A DNA stretch of 64,000 nt from Macrostomum lignano. Lineage: Eukaryota. Below are positions 1 to 64,000 of this stretch, one piece after another; the first letter of the stretch is position 1; each line of letters starts with the position of its first letter. The DNA lies in the NCBI GenBank assembly GCA_002269645.1, contig NIVC01001201.1, positions 124,001 through 188,000 on the forward strand, in the 5' to 3' direction. Both the position numbers and the translations under genes were made by a program. Under the pieces are notes generated by a model. It searched no databases and had not been told where the DNA came from. It was given only the letters and a program-made list of their open reading frames with translations.

Positions 1-269
1 CGATGAAAACAATAATCAAGAAACTCAAAATATATCATTGATGTTTACTCGAAAATGATTTTTAAATCCCAAAAATTGCAGTCTTGAATCCCTTTTAGGA
101 TGCATGAATCTTTAAAAAATTATATTGCTAATATTAACAGAAAGAGTTAATCCTATACGAGTACTCGTAATTTAATCCCCAGATTTACAAATCACACAGA
201 AGCTTCATCAATCCTTCAAATTAATCCTATTCTTTTCAATCATTCTATTCTAATATTTAGTTTCTCACC

Positions 270-525
270 CTAATCCCTAAACCAAAATTCCAATCTCTTA
301 TCCCCAATCCCCGATCCCAAATCCCAAATGCCTAATCCCCAATCCCAAATTGCTAATCCCTTATCCCTAATACCTAAACCCTAATCCCCAATCCTAATCT
401 CTAAACCCTAAAACTTAATCCCCATTCCCTTATCCGCGTAATCCCAAAACCCTAATCCCTTATCTCTAATCCCAAAACCCCGATCCCTTATCCCTAATCT
501 CTAAACCCTAATACCTAATCCTGTC
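270..525. repeat. Degenerate CCCTAAT/CCCAAT intronic repeat
   Basis: Repeated ccctaat, cccaat, ctaatccc in a DNA2 intron. Confidence 0.8.
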
Positions 526-588
526 AGGAATCGATAATCTAACTAGGCATTCCCCACCTATGCCAAGTAATTACTCGCCCGCGCTCAC

Positions 589-844
589 CCAGCAACCCGG
601 AAGCGGACCAGAGTCTGCTGGCCGGAGCCGCCGTCCCGACCGCCGGCCGGCCGCTGCCCCTCGAACAGCAGAGTGGCGGATGCAGCCGCGGCAGCTGACG
701 TAGCCTCAGCCTCCGCTTGGCCAGCCTGACGCTCCATCAGCAGCAGGCGACTCCAGTGGCCAAAGTAGGCCGCGTGCCTCTCGCTCAGGTGGCGCATCGC
801 CTTCTCGGCAGATGGCCGACCGCCGAAACTGCAGCCGGCCTCGC
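589..844 (-). CDS. DNA2: DNA2 exon (HLSERHAAYFGHWSRLLLME); gene continues off the left edge
   Basis: DNA2 'HLxxxHxxYFxxW..LxxE' motif; AG/GTGAG boundaries; phase 1 join to previous exon. Confidence 0.88.
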
Positions 845-894
845 CTGGCAAGGGGTGGGGGGTCGCGCTGAGCGTTAAAATCTGACAGCTTGGA

Positions 895-1980
895 TTAGGG
901 GATCAGGGATCAAGGGATCAGGGATCAAGGGATCAGGGATCAAGGGATCAGGGATCAAGGGATCAGGGATCAAGGGATCAGGGATCAAGGGATCAGGGAT
1001 CAAGGGATCAGGGATCAAGTAATCAAGGGATCAGGGAGTAGGGATCAACGATCTGGGATCAAGTGATCATGGGTCAAATATCTGGGATGTGGGATCAGGG
1101 ATCGGGAATCAATTATCAGGGATCAGGGATCAAGGGATCAGGGATCAAGGGATCAGGGGATCAGGGATCAAGGGATCAGGGATCAAGGGATCAGGGATCA
1201 AGGGATCAGGGATCAAGGGATCAGGGATCAAGGGATCAGGGATCAATGATCTGGGATCAAGTGATCATGGGTCAAATATCTGGGATGTGGGATCAGGGAT
1301 CGGGAATCAATTATCAGGGATCAGGGATCAAGGGATCAGGGATCAAGGGATCAGGGATCAAGGGATCAGGGATCAAGGGATCAGGGATCAAGGGATCAGG
1401 GATCAAGGGATCAGGGATCAATGATCTGGGATCAAGTGATCATGGGTCAAATATCTGGGATGTGGGATCAGGGATCGGGAATCAATTATCAGGGATCAGG
1501 GATCAAGGGATCAGGGATCAAGGATCAATGATCTGGGATCAAGTGATCGTGGGTGAATAATCTGGGATGTGGGATCAGGGATCAGGAATCAATTCTCAGG
1601 GGTCAAGGGATCTGGGATCAAGGGATCTGGGGTCAAGGGATCTGGGGTCAAGGGATCTGGGGTGAAAGGATCTGGGATCAAGTGATCGTGGGTGAATAAT
1701 CTGGGATGTGGGATCAGGGATCGGGAATCAATTATCAGGGATCAGGGATCAAGGGATCAGGGATCAAGGATCAATGATCTGGGATCAAGTGATCGTGGGT
1801 GAATAATCTGGGATGTGGGATCAGGGATCAGGAATCAATTCTCAGGGGTCAAGGGATCTGGGATCAAGGGATCTGGGGTCAAGGGATCTGGGGTCAAGGG
1901 ATCTGGGGTGAAAGGATCTGGGATCAAGGGATCTGGGGTCAAGGGATCTGGGGTGAAAGGATCTGGGATCAAGGGATCAC
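895..1980. repeat. 15-bp minisatellite (GGGATCAGGGATCAA) with a recurring longer spacer block, fills a DNA2 intron
   Basis: Tandem units run up to the splice donor at 1980. Confidence 0.97.
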
Positions 1981-2320
1981 CTTTTGCCAGCCGATGCAGC
2001 AGTGAGCAGCTGAGCAGCTGCGGGCAGGCAGCGCACCAGCGGTCCCTGCCGGTCAGCGGGTCGGGCAGCGGCGCAAGCCGAACTTCGCAAGCCTCGGTGC
2101 TGCCTCCGTCGCCTTCATCAACGATGACAGGGGGCCGGGCCAGCCAGCCGGCCAGCTCGTTGCGCAGCTGCAGGAGACCGCAGCGCCGGGACCTGTCAGG
2201 ACGGAACAGCTGCTGCTGTGGGCCGTCGCGCAGGTACAGCAGCAGAGCGCCGTCAGCGCCGTCAGCTGTTGATGAGTTCTCGGCTTCGGGGCCGTCAAGC
2301 ATCATTGAGTACAGCAGGGC
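1981..2320 (-). CDS. DNA2: DNA2 exon (ALLYSMM..LLLYL..LRNELA..CAACPQLLSC)
   Basis: QxxxY continuation, GLLLYL-like and RN motifs, CxxC-x5-C Fe-S ligands; AG/GT boundaries. Confidence 0.9.
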
Positions 2321-2387
2321 CTGGCATGGTTGAGCACAATGTTGAGGCTTGAGCTCTGCGTGTGAAATTGTTGCTATCCACCAGCCG

Positions 2388-3215
2388 TTTCTAACAAATC
2401 TAGCTACCGATTCTAACAGATCTAGCTACCGATTCTAACAAATCTAGCTACCGATTCTAACAAATCTACCTACCGATTCTAACAAATCTAGCTACCGATT
2501 CTAACAAATCTACCTACCGATTCTAACAAATCTACCTACCGATTCTAACAAATCTACCTACCGATTCTAACAAATCTAGCTACCGATTCTAACAAATCTA
2601 CCTACCGATTCTAACAAATCTACCTACCGATTCCAAAAAATCTAGCTACCGATTCTAACAAATCTACTTACCGATTCTAACAAATCTAGCTACCGATTCT
2701 AACAAATCTAGCTACCGATTCCAACAAATCTATCTACCGATTCCAACAAATCTAGCTACCGATTCCAACAAATCTAGCTACCGATTCTAACAAATCTAGC
2801 TACCGATTCCAACAAATCTACCTACCGATTCCAACAAATCTACCTACCGATTCTAACAAATCTAGCTACCGATTCTAACAAATCTACCTACCGATTCTAA
2901 CAAATCTAGCTACCGATTCTAACAAATCTACCTACCGATTCTAACAAATCTAGCTACCGATTCTAACAAATCTACCTACCGATTCTAACAAATCTACCTA
3001 CCGATTCCAAAAAATCTAGCTACCGATTCCAACAAATCTAGCTACCGATTCCAACAAATCTACCTACCGATTCCAACAAATCTAGCTACCGATTCTAACA
3101 AATCTACCTACCGATTCCAACAAATCTACCTACCGATTCCAACAAATCTACCTACCGATTCCAACAAATCTACCTACCGATTCCAACAAATCTACCTACC
3201 GATTCCAACAAATCT
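2388..3215. repeat. 22-bp minisatellite (CCGATTCTAACAAATCTAGCTA) in a DNA2 intron
   Basis: Direct tandem units with C/T and G/C variants. Confidence 0.97.
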
Positions 3216-3237
3216 CGCCAGCCCGCGTGCTGCTTAC

Positions 3238-3615
3238 CTGTCCAACGTGCTCGTGGCTGAAGCTCGCCCGGCCAGTTTTAAGTTCAACTGGCAGCCGCTT
3301 GTCGCCGCCCGCAGCGTCAGCCACCAGCAGGCTGACGTCCACCTTGCCCTTCAGGCCGAATCTTCGGCTGCCGACGCTCTCCTCGATGTCCGCCACGCCG
3401 TTCACCCGCAGACCGTCGCTGCCATCGTCGTCGTGATGGCGGCGAAGCCAGTCGACGATGTGCTTGACAAACTGGGACACCTCGGCCAGCAGCTCGGACT
3501 CGGACAGTCCCAGCGCCGCCAGCTGCTGCACCAGCTGCCCGGAGTTCACTAGCTGCGCCGCTGCCGCCGAGGCTGACGCCTCCGTCACGGGAGCCGTCTG
3601 ATGGCGAACCAGCAG
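3238..3615 (-). CDS. DNA2: DNA2 exon, nuclease core (DIEESVGSRRFGLKGKVD..PVELKTG..HVGQ)
   Basis: Cas4/RecB-like DNA2 motifs GLKGKxD and ELKTG; AG/GTAAG boundaries. Confidence 0.93.
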
Positions 3616-3796
3616 CTGCGGGCGAGCCGAGCAAACAGTTCAACCTGGGAGACTATCGGGATATTCGTGTCCAAGAGATTCTTCCCCTAGTGCATTTTAC
3701 CCGCAATGCTTCGGGAATTCGGATAAATATTTCCTACTTTATCCATTAGAGTAACCGCGTCTGACTCTTCACAATACGACCTCTGGATTGAATCCG

Positions 3797-3975
3797 TGCA
3801 TATCATCCACTGCGGATCCCATATGATCCACTGCGGATCCCATATGATCCACTGCGGATCCCACATGATCCACTGCGGATCCCATATGATCCACTGCGGA
3901 TCCCATATGATCTCATTAGGATCCCATATGATCTCATTAGGATCCCATATGATCTCATTAGGATCCCATATGATC
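3797..3975. repeat. 21-bp minisatellite (GGATCCCATATGATCCACTGC) in a DNA2 intron
   Basis: Direct tandem units. Confidence 0.95.
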
Positions 3976-4233
3976 AAACTTATTATGCGAATGCTTAATT
4001 ACCGAACCTAAAATACCCGGTGGTGATTATGTGAGTTATGAGCCAGTTAGAAACCAAAAATATTTCCATGTTTAGTTTGAAATCCCTTATTTTGGCACGA
4101 TTCACACTTGACAGTTTTGCTGTCAATAACCGCCTTTGATACACACGGACTGGGTGAAATCAAACATTTATGCCAATTGAATATTCCAATGAAAATGCAA
4201 AGTGCAAAATGAGGCTGGGCCAGTCTGACTTAC

Positions 4234-4321
4234 ATCCTGAAACAGCTGGTGCACAACGCTGCCCAGCAGCATGACTTTGTTCTCGCCTTCCAACGATGTG
4301 TACATTGAGTCCAGCACCGAC
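4234..4321 (-). CDS. DNA2: DNA2 exon (RSVLDSMY..MLLGSVVHQLFQD)
   Basis: DNA2 nuclease motif 'G..xHxxFQ'; AG/GTAAGT boundaries; phase consistent. Confidence 0.9.
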
Positions 4322-4439
4322 CTGCAACAGCGTGGTGGCACGACTGTGGATTCGGGCATATTTTTCTACGGCATTGTCTGCAGATGTTTATTTTGTCTCA
4401 ATTCTAGATAATTGTCCAGGTCTCAGTCTCCTGTCCTAA

Positions 4440-4833
4440 GAACCCAACTCCCCAGCCCTCAGATCCCCAGTTTCGAGTCCTCAGATTCCAAGTCCCCAAC
4501 CTCAGATCCCCAGTTTTGAGTCCTCAGATTCCAAGTCCCCTACCTCAGATCCCCAGTTTCGAGTCCTCAGATTCCAAGTCCCCAACCTCAGATCCCCAGT
4601 TTCGAGTCCTCAGATTCCAAGTCCCCAACCTCAGATCCACAGTTTCGAGTCCTCAGATTCCAAGTCCCCAACCTCAGATCCCCAGTTTTGAGTCCTCAGA
4701 TTCCAAGTCCCCAACCTCAGATCCCCAGTTTCGAGTCCTCAGATTCCAAGTCCCCAACCTCAGATCCCCAGTTTCGAGTCCTCAGATTCCAAGTCCCCAA
4801 CCTCAGATCCCCAGTTTCGAGTCCTCAGATCCC
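4440..4833. repeat. 43-bp minisatellite (AGTCCTCAGATTCCAAGTCCCCAACCTCAGATCCCCAGTTTCG) in a DNA2 intron
   Basis: Period 43 (e.g. 4518 and 4561). Confidence 0.96.
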
Positions 4834-4850
4834 AGCCAGCTGCAGCTCAC

Positions 4851-5027
4851 CTCCGCACGCAGCCAAGCGAGGCCACCACGGCGGTGGCGCTGAGCAGCTG
4901 GTCCGGCAGCAGCACAAAGTAATTTTGCTGGTCCGTGACAGACAGCTCCGGGTGATCCGGTTGCCATGGCGTCTCCGGGCTGAGCACGATCTGAACCGTG
5001 TCCCCTGTGTTCAGGCGAGTCTCCGAC
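4851..5027 (-). CDS. DNA2: DNA2 exon (SETRLNTGDTVQIV..LLPDQLLSATAVVASLGCVR)
   Basis: Matches the DNA2 'PDxLxSxTxV..S..CxRR' motif with the first Fe-S cysteine; AG/GT boundaries. Confidence 0.9.
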
Positions 5028-5166
5028 CTGAGAGAGTAGTTTGAAAATGGCGCCATTGAAACAGATGGCAATCGGGCCGCGATGGAGGCCTCATAGGAAA
5101 TCATCTTGGAAATGGGACTTCGCAATGCAAATGGGGTCAACAGGTGCTACCCAATTCGGGCCTCAC

Positions 5167-5298
5167 CAAGAGTCGCACAGTCGGCAGACGAAATTCCAGC
5201 CGCAGGGTTCGAGTCCCGCACAGTCGAGCTCCAGCTCGTCAGACAGCCGCTTCACTGAGCGGACCTGACCGCGGATCCACTCGGGTCGGTGGCGCCAC
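5167..5298 (-). CDS. DNA2: DNA2 exon (OB-fold region, ..CRLCDSW)
   Basis: AG/GT boundaries; phase 2 at both ends joins neighbouring exons in frame. Confidence 0.8.
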
Positions 5299-5354
5299 CT
5301 GCAGGAGGGGTTGGGGTCTCAGTGTTAGGGAGGTCGGATCCTAAGGAGGCGAGA

Positions 5355-5700
5355 TGGGATCTAACTAGATCATAGAGAGATCTCAAGGAGATTATACTTG
5401 AATTTCAATGTGAGATAGATTATATGGGATCTCAAGATTATATGGAATCTCAAGATTACATGGGATTTCAAGATTATATGGGATCCCAAGATTATATGGG
5501 ATCTTAATGAGATCATGCAGGACGCCAAGGAGATCATACGGGAGGCCAAGGAGATCATACGGGAGGCCAAGGAGATCATACGGGAGGCCAAGAAGATCAT
5601 ACGGGAGGCCAAGGAGATCATACGGGAGGCCAAGAAGATCATATAGGACCCGTATGAGATCATCTGAGATCTCAAGGCGAGATAGGATTTTAAGGAGATC
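5355..5700. repeat. 18-bp and 21-bp GATC-containing minisatellites in a DNA2 intron
   Basis: GATCTCAAGATTATATGG-like units, then GGGAGGCCAAGGAGATCATAC units. Confidence 0.93.
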
Positions 5701-5823
5701 AAAATATTGTCTGAAGGTCAACACTCAGACAGGTTTTCAATGCGATGAGTTTCCGAGGTCTGTTAAGTCCTCAATCCCAACGAGCTTATGCGGAATCCCA
5801 AACAGGCCAGATTGGGATCTCAC

Positions 5824-6344
5824 TCGGCAGGCAGCCAGCAATCGGCCTCAGCCTCAAGCTCGGCAGCAGCGCCAGCATCCGAATTCTCCTTGCCAATTTT
5901 CGCTGCCCGCCCCACCGCACAGTCGGGTGACTTCTCGTTGGGAGAACAGGCGCCGCTGCTGTTGCTGCTGTCCGACAGCACCACAATGGGCTCGGCTGTC
6001 AGCTTCTGCTGTTGCTGCTTCTGCTGCTCCTCGCCGTACAGGAAAGCCCGCTTGGCCGGCGGCAGGTCAGGCGCGTCCGGCCGATAGTTGAGACCCTTTG
6101 GTGGCCGCTTCCGGCCGAAAATTGTCCGGGCCACGTTGGAGGCCTTGGCGTTGGGCGGCTTGTCAAAGGAGACGGCGGAGGCGACGGACGAGGCGGAGGA
6201 TGAGGCGGAAGACGGGCGCGGGTTGGACAGGAAAGAGCGGCGGGCGAGTCGCTTCTGTTGTTGTTGCTGTTGCTGCTGCGCCGCAGGGGGAGACGGCGGC
6301 ACAACGTCAACAGTGGAGGCCGCAGACTGGGCCGCGGTGGAGCC
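5824..6344 (-). CDS. DNA2: DNA2 helicase/nuclease, 5'-most identifiable coding exon (low-complexity N-terminus, no ATG)
   Basis: Acceptor ctctcacAG|GGCTCC at 6344, donor GA|GTGAGA at 5823; 521 nt open; phases join the downstream DNA2-like exons. Confidence 0.7.
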
Positions 6345-9300
6345 CTGTGAGAGAGATATATAGAAAATTTTTGAACGAATAGATATAGGAAGACATTAGC
6401 ATTAGAAGATGCCTAATGTTAGTCGAAACATGTCGTTTGAATGAAAAATGCTCGCAATTTCCTTCCTTCTAAAGTATAAAATAAACCATAAAATAGACAA
6501 ATGTCTATGAGTGTACATAAGAGTAGGGTTCTTATACATTTAGAACATGTGGATTTGATAGGTAAAATGTTATCAATTTCCATCTTAGGTAGCACTTACC
6601 AGTTTAAAAAAAGAGTTGATGTTTGTTTGCTTCATTGTAATATTAGCAGAAAATTATAAATAATAAATGTAAGAAGAAAAGGAAAATTTCCAATGATAGG
6701 TTTATTATTATATAACAATATGTATTAGGCCTAGGTTTACTATATTAATATTATAGATCATTTTATTTCCAGTTCTAAGGGACCTAGAAATTTCAAAATA
6801 CTTAGAGATATAGTGATCATGTCAATAGTGTGCCTACAATAAAGTAAAGGTCTAACAGCTATGTTATGGTAGCTATGTTTTTAAATAATAAGCTTTGAAT
6901 AATCTTCAATAATTTTAATTATTAACATAAGAATATAAGATAATAATATATATGAAATATAATAAATGTCATAGGTCAAACAAATAAACTTTGCTTGTAT
7001 CAACCAAGTGTATTACCACTTATAACACCAGGCCTAATATGAGTACTTAAGTAATTGATTAGGTCTATCTATATATATAAGGGTTGTTTAGAAAGCCTAC
7101 AATCAAACTTATATAACAAACTGACTGAATGTCACTCTTATTGCTTCTTATTTTCAATATACATGTAAGCATCCTTAAGGGTTATATACTTCTGTAATCT
7201 CTCAGGCAGTTTCTGTAGGTGACCTTCTTTTGGCCTCTAACCTACCAGTTGATAGCTAATATTAGATCCTTCATAGAACTATATTAGTAGCTTCAAAGGG
7301 GTTTCTTTATCTTACTAAATAGCCAGAAGTCACTTGAAACAGTGTTTAGTGAATAAGGTTGGTGTGGCAGCACCTTGAAGGCCAGGTCAAAAAATGGCTA
7401 CCATTGTTGACTAACTAGTATATAATATGCCATGTGCATTTATGTGCATTTCTGACCCCATGCGCTTGCCTCTTATTTAGGGCCATCTAACTAATAGCTT
7501 CAGGCAACTTTTGCAGCAATTTGATATTATATTTACTATTGATAGTGGCACCAAAAAGAAGCAATTTAATTAGAATAATTCCCTCTGTCCTAGAAGACTA
7601 TAGCCATCTGCTAGCTAGCTAAAGGTGCAGTCAGGGCTTTGATAATTATGGGCTTATGGTGGCTTCCAGTTAATCCAGCAACAATATGATCTGGCAATAG
7701 ACAATCTGGCAACAGATATTAAATCAATATATATCAGCATATATACAGATTAGTTGAGCTATTATTTTTAGCTCTTTACTTATTAATACTTAAACAATTA
7801 AATAACAATTACATAAACATAATTATTGCAGTTAAATTTTTATAGCTGTATGTAGCTATTGATTTTCAAAATCTTATTTTCAAAGAAAGCTACCTCTATG
7901 AAAAATAAGCTTGCTTGTGTTTTGCCAGCTAATTTTTCTAAATCGATTTAGCTAATTTCTAGATTAATTTCTTTTTGAATACAATTTTATCTATTTAATC
8001 TGCTTGAAAAGCAAATTTGTATGACTATGATCTAATATTGTTGTATATATTATATTTGCCTCTTCACATGAAAATGAAAACCCCATTTGCCAATCATTGA
8101 ACATTAAACACATTGAACACTGAACATTTCACATTTTGAAACATTAGATTGATGATTAATGTTTTGAAATTAAAAAGTTTTTTTAAATTGTCACTTAATT
8201 TTAAGCAATGATTAAATATGTTGCACTAAACTAGAATTTTTTAAAATGGTAAGCAATAAGGCAAAAATTTTGCATTAGGTGCAGAAAAGTCAAGTGCCAG
8301 ACAGGTATGACTAGAGCAGAATTGCCACCTACTAAAGTCATGAGCTGAATTTGAATACACATGCATAGGGTACAAGGCTATGGCTACTAAGGCTAAGATT
8401 ATGGCTATAGCTGCTGCGGCTGAGGCTGCTAAGGCTGAGGTTGTGGCTGTGGCTACTGTGGCTAAGGTTGTGGCTGCTGAGACTAAGGCTATGGCTGAGG
8501 CTGTGGCTTTTGAGGCTAAAGCTGCATTGATGCCACCATTGCAGTTCCATGCAATCATAGTTTTAGTAGTCATCACTAGCAATGTAGCTGATATAAGTTC
8601 AATGTGGATATTCTGTTTTTGAAAATGGTTTAAGTTTCAATCCTTTTTTTCATTGCAGACATCATTTGCTGCTGAAGATGTAGTCACTAAAGAACCGGCT
8701 CTTAACTTGCTACCTTTTGCACTAGGAGTAGGCCTAGCAATTATGGTCAGAGTAGCGCCATCTTGACCAGCAGCAGCAGCAGCAACAACATTGCATTGCT
8801 GCTGCTGCAATGTTGTGTTGTGGCCTGAGTCAGCAGTGTCAGCTGCCTGGTGTCAGCAGCCTTAGCCTCAGTAGCCACAGCAGTAGAGCCCAGCTTCTTC
8901 AGCATATAGAATGGCAGCTTGATGAAGAAGCCAACCCTCATCATGGTGGATAGCTAGGCAATGTCCTAGTTTCCTGCATAAAATTATTATTTAGACCCAA
9001 AATTTGAAACAAACAAACAAAAGCAAGTTTATTGAAGATTTAAAATGAATCTTAGGTATTACAAGGAGTAGTACATAGCCTAATAATGTGTCAGCCAGTA
9101 CAGAAAGTTACCAAAGCTCTTTTTGGGTAGGCCCTTGGAGTCAGTGCCAGAGAAACTTGCTAAGGTGGGAGTCAAAAAGGTCATCCATGGTGCCATGCTG
9201 ACTACAAAACTTTGCCTTCATGTGGGCCTAGGTGCCTTCAATGGTATTCTCAATGACTGATTTCAAGGTCATAGAGGTTGGCCAATGGCCACAAATTGGC

Positions 9301-9350
9301 AGGAGGTAGGATATTTACAGGCACTTGAGGTTGTCCAGCCATGATTTACA

Positions 9351-10007
9351 ACCTGTATAACTTTTGCCGACACATTTTCAGACAGATCTTCCGACACTTT
9401 TTTACGACACTTAAAATGTCGCAAAGTGTTGGAAAAAGTGTTGTAACAAAAATTCGAAGCAGTTAAAGAAACAGTTCTTGTATCTTGCCTTGTTCCCATG
9501 AAGGGATCTTTTAAACAGGGAAACAGGGAAATGTTTCTCAAATCACAAACTTACATTTAATGGTTTGATCTACTATATTTATCTGACTGAAGATTAAATT
9601 TGAATGAATCTATCATGTACTGTAGGCTGCTGCGTAGTGCGTACTTAACAAACATACATGTAAGCTTACATGAATAGTACAAGCTACATGTACATCACCT
9701 AGCTCTAAGAAGTGACATTTTAAGTGTCAGAGATGTGTTGGCAAAATTTAACCATACGACACTTTTTCAAACACTTTTTGCAGCATTAATTCAAGTGTCG
9801 GAAAATATATGTTGGCGAATGTCAACTGTTACAACACTTTTTCAACACTTTTTGCAACATTTTAAGTGTTGTAAAAAAGTGTCAAAAAATCTGTCTGAAA
9901 ATGTGTTACTGTTATGACACTTTTTCCAACACTTTTTGTGACATTTTAAGTATTGTAAAAAAGTGTCGGAAGATCTGTCTGAATGTGTCGGCAAAAGTTA
10001 TACAGGT
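9351..10007. mobile_element. MITE with long imperfect TIRs and 8-bp TSD
   Basis: Ends ACCTGTATAACTTTTGCCGACACA / TGTGTCGGCAAAAGTTATACAGGT; GATTTACA at 9343-9350 and 10008-10015. Confidence 0.92.
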
Positions 10008-10289
10008 GATTTACACTGAAAATAACAAAAATCAGGTCAAAATAATTAAATGTGGGAAAGTAGGACATTGCCAATAGCTGCTACAACTATTTCACAAACA
10101 TGTAGGCCTAGACATAGGCCTAAAAAGGACTGAGGTCATTAATACCCTGTGGCGTGGCCATGACTGGATATACCAAAGGCAGGCATGACAGCCATGCAAC
10201 TTAATAATAATAGTTTAGTAAAGTGAAATATCTAGATGTATATATGTTGCATTAGTAGTAATCATAATAATAATAAACTGAAAGACAAT

Positions 10290-10892
10290 GGTCACTGGTC
10301 AGATCGTCATATTGGATGACAAAGTGACCAGAAGCAAAGTAGCTTTGAAAAATAGACCTAATATGAGTTTGACGAAGTGACCAAATATTTAGTTATGCTA
10401 GATCTTCGTCATCAAGGAACCTGTTATCTGGGTTCAGGAGCCCTAGTCATTTTCGTCATCTACCATTTCATCTGGGGTGTCTGGGGTGATCACCTCGACT
10501 AGGGTCAGTTCGTCATCTTAATTAGTATGCACTACCTGAAGAGAGTCATTTCGTCATCCACCAATCATATTAGTTCCAACTTCCAAGTGAATTAATGTGG
10601 CAATTAAACATATTTACTTGGAATCCTAATGATTCCAGTCATTTTGTCATCTCGATTGATTAAACCTGTCGATCGATCGGTTCTGCTTGCCGCAGCTTAT
10701 AGTTAATAAAAACAAAAAATAGTTTTACACTAACTCGAATCTCACACAGATTGATTGGTTTGATGACGAAGTATCCAGCATAACTAAATATTTGGTCACT
10801 TCGTCATATTATTTTTCAAAGCTACTTTGCTTCTGGTCACTTCGTCATCCGATATGACGAAATGGAATATGACGATCTGACTGGCAGTGACC
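10290..10892. mobile_element. MITE-like element with ~140-bp imperfect TIRs and repeated TTCGTCAT motifs
   Basis: GGTCACTG..TCAGATCGTCATATT mirrored at 10866-10892; no TSD seen. Confidence 0.8.
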
Positions 10893-11844
10893 AGTATTTA
10901 ACAGGCTTGTAATGAAATTATAAATTGATTTTAAATATTGATTATTGCATTTGTAGTAGTATAATTCGTACGTTATTTTGTTAATATTTAATTTATACGA
11001 AATATATTTAAATTAGAAAGAGCGTCGCGCTGGGACGGTTGACGGGCAACTTGGATTTGGACTACTGGGTCGTGAGTTAGCGTAGCTTAGCATCCTTGAG
11101 ATAACAGCTTTCATTTGCACCATATTTTCAGTATTAAAGTCTCAGCCTTAGGTTCTTCCAATTACACTTCATTAGGTCTTTGTCATTATTTACATTCCCA
11201 CTATCTCCCAGTGAGTAGCCACCACACCACAGTTACAGTCAGTTGTCCCAGTGCTCGCCCAGGGTATTAATTAATTGTTGAACTACTTAACTCAAATTAC
11301 TCAATTGCTATAGCCTATATTTGTTATTGACTTTTATTATTTTTTGGGGAAAAATAATTGGCGACCACCTAATTTCTAACTCTATATCCTAACGCAGCAA
11401 TATGCATGCGAGCCCAGTCAATTAGGAAAAATTCAAAATAGACCCAACGAAACCACTTTCTTTACATTGGCGACCACGCCAGGACCAGAATTCACATATT
11501 TGACTCTGCTGGAACTTCTGTGACACTATAATATTATTGATTGATTGATATACTTTATTTATTTAATGACCAATATTTGTTGCATTTAAATATCTTACCT
11601 ATTGACAGTATTGTGAATTTGATTTTTATATAGTGGCCTAATACCAATGGAAATGCCAATGACCAATATTACTTGCTGATTTGATCTATTTTGTTATATG
11701 CTTTGTGTCAGTTAGAATTTTCAGACTCTATTGTTAGATTATTTATTATTTAAAATTTGTTATACTAATTTAGATTATTTACTATACATAATTAAAATAC
11801 AATAAACTTTCACATATTTATTTGTTACTTGCATTTGTCCAGTG

Positions 11845-13272
11845 ATGGATACTCTAGAACTAAGAAGCCGAACCATTAACCGAAATGAGTCACTCATTGA
11901 CCAAGCCGTGCCTAGTAATGGATTGCATCAACCTTTACTCAATGCCAACTCAGATGATGTTGGAGATGCTAGTGCTGCATGGCAAAGTCAAAGGTCACAA
12001 AATGGCAATAGTTCTGAGAACGTTGTTCCTTCACAATTAGAATCTATTGATATGCTTGTAGCACATCATTTGCCTACTAACCAAGTTCAAAATGATGGTA
12101 ATCTCAATCATTCAAGTGGCGAGAGAGTTGAAGAGAGTGATACAGACCTAGTTGGTAATCATGTAGATTTGCCTCAAGCTCTGACAAATGCTGCAGCTCA
12201 AGCAGAGCAATCTGAACAAGCTAGACCTAGACTTCCAATTTATCCAAGAAGTAGTAGACTTCTCCAATCTGACTTAGAGTGGGCTCCACTTAGCCTAAAT
12301 CCTAATAATCAGCAACAGTTTCAGTCCCAATTGCCAATGCCATCTATTCCGAAACCATCTATGTTTGATGGCAAAGAAGAATTTAGTACCTTTGTAGCTA
12401 GGGTAGACAATTACATTAGCAACTTCCCAAATCAGCCAGACATAGTAAGAATCAGGACTATGGCTGCATTTTTAGGACCTGCTTTCCTAACCTATCAAGC
12501 TTGGTTAGCCAATCAATGTGCAGTGCACAACAAGCTTTCTAGTACTCCTCTTGACCAACTACCAGCTGCCACTTATTCGTCACTTTTGCAGTTCTTGTCT
12601 AGCCGTCATGGTAGCCAAAAGAGCTTGACTACATTACGCCGAGAGTTGCGTACTCGAAAACGTCAAGACAATGAAACTTTTGAGCAATTCTTGACTAGTT
12701 TGCAGAATTTGGCAATCAAGGCCTATCCTGAGGATGGATTTAGTCCAATTATTCAAGATCAGATTCTTGACCAGTTCATCCTAGGTGTCAATGACCCTAC
12801 AGTTACAGAGCATCTATCCAACATGCTGGAGGTTTCATCCCCAGAACAAGCTCTTAGAATTGCCCAACAACTTAGAGAGACAAGAAGGCTAGTTCAAAGC
12901 CAGGGTCCTCTAGGTCAGGCCAATGCCAAGTCCAAGTCAAACCTGATGGCTGGTAACCAGACCCAGTACTGCCAAACAGTTGGCCAGAAGGCACCTGAAC
13001 CTATCCAGAAATCCAAGGTAAATCCAACCCAGAGGCATACTGGACCTCAAGGGTTTCCTCCAAATAGTGGTACACCTGTGCCAAATCTGATGACAGTCTA
13101 GAGTCCAAACATTTACCAGGGACAGCAGTCAAACTTTCCAACAGGCCAATCTGGCAGAGTTTGCTTCAAGTGCAGACAGCCAGGACACCTAAAGCGGAAT
13201 TGCCCAAACGGCAACATGGCTGGATCAGGGGGCAGATTCCCGCCAGGACCTCATATGGCCCCACAGCTCTGA
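11845..13272 (+). pseudogene. gag: Gypsy gag with in-frame TAG (13099-13101) before the CCHC zinc knuckle
   Basis: ORF 11842-13101; the same frame resumes after TAG with CFKCRQPGHLKRNC (13162-13203) and ends at TGA 13270-13272. Confidence 0.88.
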
Positions 13273-16200
13273 AGAATGTAATTGAGGAAGTCGAAGAATG
13301 CAATTTAGAACACTTTACTAGTAGGGTAGAGAGAATTAACCTTAGTTTAGATTTTGATAAAGGCATGTATGTGTCAGCTAGCGTCTTTTCTAAGAAAGTT
13401 TCTTGTCTTGTAGATACAGGTTCAAGTGTTACCATAGTTTCAAGCAGCATTATTAATCAGCCTAGATCAAATCTCACTAAAACAGATGTTCAGCTTACAG
13501 TAGCCAATGGAAACAATCTAAAGGTCTTAGGAAAGAAAATAGTCACTTTCTCGTTTGGTCAGCTTAGTTTTGTGCAGGAGGTATTTGTCTGCAGCAATGT
13601 CCAACAGAATGTGGTTATAGGCTTAGACTTTATGCAGCAATTTAACGTGTCTGTACATCCAGCACAAGGCATAATTACTTTTAATAACCAAAACAAATCA
13701 ATTCCAATCAGAAAAACTTTAGAAATTCCTAAGTTCCAACTTCTTGCTGTCGCAGAGACCATATCGATTCCTCCAGGTCAAACTGTTCAATTATCGCTGA
13801 AGCCTAAAGAATTAGGTGCATCCTTGGCACCAGGTTTAATAGAGCCAAATCATCGTGTTCCAGGTCTATTAGTAGCTAGAGGTATCAATTTACTTAGAGA
13901 GTAAGGAATGCAAACCAAAGTGGTTAATGTAAACGTAGATAGAGAACTTAAACTACGAGCAGGAAGTAGTATTGGAAAGTTTACTCCATTCGATCAGAAA
14001 GGTCAGGTATGCATTGTAGGAGAAAGTTTAGATTCTAGGCAGGGTGCAGCGAGCAGTGCTGGTGAAAAAGAGAGTTCATTAAAGAGTGAAAGTACCCAAG
14101 GAGGAAGTGAGGTCAAGTTTAACATTTCGAAGGATTTGTCAGCAGATGAGACTAAGGAAGTAGGAAGAGTTTTAAAAGAGTTCGAATGTGTCTTTGCTTC
14201 AGATGGTAACTTAGGTAGAACAGATTTGCTAAAGCACAAGATAGATACCGGAGGTGCATTGCCTGTCAAAGAGACATTAAGACGCACGAATTTGCCGACG
14301 ATTAATGAGCAGAAGAAGATTATAGATAGCATGTTGCAAGACAATGTGATCGTTCCATCAGCATCTCCATGGGCAGCAGCTGTAGTCTTAGTGCGGAAGA
14401 AAGATGGAACTTTTAGATTCTGTGTAGATTATAGGAAGCTTAATGCTGTTACCAAGGCAGACGCCTATCCATTGCCAAGAATTGATGATACCTTAGATGC
14501 TCTAGCTAGTAATGTTTATTTTTCTGTTATGGACATGCAGTCAGGTTATTGGCAGGTAGAACTTGATCAAGAGGACAGTGAAAAGACCGCATTCCTGTGC
14601 CATCACGGTCTTTATCAGTTTCGTGTCATGCCATTCGGTCTGAAAAATGCCCCAGCAACCTTTCAACAACTGATGGATATGGTGCTGCGAGGGCTGAAGT
14701 GGGAAGCATGTCTAGTCTATATAGACGACATTGTAGTCATGGGAAGGTCATTAGAAGAGCACAATAACCACCTTGCTAAAGTCCTCCATCGTCTAAAAGA
14801 AGCTAATCTTAGATTAAAGCCAAGTAAATGCGTATTCGCTTCTAAGTCAATAAAGATCCTAGGTCATAAAATTACTCCAGAAGGTATCTCTGTTGATGAG
14901 GAGAAAATTCATGCAGTTCGTGAGTGGCCTCGACCACAGACAGTGAAAGATGTACAGAGCTTCTTGGGCCTTGCATCTTATTACCGAAGGTTTATTAAAG
15001 GTTTTTCCTCCATAGCCGAACCGTTGCGCCGAATCACTCTAAAAAACCAGCAGTTTGCTTGGTCTGGTGAGCAGGAACTGAGTTTTAATACTTTAAAGCA
15101 ATGCCTAACCTCGGCACCAGTCTTAGCTCTACCTGAAACTGCAAGTGGTAGCAGCCAGTTTATATTAGATACAGATGCTAGTGGTTTTGGCATAGGCTGT
15201 GTCCTGTCTCAGGTGCAAAGAGGACAAGAGAAAGTAATTGCTTATAGCAGCCGCGCTTTAAATGCAGCAGAGAGAAATTACTGTGTCACTAGAAGAGAGC
15301 TGCTAGCAGTTGTAGAATCTTGCAAAAAGTTTAGGTCATATCTCGCAGGTCATAAATTCCAAGTTAGAGTTGACCACGCTGCCTTAACTCACCTGCTAGG
15401 TTTTAAAGAGCCAACCGGTCAGCTAGCAAGGTGGCTGGAAGCGTTGCAAGAGTTTGATCTTGAAGTGGTCCATCGTCCAGGTAGAACGCATGCCAATGCA
15501 GATGCACTTTCGCGTTGTCCAAGATTTTGTGAAGCGTGTCGCCCAGAGACGCCAGGCAGGGCAGATGCAGAATGTCAGACAGATAGTGTAGGTATAGAAC
15601 AGGTAGAGTGTAATGCAGTAGGTGCGACTAGAAGGAAACAGCAGCTTGAGGCATGTGCATCTGATGGTGAAGAGTCCGACACCGAAGGTGATGGTAGTGA
15701 AGCCGAGACGGAGGAAGATGGAGAATCAATGAGAGCATTACAGTTAAAGGATGGGGGTATTGGTCCTGTATTTCGAAAGCTAGCGAGAGGTGAGACTGTT
15801 CTAATGGAAGACGAAAAGGCCAAAATGTCACCAGAAAGTCTTGTTTTGATGAGTAAGGTTGATGATTTATGCTTCGTGAATGGTATTATGCATCGATTAG
15901 TTAAAACAAAACCAGTCCTAGTTTTGCCGTTTAAAAGACGACGTGAGGTGATCGAGGAAATTCATGCCCAAGGTCATTTTGGTGTAGCTAAGACGGCAGA
16001 AGCAATAAAGCAGCGCTTCTACTGGCCGAAGATGATGGATGATGTGAACCTGTGTGTAAGGGAGTGTATTCAGTGCCAGCGGGCGAAGCCAACGTCAGCT
16101 GCCAAAGCCCCACTCCGGCCAATGTCATCAGGATTTCCGATGCAGAGAGTGGCAATCGATGTCGTTAAAATTGCCACGTCCCGTCACGGCAACGACCGAT

Positions 16201-17057
16201 TATTGACAATCATCGATTATTTTAGTAAATGGGTCGAACTCGTACCATTACCCGATGAGAAGGCTACAACGATTGCGAACGCACTGTTTACGCACTGGAT
16301 CAGTCGGTATGGTGCGCCGCACGTTTTACATTCGGATCGAGGGCAGAACATTGACGGCAAGATCATTAGAAACCTGTGTAAGGTCTTCGAAATTCAGAAA
16401 ACTCGAACGACAGCATTCCATCCGCAATGTGACGGCCTGGTGGAGCGTTTCCATCGCACTCTCCATGGCGTGCTGAGATGTTATCTTCAGAAAGTTGAAC
16501 CCGAAGACTGGGAAGACGTCATTCCGCACTGCCTGATGGCCTACCGAAGCTCTGTTAGCGCATCGACTGGTTTTACGCCGCACTTCGTTCTGACTGGTCG
16601 TGAAATGGTGTTGCCGATCGATTTAGTTTATAGAGAGCCGGAGCCTGCCCTGACACCTGCTTCGTTCGCTCAGGACACGAAAGAGCGGTTGATTGAGGCG
16701 TACGAATCGATCAGGAAGACCACCAAGGCCGTTCAGCGAATTCAAAAGAAATTTTACGATCGTAAAGTGAAGAAAACTAAGTTTGCTGAGAATGCGTTGG
16801 TATGGATATTCACGCCGCCACTGGCGCTCAGACAGCGTGACTCCAGATGGTCACATAAACACCACGCACCCTGGTCAGGACCTTACCGGGTGGTGCGAAG
16901 GACCTCGCCAGTGAATTTTGAAGTAGTGAAGCTTTCGCGTCATGGTGAAGACCGAGGTCAGAAGAAAATTGTGCACGTGGGCGCGATGAAGTTGGTCGTG
17001 CAGCCTGCAACTCGGCTGCCAGGTCTTTGGCAAGATGAGGTTGAAGCTGATGAATGA
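13068..17057 (+). pseudogene. pol: Gypsy pol (protease, RT, RNase H, integrase) split by in-frame TAA at 13902-13904
   Basis: LVDTGS protease; RT YIDD; TDAS RNase H; H..GH..C..C zinc finger and D,D35E integrase; ORFs 13161-13904 and 13908-17057 share a frame. Confidence 0.93.
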
Positions 17058-20000
17058 GTGTCGTAAAGTCGTCCAAAAGAGGAGCCACTTAAAACAATCA
17101 TAACAACTAATAGCATTTAGAAATATTGTCAGTTAGAGTTTTTTTAGGTTAGGGATTATCTAGTCAATTAGGTCAGATTTATATGTATTAATGTCCCATT
17201 GCTAATAATTAACCTAGTTTCGTTCCAGGTTCAAACTTCGTTGCTTGATTTCTTATTAACTCGTTTCAAATACTGCATGATTAGTGTTTGATTATTGACT
17301 GAGCGTTGCTGCGTAGATTTGCTCTTGTTTTATCACCTCAAACAAATACCATTTTCGATAGCGTTGCTCATGTTCGTGTTGTCGTCTAGTTAAATATATT
17401 CGTTTGAAATATTTTAACCCCAATCAATGCATTGTTTCTCTTTTCCAATATATGTCGCGCGTTTTCCTTTCGTTCATAAAACCTATTATTGTTCGATTTT
17501 GTGCTAAGTTCATAATATGTTCTCGGTTATGTGCTGTGTCATTTATTTTTTCATTATGATCGTAAATGTTGTTCGTATATCTCGATTTTGTTCAGTTGAC
17601 AATTGATTTCGTTTACTATTGTCGTTATATGTAATTTACAGACTTGAATGTATTGTAGTCAAGTTTAGAGTACTCATTAATGTTAGATGTACTTCTTAAT
17701 GTATGCACCGTTACATTTAAAGCATTTCCTTTGGTTGTGTTGCGGAGGTGAGCTGCTACCGCAGGTGCATGTGCAGGAGTCGCAAGTCTGTGTTCTCCCT
17801 GTCACGTTTCCCTGTTGGTTTGCTCCGCGGTTTGAAGCTTCGTTGCCTCAATGTTTCCCCGCCATTTCTTGGTCGTGGTGTACAACTTATGAGCGCATTT
17901 GATTCGCTTTCTGTGCTGGTGTGTCGCAGTTGCATTTTCCCAAGCGCATATTTTTGTGTTTGTCTTCGGGTTAGGAATGTGCTGTTTGACATTGTTGCTG
18001 TTTCGTAGTCTGTTGTTTTTTCCCACTATATCCGTAACATTTCCCTATAATGCGGTTAATGTATGCTCTTACTGTATTGCAGTAGTCCAATGAGGACATT
18101 GGCTTATTTTTCGCAAGGAGGGCATTTGTAATGAAATTATAAATTGATTTTAAATATTGATTATTGCATTTGTAGTAGTATAATTCGTACGTTATTTTGT
18201 TAATATTTAATTTATACGAAATATATTTAAATTAGAAAGAGCGTCGCGCTGGGACGGTTGACGGGCAACTTGGATTTGGACTACTGGGTCGTGAGTTAGC
18301 GTAGCTTAGCATCCTTGAGATAACAGCTTTCATTTGCACCATATTTTCAGTATTAAAGTCTCAGCCTTAGGTTCTTCCAATTACACTTCATTAGGTCTTT
18401 GTCATTATTTACATTCCCACTATCTCCCAGTGAGTAGCCACCACACCACAGTTACAGTCAGTTGTCCCAGTGCTCGCCCAGGGTATTAATTAATTGTTGA
18501 ACTACTTAACTCAAATTACTCAATTGCTATAGCCTATATTTGTTATTGACTTTTATTATTTTTTGGTGAAAAATAATTGGCGACCACCTAATTTCTAACT
18601 CTATATCCTAACGCAGCAATATGCATGCGAGCCCAGTCAATTAGGAAAAATTCAAAATAGACCCAACGAAACCACTTTCTTTACAGGCTCGTGATTTGAA
18701 ATTTAAATTATGGTTTTCGAAGAAGCGCTATATTATGCAAAAAATAAGCAAAAAAGATATATTTTTTAAATTTTATATAGACTTTTCAATTCAAAAGCTA
18801 GAGATTAGGCGCACATTCAAGTAGCCTATTATATATTTCTTGTTAAAATATGTTTAAAATGATATGAAATCTTACATCAATCAACAACTCCGTCGGTGGG
18901 GCGTCGTACGTATTAAACACAACTTAGTGTTGTACAATTTATACAAATCTACTGTCTACACGCACGACAAATACACTACATTCTTAAAATGAGAAGAGCT
19001 GTCAGGAAAGAGGGTTGCTGAGATGTCAAGGCTGAGAGGTCAAATGCTACATCGAGGCTTTTCATATTACCAATTCCAGAATCAGAATCGGTTCGGATCT
19101 TCCAAGGAAAACAGCAGTATAACTATTTAATTCTGTTGAATGTTTGACTGCCTTAACAACCTCACTTAGCACAATTTTTCACTTTCTTCTCTGCGATTGT
19201 CATTCAATAATAAAAACTTTATAGCACGTAGTAGTAGTAGTAAAAAAGTAGTAGTAGTAGTAGTAAATTTAGCTCAGGCTTAAGGAGCCTGTTATGCCAG
19301 TATGATCCGATTTATTTATTCAAAAGGTTAATTTTTACACGGTCGCTGAAAACGAGTACTACACGATATTTGTATTAAGTAAGATATTTGAAAGGGCGTC
19401 AGGAAATTTTTTACGGTTTTTATAGCCGATTACCGACTAACGACGGAGCAGCAAGAATCTAAGCAGGGAAAAATAAAAAAACGATGTTGTATAATGACCT
19501 TAATGCAAAACGATTCTTCTAAAATGCGATTCAGAAAAGGTAGTTAAATATTATTTTGTCAATATAACAAATATCTAGTATAATTGAGGATTGTTCTCAA
19601 TAATAGGCTATTTTTGTAAAAAGATATAGTATTTTTGAAAGCGCGTGATATTTTAAAGCGTGAAAAACAAGCATAAACACACTTCGAACGAACGAACTTA
19701 ACGTCTAGCGATTAACGACGAATTAGATAGGAAATTAAAGACAGTAAATGAATAAACAACTGAAAAGCGGATTTATTACACTGCTGATATATCTGTTTCA
19801 GTTTGCATAACTGTTTTAGCTATTCATGACTTCATATATTTTAGCTACATATCCTATCTTGTGTACTTGCTTGTCATTTAAGAGGTACTGACAGAAGTAT
19901 TTTTTTCTGATCTTTTCAGTTTGTGGACATTCAGTCAAGGGTCAAGTAGTGTAGGATATCGGAACCATTTCTCGCTCCACACAGTCTACATGCTTCATGA

Positions 20001-20129
20001 GAGAAAATGTTGCGTGTAATCTTGCATTTCAGTTTTAGGAGGGTTGTTAGGAATTTTTTGTTTCTAAAAGTGCATGGAAAGTAATCTGGAAGGTCGAGCA
20101 AACTCGAGCGCTAGTTCTTCTAATTCTAG

Positions 20130-21214
20130 ACGCATATTCACAGCGCTGCTGGATGAGGAGGTTGTAGCTGATGATGGCGGGATGATTCACGATCTCTATG
20201 AATCAGTTAGTGACCCAGAACCCATGCAGGCCAATAGTTGAGGGAGGTCGAGAGTTAGAGACTTTTGAAGTCATGCAAGACGGAGGCAGCCGACGGAACG
20301 TTCTTGTAATATCGTCGAATGGGTACTCCTATGGGCTTCATCGTCAGCGTGGTGCTCGTGAACACTATCGTTGCACTCAACGCAGTCATCATACCCCTTG
20401 TTGCGCACTCTAATTCGCAGTGCCGGTGAAGAGTTTAAGCATGGGAAAAGCGGGCACAGCCATGCACGTCGTCTCGTCTCGTCTTTGGTGCTTCTGCTAC
20501 TCGGAAGATTTATCGAGACGTAAAATTTGCTGCCTCAACGGATGTTTTTAAATCTGCGGCACAGCTTACAGATGATGATAGACTACTGCGCGAACTCACT
20601 TCCTCCACGGCAGCGAACTTGCCGAATCCAACAAATCTAATTAGAGCTCAAACCGGTTTCGCGAAAGAGGACGGCCAGAGGAGCCTATAGGGATTTAAAC
20701 TTCCAACTGCAGTTGGAAAGCCTTGCCCAATGGATTTCTCAGAAGTGATGTCCAGGTTGGAGGAAGACGGCACTTAGTATTTGCTACTAATAATCAATTG
20801 ACACTTATACTGATCAGTAGTGCCCACGAGTTGTTCATGGACGGTACGTTTTCAATTGTCCGACGGCTATTTGTGCAACTTTACTCGATTCATGGCTTTC
20901 TCCGTGATCAAGGACATCTGAAACAGGTAAAGTATGCAATAGGTCAATACGATCTTACTCAGCTCTAATACTTTCATAAAAAATTGAAATAAATTTCAGT
21001 ATAGAGATAAAACAAAGTCAGTGACGAAATCACCGCAAAACAATAAAATATGACGAGTTTTAAGTATTAACTGTTGTTCATGAGTATATTCTCTTTCAGA
21101 CTAATAAACTTTCATTTTTAAAACGTGTCACCGAATTGTCCAAATTTGTCACCGAAACGTCCTGAAGTGTCACCGAAAAGGTTGTCACCGAAACGTCTTG
21201 TCACCGAAATGTCC
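20130..21214 (+). mobile_element. Decayed Mutator-like (FLYWCH + MULE) DNA transposon remnant with right terminus
   Basis: GYSY..HYRCTQR..C (FLYWCH-like); HLVFAT..ELFMDGTFSIV..LYSIHG (MULE-like); frameshifted; terminal TGTCACCGAA repeats ending AAATGTCC; no left end found. Confidence 0.75.
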
Positions 21215-21229
21215 AGGGACCTTTTTTTG

Positions 21230-21715
21230 TAGAGATAGGCGTTTTTGTAGAGTTTAATATGTTGCTGATTCTCTAGCTTTTGGCTAAGTTCTCTTTCTCT
21301 GTGTATATTGAGGTGCCTTTTCACTAGGTATTTCTCGTTATTAAAGCTTTGGGAAAGTTTATCTTCAGTTAGTGCTTTTAAGTCTATACTTTCCAGTTTC
21401 TTTAGTACATTCGTTTTCCATGGATTTTTTTGGCTGGTGTTTGAGTAGAAAATTTCTAGTGTCGTTTAGCAAAGTTTTTGGTGTCTAATCTTCAGCCAGT
21501 AGGTAAGGTAGGTTTTAGCGATTCGTTGGGAGATTGAAGTAAGCTCAAGTTCTGATGATATCACACTGTTGCTAGCAAATTTTGGTAGATTGAGGAGATA
21601 TTTGTAGAATTTCAGCTGAATGTTATCAATAGCTTTTGTTTCAGAAATGGTAGCCAGAGGGCCCCAGAGCTCATAGCCGTATCTCCTTCTAGTTATAGAG
21701 ATAAAAAGTTATACT
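21230..21715 (-). mobile_element. Non-LTR retrotransposon fragment (region C-terminal to RT)
   Basis: Manual translation RYGYELWGP..IDNIQLKFYKYLLNLPKFASNSVISSELEL..TYWLKI resembles the LINE post-RT 'YGxExWG..QxxFxKxxL..SN..EL..YW' pattern. Confidence 0.72.
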
Positions 21716-22179
21716 TCACAAATTGGTTCTGGTTCTGGAACCAGAACAAGCAATATGAAAAGGCCAATTTAATTTATTCAATCATATGAATAATAATATT
21801 CTTTATTCCATTTGAATAAATTCAAGAAATTTAATTGCCTCCCCATGTCCCCACTCATGCAATGGGGGCGCTAATTGCTAGGCGTAGTAAAATTTTACTA
21901 AATTGGAAAGTTGTTAAAAAGCAGTTTGTTTGCACTTTGTTTTGTCCAAAAGAACTATCAAGGATAAAAGTGAATGCATACAATAAAGACAAAGAAATCT
22001 ATGACATATGCATATTATCTGATGCTTTTAGTTTTATATATGCTAGTAGGCCTATCTAATAGGACATTAGTTAATAACTTAGTTAATTAATTATTAATTA
22101 CTAACTAGACTAGGCTTTCTATTTTCCATTTCACTTATATTATAAATAGATTAGGTTTGACAGTCATACTCATAGGGTT

Positions 22180-22553
22180 TATTATTATTTATTAGAGGCA
22201 GTGGGGTTGTATGCACCCTGGCGCACTTTAAGCGACATAGTCATATAACCGGCAAGAGGCATTACTGCCCATTCCACCGACTCCCCTAAGCAGGCATACA
22301 AGTGCACAGATACGTATGCAGGCACACACTTACACAGGAATGTGCATGCAGCGGCCCTAACTTTATTTTATCGTTAGGCATGTACACTTTACTGCGCCTT
22401 GGGGGGTTGGCTCTCAAGGCCGTTAATTACACGAGCAGAGCCAAGCCAAGATTCCAATTCAGCCCCAAATGAATGTGACTGCACTTGGAATTGAGCCTGG
22501 GTCGCTGGCACACCAGAGCAGCTGCGCTACCACTGGGCTATGGCCCCCCTAAC
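22180..22553 (-). mobile_element. tRNA-derived SINE
   Basis: Minus-strand head GGGGCCATAGCCCAGTGG (A box) and GGCTCAATTCC (B-box-like); (TAA)n tail; 13-bp TSD TACTCATAGGGTT at 22167-22179 and 22554-22566. Confidence 0.88.
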
Positions 22554-23020
22554 TACTCATAGGGTTAGGATTTTTTTTTAAATCTATTGGTAAACCTAGC
22601 CTAATAGGCCTACCCTTGGCCTTGATTCTTTACAATGGTGTAGGCCCTAATGTAGCCTAACACCCTTGATTCTTAGTGATTGTGTTTATTTTAATGTTTG
22701 TTTATAAGTTTAAACTGAAAATGTAAAAATGTGAAAATATGGATAAAAGCAATTAAATGAAGATACTATAGACTTAAATGATAAGTTTCTTTTTGTCACA
22801 AAAAATTATAACATAATAACATATAAATTCATAGACATAAAGCAGATGTTTATTTATTAAATTTGAAAAGGCAATTGAGAAATTAGGCCTATATCTTTTG
22901 TCTTATTATAATAACTTATGGAATGTTTAAGCCTAAATCAAAACTAAATTAAAAAAAACATTTTTTATATATATTGTATATAGGCCCCCCTATAAGGGCA
23001 AGGCTTATGTCTATTCTATA

Positions 23021-24363
23021 TGAGGGTCATCCCAAAAGTTTCAGCAAATGCCTACTAATTTTCAACAAACAAGTGTCAGAACAATGAACATGTCAAAAAC
23101 CTTCAAAATAACTTCCGTTGACTTGAATTGTGCGCTCCCAGCGGCCAGGCAACTTCTGAACGCCGTCAGCAGTGCCGGATTCGCATAGGTCTTTTGCAAT
23201 ATGGCTGACCTTGCTGAACAGGTCATCCAGGCAATGGAAACGACGCCCTCGGAGCTGGTTCTTAAGCTTTAGAAAAAGGTCGAAATCGCAGGGACTGAGG
23301 TCTGGGGAGTAAGGAGGATGAGGCAGCACCTCCCACTGGTAGTCCCGCAGTAGGTCCTGCACAATGCGGGCTATGTGCGAACTGGCATTGTTGTGCAGAA
23401 GAAGTAGACCAAGTCCCAGGGTCTGTGGCCGCTTTTTGCGCAAGGCAGGCCAAAGATAGTGAATAATGAAGCTCCGATAGTACTGTTGGTTGATGTTTTG
23501 GCCCTCAGGAATGCAGTGGATGAGAATAATGCCAAAGCTATTGTAGCATGCGATGATCATCATCTTGTCGGCTCCCTTGGCACGCCGCAGAACTGATGGT
23601 CTTGATGGTAGGCAGAACCTTTCGACTGCCACTCGGAATTCTGGCTCTTGAGATTGGGCTTGTACAAATAGATCCAAGTCTCGTCAAGCGTGACAATATG
23701 GTCTAGGAAAGCTGAACCCTCTCTCCTGAACCGATGCAGAAGCTGCTGAGCAGTTGTCACCCAGCGTGCCTTGTTGTCATCTGTGAGATAGTGCGGCACC
23801 TACCTGGCTGTGACCTTCTGCAGTCCAAGATCCTGGATGAGGATCCGATGCACACTCAACAAGGGGATTCCAAATAGCTCAGCCATTTCTTTGCATGTCC
23901 AATGGCGATCAATGTTCAGCAGCCCTTGGATCAACTCGATGTTTGACTCTGTGCAAGCTTCTTTTGGCCTTCCAGATCGTTGGTCATCCTCAACATCAGA
24001 GCAGCCATTCTTGGATCGACTGTACCAGTCATACACGGCTCGCTGGCTCATCGCATTTGGCCCATGGGCCTGCAGCAACTGACGGTGAATTTGAGCTGCA
24101 GGGACACCACGGAGACATTCCGTTTTAATGTATGAGCACTGCTCCAAGTTCAACGGAAATTCCATTTTATTGTTGTCGGCCAATGTTTGATTTAAGATCT
24201 CATAAAATGTTCTTTAAAAAACAGAATTTTGAAGCTAGAATGCTAAAAACTTACTCAGACACCCGAAATATGCTCATCTTTTGTGTGGTATAAGTGTTGT
24301 AGTCCTAAAAGTTGTCTATGGCACAAAATCATTCGATTGCTGAAACTTTTGGGATGACCCTCG
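23021..24363 (-). mobile_element. Full-length mariner (DD34D-type) transposon with inactivated transposase
   Basis: 27-bp TIR YGAGGGTCATCCCAAAAGTTTCAGCAA; TA TSD; motifs AR*VPH (W to stop), TLDETW, HNNA (D to N), YSPDLSPCD; one frameshift. Confidence 0.96.
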
Positions 24364-25479
24364 TATTATAACCTATTAGACATAACAAGGCTTATATAAG
24401 ACAAGGTTTATAATAAGGTTTTTTATTTAATTTTCTATTTATTGCAATAATCTTTCATTTTTAGATTTTAAAACAGTCTTATTTTAAAATGAATTAATAT
24501 ATAGACCTTAAGGCTTAGGTATTATTATTAGTCTAGTAGTCTATATATTAGTGATAAAGCTTATTAGTATATATTTATACAATTATACTTAGGAAGGTAG
24601 TCTATGTTATATGTTAGAATTTTCTAGTATGCATTTGCCTAGGCCTACTTTGTGTGGCATATACATGTGCAACCTCCAAAATTTGGTTGGCCATACAACT
24701 TAGTTTTAACAAAAAATGCAATGTAGTTTTGGCCAAAAATGCAACTTACATATCAAAGAAACCCTAAAGCAAAATTAACACAACTTTGGGTAAATGGCAA
24801 GAGTAACTATGTCTTATTAAGGCAAAATGCCTCATTATCTATTTAGTGTTACTTCGGTATTTATTATCTTTTATCTAAACAACCTTTTTAGAAATAATTC
24901 TGGTTAGTAATTTTACTTTTTGGTATATATTGGCATGCAATCAGTCATTGCCAAAATTTTATTCTGGCTTTCTTTTGTCACCTAAGTACAATAATATATC
25001 AAACCATATTAACAGACCTATAATATATATATATTATACATTATAGGCTTTAAACAAGGTGAGCTTTCCATTTATAGATAATACAATTCTTTAATATATT
25101 TCATATGATCCAACATATATAGAATGGCAATTATTCTATATGCCTTTAAAACAAAGGGTATTTCTGCTTTGTGGCTTTGAAACAAAAAGAAAATTATTAA
25201 ATTCTTTTACACAGCTTTGTAACAGGTGGAAGTTCTTTTATCTGCAGCTTGAGATAAGGCTTGAATAGTAATTAATAGAGTTTTAGAAAATATTAATTCT
25301 TTTATCATTGTAAATATCATATGTACTTTGGATGTATCAAAAGTAATATCACTGATATTAGTGATATAAAAACTAACAAACTTGCAATCACAGATAAATA
25401 GAGCTATATCAATCAACAACAGTCTTTCAATATCAATCACCCCTTGGCAGTGCTTGTATAGCTTCTCTACCTCAACATG

Positions 25480-26120
25480 TAGCTGTTCTTCTAGCTACTA
25501 GAAATAGTGCCATATGGCTATTTGACCTCTTCATGGTTTGCAAAATTTCTAAGATATTTAAAAACCAGCCTTCAGCTATTTGAATAGAAATCTGTTGCAC
25601 AAGTTGAAGTCTGGGCTGTAGGGACTCTGTCAGAGAAGATTCACTCACTGTCCAGCCAGAAAATCCAAAACAGCCTTTATGGGTGTGCGGCTCCATGTTG
25701 TCCATCTGCCACAGCCTCGCCCAGGTGAATTGGATTTGACTGGAGAGTGTGCCAGAGGTCCCCAGTATGCCAGACAAAAGTCGATAAAACACTGACCATC
25801 AACCTTGGTGTTTGGCATAGCTGTACAGATGGAGACTCGCTTGTTTGGCGTGAAGGCCACCAGCAGCAGGTCGCAGTCGCCCTGGAGTCCTCAGCTATCA
25901 GCCAGCAGCGATTGTCTGCCTTGCTGCCCTTGCCATCCAGGTGGAGCCAGGTTTCGTCTTCAGCAACCATGCAGTTTAGGACGTCATCCAAGCCTTGGCT
26001 GCTTAACACCCTGCGTATCTGCTTGGCGCAGGTGTCTTGTAGAGATTTATGGTGATTTTTGTTTGCTGCATAGACGTTTTTTCATCGCATTGCACTTGCT
26101 TAACGAAATCTTGCAATAGG
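25480..26120 (-). mobile_element. Heavily decayed mariner/Tc1-like transposase
   Basis: Fragments VAEDETWLH, QMDNMEPH and SPDFNLCNRFLF in different frames. Confidence 0.7.
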
Positions 26121-26355
26121 TTGGGCTATAAACAATAAACATCCTATGCACATCTCAAATGCATTGGTATTGCTTCACTAAGTAAACGAAGCATGCAGTG
26201 ACATGGCTTGACACACCCAAAGTATCAGAAGTTACGAAATACTCTCTACTTTTTGAACAATTTATAAAATGTGTTCCAGATTTATAGTAGCAGATTTAGC
26301 AGTAGGATGTGAAGGGTATTACGTTGCATCTGTCTATGGTCTGTTTGCCTTAGAT

Positions 26356-26667
26356 CAGGGTTGGCAAACTTCTGGCTACCTTAAAGGCCAGATAAAGAAT
26401 CTAGCTTATGGCTACAGGCCAGATGAGAGTAGAAAGCGAGAGAATAGATGAGAGATGAAAGAAAAGAGGAGAAGCGATAGATGCTATGAGAGAACAGACA
26501 AGAAAGAATAGGGGAGAGAGGAGAGAAAGGGAGATAAGAGAAAGGAGGGGATTAGAGAGGAGAACAAAGAACAGACAAACCTTGAGCAGGCCAGATTGCT
26601 ATTGTGAAGTTTCAAAGGACCAAAGGCCAGATAGAGAGGTTATATAGAGCAAATTTTTTAACCCCTG
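26356..26667. mobile_element. hAT-like MITE with GA-rich interior
   Basis: Ends CAGGGTTGGCAAAC / AACCCCTG; 8-bp TSD CCTTAGAT/CTTTAGAT (one mismatch). Confidence 0.65.
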
Positions 26668-28010
26668 CTTTAGATGTGCGGCCATTTGTACTTTTTAGAC
26701 TAGTGAGAGTGTAGGTCTACAGGCTGGGCCGTCTCTCACATCTGGAAAATCTGCATGCCTGCCATGTCAAAGAAGAACTGCAGCTCTTCCTGCCCCAAAA
26801 ATACGCCGAAACTCCCCAGCAATCCTCCGCAATTTAGCGCTTAAAAATGTTCGTCGATTTTTCGGCAGTCTGCGTTTGCACCTACGAGTACCACCACATT
26901 TACCTGCCTCATCTGCTTGTCTTTGTTGCTCCTGTCATTCTACGTCATAGGGGTCAGCAAACTCCGGCTCGCAGAGCCTCTATTGACCCACGCCTTGGGG
27001 CTTAGGGTTTGTGTCTTCTCAGCTCAGATTTCCTCTCCTCTCCGCTCTCCCCTCTTTTTTCTTCTCTCTTCTCTCCTCTCTCCCCTCTTCCCCTTTCTTC
27101 TCTTATCTCCTCTACCTTCTATTCCCTCTCCTTTCCTGCCTCCTCTTTCGCAGCCATAAAGTTTTCATTAAATAAAATTCCTTAAACCTGCAGGTGGCAC
27201 CGGTCTGACTTGAAAAATATTGAGCCTGCTTTTTTCAAAAGAAGTAGAAGCTTTTGTCAAGCTCATCCTCATTGTATGGGGGGGCATCCAAACTCAGTTA
27301 TCTCACTCTACAGCCATGCAATAATCTACAATATTCATTCGCAATTTCTAAACCTGCAATTTGAAGTTTACAAGACTGCTTTCAATCCAGATATCAGAAT
27401 CCAGAGCTCCCTGGACCGGCCCTTTTCCATCTCATCCAAAGTGCAAAATATGCATCACAGCTGTGGGGGGGGGGATGAAAGGGCCAAATGAATGCGGGAG
27501 ATTGTGAAGCCTAGAACTGGCTGGGTAAAAAGCCAGTCCCCCAGTCTGTCTTTGCCTCCTGACCCTGAGCGCAAGCTGACTGTACATGCAATTCTCTCTA
27601 TTCTTTCTCTCCCTTCCACGCTTCTCTCGCGTGAGCCTTGTGGATTGATTTGATTGGCTGGGTCAGGGAAAGATCCTCGGAGCTTTATGAAGTCCCCATA
27701 TTTTCCCCTCTGCTGTCCGCCGGGAAAATTCCGTCCCCTATCCAGTTCTCCCACCTCTAGCGCAAGGCCTTTTAGTCCCTGCCAGCCCTGCTCTGCCGGT
27801 TCTCCCACCGTTATCTCCTGTTTTCTGCTAAGCCTGCCTGTTTGCCTGTCTTTCTCTGCTTCAGTCAGTCGGAATCGCCCGTAACATATTTAAAGTAAGT
27901 GTTGGTCTTGGAGTCCAGCTTGTTATAGACTTAAAGTTATCATTTTATTCTTTGTCAAACAAAAATTTCACACTTGAATAGTAAGCTTAACACTTAGCTA
28001 TCAAGCTAGC

Positions 28011-28628
28011 GTTGCATAGGGGAGTTGTGGCCCCCAGTAGCATTGCATGGAGAGGGGTTGTGGCCCCCAGTAGCATTGCATGGGGGGGGGTTGTGGCCCC
28101 CAGTAGCATTGCATGGGGGGTTGTGGCCCCCAGTAGCATTGCATGGGGGTTGTGGCCCCCAGTAGCATTGCATGGAGGGGGGTTGTGGCCCCCAGTAGCA
28201 TTGCATGGAGGGGGTTGTGGCCCCCAGTAGCATTGCATGGGGGGGTTGTGGCCCCCAGTAGCATTGCATGGGGGTTGTGGCCCCCAGTAGCATTGCATGG
28301 GGGTTGTGGCCCCCAGTAGCATTGCATGGAGGGGGGTTGTGGCCCCGAGTAGCATTGCATGGGGGGGTTGTGGCCCCCAGTAGCATTGCATGGGGGGTTG
28401 TGGCCCCCAGTAGCATTGCATGGGGGGTTGTGGCCCTCAGTAGCATTGCATGGGGGGTTGTGGCCCCCAGTAGCATTGCATGGGGGGTTGTGGCCCCCAG
28501 TAGCATTGCATGGGGGAGTTGTGGCCCCCAGTAGCATTGCATGGAGGGGGGTTGTGGCCCCCAGTAGCATTGCATGGGGGTTGTGGCCCCCAGTAGCATT
28601 GCATGGGGGAGTTGTGGCCCCCAGTAGC
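28011..28628. repeat. ~30-bp G-rich minisatellite (GGGGGTTGTGGCCCCCAGTAGCATTGCATG) upstream of the ATPase beta ATG
   Basis: About 20 tandem units with variable G-run. Confidence 0.97.
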
Positions 28629-28801
28629 GCCGTTGAATTACTCAAATATTCCGCCTCCTAAAATGCCAATCCATCCATTCAGATTAATCCCATCAGTATT
28701 AATTTTCCCATTTTCAGCGCATCGAACTCCCCGGCTCAAGCCGCTACTGAGCAAATTCCGCAAGGTGCCACACAGCCACAGCAGCCCCTATTAGAATCGC
28801 C

Positions 28802-29060
28802 ATGGCGGAGGACAACCAGCACGAGGCCTTCGTGCCCGAGCCCGAGTTCGAGGAGCCCTCCAAGGTGTCTCGGTGCGCCGCTTTCCTCCACTTTTTGTAC
28901 AACAAGCAGACAGGCAAGGTCATGGGCCGCAGCGGCATGTCCTGGCTGAAGATCCTCATCTTCTACGCCATCTTCTACAGCTGCTTGGCCGGCTTCTTTG
29001 TGGGCATGCTGTCCGTCTTCATGTACGGCGTGCTGGTGGACAACCAGCCTCACCGCACTG
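28802..29060 (+). CDS. ATP1B: Na+/K+-ATPase beta subunit exon 1 (cytoplasmic + TM)
   Basis: FLYN..G.VMGRSGMSWLKILIFYAIFY..LAGFF motif; donor G|GTAAAT. Confidence 0.95.
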
Positions 29061-29094
29061 GTAAATCTCCTGCTGCTCATACTAAGGGGGTACA

Positions 29095-29795
29095 CAGTTG
29101 CTGGGCCAGCCTCCCAGCTCCTCAGTTGCTGGGCCAGCCTCCCAGCTCCTCAGTTGCTGGGCCAGCCTCCCAGCTCTTCAGTTGCTGGGCCAGCCTCCCA
29201 GCTCCTCAGTTGCTTGGCCAGCCTCCCAGCTCCTCAGTTGCTGGGCCAGCCTCCCAGCTCCTCAGTTGCTGGGCAAGCCTCCCAGCTCCTCAGTTGCTGG
29301 GCCAGCCTCCCAGCTCCTCAGTTGCTGGGCCAGCCTCCCAGCTCCTCAGTTGCTGGGCCAGCCTCCCAGCTCCTCAGTTGCTGGGCCAGCCTCCCAGCTC
29401 CTCAGTTGCTGGGCCAGCCTCCCAGCTCCTCAGTTGCTGGGCCAGCCTCCCAGCTCCTCAGTTGCTGGGCCAGCCTCCCACAGTGTCAGTTGCTGCGCCA
29501 GCCTCCCAGATACTCAGTTGCTGGGCCAGCCTCCCAGATCCTCAGTTGCTGGGCCAGCCTCCCAGCTCCTCAGTTGCTGGGCCAGCCTCCCACAGTGTCA
29601 GTTGCTGCGCCAGCCTCCCAGATACTCAGTTGCTGGGCCAGCCTCCCAGATCCTCAGTTGCTGGGCCAGTCCCCCACAGTGTCAGTTGCTGCGCCAGCCT
29701 CCCAGATACTCAGTTGCTGGGCCAGCCTCCCAGAGTGTCAGTTGCTGGGCCAGCCTTCCAGATTCTCAGCCTTCCAGATCCTCAGTTGCTGGGCC
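29095..29795. repeat. 28-bp minisatellite (CTGGGCCAGCCTCCCAGCTCCTCAGTTG), ATP1B intron 1
   Basis: Tandem units, diverging toward the 3' end. Confidence 0.97.
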
Positions 29796-29913
29796 ACTGC
29801 CACTGCACTTTTCCATATCACAGAATCCGAACTCTAGCCGTGAATCTGGGACCCTGGCCACTCACTATCCAGTCTGTAATCTCACCCCACCCCCACCCCG
29901 CCCCCACTGTCAG

Positions 29914-30143
29914 GCGACAATTCGCTGCTGCAGATGAACCCCGGCCTGGGCTTCCGGCCGCAGCCGGACATGAGCAGCACCCTGATCGAGTTCACCGCCG
30001 GCAAGCCGGGCTCCTACGCCCGCCTGGTGGCCAACATTCAGGAGCTGTTCGACACCTACAAGCGGATCGAGCTCAAGCCCGAGCAGGTGCATGTCCGCGC
30101 CGGCTGCCAGCCCGACAGCAAACCGGACGGCCAGCCATTCAAG
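29914..30143 (+). CDS. ATP1B: Na+/K+-ATPase beta subunit exon 2
   Basis: NPGLGFRP motif; AG/GTGAG boundaries; phases 1 and 0. Confidence 0.95.
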
Positions 30144-30204
30144 GTGAGGCTGGCTCGCCTAAATCCGGGGAATCTTTGCTATCTGCATTGGGTGCCCCAT
30201 GTGT

Positions 30205-30856
30205 AAAATGGGATCTTGATGCTCAAAATGGTATCTTAATGCTCAAATGGGATCTTAATGCTCAAAATGGGATCTTGATGCTCAAAATGGGATCTTGATG
30301 TTCTAAATGGGATCTTGATGCTCTAAATGGGATCTTGATGCTCTAAATGGGATCTTGATGCTCTAAATGGGATCTTGATGCTCGAAATGGGATCTTGATG
30401 CTCGAAATGGTATCTTAATGCTCAAAATGGGATCTTAATGCTCAAAATGGAATCTTAATGCTCAAGATGGGATCTTGATGCTCAAAATGGTATCTTAATG
30501 CTCAAAATGGGATCTTAATGCTCTAAATGGAATCTTGATGCTCAAAATGGGATCTTGATGCTCTAAATGGAATCTTGATGCTCAAAATGGGATCTTGATG
30601 TTCTAAATGGGATCTTGATGCTCTAAATGGGATCTTGATGCTCTAAATGGGATCTTGATGCTCTAAATGGAATCTTGATGCTCGAAATGGAATCTTGATG
30701 CTCGAAATGGAATCTTAATGCTCTAAATGGAATCTTGATGCTCAAAATGGGATCTTGATGTTCTAAATGGGATCTTGATGCTCTAAATGGGATCTTGATG
30801 CTCTAAATGGGATCTTGATGCTCTAAATGGAATCTTGATGCTCGAAATGGGATCAA
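30205..30856. repeat. 20-bp minisatellite (AAATGGGATCTTGATGCTCT), start of ATP1B intron 2
   Basis: Tandem units. Confidence 0.97.
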
Positions 30857-33800
30857 ATGCTCCTTCAAATAAGATGTTGATGGTCAAAATAGTATTGATG
30901 TTCAAGGTGATGGATGGATGTAACAATGATAGAAAACTAAAATTGTTGGAGGCTACGTACGGGTCGTTCTCAAAGCTAGGTCACAACTTTTTGTTATTGC
31001 AAAAAAAGTTTATACATCGACCAATAATCGTACAAAAAAAATTCTTTTGACAATTTCTGTAAGAAGCTGCTACTAAAACCACAAGAAAACTTGAAATTGA
31101 GAAGAAATCAAGGCTATTTGTTATTCTTTGTTGCGGAAAATAAACGACAAAAATATTAAAGAGAAAATAAAATTTTCTTTCATTTTTATTTTAAATATGC
31201 AGTTAAATTTCTTTTGCAAAAATAAAAGAACAAGAAATTGACAAAGGAAATGTTTTTGAGCACAGCATTTTGTTACTCTGCTCTAAATCCCAGACATTTA
31301 AAATTATCGTGTGCGAAAAAGTGCGAAATTATTATAGCATGCAGTCGAAAGAACTTCGATCAGTTTAACTAATCACTGAATTGAGAAGTCTAAATAAGTC
31401 TTGAAAGGTTGAATTAAAAATCAAGTTTTCACTATGTATCTTTTCAAAGGCAAGATGATTCGACAAATGAAGAATGTTCATTTTTACCTTGAATAGAATT
31501 GTTCATTTTTACATTAAATATAATAAAATCTAACTAATAATAGAAAAAGTCAGGGAACTATCCTTGAACACCAAAAAGCACATTGTGGATTTAATATCGA
31601 CTGCATGTTCCTTAATAAAGGAATTCAGATACTAGTATATATTTGATTATTTGTAGCATAATTTCTGAAAACTACAACTTGCTTGATTTTACTTTAAGTA
31701 CTCATTACATTAATACTTATACCAAAGCTACATGTACTTAAAATAAAAAATCATAGTTACTTATTAGACATTTTACTCCAATTAACTTAAAATAATTCAA
31801 ATTTATTTTAATTAATTCATTTTTTGAAACTTTTTGGAAAATAGACAAAATTGAATTATTTAATTACCAAAAACCTACTAGCTTAACTAAAATAGCAATT
31901 AGTCTTTAAGAAAAGATTTCACTTGTTAATTGAGAAAAATGAGGATGTGCGAGGTGTAAAAATGCGAAAGAGCATGCAGGAAACAGAGACAAACAAAAAT
32001 GTAGGTAAAAGACACTGCACATGCACATAATATGATAACCAGACATAATGCGCACACTGAAACACCAGTAGCAATGACGCCCAAGCTTTTGATGATCACA
32101 AGCGAAAAGGCAAAACCCAGCCATCAATCAAAGAAGTAGACTATAGCACGCATCTTGAGTGCATCACGCATTTTTTGCAGAGAAGCTCGAAAATTAACAT
32201 TGTATTCTGTGCACAACCACCAACTGCGACAGGGTCTGCCGGGGGATTTGTGGGCACGCGGTCGCGGATACAAATCGGAGGAGTCGCTGACCATTCTGAA
32301 ATTACTAGCTAGTACATGTAATTTTGTGTATTAATATATTTAGCCCGCTTTATTTCTATGCTCTCGTCTGCCTCTCGTTAATGCATCCCCAGACTCATGC
32401 AATAATCAAACTTATGATCGAACTATGCATGGCTTCCGTCCCTCGCTTTGAATCTCTCACCTCCCCATAGTTCCATCAACCTTACCGTAGTGGCTTCCTA
32501 TGCAAAAATCATCCCTCCGCATCTTACACAGGCTACTTCAGGCTGTAGACTGTACTACACTATTAATTAGTTGCGCTAAGGAATCTACATGTATTTGCTC
32601 GCAGCGCAGCGCGCTGCTCAAAGAAGTTTAGATCTGTCTAGATATTCTAGTAATTTCAGGTTTGTCCATAGACTAGAGCTCATGAGATGAGAATTCCATT
32701 AACTAGTACGTTTAATGTGAATGAACTGCGTGTGTGTGTGCTGTGCATACATATGTATAATATACGAGTAGTTTATGGGCCAAATTATTGTGTGGCACAA
32801 TTCTTGGCATCACTCAGCAGGCACAAGATGCAGTTAAGCAGCGCACGAAAATTCTACAAAAGAAATTGAGCCTGGTTGAGGTGATGCGAGGAGGCAGATC
32901 CACACAATCTCAGTGAATACACCAGACTGCACCAGATACGAGTCCAGTCGAATGTGCGCACTGGTCTAAGCAGCACACGCATGTCCTCCTGACAATGACG
33001 GCACCTAGCTTCGTCCAAGCCTTTGCCAGCGTCACTGACAGCGTCAATACTACCATGCAGTGCCACCTGCAGCACCGACAACGGCAATTCCTCCAGTTAG
33101 CCCACTACAGTGGCTAAACTGAGGGACAGGGAACCTACCCACAGAAGACACACACATACACACACAGCACCGGCAGCAGCACTCTGACAGCATAACCTAA
33201 AGCTCCATGAGCTCAGTTTTCAAGCATTGAAGAAGCAGAAGCAGTCATCTTGAATCCAGGGATCAGGAAGAGTGTTGCATGTCCGACATGTGCTGTTTCC
33301 GTGGCAAAAGGTGATGGAGCAAATTAATCAACACTTACTATCTAGCTCGTATTAAGACTAAAAAACTGAGGCAAGCTGGGATTAAACCAAAGAAAATTTT
33401 TTACTATACTTTTTTACCATGTACTTTTACTATACTTCTATAGTATAGTAGAGAGGTACTCTATTTAAATGCAGTAAGAAGTGAAACAAATTTATATATT
33501 TAATTATTAAATTAAATTAATTCAAGGTAAATAACTAATTTAACCAATTTATTAGGAGTATTTAATATTATAATAAATTGATTTTTATACCTTACACGAA
33601 ATAAGCTCTACATTCATTTCTTAGCTTGGGGCCCATCTGTATAAGGTCAGTTTCTTCAAAATGCTGATTAATTAATTAAGGCCTGTTGTCTTTACTTAAA
33701 TTTATAAGGGCATCTTAGAAGTTAATATTACTATATAATACATGTATAATATTATTACTATATTATAATAATATAGTTGCAATTTTAATGACTATTGAAT

Positions 33801-35075
33801 AAGTCTAAATGCTTCCCCTATTGACTCTAAATATATGGTATCTTTCCCTTCAGAAAAAATTAGCATAGAATGACTTGATGAAAACAAAAAAAAATCATTT
33901 CGAGATACACATTTGCTGATCATTCAGGTCAAATTTCAAGGTCCAGTTTTGCACATGTTTCTCTGTAGCTTGGTTACAAGGATTCTAATAAAAATATAAT
34001 AAATATGTCCAATGAACTAACTGATACATAGCCAAATTGAAGTATTTTCAAAAACAAAAAAAATCATTTGCTCAGTTTACTTTACTGGATATCTGTGTAA
34101 AATTTCAGCTCAAAAGGTGCTCCATGGAGAATGCTAGTGTGGTTACAGGATATGTATTTTGTGCTTCAAAGTAGGAGTTTATTGCGATGCATGGTTGCTT
34201 TTAATTATTTTTATCAACAATAGTGCTCTATTTCATAACAATTTTTTACAAAAAGATAATAAGACATGTTTTTCTAATTATCTGCATCAAAATGTATCAT
34301 TTTAAGCGCACATTCTAGACGTCAGCTGAAAAATACATTTTGTGAGACGCAAAGAGGCTATCCCACCGGAAATGCTAGGCGTACAGTTAAGCGTCTATAA
34401 AATCATTTATAGTGCAGTTTATTAAGCTTTAAAAAAAATCTTAAATTAAATTTATATAAGCTTTCATTTTAAATGTAATATAGCAAGTTTTCAACTCAAC
34501 AACAACTTTTTTTAGCTACAGACATCATAGTGTCAAAAATTAGGACATCGGTGAAGTGATTGAATTTGAATTTTTTCATCACCTAATATCGCCTAATACC
34601 GCAAGACAACTTAAAACACTTTTGCAACATAAATTTCAACCCAAAAATTATCTTTATTCACAGATGAAAGTGTCCTATTATTTTCAATACGGCAGTAACA
34701 ATAGTAAATGTTCCGAAAATTGTTAAAATTTTCGCTCCTCCCAGAATTTGAGAACGACCCGTACATTAGGAAGTACAATCCTAGCTTAAACGTTCAGCCT
34801 TAACTGATTGGTTTGTTAGTTAAAAGTTTACAGCATGTACATCTTTTTTCGTTCTTTCTGTTTTTTGTTCGCTCAATATTTTTCGATTTAATTTAAATAC
34901 ATTCTCGTTTGTGTTTTCGATGGTTCGTTTGCCCTGAAGATGTCCGCTTTGGACGAAACGCGTCGGCAGTTTAAATAGATTAAATGTTTGTTTTGACGTT
35001 TGCTCTTTTGTCAAAATAGTATTTTGATCGTGTTTGGGATATTATAAAGTACATTCAGCCCTTCCAACCCGCCAG

Positions 35076-35375
35076 GTCTGCAAGTTCAACTGGACCCGAG
35101 AGCTGCCCGACTGTCTGCCCGCAAACGACTTCGGCTATGCCTCTGGCCAGCCCTGTGTTGTGCTCAAGCTCAACAAGATCTTCGGCTGGTTGCCCGACCC
35201 GGTGGACGAGCGGGCGCCGCACGCGCTCGTTGAGTGCCACGGCGAGAACCCCGCCGACACCGAGAGCATCGGCGATGTCGCCTACCAGCCGTCCGTGTCG
35301 CTGGAGAACAATGCCACCGGCGAGGTCACCACCTACGGGTTCTTCAACCAGGCCTTCTATCCCTACCTCAAGCAG
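35076..35375 (+). CDS. ATP1B: Na+/K+-ATPase beta subunit exon 3
   Basis: VCKF..C..DFGY..GQPCVVLKLNKIFGWLP..C.GE..FYPY motifs; AG/GT boundaries. Confidence 0.96.
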
Positions 35376-35404
35376 GTGCGAGCCGCCCCTGATCTGGCCT
35401 TCTG

Positions 35405-35945
35405 TCTACCCGCATCTACCCCATCTCTGTGCATCCATCCCATCTCTGTGCATCTATCCCATCTGTGTGCATCTATTCAATCTCTGCATCCATCCCGTCT
35501 CTGCAATAATCCCATCTCTGCATCTATCCTATCTCTGCATCTATCCTATCTCTGCATCTATCCTATCTCTGTGCATCTATCCCATCTCCATGCATGTATC
35601 CTATCTGTGTGCATCCATCCCATCTCCATGCATGTATCCCATCTCTGTGCATCTATCCCATCTCTGTGCATCTATCCCATCTCTGTGCATCTATCCCATC
35701 TCTGTGCATCTATCCCATCTCCATGCATGTATCCTATCTCTGTGCATCCATCCCATCCCCATGCATCTATCCCATCCCCATGCATCTATCCCATCCCCAT
35801 GCATCTATCCCATCTCTGTGCATCCATCTCATCTCTGTGCATTCATCCCATCTCTGTGCATTCATCCCATCGATGACATGCATCTATTCTATCATTCATC
35901 CCATCGATGACATGCATCTATTCTATCTCCGTTTATCTACCCTAT
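35405..35945. repeat. ~19-bp minisatellite (CCATCTCTGTGCATCTATC), ATP1B intron 3
   Basis: Tandem degenerate units. Confidence 0.95.
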
Positions 35946-35990
35946 CTCCCGTCCCTGTCTACCCCTTCTCCCCGTCTTAATCTCCCGCAG

Positions 35991-36149
35991 ATTGGCTACC
36001 GCGCCCCCCTGGTGGCCCTGAAGTTCAACAATCTGCGGCCCAACACGCTGGTGATGGTGGAGTGCGTGCTGCGCAACCTGCGCAACAGCCAGTACAGCAA
36101 GGTAGACAGGGAGGCCATGGCCCGCTTCGAGATCCTCATGAAGAAGTGA
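35991..36149 (+). CDS. ATP1B: Na+/K+-ATPase beta subunit exon 4 (last); total CDS 948 nt, 315 aa
   Basis: GYRAPLVALKF..VEC..F C-terminal motif; stop TGA. Confidence 0.95.
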   Translation: MGYRAPLVALKFNNLRPNTLVMVECVLRNLRNSQYSKVDREAMARFEILMKK

Positions 36150-36857
36150 TGAGCATCGCAGAGAGCTGTGGAACATTCTAGCAATTCGTTGAACCAGTTG
36201 GCTTGCTAAATAAGTTAAGGAATCTGTCATTTTTATGATCGAACTCATATTTATCGGATAATCTACTTGTGGCAGTAGTATGTGCCGTGTTAGACTTTTA
36301 AATTTTTTCTCGTCTCAATTGTTTCTAGTCAGTCAGCCAAGTCAGCGAGGGAGAACAGTTCGAATCTCATCGATAGTAAACTTGATTTAATTTGCTCTGG
36401 TCCGCAATAGTCCCTCACTGAGGCAATCTCAGCACTTTTTGTTTATTTCATTTTTATTATCTTAGAAAATAATTCGTTGCATGAAGCATTGCTAAATAAA
36501 TTTTCTTGTTTAGAATTTTTAAAAGTACATTGAAGCGACTATTTTAATATGTAGCTCTGAATAAAAATCTCCCGATCCTCCCACTAGTCAGTCGTGCTTT
36601 ACGAATGCAATGTTTTTTGTAGCAATATATTTATATACATATATCAATGGAAGTCATTTTTCTCATGCTTTTCCTCTGTGCGTGTTTTATTCGCCTTCAA
36701 AAACTGCAACTCTTAACACCTGCCGAAGGTCTGCTGGCAGCTCGCTTTATTCTGAATTTTTTAGTGCTCTAATTATCTTCTTTTCTCATCTTCTATTTGC
36801 GATTTTATTGAGAAACTTATTCGCCTGAGTTAATTGGTTTGTTAGCATCTATGAAAA

Positions 36858-38818
36858 ACCCCTTACCCAAAATGTACACCCCAGCCCCTGGCCAACCCCC
36901 TACCCCTAATGTACACCCCAGCCCCTGGCCAACTCCCTACCCCTAATGTACACCCCAGCCCCTGGCCAACTCCCTACCCCTAATGTACACCCAGCCCCTG
37001 GCCAACCCCCTACCCCTAATGTATACCCCAGCCCCTGGCCAACCCCCTTACCCACAATGTACACCCCAGCCCCTGGCCAACCCCCTACTCCTAATGTACA
37101 CCCCAGCCCCTGGCCAACCCCCTACCCCTAATGTATACCCCAGCCCCTGGCCAACCCCCTTACCCACAATGTACACCCCAGCCCCTGGCCAACCCCTACC
37201 CCTAATGTATACCCCAGCCCCTGGCCAACCCCCTTACCCACAATGTACACCCCAGCCCCTGGCCAACCCCTACCTCTAATGTATACCCCAGCCCCTGGCC
37301 AACCCCCTTACCCACAATGTACACCCCAGCCCCTGGCCAACCCTCTTACCCACAATGTACACCCCAGCCCCTGGCCAACTCCCTACCCCTAATGTACACC
37401 CCAGCCCCTGGCCAACTCCCTACCCCTAATGTACACCCAGCCCCTGGCCAACCCCCTACCCCTAATGTATACCCCAGCCCCTGGCCAACCCCCTTACCCA
37501 CAATGTACACCCCAGCCCCTGGCCAACCCCCTACTCCTAATGTACACCCCAGCCCCTGGCCAACCCCCTACCCCTAATGTATACCCCAGCCCCTGGCCAA
37601 CCCCCTTACCCACAATGTACACCCCAGCCCCTGGCCAACCCCTACCCCTAATGTATACCCCAGCCCCTGGCCAACCCCCTTACCCACAATGTACACCCCA
37701 GCCCCTGGCCAACCCCTACCTCTAATGTATACCCCAGCCCCTGGCCAACCCCCTTACCCACAATGTACACCCCAGCCCCTGGCCAACCCTCTTACCCACA
37801 ATGTACACCCCAGCCCCTGGCCAACCCTCTTACCCACAATGTACACCCCAGCCCCTGGCCAACCCTCTTACCCACAATGTACACCCCAGCCCCTGGCCAA
37901 CCCTCTTACCCACAATGTACACCCCAGCCCCTGGCCAACCCTCTTACCCACAATGTACACCCCAGCCCCTGGCCAACCCCCTTACCCACAATGTACACCC
38001 CAGCCCCTGGCCAACCCCCTACTCCTAATGTACACCCCAGCCCCTGGCCAACCCCCTACCCCTAATGTATACCCCAGCCCCTGGCCAACCCCCTTACCCA
38101 CAATGTACACCCCAGCCCCTGGCCAACCCCTACCCCTAATGTATACCCCAGCCCCTGGCCAACCCCCTTACCCACAATGTACACCCCAGCCCCTGGCCAA
38201 CCCCTACCTCTAATGTATACCCCAGCCCCTGGCCAACCCCCTTACCCACAATGTACACCCCAGCCCCTGGCCAACCCTCTTACCCACAATGTACACCCCA
38301 GCCCCTGGCCAACCCTCTTACCCACAATGTACACCCCAGCCCCTGGCCAACCCTCTTACCCACAATGTACACCCCAGCCCCTGGCCAACCCTCTTACCCA
38401 CAATGTACACCCCAGCCCCTGGCCAACCCCCTTACCCACAATGTACACCCCAGCCCCTGGCCAACCCCCTACTCCTAATGTACACCCCAGCCCCTGGCCA
38501 ACCCCCTACCCCTAATGTATACCCCAGCCCCTGGCCAACCCCCTTACCCACAATGTACACCCCAGCCCCTGGCCAACCCCTACCCCTAATGTATACCCCA
38601 GCCCCTGGCCAACCCCCTTACCCACAATGTACACCCCAGCCCCTGGCCAACCCCTACCTCTAATGTATACCCCAGCCCCTGGCCAACCCCCTTACCCACA
38701 ATGTACACCCCAGCCCCTGGCCAACCCTCTTACCCACAATGTACACCCCAGCCCCTGGCCAACCCTCTTACCCACAATGTACACCCCAGCCCCTGGCCAA
38801 CCCTCTTACCCACAATCT
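36858..38818. repeat. 37-38-bp C-rich minisatellite with ~446-450-bp higher-order repeat
   Basis: AATGTACACCCCAGCCCCTGGCCAACCCCCTTACCCAC units; identical ORF translations offset by 446 and 450 bp. Confidence 0.97.
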
Positions 38819-39404
38819 ACACTTACTACTTTGTCATCCTTATACCCTCACAATGTACATTTTGTTTTGTAGTGAAACCTTCCCAAACAATATAGGGGTA
38901 ATTTGGAAATTGTATCTATTCGAATATTAGTCTGTTTTTGTTTCAACTGCTAGTAGGCAAAATATTTTTTGCTGCTAATTTTCTCAGTGCTGCAATATAG
39001 TTGCTTTTCCGATCATCTGCTTTTGCTATTTATATGATTGCTTTCCCGAAGCAATATGTAGCGCTCCTCGGCGATCTTGGCAAATTTGTTCCCGTCAGCA
39101 GAGCGATGGCTGGCGGCAAAGCTGTTTATTGGCACGGGGCTCCCTTTGCCCCCACTGTAGCTGTCTCCACCCTGTTCACCCAGTCTCGTAGCGCTCTGAA
39201 TTTATTGCACATCACCGGCCGTCAATAAAACCGCCAGAGAAGCCACTTTCCCTGGCTTTTGTCACGCAAATTCAAATTGCAAGTCGAATAAGTTGGCCTT
39301 TGGTGACTAAACGAATTGCCGTGTTCTTGCTGCGCTTCACTGTCTCTCATGTTTTGGCCTGGTTACTGTAAGATTGCTGGAATTGTGTAATGCTTGACGT
39401 AGGC

Positions 39405-40615
39405 ATCTATAAGCTTGGATGCTGGGGGATCTTAAGATTGAGATGCAGGGACTGTGGGATCTTGGGATTGAGATGCAGGGACCGTGGAATCTTGGGATTG
39501 AGATGCAGGGACTGTGGGGATCTTGGGATTGAGATGCAGGGACTGCAGAATATTGGGATTGAGATACAGGGACTAGGATCTTAGGGTTGAGATGCAGGGA
39601 CTGTGGGATCTATGGATTGAGATGTAAGGTCTGTGAGTGATATTGTGATTGAGACGCAGGGACTGTAGGATCTGGGGGATTGAGATTCAGGAACTAGCTG
39701 TGGGATCTTGGAATTGAGATGTAGGGACTGTGGCATCTTGGGATTGAGATGCAAGGACTGTGGGATCTTGGGATTGAGATTCAGGGACTAGGGAATCTTG
39801 GGGTTGAGATGCAGGGGCTGTGGGGAATCTTGGGGTTGAGATGCAGGGACTGTGGAGATCTTGGGATTGAGATGCAGGGACTGTAGAAATCTTGGGATTG
39901 AGATGCATGGACTGTGGGGATCTTGGGATTGAGATGCAGGGACTGCAGAATATTGGGATTGAGATACAGGGACTGGGATCTTAGGGTTGAGATGCAGGGA
40001 CTGTGGGATCTATGGATTGAGATGTAAGGTCTGTGAGTGATATTGTGATTGAGACGCAGGGACTGTAGGATCTGGGGGATTGAGATTCAGGAAATAGCTG
40101 TGGGATCTTGGAATTGAGATGTAGGGACTGTGGCATCTTGGGATTGAGATGCAAGGACTGTGGGATCTTGGGATTGAGATTCAGGGACTAGGGAATCTTG
40201 GGGTTGAGATGCAGGGGCTGTGGGGAATGTTGGGGTTGAGATGCAGGAACTGTGGGGAATCTTGGGATTGAGATGCAGGGGCTGTGGGAAATCTTAGGGT
40301 TGAGATGCAGGAACTGTGCGGACTCTTGGGATTGAGATGTAAGGTCTGTGAGTGATATTGTGATTGAGACGCAGGGACTGTAGGATCTGGGGGATTGAGA
40401 TTCAGGAACTAGCTGTGGGATCTTGGAATTGAGATGTAGGGACTGTGGCATCTTGGGATTGAGATGCAAGGACTGTGGGATCTTGGGATTGAGATTCAGG
40501 GACTAGGGAATCTTGGGGTTGAGATGCAGGGGCTGTGGGGAATCTTGGGGTTGAGATGCAGGGACTGTGGGGAATCTTGGGATTGAGATGCAGGGGCTGT
40601 GGGGAATCATGGGAC
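39405..40615. repeat. ~30-bp minisatellite (GGGATTGAGATGCAGGGACTGTGGGATCTT) with recurring variant blocks
   Basis: Tandem units; the variant block gtgagtgatattgtgattgagacg recurs three times. Confidence 0.96.
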
Positions 40616-40869
40616 TGGAGCAGAAACTGACACCAGAAACTGGTAGCTGCATGAGGGAGCAGCGCCATGCATGGGTTCTGTTTAAGACTTAGGAGGGAAT
40701 TATAATTAAACCTGGATATTAATAGCTGGGGTTCTATATCCCGTCCATTATACTAGTTGACACACCGTCTTGCTTCTCCGCAATGTCAATGTCTACTGAC
40801 ACGGAGACCCCCCGAGACAGGTATCAGCTATCTTGAGCCGGATAAATCCTCGGCAAATATTTGACCTGC

Positions 40870-41290
40870 TGCTATCCGTAATTGCAGACATTGGGTAGCT
40901 TCGCCTTAAAACAAAAACCCGTTACGAACGTGGGCTCCTCAATGGCGTATGTATGTCTTGGTTGGCACTGAAGCTGGCTTCCGGAGTCTATTTTCCTGCT
41001 ACGATCAGGAGGATTGGCTTGAGCATTTGTGTGAGCAGTGCCGTCTTGTACATGTGGTTTGGCAGTTCTTGTAGCATACATGTGCATGTAAAGACGAACT
41101 CTTGAACGTTGACTTCATACTCATACTCGTAGCGCTTCGGCGACCTCAATCCAGTGCTTGCTCTCGAATCGTGCAGTCATCGGCACAGAGCTTCTATGCC
41201 ATGTCCATGAGGACCGGCTCCAGTGCATCTTCAGACTTCAGATCATCGTCATCATCCATCCATCCAGTCCATGGATGACTATTGACTAAT
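40870..41290 (-). mobile_element. Possible decayed DNA-transposon C-terminus with a CXC-like cysteine cluster
   Basis: Manual translation ..WMDDDDDLKSEDALEPVLMD.. and ..HVCYKNCQTTCTRRHCSHKC..; many stops. Confidence 0.3.
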
Positions 41291-41804
41291 GTGACCAGCT
41301 TTTAATTTACTAGTGCATGGATGACTATTGTGTCCCTTCTGGTTTAGAAGTCCATGGATGAATTTGGTGTCCCTTCTAGTTTAGTAGTCCATGGACGGGA
41401 AACCTCGTTACTTGGGAATTATTTTAGGAGGCAGGTTTTACCGAAAAAATACACTGCGGAGATAGGAAGTTTTCACTTTTCAGCACAAAATATTGTTATT
41501 GCTTTCGACAGGAGGCAGGCCCGGCGTTCATCTTTTGATATGTGCTGTGCCTTTCTTACAGCTCTATTGATATTCACAAAGCTTTTCGTTAAGAAATTTA
41601 AGATTTTGTGTTAATTTCTTATTCTACATACATTCCCTGTACCTACAAATCTGTAATGTGTAATAATGTGTAAAATGTGTACCTCAGAGATACTCTATGG
41701 CTGACGCTGCACCTGCAGGTACCCTACGGAGGGCACTTGGCGCTTTCTCGACTTCCTGCTGGCTGACGTCACCGCCCCGGATACGACCGGCCGCATCTGG
41801 CCCT

Positions 41805-42430
41805 GTCTTTTCTGCCTGCCTGCCTGTCTTTTTCTGCCTGCCTGCCTGTCTTTTTCTGCCTGCCTGTCTTTTTCTGCCTGCCTGCCTGTCTTTTTCTGCC
41901 TGCCTGCCTGTCTTTTCTGCCTGCCTGCCTGTCTTTTTCTGCCTGCCTGTCTGCAGGTCCTGTCCTGTTCTGTCCTGTTCTGTTCTGTCCTGTCCTGTTC
42001 TGTCCTGTTCTGTTCTGTCCTGTCCTGCCCTGTCCTGTCCTATCCTGTCCTGTCCTGCCCTGTCCTGTCCTATCCTGTCCTGTACTGTCCTGTCCTGTCC
42101 TGTCCTGCCCTATCCTGTTCTGTCCTGTCCTGTCCTGTCCTGTCCTGCCCTGCCCTGTTCTGTTCTGTCCTGTTCTGTCCTGTCCTGTCCTGTCCTGTCC
42201 TGTCCTGTTCTGTCCTGTCCTGTTCTGTCCTGTCCTGTTCTGTTCTGTCCTGCCCCCTGCCCTGTTCTGTCCTGTTCTGTCCTGTCCTGTCCTGTCCTAC
42301 CCTGCCCTGTTCTGTCCTGTTCTGTCCTGTCTTGCCCTGCCCTGTCCTGCCCTGCCCTGCCCTGTCCTGTCCTGTCCTGTTCTGTCCTGTTCTGTCCTGT
42401 CCTGTTCTGTTCTGTCCTGTTCTGTTCTGC
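41805..42430. repeat. (CTGCCTGT) and (CCTGT/TCTGT)n low-complexity array
   Basis: 5-bp periodicity. Confidence 0.97.
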
Positions 42431-43140
42431 ACTGGCCTTGCCAGCTGCGCTAACACGAGTCTCCTGTCTGTCTCTTTAAACTGAATCCCTCACCTATCAA
42501 TGTGAAACAATACCTGTGCGGGAGACCTGGGCTGACAGCACCTGAGCTGCATCGACCTTGAAAATCTATTTTACTGCATTCTCTTTTTCTCAATAGCGTC
42601 CGAGCTTGAACCCTAACGGCCCCAGCTGCTTTGGTTTCGTCTTCAAGCGATTCATTTTTCGATATGCCTCGAGATGCGGCCGTCTGGAGCAGCTGCTCAG
42701 GTTGCATGAGGTGCTAAGAACGCGGGGTTATCGTAAAAGCGTGTTTACGCATGTATATCATGGCTCATAGCATTGTGTCAAGTTCCACAGGTTTCCCTGA
42801 TGCTGATTGTCTAGTATTCACTGAGACACTCCAGCCTCCTTGAGGGGCCACGCAGTCTAAGAACCAGTTCTGCGCATAGAGCTGGGGCTGCCTGCTCACG
42901 GCTTGGCAATTCTATCTGTCAGTCTGAGCCTTTGAACTGGCAAAATTATCCACCTGCTCAATATGAGCTCAAAGCCGGGCCCCAAGCTGCCTTTGCATTT
43001 GAGCCGATGCAGCTTCTGTTGCTATGGAAACGCCTTCCCCGTCCGCAGCCGAGCTCACTGGTTGGACAGGCAGCTCCACATTTTAACAATCCCGCATCCG
43101 ATTTCTAAATAAGCCTTCGATTTGATGCCAATTTCCCAAA

Positions 43141-43398
43141 AGGTGAAATTCAGGAGAGACCCGACGCTGGTACCTTTGACAACAGGTGAAATTCAGGAGA
43201 GACCCGACGCTGGTACCTTTGACAACAGGTGGAATTCAGGAGAGACCCGACGCTGGTACCTTTGACAACAGGTGGAATTCAGGAGAGACCCGACGCTGGT
43301 ACCTTTGACAACAGGTGAAATTCAGGAGAGACCCGACGCTGGTACCTTTGACAACAGGTGAAATTCAGGAGAGACCCGACGCCGATACCCTTGACAAC
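43141..43398. repeat. 43-bp tandem repeat x6 directly upstream of the GPCR ATG
   Basis: AGGTGAAATTCAGGAGAGACCCGACGCTGGTACCTTTGACAAC at 43141, 43184, 43227, 43270, 43313, 43356. Confidence 0.97.
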
Positions 43399-43414
43399 AG
43401 GTAAAAAGCAGGAT

Positions 43415-44422
43415 ATGTCGGCCGACAATGACTCAGCCACGCCGTGCGCCATGGAAATAGCCTATGGCCGACTCATCAACTTGGACGCATCATTTTACGC
43501 GCCGTACACCATCCTAGGTGTGTTGGGAACCGTGCTCAACTTTCTGCTCCTGCTGGTATCTCGCAAGCCGCAATCGCTGTCAAAGAGGGCCACCTTCCGG
43601 CGCCTGCTGATCATGCTGGCCGTCACTGACCAGCTCCTGTGCCTCTGCCTGCTCTGCGAGATCGCCATCTACGCCTCTTTCAGCGTCCGACTGAACGGCC
43701 AGGTGGCCGACAATCCGCAGTTCGACTTCGAGCGCTTCAACTCGCCCTACGTGTTCTTCATCGGGCCGCGCGACGTCCTGCTCAGCTGGGAGTCCATCGT
43801 GATGTTCCTGCTGGCAGTGGACCGCGCTGTGGCCGTGCTGTACCCGACCTCAGCCAGGTGGAACGGACGCAGCATCAGCCGGCTGGCGGCCGGCCAGCTC
43901 GTGTGGGTGGCCCTCCTCGGCATGGGCCTCTCCCTCGGCCAGGCGTTCGCACCGGCCTGCTCCAGCCGGCAGGTGATGCTCAAGGCGCTGAAATTGATCC
44001 TGAGCGGTGCCAACGCCGCACTGGTGGTGGCCTCGGCCGCCTGCTACTCGCTGATCTTCGTCAAGCTCCGCCTGCACCAGCGGCGCGTCGGCCAGCAGCA
44101 GGGGGAAGGCGGCGCCGCCGGCGGCAGCAGTCGGGAGCAGCGGATCGGCGGCCACATGCTGAAGATCTCCATCATGCTGATGGTTCTCACCCTGACTCAG
44201 GTCGTGATGTGCCTGCCGTTCATCCTGCACTACTACCTGGCGGATTACAGCATGAGCTTCGGCCTCTACCACACGTTCCTGCTTGGCTGCTGCCTGAACC
44301 CGGTGACGCTGATCGTCTTCAAGCCGGACATTCAGCGCAGCATTGCGCAGCTGTTCAGCCGCTGCTGGCCGCGGGCCGCCGAGCAGACGCTGGTGGAGAA
44401 TTTCAGCGTTACAAACGACTGA
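43415..44422 (+). CDS. Intronless rhodopsin-like (class A) orphan GPCR, 335 aa
   Basis: Seven hydrophobic segments; TM1 GxxxN, TM2 LAxxD, TM3 LAVDRAVAVLYP, TM7 LNP; GC-rich codon usage. Confidence 0.9.
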   Translation: MSADNDSATPCAMEIAYGRLINLDASFYAPYTILGVLGTVLNFLLLLVSRKPQSLSKRATFRRLLIMLAVTDQLLCLCLLCEIAIYASFSVRLNGQVADNPQFDFERFNSPYVFFIGPRDVLLSWESIVMFLLAVDRAVAVLYPTSARWNGRSISRLAAGQLVWVALLGMGLSLGQAFAPACSSRQVMLKALKLILSGANAALVVASAACYSLIFVKLRLHQRRVGQQQGEGGAAGGSSREQRIGGHMLKISIMLMVLTLTQVVMCLPFILHYYLADYSMSFGLYHTFLLGCCLNPVTLIVFKPDIQRSIAQLFSRCWPRAAEQTLVENFSVTND

Positions 44423-45168
44423 TACTTTCGTATTTTCGTTTGAAAATGTGTTCGCGATCGGGTTTTGGTATCCACTGCTTACCACACAGATACTCTTTTA
44501 GCAGAGAGCGGCATTCCTATTCCTGAATGTGCAGCCGATGCATAGAGAACAGGCAGAAGGCAGACATCAGCTATATCTATAGTCTATGGCTTGACTGTAC
44601 TAAATGTGATGTACAACTGTGCAGTCTTTTCAGTTCACGCTAGTTCCTACTTTTTTGTACCCACCAACTCTGTCGATGAAAATGTTGACAATGCGTAATC
44701 CTGCTTTAAAATGGCACTATTTATTGTAAAAATATCAGACAACGGAAACTATAAGCACTGAAAGACGTTAGCTATGAAAATTTAATTAATTCTGAAATTT
44801 CTGCATTGCCTCTACTCTCGGAAAGCAAGCGGCAGAGTTGCTCTAAAATAATGCCCTGAAGAGCGCCATCATTTGCAATATTTTCGTGCCCCAGCTGGCT
44901 TAATTGTGACAATGAGAATGAGAAAAAACGAATTTAGAGTAAACACTGCATCAATATGGGAGCGATTCGCAAAACCGGGAAATGCAAATTAAAATACAGA
45001 TGCGTGATGCTAATTGGCAAGCAGGCAGCAAGTTGTCAGCCAATATAATAATGGCTTGTAAAAAATGGCTGTCGTTTCAGGTATGCACAACTCTCAGCCA
45101 ATGCAAAGTTGCTTTAGTGGCGGACACCAGCGTATGCGAAAGCAGATGCAGATTATTGCAACAGAATG

Positions 45169-48100
45169 ACTACTACTAAGGACGCATTTTTCCGCCCTTT
45201 TTGGAGGTGGGGTGGGTGTCAACCCTCCTCGCCTCTCATTGGCTGGCGCGCGCGCCGCAGGGGCGTGGCGCCAAGCGCCAATTAGGCGCCCATGCCGCAG
45301 GCGCACCCTACCGATATGTGCACCCTCCCGAGCCGCAGGCGCACCTACCGACATGTACCGACATGCCCACCCTCCCGATATGTACCCCGATATGTATGCC
45401 CACCCTCCCGACATGTATGCCCACCCTCCCGATATGTACCCTGATATGTATGCAGCAGGCGCCCAAACCGCAGGCGCCCCACTCTCCCAAGCCGCAGGTA
45501 CACTCTCCCGAGCCAAAGGTACACTCTCCCGAGCCAAAGGTACACTCTCCCAATACGGGTGTACACTCTCCCGACATAAAGTGTACACTCCCCCAAGTAC
45601 ACTCTCCCCAGTACACTCTCCGATATGTGTGTACACCGATATGTAGTCAACGATACGTGCCTCTTCCCCTCTCTCACCCACATCTCAACTAGCGAAATCG
45701 AACCCAGGTCGCGCCCATACTAGGCCACTACACGGTTGTGGGGTATAGGGAGCGAGAAGTTTCAACCCTAACGCTGACGCAGCCCTGTAGCAGGGGACAG
45801 ATAACAGGCGGCCCCCTGTAGCAGTATGAGGTGGGGGGTACAGAGAGACACGGGGTGCTGGGACAGAGAGGCATGTACGGGCAGAGAGGGGTGGGTGGAC
45901 AGAGAGACGGCCACTAGGTTATTATACTGTTGAAGCATAGGGAGCGAGAAGTTTTAACCCCGATGCTGACGCAGCCCTGTACAGTGAGTGTGTACGGGCA
46001 GAGGGTGGGTGGACAGAGAGATGTGAATAACACAACCTGCAGCAGGAGCCGGATAGAGAGGCGCATGCTAGGACAGAGAGGCAGTGTGAGTCACACACCC
46101 CCACAGAGAGAGCCGTACAGAGGATAGAGAGCTCCCTCCCCAGTTGCAGGGGACAGAGAGGCAGGCAGGGTATGCAGGGGCATGCGAACAGTCAAGGGGC
46201 CACGCGAGGATAGAGTGGAGGAGCAGAGATGTGTAGGGACAGAGAGCAGGCCACGCGTGCGTAGTGTGAGGGAACAGAAACATATGGAGCAGGAGGGAGA
46301 TAGGAAGCAAACGCGCTGGGTAAGGAAGCCACACAGGGCGGTACAGTGAGACACGGGCAGGGGTGGAGCCGTGCGTGGACAGAGCTGAACGGCACGGTCA
46401 GCTGCAGGAATAGGATGATAGAGAGGCGCGGAGAGGAGGGGACAGAGAGCAGTGTGCAGGGGTAGGCAGCCACGCAGGCAGGGGAACAGAGAGGCGCGTG
46501 TCAGCCAGTTGCAGCCCGGGACAGAGAAGTGTGAAGGGGGCCTGGGACAGAGTTCCGAGCAAGGCACAGAGAGGTAGGGTCCGGTAGCTATGTATAGACA
46601 GGGACCCACGCGAGGGCAGGACAGGGGAGTAGACATGCAAGTTACATGCAAGGCCAGAGAGGTGTGCGCGGAGGGAGACAGAGAGCAGTGTGTAGGGGTA
46701 GGTAACAGCAAACTTTAGTAGAGGTGCGTGCGGGGACGGAGAAACCAGTCTGAGCGTACAGAGACGTTACAGAGAGGTACACAAACATAGAACAAAGCGA
46801 GCAGAGCACATGTGTAGGGACAGAGACGTGAGGGAGAATCGACCAAAACACACTATGTATTTTCAAAAGTTGGTTTTAGTGCAACATATTTAATAGAGGG
46901 TAGTATAATAGTATGTACATAGTAGGTATAATAGTAGTAATAATAGTAAGTATATTAGCCCAAAAGGTAGGCTAAAACAGGCTAAACTGTGTGTACGCTT
47001 CCTCATCACCCCACAAGCCCCCTCTCCCGCCAGACTCACTCTTCCAAGCCCTCTTATATTGCTGTATGCAGGAAAATATAGTGTAAAAATACAGATGTTA
47101 ACCGTTAGACCGCTGAAATCAGGGCACACTAGAGGGGGTTTCGGGGTCTGCATGCTCTATGTAAGCTGCTTGAGGAGGTTCCAAGGGCGTTGGGCGGGTT
47201 TCCATTATGTTTAGAAAAAAACTAGGGGCTTAAATACAACGTTTTATTCAAAAAGTAGGTTATTTTAATGAAATAGCTGACACAATCATTGTAGAGAGTA
47301 GACATTTTTATAAGAAACCAGGCATTTTAGCAAAAATAAACCTTCAAACCACATAAAATTGAATAAAAAGCAGACATTTTCAATTATAAACCGCAAGTAT
47401 TTTAATAGAAAAGTAAGCAAACAAGGCACAAAACCAGCAAATTTTACCTTTTTTATTTTAATGTTACTGATAAGGTAGAGAGTAGAAACTTGTGAGCTGT
47501 ACGGAGTTAGAAAGTATTAACCAATATGTATCGTATGAATTATTAGTTCAGTACCAGCCATTAGTCAAGCGAGCATTTATGAAGTTATTACGAGTGATGA
47601 AGGGATAGAGAGCTATATACAGGAAGACAGTATCCTTCTAAACCACCACGAACAGATTGCTAATAGAGATAAGCTTTGTCTGTGTGCAGTATGAGTAAGC
47701 GAAGGCGGGGCAAATACTTTTCCACATGCCGGACAGAACAGTATTGTGCTAGGATTTCTCTCGAAATCGCGGTACGTTACTAGTTTTTATCACACCATCC
47801 AGATGCGTCAACTAGTCAGCAGTAGTCATTTATATGTTATTAGAACTTACAAACCCAGGTCAGGTAAATATTACAAAGAGTATATTACGTACACACGCCA
47901 ACTCCGAATACCAAGCCATACTAGTCTACTTGCAGTGCTCCTGGAGGGAAGGGACGGTCAAGAGTTACACAACAAGAATACATTCACACAAAGAGTACAA
48001 CACTCGAGCCCCGTCCATGCGCCCCGATATGTATGATGCAGGCAACCCTCCCGACATGTACCCCAACATGTATGTCGCAGGCGACCCTACCGACACGTAC

Positions 48101-49522
48101 CCCGACATGTACACCCTACCATATGGCACTAGAGCCACAGGTGCCAAGAGCCGGCAGGGCCCCCCCCCCGAAATGTACGCCGCGGGCGCCCCCCTCCCGA
48201 GCCGAAGGTACACTCTTCCAATACAAGTGTACACTCTCCCGATATGTGTGTACACCGATTTGTAGTCAACAATACCTATTAACACAAAATTAGGCTAGTG
48301 AAAACTACTTATAGTAGGTGAAATTGCGTATATTTACATAAAAAGTAAGCAAAACACATATTAATCCCATCAGTAGGTGTAAATATCGGTGCATAATACA
48401 TATTACGAAACATATAGGTGTACGGACATATAGAATTAAGCATATGGGCAGCAAAAAACACACAATGTAGGTGCATTTTATCGATATTTTGGCAGAAAAG
48501 TAGGTGAAATAGACAAAATAGTAGGTATAATACACAGCACCTACTCATTAGTGTAGTAGGCGCTTGTAGATGCTAGTATATTGTAAAACATAGGTTGAAA
48601 TACACATACGCACAGTAGATACAAGTATAATGCAGGTGCATATGCACACACCGTAGATTCAAATTATGTAGATGCATAGGCTAAAATACACACATCGTAG
48701 AGGCAGAAGCAGGCATAATGCAGGAAAATTATGATATATATTAGTGCGTAAAAGTATCATATTATGACACACTGTAGCACATATTGACATAATGCAGGGG
48801 GAAAATATTGACAGAAATAGTGCACAATTGTAGAGGTAACAACCCGCCAACTAGTAAGGACATCCAGCACTTGTTCAGGTTCTTATTATTTCGAGACGAG
48901 TGTCATGCCCCCGCAAGAGATCTTATCAGAAATTTGTTGAACTCCACGGCAACTCTCCCCAGAGCCTCCAAATGTGAGTTTTTAACCCAGGGTCGAGTAC
49001 AAAGGGCCCGCCCACTCTTAACCCCAAGGAGGGATCCTAGCGGAAACCAAGTACAGTGCGGACGGAGAGGGGTAACAGAAGCGCTGCACCAGACCACGGG
49101 GCTGCATTCCTCCCCCGAGGTAGGCGCGTCAGCTCCCACTCCTCATTCAACCATCAGGTAAACTAAAGAATTCAAGCAGAAAGCCTTACAATCACCCGAA
49201 ACCAGCACAAGTAAGAGTACTTTCCACTAGAGAGCCATAGTGCAAGATTCGCGAGCCAAGTTGAAGCACACCAATTTACACTAAAGAAATATGTATTAAA
49301 AAGCATACCGACACCTCTACAAAAACACAGTATGTACCGTTAAAAGTTGCTTTTGGTGCAGTGTATTTAATAAAAAGCAGGTACCTTAGCACAAAGTAGG
49401 CATCAATGCAGTGCACGGGCTAAACTGTATTTACAAACGCAGGTCAACGAACCACACACGTAGCGCATAGACATAATTGTACGCATAAATGTACGCAATT
49501 TCCGGTATATAGGACCACATGT

Positions 49523-49553
<31 letters not shown>

Positions 49554-52500
49554 CACCCACACACACACACAGGCGTATTCACAGCAAGAGCTTCCTGCCG
49601 ATGGCGCCATCGCCTGCGGCGATCGGTGCTGCAGGATGCGCTGCAGGATACGCCTGTGTGTGTGTGTGGGTGTGTGTGTGTGTGTGTTTGTGTGTGTGTG
49701 TACATGTGGTCCTATATACCGGAAATTGCGTACATTTATGCGTACAATTATGTCTATGCGCTACGTGTGTGGTTCGTTGACCTGCGTTTGTAAATACAGT
49801 TTAGCCCGTGCACTGCATTGATGCCTACTTTGTGCTAAGGTACCTGCTTTTTATTAAATACACTGCACCAAAAGCAACTTTTAACGGTACATACTGTGTT
49901 TTTGTAGAGGTGTCGGTATGCTTTTTAATACATATTTCTTTAGTGTAAATTGGTGTGCTTCAACTTGGCTCGCGAATCTTGCACTATGGCTCTCTAGTGG
50001 AAAGTACTCTTACTTGTGCTGGTTTCGGGTGATTGTAAGGCTTTCTGCTTGAATTCTTTAGTTTACCTGATGGTTGAATGAGGAGTGGGAGCTGACGCGC
50101 CTACCTCGGGGAGGAATGCAGCCCCGTGGTCTGGTGCAGCGCTTCTGTTACCCCTCTCCGTCCGCACTGTACTTGGTTTCCGCTAGGATCCCTCCTTGGG
50201 GTTAAGAGTGGGCGGGCCCTTTGTACTCGACCCTGGGTTAAAAACTCGCATTTGGAGGCTCTGGGGAGAGTTGCCGTGGAGTTCAACAAATTTCTGATAA
50301 GATCTCTTGCGGGGGCATGACACTCGTCTCGAAATAATAAGAACCTGAACAAGTGCTGGATGTCCTTACTAGTTGGCGGGTTGTTACCTCTACAATTGTG
50401 CACTATTTCTGTCAATATTTTCCCCCTGCATTATGTCAATATGTGCTACAGTGTGTCATAATATGATACTTTTACGCACTAATATATATCATAATTTTCC
50501 TGCATTATGCCTGCTTCTGCCTCTACGATGTGTGTATTTTAGCCTATGCATCTACATAATTTGAATCTACGGTGTGTGCATATGCACCTGCATTATACTT
50601 GTATCTACTGTGCGTATGTGTATTTCAACCTATGTTTTACAATATACTAGCATCTACAAGCGCCTACTACACTAATGAGTAGGTGCTGTGTATTATACCT
50701 ACTATTTTGTCTATTTCACCTACTTTTCTGCCAAAATATCGATAAAATGCACCTACATTGTGTGTTTTTTGCTGCCCATATGCTTAATTCTATATGTCCG
50801 TACACCTATATGTTTCGTAATATGTATTATGCACCGATATTTACACCTACTGATGGGATTAATATGTGTTTTGCTTACTTTTTATGTAAATATACGCAAT
50901 TTCACCTACTATAAGTAGTTTTCACTAGCCTAATTTTGTGTTAATAGGTATTGTTGACTACAAATCGGTGTACACACATATCGGGAGAGTGTACACTTGT
51001 ATTGGAAGAGTGTACCTTCGGCTCGGGAGGGGGGCGCCCGCGGCGTACATTTCGGGGGGGGGGCCCTGCCGGCTCTTGGCACCTGTGGCTCTAGTGCCAT
51101 ATGGTAGGGTGTACATGTCGGGGTACGTGTCGGTAGGGTCGCCTGCGACATACATGTTGGGGTACATGTCGGGAGGGTTGCCTGCATCATACATATCGGG
51201 GCGCATGGACGGGGCTCGAGTGTTGTACTCTTTGTGTGAATGTATTCTTGTTGTGTAACTCTTGACCGTCCCTTCCCTCCAGGAGCACTGCAAGTAGACT
51301 AGTATGGCTTGGTATTCGGAGTTGGCGTGTGTACGTAATATACTCTTTGTAATATTTACCTGACCTGGGTTTGTAAGTTCTAATAACATATAAATGACTA
51401 CTGCTGACTAGTTGACGCATCTGGATGGTGTGATAAAAACTAGTAACGTACCGCGATTTCGAGAGAAATCCTAGCACAATACTGTTCTGTCCGGCATGTG
51501 GAAAAGTATTTGCCCCGCCTTCGCTTACTCATACTGCACACAGACAAAGCTTATCTCTATTAGCAATCTGTTCGTGGTGGTTTAGAAGGATACTGTCTTC
51601 CTGTATATAGCTCTCTATCCCTTCATCACTCGTAATAACTTCATAAATGCTCGCTTGACTAATGGCTGGTACTGAACTAATAATTCATACGATACATATT
51701 GGTTAATACTTTCTAACTCCGTACAGCTCACAAGTTTCTACTCTCTACCTTATCAGTAACATTAAAATAAAAAAGGTAAAATTTGCTGGTTTTGTGCCTT
51801 GTTTGCTTACTTTTCTATTAAAATACTTGCGGTTTATAATTGAAAATGTCTGCTTTTTATTCAATTTTATGTGGTTTGAAGGTTTATTTTTGCTAAAATG
51901 CCTGGTTTCTTATAAAAATGTCTACTCTCTACAATGATTGTGTCAGCTATTTCATTAAAATAACCTACTTTTTGAATAAAACGTTGTATTTAAGCCCCTA
52001 GTTTTTTTCTAAACATAATGGAAACCCGCCCAACGCCCTTGGAACCTCCTCAAGCAGCTTACATAGAGCATGCAGACCCCGAAACCCCCTCTAGTGTGCC
52101 CTGATTTCAGCGGTCTAACGGTTAACATCTGTATTTTTACACTATATTTTCCTGCATACAGCAATATAAGAGGGCTTGGAAGAGTGAGTCTGGCGGGAGA
52201 GGGGGCTTGTGGGGTGATGAGGAAGCGTACACACAGTTTAGCCTGTTTTAGCCTACCTTTTGGGCTAATATACTTACTATTATTACTACTATTATACCTA
52301 CTATGTACATACTATTATACTACCCTCTATTAAATATGTTGCACTAAAACCAACTTTTGAAAATACATAGTGTGTTTTGGTCGATTCTCCCTCACGTCTC
52401 TGTCCCTACACATGTGCTCTGCTCGCTTTGTTCTATGTTTGTGTACCTCTCTGTAACGTCTCTGTACGCTCAGACTGGTTTCTCCGTCCCCGCACGCACC

Positions 52501-54050
52501 TCTACTAAAGTTTGCTGTTACCTACCCCTACACACTGCTCTCTGTCTCCCTCCGCGCACACCTCTCTGGCCTTGCATGTAACTTGCATGTCTACTCCCCT
52601 GTCCTGCCCTCGCGTGGGTCCCTGTCTATACATAGCTACCGGACCCTACCTCTCTGTGCCTTGCTCGGAACTCTGTCCCAGGCCCCCTTCACACTTCTCT
52701 GTCCCGGGCTGCAACTGGCTGACACGCGCCTCTCTGTTCCCCTGCCTGCGTGGCTGCCTACCCCTGCACACTGCTCTCTGTCCCCTCCTCTCCGCGCCTC
52801 TCTATCATCCTATTCCTGCAGCTGACCGTGCCGTTCAGCTCTGTCCACGCACGGCTCCACCCCTGCCCGTGTCTCACTGTACCGCCCTGTGTGGCTTCCT
52901 TACCCAGCGCGTTTGCTTCCTATCTCCCTCCTGCTCCATATGTTTCTGTTCCCTCACACTACGCACGCGTGGCCTGCTCTCTGTCCCTACACATCTCTGC
53001 TCCTCCACTCTATCCTCGCGTGGCCCCTTGACTGTTCGCATGCCCCTGCATACCCTGCCTGCCTCTCTGTCCCCTGCAACTGGGGAGGGAGCTCTCTATC
53101 CTCTGTACGGCTCTCTCTGTGGGGGTGTGTGACTCACACTGCCTCTCTGTCCTAGCATGCGCCTCTCTATCCGGCTCCTGCTGCAGGTTGTGTTATTCAC
53201 ATCTCTCTGTCCACCCACCCTCTGCCCGTACACACTCACTGTACAGGGCTGCGTCAGCATCGGGGTTAAAACTTCTCGCTCCCTATGCTTCAACAGTATA
53301 ATAACCTAGTGGCCGTCTCTCTGTCCACCCACCCCTCTCTGCCCGTACATGCCTCTCTGTCCCAGCACCCCGTGTCTCTCTGTACCCCCACCTCATACTG
53401 CTACAGGGGGCCGCCTGTTATCTGTCCCCTGCTACAGGGCTGCGTCAGCGTTAGGGTTGAAACTTCTCGCTCCCTATACCCCACAACCGTGTAGTGGCCT
53501 AGTATGGGCGCGACCTGGGTTCGATTTCGCTAGTTGAGATGTGGGTGAGAGAGGGGAAGAGGCACGTATCGTTGACTACATATCGGTGTACACACATATC
53601 GGAGAGTGTACTGGGGAGAGTGTACTTGGGGGAGTGTACACTTTATGTCGGGAGAGTGTACACCCGTATTGGGAGAGTGTACCTTTGGCTCGGGAGAGTG
53701 TACCTTTGGCTCGGGAGAGTGTACCTGCGGCTTGGGAGAGTGGGGCGCCTGCGGTTTGGGCGCCTGCTGCATACATATCAGGGTACATATCGGGAGGGTG
53801 GGCATACATGTCGGGAGGGTGGGCATACATATCGGGGTACATATCGGGAGGGTGGGCATGTCGGTACATGTCGGTAGGTGCGCCTGCGGCTCGGGAGGGT
53901 GCACATATCGGTAGGGTGCGCCTGCGGCATGGGCGCCTAATTGGCGCTTGGCGCCACGCCCCTGCGGCGCGCGCGCCAGCCAATGAGAGGCGGGGAGGGT
54001 TGACACCCACCCCACCTCCAAAAAGGGCGGAAAAATGCGTCCTTAGTAGT
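45169..54050. mobile_element. 8.9-kb foldback element: 4.4-kb inverted arms, 69-bp spacer, 6-bp TSD
   Basis: Arms 45169-49578 and 49648-54050 are reverse complements with five differences found; AGAATG at 45163-45168 and 54051-54056; termini (ACT)3AAGG / CCTT(AGT)2. Confidence 0.9.
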
Positions 54051-55041
54051 AGAATGCAACACTTATGTACACAATATGTAAATTTTAGTCAGGGCTACTA
54101 CTAAATTCTAAATTAGCATTCCGTAGTTCCTCCACGTAGTTCGTTGAGTGATCCGGCAGATCGATATCTTACATGTATAGCAGAGGATCGTAGCCTGCAG
54201 TGGAAGGGGATCAAGGCCCCCCCCCAATAGACAGAAGGTTTTCTCAAGGAAGATTCCCGCGCTCCTTGGTGCTGGCGCCCCGTGGTGCTGGCGCCCCGTG
54301 GTGCAGGTGTACATGTACAAGGGCCATGACTAATCGCATTCAAGCTGCATTACTCAGCAACATTGAAAACAACACCCTAGAGCATTGGGCAGAGCTATTG
54401 GCTTCATCTCACGGCACTGCAAATGACGCAAGGTGTATCAACTCTCGCTCAGGCGCACAGCTGGGTGGCGGTTTTCAATGTACGTGTACATGTAATGAGG
54501 ACGCACTTTTTTCCAATCCCGCGCTAGCACATGGGCTCTAAACTTACTAGCCTACTAACAGTGGGCAATGGGCATTTTTATCCTTTTTCTGCGAATTGTC
54601 ATAGAATCTATACTAGATAAAATGTTTGGTCATACTAGTAGTCATAATAACATAGGCGCAGCTTTTTGGGTCATAAATCATCGCTTTCGAAGCTGGTCTG
54701 ACAGCCACCTGCGCCTCACTCAGTGTCGAGGCGGGCGCCAGATGGTCTGAGGGGATGCGAATGATAGCTTTTTTCTCATCATTTTGACAGGCCATCAAGA
54801 TTTATGAGGTCAGGGCCTCAGGCCCTATTGTTCGTGTTCACTCAAGCGTGTGACAGCTTTGACAGCTATGCGTTTTACCCCTAAAAGTACTTTGGGATTA
54901 GCGATTAGCGATTTCTCTATTCTCTTCACTTTATATTTAATAAGAGCTTTCTAGTGTATATTTTTTCATTAATTTTTGTCAATTCTACGCGAAAAGTCAT
55001 AAATCATTTTGTTGCGATTTTGATTGATTTATGGCTGCACC

Positions 55042-55719
55042 TGTCATGTTTTTACGACCCCGAGGGAACTGATAGGATCTCCCGGTCACGTGATTCTGGG
55101 TAGCAACCAGCTTAGCCAATCAGAAAATTCGACGCTCATTTTAACAAAACGGCTCAGCCAATCAGAATCGACGTGTTCCATTATAACAAACTGCGGTCCA
55201 GTTGGCGGCTATTTAAACCGGTGTTTTTGGCCCGCTCGGACCTCACTCCTACTGGGACCTTAGCCTAGATTGAGACATCCCGGAGCGCGACCGTCGTTTC
55301 CTGATCCCCGGATTGCAACTTCCCTCATCATCATCAAGGACGAGTCCCCCCGGTCATCAGCAGCGAACATCAAAGTTAAGAGCATCACAGCTGCTAGCTA
55401 TCTGCGAAGACCGTGACATCAGCACCATCCCGGGTCTACAGCTGCGAAGCACTAAGCCGATTCGGTCACTGTGGATTACCTGGTCTCCGGCTGTTGAGTT
55501 TCTGATTGGTTGGGTGAGAGGCTGCCTAGACTTGCTTGATTGGGTGATTCCTTATCTGTCCCCTGTTTCAGTAGCTCGATTAGGCGCACACTTTCGCTCA
55601 TTTTGTTCAGTAGTGCTGTAATCGAGGCAGAAGTCATTCAATAATACTGCTAGTAGTCAGCTAAAGCTCCAATTCAATCTGAAGTGTGAAGGGATCTAAG
55701 GAGAAGGTTAAATCTAACA
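55042..55719 (+). mobile_element. Possible solo LTR
   Basis: TGTCATG..TCTAACA ends, two CCAAT boxes, TATTTAAA, AATAAT; no matching TSD found. Confidence 0.35.
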
Positions 55720-58700
55720 GTTATTTTTATCGGTTTTATTTCTTTGTTCGCCGATGGCTCAGATGAATAGCTAAGCTAGTAGGCGCCGGTCACAGTGGAC
55801 CAATGGCAAGGCAGTTCTCAGTCGATCAATATATCAAATCAGTTAGCGAATTGCCAATAGTGCAGAATTCGTATTTAGCATTAGCAATGTAATAGTACAT
55901 ATGTAGCTACCCCATAGACTCGCCACTGCAAGAATCCCCTGCACAAGTCCCCTCTGTACCTGCATGGCCAATGCGATCTAGTCCCAGGCATCTATGGGGA
56001 ATATTTTCTTTTTTTTCTTTGGTTTTTTTTATTTGGGGTTTAGAAAAATTAGAGTTAAATTTCAGTTATTATCATCGGCTATGACCTCGAGATTGACAGC
56101 TAGCGTCGCGTGCACTAGTAGTTGGCAGGTAAGTGCAAAGCCCCTTCTAGTCGGAAAGCCCGATTTGGAGAGTCCCGGTGTGGTGAGCCAGGACGCACGG
56201 GCTGGTGGCAGAAGTTAGCTTAGTCTGCGGATTAGCTAATTTCTACCTTCAAAATTCTCCCTGCTTGTCTCTCGCTGTCCCTCTCTTAGCTATAGGACCT
56301 AGACTGCTCCCCACACGATCAAGCTACCATGGGGCTGCATCGGACACGAGTGGGGGGCCAGGACTCTAATTGATTTATTTCTGAGACCTGGGGCCCGAAG
56401 GCTTCCCCACAAGGGGGCCGAAAGGTCGAAATCCATCACATGTAAAATTGCAGACTGCAAAGCGCACGACAAATTCCAAGGCCATAATTTTTGTCATTCG
56501 GGTTAAGCGCCGGCCTGTTAACCATGGAGTGCAGTCTCTCTATAGTTTACGGTTTTGTGTATATTCTAAATTCTAAATTCATTTAACCATGGAGTGTAGT
56601 CTCTCTATAGTTTACGGTTTCGTGTATGTTTTCACGATGGAGACGGTGGAATTAAAGCACGCTGATTTAATGTCAAATTGACAAAAAGCGTGCAAAATTA
56701 TTGTGTGCTGGATAAAAATTTCTTTTTATTTGTCACTGTTTGCTATATCAGCATAAAACCAGCTTTCATACATTTATTACAGCTTTCTAGCATATTTACT
56801 ACAAAAATGTTGTTTTAGTGTGCTTTGCTTCTTGTAAATTGTGCAACTTTTGTTACGCCATGCAGTTAATGACGAACGACAACTTTTTGATAAAAATGTT
56901 TAAATGTATACTATAATATAAAAGCAATTCAGTAGAGAATATCACGCAGAGGCTTAGGCAGTAGTAGTATTAGTATTATTTTGAACCACTGCACTGAAAA
57001 AATTGCACAATATATCATCGGCAATATGCTTAATTATTTCAGCTTAGTGCTCTATCAGCAGAGTGCAGTTGCAGTGTAGGCCTAAACTCAGCTTAAATTT
57101 GTTAACTGCATACTAAAGAGTAAAGGCTAGAGTATCACCCATCAATCAAACCCATATCAACATCACATCATACTGAGCTTATCTCCTAAATTCAGTAGAG
57201 CCATAGAGGTAAATGTGATTTTAATTGAAATAATATTAGTAGTCTGACAGACTGACTCAAATTGATTAGGAGTACTTTTGAAAGTGAGGGCTTGTAGTTG
57301 TGAGCCTATTGTAATTCTTGACGTTTTGTATTTTAACCTTTTTTTCAATTCCCTAGCCCTAGGCGCTAGGCCTAGAATTAGAATATACTTTTGAGATTTT
57401 TAAGATGAAGTTTCTGTTTTCAAAATAGCAAGCCTAGGCCTAACTAACTAATAAGAAAGTACTAGTGCAATACGTTAATACGTAGTTATTTTTTATATAC
57501 TAATTAATGAGCCTATATGAATGCCATAGCCATTTTAGTAAAGTAGGCCTAAAAAGGCTTGACCTATATCTTAGGCCTTAGGGTCTTAAATCTAGGGCCT
57601 AACATTTAAAATAGATTTGATTTCTATTTATACAATTTTATCTAAATAAATATTAATGTAGTTTTTGGAAATCTTTTACTTTTGCAAGTTTAATTTGGGT
57701 ATTGACCAATGCAATTTATTTATAAATGAATTTGATAGGCTAATTGAGGTTCACTGTAGGCCAGTAGGCCTCGTCTAGACAAATTTGGCAAAAGCAAATT
57801 TAGCAACAATCTAGCTCTCGAGTGAGTCTAGGCCCTCGTCAAATTTGGTAAAAATGAAGAAAGAACAATTATATATAATCTTTATTATAATAATTTTTCT
57901 AGTACAATGCTGCAATTATATTAGGCCTAATTAATTCAAATTTATTCTTCTTTTTAGTTGAGTTTGTTTTATCAATTAGAGGCCTATTTATCCAATGCTT
58001 TTTAAGAAATGTTTATTCATTTTTTAATTGAAAATATGTGATATCCAATTTATTCAGTTGAAAAAAAGAATATTTTTTCTATCAAAGGTTATTAACTTTA
58101 ATATAAAACCATTGCACTTCTTTCACTTTAAGAATTTAAATAAAAAATCAAAGCAAAATTTAATAAAAATAGATCTAACTTTTATGAGAATTTTAGAAAA
58201 CCTTATATATAATTTTTTTAATTTTAGCTATTTGGAAAAAGACTTATTTATTACCAAATTTGTCATTGAAATTGCCTAGATTATCATTGATTTGTCCTTG
58301 TTAAATTTCTATTTTTAGATTTGCCTATTATTTATATTCTTGAAAATATTGTTTCTGTTTAATTTAATAATGAAAATGAATACTATAACAAATTTAATGG
58401 AAAAGATTGGTGATAGATTATTAATTAATAAATAGCCATATAGATAAAAAAACAAAATAAAAAATGGTTATATGTAGAAGTGGGTAGCTAGCTATAGTTT
58501 TTATAGTGCATTATGCTTATTTGAAAGATTTTAGTTAGATTGCCTAATATTTTAACAAATTTAAAGGCTAGATTAGTAATATAATATGAATATAGGTTTT
58601 GGTTGGCTAGCTGCTCTAATTTAATATAAATGATATTAGTGTTTTAAAATTGTTTTTTTGTGTTTTGTAAATTTTATAAAAGTGTAAACACTATCTAGCC

Positions 58701-59279
58701 CAATTGATCTAGCTAGCTAACAAGGCAACTAAGGCAATAAGCAAGTATTCATATTGCAAGACCAATCAACTAAGTGCCAAACTAGAGATTGCAATGAGAT
58801 ATTTATGTATAAAATTGAAAAATGAATGAAGCTAAAGAAACACTAGCATTAAATCAAAGAGAAATTTTCTATAAAGCAAAAAGGTCTATATTTCATAAAT
58901 ATAAAATGGCTTTCTAATTTTACATATAGCTATATATTGTATTTTTTTATTAACTAGGTACTAAAAAAGCTAATTAAAGATATAAATTTTTATTCAACTT
59001 TTGCTTTTCTAAATAATGTAGGCCTAAACAACACTATTCTAAATTAAATTTCAATGAGTCTTGAATTTGGCTCAGAAGTCGTGTCAGGACAGTTTTATCA
59101 TAGCTATTTAGTAGAGCTTTGCTCTGATACAATGATTAATGCACCAAATATATTTAGCAAAAAATCAAGGTTTAAAACAGAAAAATAACAGAAAAACAGA
59201 AAACAGAATAATAATGTGCTATAATTCTCATTGTAGCCACTTTCTGCAATAATTGCATGCTTATCAACTGAGCTTGGAG

Positions 59280-59792
59280 ATGTCTGACAAGCCAAAGCCA
59301 AAGGCGCGCAAACCTCAACAACAAGAACAACAGCAACAACAACAACAACAACAGCAACAACAAAAACAACAACAACAGCAACAACAACAACAACAACAAC
59401 AACAACAAAAACAACAACAACAACAGCAACAACAACAACAACAACAACAACAACAAGCACCAAAACCTCAACCTAGACAAAAACTACGCCAACCTGCCTC
59501 AGCTTCGTCATCTTCAAAGTCCTCATCGTCTCGCAGGCGCGGCGACCAGCAGGCCTTGAATGTGTTCGCCGAGGAGTTCCAGCCGAAGCCTCAGCAGCAC
59601 CGAAATTCCGCTACCGCGCACTACACTGGGGCTGGCGCTGGCGGTGGCGGCGGGGTCGCCAAGGTCAGCGACCTGCTGACGATGGCGCTGCCCAATGGGC
59701 AGCTGGTGATTCCCAGGCCGCCGAGTTACGGAGATTCCGGCCAGCAGCAGACGCAACAGAAGGAGCAGCCATTGAAACGGCAGGCTGTGCAG
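59280..59792 (+). CDS. NFX1: NFX1 exon 1 (polyQ N-terminus with PAM2-like LNVFAEEFQP)
   Basis: ATG at 59280; donor CAG|GTGTGC; phase 0 join to the RING exon. Confidence 0.8.
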
Positions 59793-59864
59793 GTGTGCCT
59801 GCAGCTTCCTATGAGCTCTGATTGCTTTTTTGACCTTTAATGTTCTCTAGAAAACCCCGTCTTC

Positions 59865-60500
59865 CAAGAATCGGCCACCCACACACCAAGCATCGCTGAG
59901 AATCGCCCTCCCTCCCACACTCCAAGCATCGCTGAGAATCGCCCTCCCTCCCACACTCCAAGCATCGCTGAGAATCGCCCTCCCTCCCACACTCTTAGCA
60001 TCGCTGAGAATCGCCCTCCCTCCCACTCCAAGCATCGCTAAGAATCGCCCTCCCTCCCACACTCCAAGCATCGCTGAGAATCGCCCTCCCTCCCACACTC
60101 TAAGCATCGCTGAGAATCGCCCTCCCTCCCACTCCAAGCATCGCTAAGAATCGCCCTCCCTCCCACACTCCAAGCATCGCTAAGAATCGCCCTCCCTCCC
60201 ACACCAAGCATCGCTAAGAATCGCCCTCCCTCCCACACCAAGCATCGCTGAGAATCGCCCTCCCTCCCACACTCCAAGCATCGCTGAGAATCGCCCTCCC
60301 TCCCACTCCAAGCATCGCTAAGAATCGCCCTCCCTCCCACACTCCAAGCATCGCTGAGAATCGCCCTCCCTCCCACACCAAGCATCGCTGAGAATCGCCC
60401 TCCCTCCCACACCAAGCATCGCTGAGAATCGCCCTCCCTCCCACACCAAGCATCGCTGAGAATCTCCCTCCCTCCCACACCAAGCATCGCTGAGAATCTC
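59865..60500. repeat. 34-36-bp minisatellite, NFX1 intron 1
   Basis: CCCACACTCCAAGCATCGCTGAGAATCGCCCTCCCT units. Confidence 0.97.
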
Positions 60501-60513
60501 CCTCGCCCAACAG

Positions 60514-60963
60514 CCCCAGCAGGAGCCGGCCCGAGTTGCCGAGCAGGCCTTGCCAGAGAACCAGCGCGAGCGGCTCATCCTCCAGCTGAGCAGCAGCAGC
60601 TACGAATGCGCCATCTGCTGCCACACGGTCCGCTCCGAGGTGGCCATCTGGTCCTGCGACAGCTGCTACAACATCTTCCACCTGTTCTGCATCAAGAAGT
60701 GGTCGCAGTCGGTCACTGGCGCCGGGGTCGCCGCTGCCGAGGATCTGTTCAGCAAGCGCTGGCGCTGCCCGACCTGTCAGAAAGGCTTTGAGACCAAGTG
60801 CGGCTTTCGCTACACCTGCTTCTGCGGCAAGGCCAAGGATCCCGAGTTCGTGCCCGGCGAGTGCCCGCACACCTGCGGCCAGCTGTGCGGCAAACGGCGA
60901 GGCGAGCTGTGCGAGCATCCGTGCAACCTGCCCTGTCATCCGGGACCTTGTCCGCCCTGCCAG
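60514..60963 (+). CDS. NFX1: NFX1 exon 2 (RING/PHD-like finger and first NF-X1 finger)
   Basis: YECAICC..WSCDSCYNIFHLFCIKKW..WRCPTCQ..YTCFCGK..CHPGPCPPC; AG/GTAAG boundaries. Confidence 0.95.
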
Positions 60964-60984
60964 GTAAGGCTTACGGAATTTCAC

Positions 60985-61570
60985 TCTGTAGAATCGCCCT
61001 CCCACTCTGTAGAATCGCCCTCCCACTCTATAGAATCGCCCTCCCACTCTATAGAATCGCCCTCCCACTCTATAGAATCGCCCTCCCACTCTATAGAATC
61101 GCCCTCCCACTCTATAGAATCGCCCTTCCACTCTATAGAATCGCCTTTCCAGTCTATAGAATCGCCCTTCCACTCTATAGAATCGCCATCCCACTCTATA
61201 GAATCGCCCTCCCACTCTATAGAATCGCCCTCCCACTCTATAGAATCGCCCTCCCACTCTATAGAATCGCCCTCCCACTCTATAGAATCGCCCTCCCACT
61301 CTATAGAATCGCCCTCCCACTCTATAGAATCGCCCTCCCACTCTATAGAATCGCCCTCCCACTTTATAGAATCGCCATCCCACTCTATAGAATCGCCCTC
61401 CCACTTTATAGAATCGCCATCCCACTCTATAGAATCGCCCTCCCACTCTATAGAATCGCCCTCCCACTCTATAGAATCGCCCTCCCACTCTATAGAATCG
61501 CCCTCCCACTCTATAGAATCGCCCTCCCACTTTATAGAATCGCCCTCCCGCTCTATAGAATCGCCCTCCC
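60985..61570. repeat. 21-bp minisatellite, NFX1 intron 2
   Basis: TATAGAATCGCCCTCCCACTC units. Confidence 0.97.
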
Positions 61571-61722
61571 TGTCCCTGCCTCCTCGCTGGCTCGCGTATT
61601 GACCGTTGCCTTGATTTGCGGCAGTGCCTGACCGCCTGCGCCACAACCAGCTCAAACTGAGCTCCCCAGTGCTGCCCCTGTGCTCATATTTCCTTCTCCC
61701 CGCGACTCCCCTGCCGCCGTAG

Positions 61723-61890
61723 GCCTTCGTCACCCGGCGCTGTTACTGCGGCCGCGTTGAGCGCCGTTGCCAGTGCTGCGAGTCTGTCCGCTGCGGCCAG
61801 CCCTGCGACAAGCAGCTGGACTGCGGCCAGCACACCTGCGCCGAGCTCTGCCACCAGGGCGACTGCCCGCCCTGCGACAAAATGTTCACA
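61723..61890 (+). CDS. NFX1: NFX1 exon 3 (NF-X1 zinc finger)
   Basis: AFVTRRCYCG..LDCGQHTCAELCHQGDCPPC; AG/GTGAGT boundaries. Confidence 0.95.
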
Positions 61891-61944
61891 GTGAGTAGCC
61901 GGTGGCTGTATTGATTATTCAGTATTGATTCGACATCTGTGTGT

Positions 61945-63295
61945 GATACCTGTGCAATCTGATATGGTAATGCCACCTGTGTAATCTGATATGGTAATGA
62001 TACCTGTGCAATCTGATATGGTAATGCCACCTGTGTAATCTAATATGGTAATGACACCTGTGTAATCTGATATGGTAATGCCACCTGTGTAATCTGATAT
62101 GGTAATGCCACCTGTGTAATCTAATATGATAATGCCACCTGTGTAATCTAATATGGTAATGCCACCTGTGCAATCTGATATGGTAATGCCACCTGTGTAA
62201 TCTGATATGGTAATGCCACCTGTGCAATCTGATATGGTAATGCCACCTGTGTAATCTGATATGGTAATGCCACCTGTGTAATCTAATATGGTAATGATAC
62301 CTGTGCAATCTGATATGGTAATGCCACCTGTGTAATCTAATATGGTAATGACACCTGTGTAATCTGATATGGTAATGCCACCTGTGTAATCTGATATGGT
62401 AATGCCACCTGTGTAATCTAATATGGTAATGATACCTGTGCAATCTGATATGGTAATGCCACCTGTGTAATCTAATATGGTAATGACACCTGTGTAATCT
62501 GATATGGTAATGCCACCTGTGTAATCTGATATGGTAATGCCACCTGTGTAATCTGATATGGTAATGCCACCTGTGTAATCTGATATGGTAATGACACCTG
62601 TGTAATCTGATATGGTAATGCCACCTGTGTAATCTGATATGGTAATGCCATCTGTGCAATCTGATATGGTAATGACACCTGTGTAATTTGATATGGTAAT
62701 GCCACCTGTGTAATCTGATATGGTAATGCCACCTGTGTAATCTGATATGGTAATGCCACCTGTGTAATCTAATATGGTAATGCCACCTGTGTAATCTGAT
62801 ATGGTAATGACACCTGTGTAATCTGATATGGTAATGACACCTGTGTAATCTAATATGGTAATGCCACCTGTGTAATCTAATATGGTAATGCCACCTGTGT
62901 AATCTAATATGGTAATGACACCTGTGTAATCTGATATGGTAATGCCACCTGTGTAATCTAATATGGTAATGCCACCTGTGTAATCTGATATGGTAATGAC
63001 ACCTGTGTAATCTGATATGGTAATGCCACCTGTGTAATCTAATATGGTAATGCCACCTGTTTAATCTAATATGGTAATGCCACCTGTGCAATCTGATATG
63101 GTAATGCCACCTGTGTAATCTGATATGGTAATGCCACCTGTGTAATCTGATATGGTAATGCCACCTGTGTAATCTGATATGATAATGCCATCTGTGCAAT
63201 CTGATATAGTAATGCCACCTGTGCAATCTGATATGGTAATGCCATCTGTGTAATCTGATATGGTAATGCCACCTGTGTAATCTGATATGGGAATC
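61945..63295. repeat. 27-bp minisatellite, NFX1 intron 3
   Basis: ATCTGATATGGTAATGCCACCTGTGTA units. Confidence 0.97.
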
Positions 63296-63461
63296 TAATA
63301 TAGTAAAAAAATCCTGTTTAAAAATTTCTTTTTTAATCGGTCTAGTCTGCCTAATCCTTTATTGATAAATTTGCCAATAAGAAAACCGCATTGCACTATT
63401 CGCAGTAGTGCAAGCAGCACATTCGCTGTATTTCACAATTTCATAATTTTACTTGGCGCAG

Positions 63462-63973
63462 GTGACCTGCCACTGCGGCAAGTCGGAGGCCACGCAGCGT
63501 CCTTGCGCCGATTACCACCGCCGGGGCGGCGCCACCTTCGCCTGCCAGCGCGTCTGCGGCCGCCAGCTGGGCTGCGGCCTGCACACCTGCCAGCTCACCT
63601 GCCATCCTGGCGCCTGCACCGCCTGTCCCAGATCGCCCGAACTGGCCGGAACCTGCCCTTGCGGCCGGGCCACCCTCATGAGCCTCACTGGCTTGGCGGA
63701 CGGTGGCCGGAAACTGTGCACCGACCCGCTGCCCGCTTGCGAGGCCACCTGCGGCCGCGTGCTGCACTGCGACCCGCAGCACTCCTGTCTGGCCACCTGC
63801 CACGATGGCGACTGCCCGCCATGCCAGCTCAGCACCTCCGTCACCTGCCACTGCGGCCGCTTAACCAAGGAGGTGCCGTGCGTTGAGGCCACCACCAAGT
63901 ATAGAGGGCCGCACGCTGACACCCTGCTGTGCCAGCGGCGGTGCAAAAAGATGCGGCTATGTGGGGTTCACAG
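63462..63973 (+). CDS. NFX1: NFX1 exon 4 (NF-X1 zinc fingers); gene continues off the right edge
   Basis: CGLHTCQLTCHPGAC, CHDGDCPPC; AG/GTGAG boundaries. Confidence 0.95.
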
Positions 63974-64000
63974 GTGAGCGGGTGCGGTGACTGGGGTCTT

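Follow-up and report, generated by a model that had tools for sequence, protein, structure and literature searches.

A gene-less palindromic element of Macrostomum lignano, a likely satellite of a bipartite Maverick/Polinton with the same ends

The window, the whole 64,000-nucleotide stretch of Macrostomum lignano DNA analysed here, contains a gene-less palindrome lying between two direct copies of a 6-bp target site duplication (TSD). Aligning the element globally with its own reverse complement reproduced exactly the arms of 4410 and 4403 bp and the 69-bp spacer that had been claimed in an earlier note on this DNA, and the duplicated hexamer AGAATG was present on both flanks as that note had it. 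The features are as follows.

45163..45168, + strand: left TSD copy, AGAATG (alignment and TSD table)
45169..49578, + strand: left arm, 4410 bp, non-coding (alignment, indel pattern, Pfam scan)
45169..45202, + strand: terminal module, (ACT)3 plus the 31-bp variable end common to family-1 polymerase and capsid elements
45172..45590, + strand: TIR-like stretch, 76% identical to the TIR of the polymerase-only element (arm 4-422, E 2e-87)
45783..45870, + strand: 94-95% identity to the TIR of the integrase/capsid element (arm 615-702, E 1e-32 to 1e-34)
45862..46826, + strand: array of 10 GACAGAGA motifs (motif count)
48023..48731, + strand: second, diverged internal copy of the polymerase element's sub-terminal repeat sequence, 74-87% in patches (arm 2855-3563)
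49523..49571, + strand: (CA)n tract adjoining the centre, mirrored by (TG)n at 49655-49701
49579..49647, no strand: spacer, 69 bp, GC-rich, an imperfect hairpin by itself, nearly identical in 15 of 19 complete copies
49648..54050, - strand: right arm, 4403 bp, reverse complement of the left arm (alignment)
54051..54056, + strand: right TSD copy, AGAATG (alignment and TSD table)

The arms disagree at five points, each of which was recovered as previously described: substitutions at 45229/53993 and 48975/50248, one-base homopolymer indels near 45833 and 49112, and a single AC unit at 49523-24. The left end carries one ACT more than the right, with the left boundary reading AGAATG/ACTACTACTAAGG and the right boundary CCTTAGTAGT/AGAATG. 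Variable terminal trinucleotide repeats had been put forward as a trait of the element; however, (ACT)3 was absent from every other left or right end among 65 tabulated elements (a table that leaves out single ends leading to truncated copies), and as it occurs only in the window copy such variation is no trait of the family. The supposed lack of a convincing open reading frame held, with 11 stop-to-stop frames of at least 100 aa from the left arm giving no Pfam match at E 0.01, and of the 39 indels that separate copies in the arm core, 35 have lengths not divisible by three. The assembly contains the flank pattern a single time, so the empty target site that the earlier note proposed to look for was not found there as a pre-insertion allele. 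In sequencing run X1 the junction contig has a depth of 126 compared with 165+93 for the two flank alleles summed, and this lower depth hints that the insertion may be heterozygous in X1; a second run, X2, gives no clear picture.

The window element is one of many. Its core 24-mer has 112 exact matches genome-wide (54 on the + and 58 on the - strand; control 0), forming at least 37 inward-facing pairs among the 100 matches listed. The 6-bp duplication predicted for other copies was found, perfect and each time distinct, at all 19 complete satellites, which were fetched from the top matches and not at random, and perfect TSDs flank 60 of the 65 ACTAC-ended elements for which both ends are known. 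Lengths cluster loosely: satellites span 6.7-9.4 kb (duplicated insertions L027, L058 and C3051 were dropped from end-module and size counts), and TSD-flanked elements of 1.1-4.1 kb also occur, so insertion does not need a packaging size. The claim that this is a non-autonomous Polinton/Maverick derivative stands: the ends are those of coding elements in the same genome, there are no genes and the many copies carry 6-bp TSDs. The family does not rely on a DDE transposase from another superfamily. A mariner ORF (L043), LINE ORFs (L056) and a P-like transposase (L180) were considered as the family's enzyme and rejected, all three being nested insertions.

Because 15 of the 19 complete copies have the same spacer, the fold-back predates the window insertion, and one ancestral palindrome was amplified. 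The proposal that one element end was duplicated by template switching and then integrated is correct as to a non-autonomous derivative but not as to the timing of the fold-back. Nor is the arm simply one duplicated end. It is a mosaic with stretches resembling the TIRs of two elements, together with about 2.7 kb that matches neither; its GACAGAGA motif numbers 4-5 in the end of the capsid element and 1-2 in the polymerase element. The arms of a given copy are commonly alike, with no substitutions between them across a 1.37-kb core in 12 of 19 copies, and of the variants private to one copy, 69 are present in both arms and 9 in a single arm, the 69 stemming mostly from a few diverged copies. 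Such homogenisation is not obligatory, since copy L167 has 40 substitutions between its arms. New fold-backs were seen for both polymerase and capsid halves, and a chimera, C428 (8699 bp, TSD GAAGCC), joins half a polymerase element to half a satellite arm.

Two coding elements have the same ends as the palindrome. The polymerase element of family 1 (8.5-9.1 kb in 8 of 9, 5'-ACTACTA ends, TIRs of about 1.1-1.4 kb) encodes an intron-split protein-primed polymerase (pPolB), with PF03175 at E 5e-17 and 5e-13 and GT..AG borders flanking the coding blocks; no integrase or capsid ORF was found inside it. Its pPolB is 28-31% identical to a Xiphophorus protein (E 1e-55 to 1e-99), and the best matches outside M. 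lignano are about 30-37% identical. Searches gave no match to local Endonuclease-VII-type pPolBs, none by blastp to four pPolBs taken from complete Polintons of the genome, and no relatives among viral contigs. An insertion in this pPolB may be VSR-like, as in the Beta-type pPolB clade, going by its motif, although a PDB search lent this no support, and a PC4-like label for a small ORF was discarded as weak (Pfam E 0.034, PDB E 0.36). One polymerase insertion sits in another group's capsid gene (C4072:13486, C2932:65674).

The capsid element of family 1 (10.3-10.5 kb in 3 of 4, 5'-ACTACTA ends, TIRs of about 0.4-0.8 kb) encodes an integrase (rve match, E 2e-9), a major and a putative minor capsid protein, a protease (Atlas 0.97 to Peptidase_C5 clusters) and an ATPase with a Walker-A motif; the minor capsid protein is named from the position and size of its ORF. 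No pPolB was found by tblastn on capsid elements at 11 + 5 loci. A model of the major capsid protein (MCP), built for the family-2 protein, which is 87% identical to that of family 1, has a pLDDT of 91 and matches PBCV-1 Vp54 at E 7e-18. The ACTAC integrases form their own clade (support 99/98). Homologues of the MCP occur on short public contigs without context (three at 77-79%, two at 45-46% identity), while alignment against metagenome and viral contigs gave no relatives. A PF21738 search recovered the capsids of AGTAG-ended groups but not the ACTAC capsid, and a Pox_A32 genome search gave 0 though such ATPases are present, which indicates that family searches are insensitive here.

The single longer parent carrying polymerase, integrase and capsid genes that had been anticipated was not found, the genes lying instead on two same-ended elements. 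None of 56 integrase and none of 65 MCP loci lay within 45 kb of any of 94 pPolB loci, among best candidates only (102 of 174 for pPolB, 114 of 1600 for integrase and 150 of 284 for MCP were scored); a rare joined element could escape such scoring in an assembly of 5269 contigs. A second family, with ACTACGTA ends, shows the same three classes of polymerase element, capsid element and palindrome (about 9.5 and 10.2 kb for the coding pair, with outliers). All three classes finish in a variable 31-bp ACTAC module and are flanked by 6-bp TSDs, and the smallest between-class difference in that module is 0-2 nt within a family against 10-13 between families; beyond it, capsid and polymerase elements have nothing in common by blastn. 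Between families omega is 0.04 (MCP), 0.10 (integrase), 0.05 (ATPase) and 0.08-0.16 (pPolB) at a dS of 1.3-2.9, and within families it is 0.12-0.20 for pPolB, MCP and integrase. Judged by these ratios, purifying selection acts on the genes of either half.

The genome also holds at least three abundant groups of complete Polintons with integrase, capsid, pPolB and 6-bp TSDs, and a further complete group was seen. Their ends are AGTAG in the six copies checked, as opposed to ACTACTA or ACTACGTA, which bears out the suggestion of an atypical family with 5'-ACT polarity. These complete groups could supply enzymes to ACTAC elements, an observation that weighs against the split-helper reading.

Perfect inverted duplications are a known artefact of long-read sequencing, and two family-2 loci (L176, L179) have flanks mirrored past their ends. 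The window palindrome is nevertheless no artefact: a direct 6-bp repeat and unrelated flanks surround both it and 19 of 19 copies, the asymmetric spacer is conserved and found in both orientations, the arms differ from each other, and the left junction is bridged with 48+31 letters by short-read Logan contigs in two of four runs (X1 and X2, from two studies, one of which may have used the sample behind the assembly). A fold-back arising in sequencing or assembly is thus exceedingly improbable. A different objection concerns the helper, as all three ACTAC classes, coding and non-coding, might each parasitise complete AGTAG Polintons instead of one another, and such Polintons are abundant and, in one case, harbour a polymerase insertion in the capsid gene. 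However, ACTAC elements open with 5'-ACTAC where these Polintons open with 5'-AGTAG, a reversed polarity, they have polymerase and integrase lineages of their own, end variants pair capsid with polymerase family by family (1-1, 2-2), and an element with a selected pPolB and one with a selected integrase each want exactly what the other has. We consider this dependence very improbable.

It is also improbable that all ACTAC elements are deletion derivatives of a full-length ACTAC Polinton of about 19 kb that is extinct, rare or unassembled. The two halves do sum to about 19 kb with a full canonical gene set, mobile polB-less Polintons are reported beside complete ones in Pieris (10.1101/2025.02.07.637071), and the genome searches scored best candidates only. 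Against this, the same split recurs in two families near synonymous saturation, so that an identical split would have had to arise twice independently, with both parents hidden. The terminal repeats of the halves are unrelated past 31 bp, unlike deletion products of one element, joined loci number 0/56 and 0/65 among best candidates, and selection is also evident within families.

We conclude that the gene-less palindrome, inserted many times with 6-bp duplications, is likely a satellite of a bipartite Maverick/Polinton with the same ends, in which the polymerase is carried by one element and the integrase and virion genes by another. The TSDs, common end variants and chimera C428 suggest mobilisation in trans by helper enzymes. 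The terminal module at 45169..45202 is likely the origin for protein-primed replication and the integrase site. In this model, the polymerase element's terminal-protein/pPolB would start at the ends of excised or copied linear DNA and replicate it, with slide-back on the ACT repeat by analogy with adenovirus and tectivirus ends. A displaced palindrome strand would fold back on itself to give a duplex hairpin of 4.4 kb, restoring the duplex origin at once. This would favour its replication over that of the helper, which forms a panhandle of just 1.1-1.4 kb or so. Within the hairpin, repair or a switch of strand would keep the arms alike, and insertion of all three classes would fall to the capsid element's integrase. 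More speculatively, doubling a unit of about 4.4 kb to the helper-segment size of about 9 kb may make the satellite packageable. The ACTAC elements may form virions, a point on which purifying selection on the MCP bears indirectly. A tentative though serious possibility is that these are proviruses of a multipartite animal dsDNA virus of an old double-jelly-roll lineage, with segments packaged and integrated separately while swapping a hypervariable 31-bp end, and with self-complementary satellites, doubled in length so as to fit the capsid, exploiting them.

The system resembles Mavericks/Polintons (polintoviruses, adintoviruses) in its TSDs, its short terminal repeats, its long TIRs (4.4 kb in the window element) and the combined genes of the helper pair: pPolB, rve-chromodomain integrase, double jelly-roll MCP, minor capsid, adenain-like protease and packaging ATPase. 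Their TSDs are of 5-8 bp, usually 6 bp, as at the window and 60 of 65 related elements. Known Mavericks, as described in 10.1101/2023.08.22.554363, are 13-25 kb with pPolB and integrase on one molecule. Here, the genes are spread over two elements, each helper having one of those two enzymes, pPolB has GT-AG introns, and the window element has neither enzyme and lacks the virion module (MCP, minor capsid, protease, ATPase) of the separate capsid element. Vertebrate end motifs given in PMC8097293 are 5'-(AGT)2//(ACT)2, (AG)3//(CT)3 and (AC)3A//T(GT)3, whereas the ends here are 5'-(ACT)2//(AGT)2.

The window element is self-complementary over its whole length and has its helper's ends. Self-complementary AAV genomes have the same whole-length hairpin layout and are helper-dependent. 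Snap-back defective genomes likewise double an end-bearing unit into a whole-length hairpin and need helper enzymes, as PMC8235507 describes; unlike them, the window element is germ-line integrated in dozens of copies, which descend from a single ancestral fold-back and conserve its spacer. Bidnaviruses (BmBDV VD1/VD2) are, according to PMC4061559 and PMC8502044, bipartite and linear, with matching termini, a Polinton-derived pPolB on one segment and similar segment sizes. The ACTAC segments are comparable in their termini, 0-2 of 31 nt apart within a family, and in their complementary, non-overlapping gene content, with no unsegmented form found in searches that set a lower bound; most of their sizes are 8.5-9.1 against 10.3-10.5 kb in family 1. 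However, bidnaviruses are ssDNA with a parvovirus-type capsid, capsid and pPolB together on VD1 and no integrase, whereas the ACTAC elements encode a double jelly-roll capsid and integrate both segments with TSDs. Mobility or TIRs are also retained by other partial Polinton modules, among them the polB-less elements of Pieris (10.1101/2025.02.07.637071), pPolB+TIR remnants of C. elegans and transpovirons (10.1101/2024.01.15.575659; 10.64898/2026.10.13.758929). The Pieris and C. elegans modules either co-occur with intact relatives or are remnants, and in transpovirons pPolB is paired with a DDE enzyme. For the ACTAC elements no complete form was found, integrase goes with capsid, and the split predates two diverged families.

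The split helper and the reversed end polarity look new. Our literature search found no bipartite Polinton, Macrostomum Polinton paper or whole-element palindromic Polinton, and Repbase reports, subscription papers or bioRxiv supplements may describe such families. The tagged ends of the three classes living side by side, their chimeras and the closely matching arms provide a record of Polinton replication, a process that, to our knowledge, has so far been inferred and never directly demonstrated. Published searches require pPolB and integrase within 20 kb (10.1101/2023.08.22.554363, 10.1101/2024.01.15.575659) and would miss split elements, which may therefore be widespread and filed as fragments. 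The ACTAC pair would show in nature the kind of replication module, mobile on its own, that 10.64898/2026.10.13.758929 proposes, but with the integrase on the capsid side. The only multipartite animal viruses counted in a 2016 review are ssDNA bidensoviruses and one RNA virus, with polydnaviruses excluded (PMC5094692). A segmented Polinton would, if true, be a dsDNA, integrating multipartite case in a flatworm kept in the laboratory.

The palindrome at 45163..54056 of the window has the geometry first described for it, with an AGAATG direct repeat on both sides:

left arm, 45169-49578
spacer between the arms, 69 bp
right arm, 49648-54050

The five claimed arm differences (two substitutions, two single-base indels and one AC unit) were all recovered, the left end carries one extra ACT, and the spacer folds on its own as an imperfect hairpin. 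Contigs built from the short reads of two studies run across the left junction. The earlier note saw no convincing ORF, and we likewise found no coding signal: 11 frames of the window arm lacked a Pfam match, and most indels that separate copies of this satellite (35 of 39) break the frame. Elsewhere, the window holds a degenerate CCCTAA(T) array (268-521), more than 15 long minisatellite arrays and, about 740 bp upstream of the palindrome, a 356-aa ORF (43352-44422) that by eye looks like a seven-transmembrane receptor, with no Pfam match at E 0.01.

Both the end sequence and the centre of the window element have many matches across the genome. A core 24-mer of the satellite occurs 112 times against 0 for the control, with 37 inward-facing pairs among the 100 matches listed. 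The proposed search for other copies with 6-bp TSDs was borne out in all 19 complete satellites, whose TSDs are perfect and mutually different. Their lengths run from 6.7 to 9.4 kb, with 15 at 8.5-9.4 kb; the same spacer recurs in 15 of the 19, and therefore one ancestral fold-back has been amplified, while the remaining four have re-folded centres. Satellite arms resemble their own partner more than other copies, with the exception of one satellite (L167) with 40 differences between its arms: 12 of the 19 show zero inter-arm substitutions over 1.37 kb, copy-private variants occupy both arms 69 times and a single arm 9 times, and the window element diverges by 1.6% from its nearest other copy. 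At one locus (L039+L078, G000:C261:123483-139760) two palindromic satellites lie in tandem, 16.3 kb in all, inside one TSD.

The window element belongs to family 1, with 5'-ACTACTA ends. Eight of nine family-1 polymerase elements, with the same ends, measure 8.5-9.1 kb and one 10.5 kb; polymerase elements have inverted repeats of ~1.1-1.4 kb and 6-bp TSDs. They encode a protein-primed family-B polymerase (pPolB; PF03175) in coding blocks with GT..AG borders, whose N-terminal block appears, by motif, to fit the terminal-protein/vOTU layout in the available text of PMC11071308. A small ORF weakly resembles PC4, and these elements contain neither an integrase nor a capsid ORF. Among the top candidates scored, the genome search gave at least 107 polymerase matches at no fewer than 94 places. 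Some two thirds of them match the query closely; the remaining third or so, 57-69% identical, form a second family with ACTACGTA ends and a length of ~9.5 kb, which has its own satellites, several of them palindromic. UniRef holds proteins near-identical to those of the polymerase element that shares the window element's ends, labelled Macrostomum lignano, which makes this flatworm the likely host. One polymerase-element insertion, present on two contigs (L022, L027), interrupts a capsid gene that belongs to a different Polinton group.

Tracing the family-2 ends led to elements of 10-12 kb that encode an rve-chromodomain integrase but no polymerase. With that integrase as query, at least 56 places were found at 72% identity or more; in the 81% group, all four loci examined have the family-1 ends seen in the window, with lengths of 10.3-10.5 kb save one of 11.9 kb with a duplicated end, and a perfect TSD in three. 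The gene map of this capsid element, from one natural copy (L203), reads in order:

Fic-domain protein, L203:2603-3406, E 7e-14
two ORFs without assigned function, then a 297-aa ORF
TBP-like ORF, L203:4942-5475, PF00352, E 1e-4
two small or unnamed ORFs, then the integrase
likely minor capsid protein, then a small basic protein
major capsid protein (MCP), then an adenain-like protease, then a Walker-A ATPase

For the capsid protein of family 2, the modelled fold is a double jelly roll and matches PBCV-1 Vp54. Summed, the polymerase and capsid elements reach ~19 kb and hold the canonical Polinton gene set.

The earlier note proposed a search for a longer parent carrying pPolB, integrase or capsid genes. 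All three genes do occur on same-ended elements, but on two separate ones with no joined form within 45 kb: of the 56 integrase and 65 capsid places, not one has a polymerase place (94 in all) within 45 kb, counts that are lower bounds because only top candidates were scored. Three contigs carry both modules, 45-468 kb apart. Beyond the first ~31 bp, the two elements share no blastn similarity. In pairwise estimates from single copies, dS between families is 1.3-2.9 and omega 0.04-0.16 (MCP, ATPase, integrase, polymerase), with 0.32 for the minor capsid protein; the within-family omega of pPolB, MCP and integrase is 0.12-0.20. The two ACTAC integrases form one clade apart from other groups (99/98; 11-row tree). 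On the simplest reading, the split is old, happened once and was passed on to both families.

Complete Polintons with AGTAG ends also occur in this genome, in several groups with 6-bp TSDs and their own polymerases, which give no blastp match to the ACTAC polymerases. The suggestion that 5'-ACT polarity marks an atypical family holds against these AGTAG-ended Polintons, and 5'-(ACT)2 is not among the end motifs in the available text of PMC8097293, which covers vertebrates only. At the ends of the AGTAG groups (L110, L113, L115, L117, L120, L121; L090-L091) lie fold-back cassettes of 265-309 bp in group C and, in group A, hairpins of ~100 bp with an inner arm that terminates in ACTACT; such structures are a possible route to reversed polarity. 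A 4083-bp AGTAG-ended element (L111-L112, G000:C393) with a 6-bp TSD has only an integrase and a small core-like ORF. Another Polinton group (L222-L223, G000:C593), with a 459-aa MCP frame, integrase and ATPase, showed neither a polymerase match nor element ends in the 20 kb examined, and is possibly a further split lineage.

The 31-bp end module is hypervariable in all ACTAC elements, shuffled blockwise between constant ACTAC and TTTT, with some blocks common to both families. Among 76 family-1 ends there are 34 distinct 31-mers, assembled from blocks that recur across element classes, such as AGCAACGG, which turns up in all three (capsid, polymerase and satellite). Inside a family, classes come as close as 0-2 nt, as against 10-13 nt from one family to the other; 51 of 62 elements have identical left and right ends. 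This variability may stem from recombination, or from evasion of small RNAs or of satellites.

The earlier note proposed that the palindrome itself arose when one element end was duplicated by template switching and then integrated. It is best read as a fold-back satellite, but an ancestral fold-back was amplified and the arm is a mosaic with stretches that resemble two elements' repeats. Its outermost sequence resembles the polymerase element's repeat (76%), and the next piece matches the capsid element's repeat at 94-95% identity, with an array of that element's GACAGAGA motif; a second, internal copy of sub-terminal sequence lies in the same arm, of which ~2.7 kb matches neither helper element. 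Furthermore, in an 8699-bp chimera (L210-L211, G000:C428:214927-223625; TSD GAAGCC) with two different end variants, one half comes from a polymerase element and the other from a satellite arm, and fold-backs occur in a polymerase element (C1090) and a family-2 capsid element (C1313); template switching among these molecules is therefore recurrent.

The window element is not an autonomous Polinton and would work like a snap-back satellite of one; the earlier note had proposed a non-autonomous snap-back derivative. In our model, protein-primed strand displacement would start at the ACT ends, and the displaced strand would snap back to form a duplex whose origin is already in place, in which state the arms could be corrected against each other; the capsid element's integrase would then insert the satellite. 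There is also a single-arm version of 4.1 kb, whose doubling to helper size may help packaging, a speculative step because 1-4-kb elements insert too.

Neither helper half unites pPolB and integrase on one element, as the definition of a Polinton has it. With matching ends and complementary genes the pair resembles bidnaviruses, but differs in its double jelly-roll capsid and integration. A bipartite Polinton is not described in the available text of PMC11071308, PMC8097293, PMC11071296, PMC8502044, PMC4061559 and PMC5094692, nor in that of 10.1101/2023.08.22.554363, 10.1101/2024.01.15.575659, 10.1101/2025.02.07.637071 and 10.64898/2026.10.13.758929. The palindrome is real, mobile and multi-copy, and belongs to a recurring kind of Maverick satellite. 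What stands out is its helper, which with high confidence is a Maverick lineage that appears to be bipartite and has its end polarity reversed.
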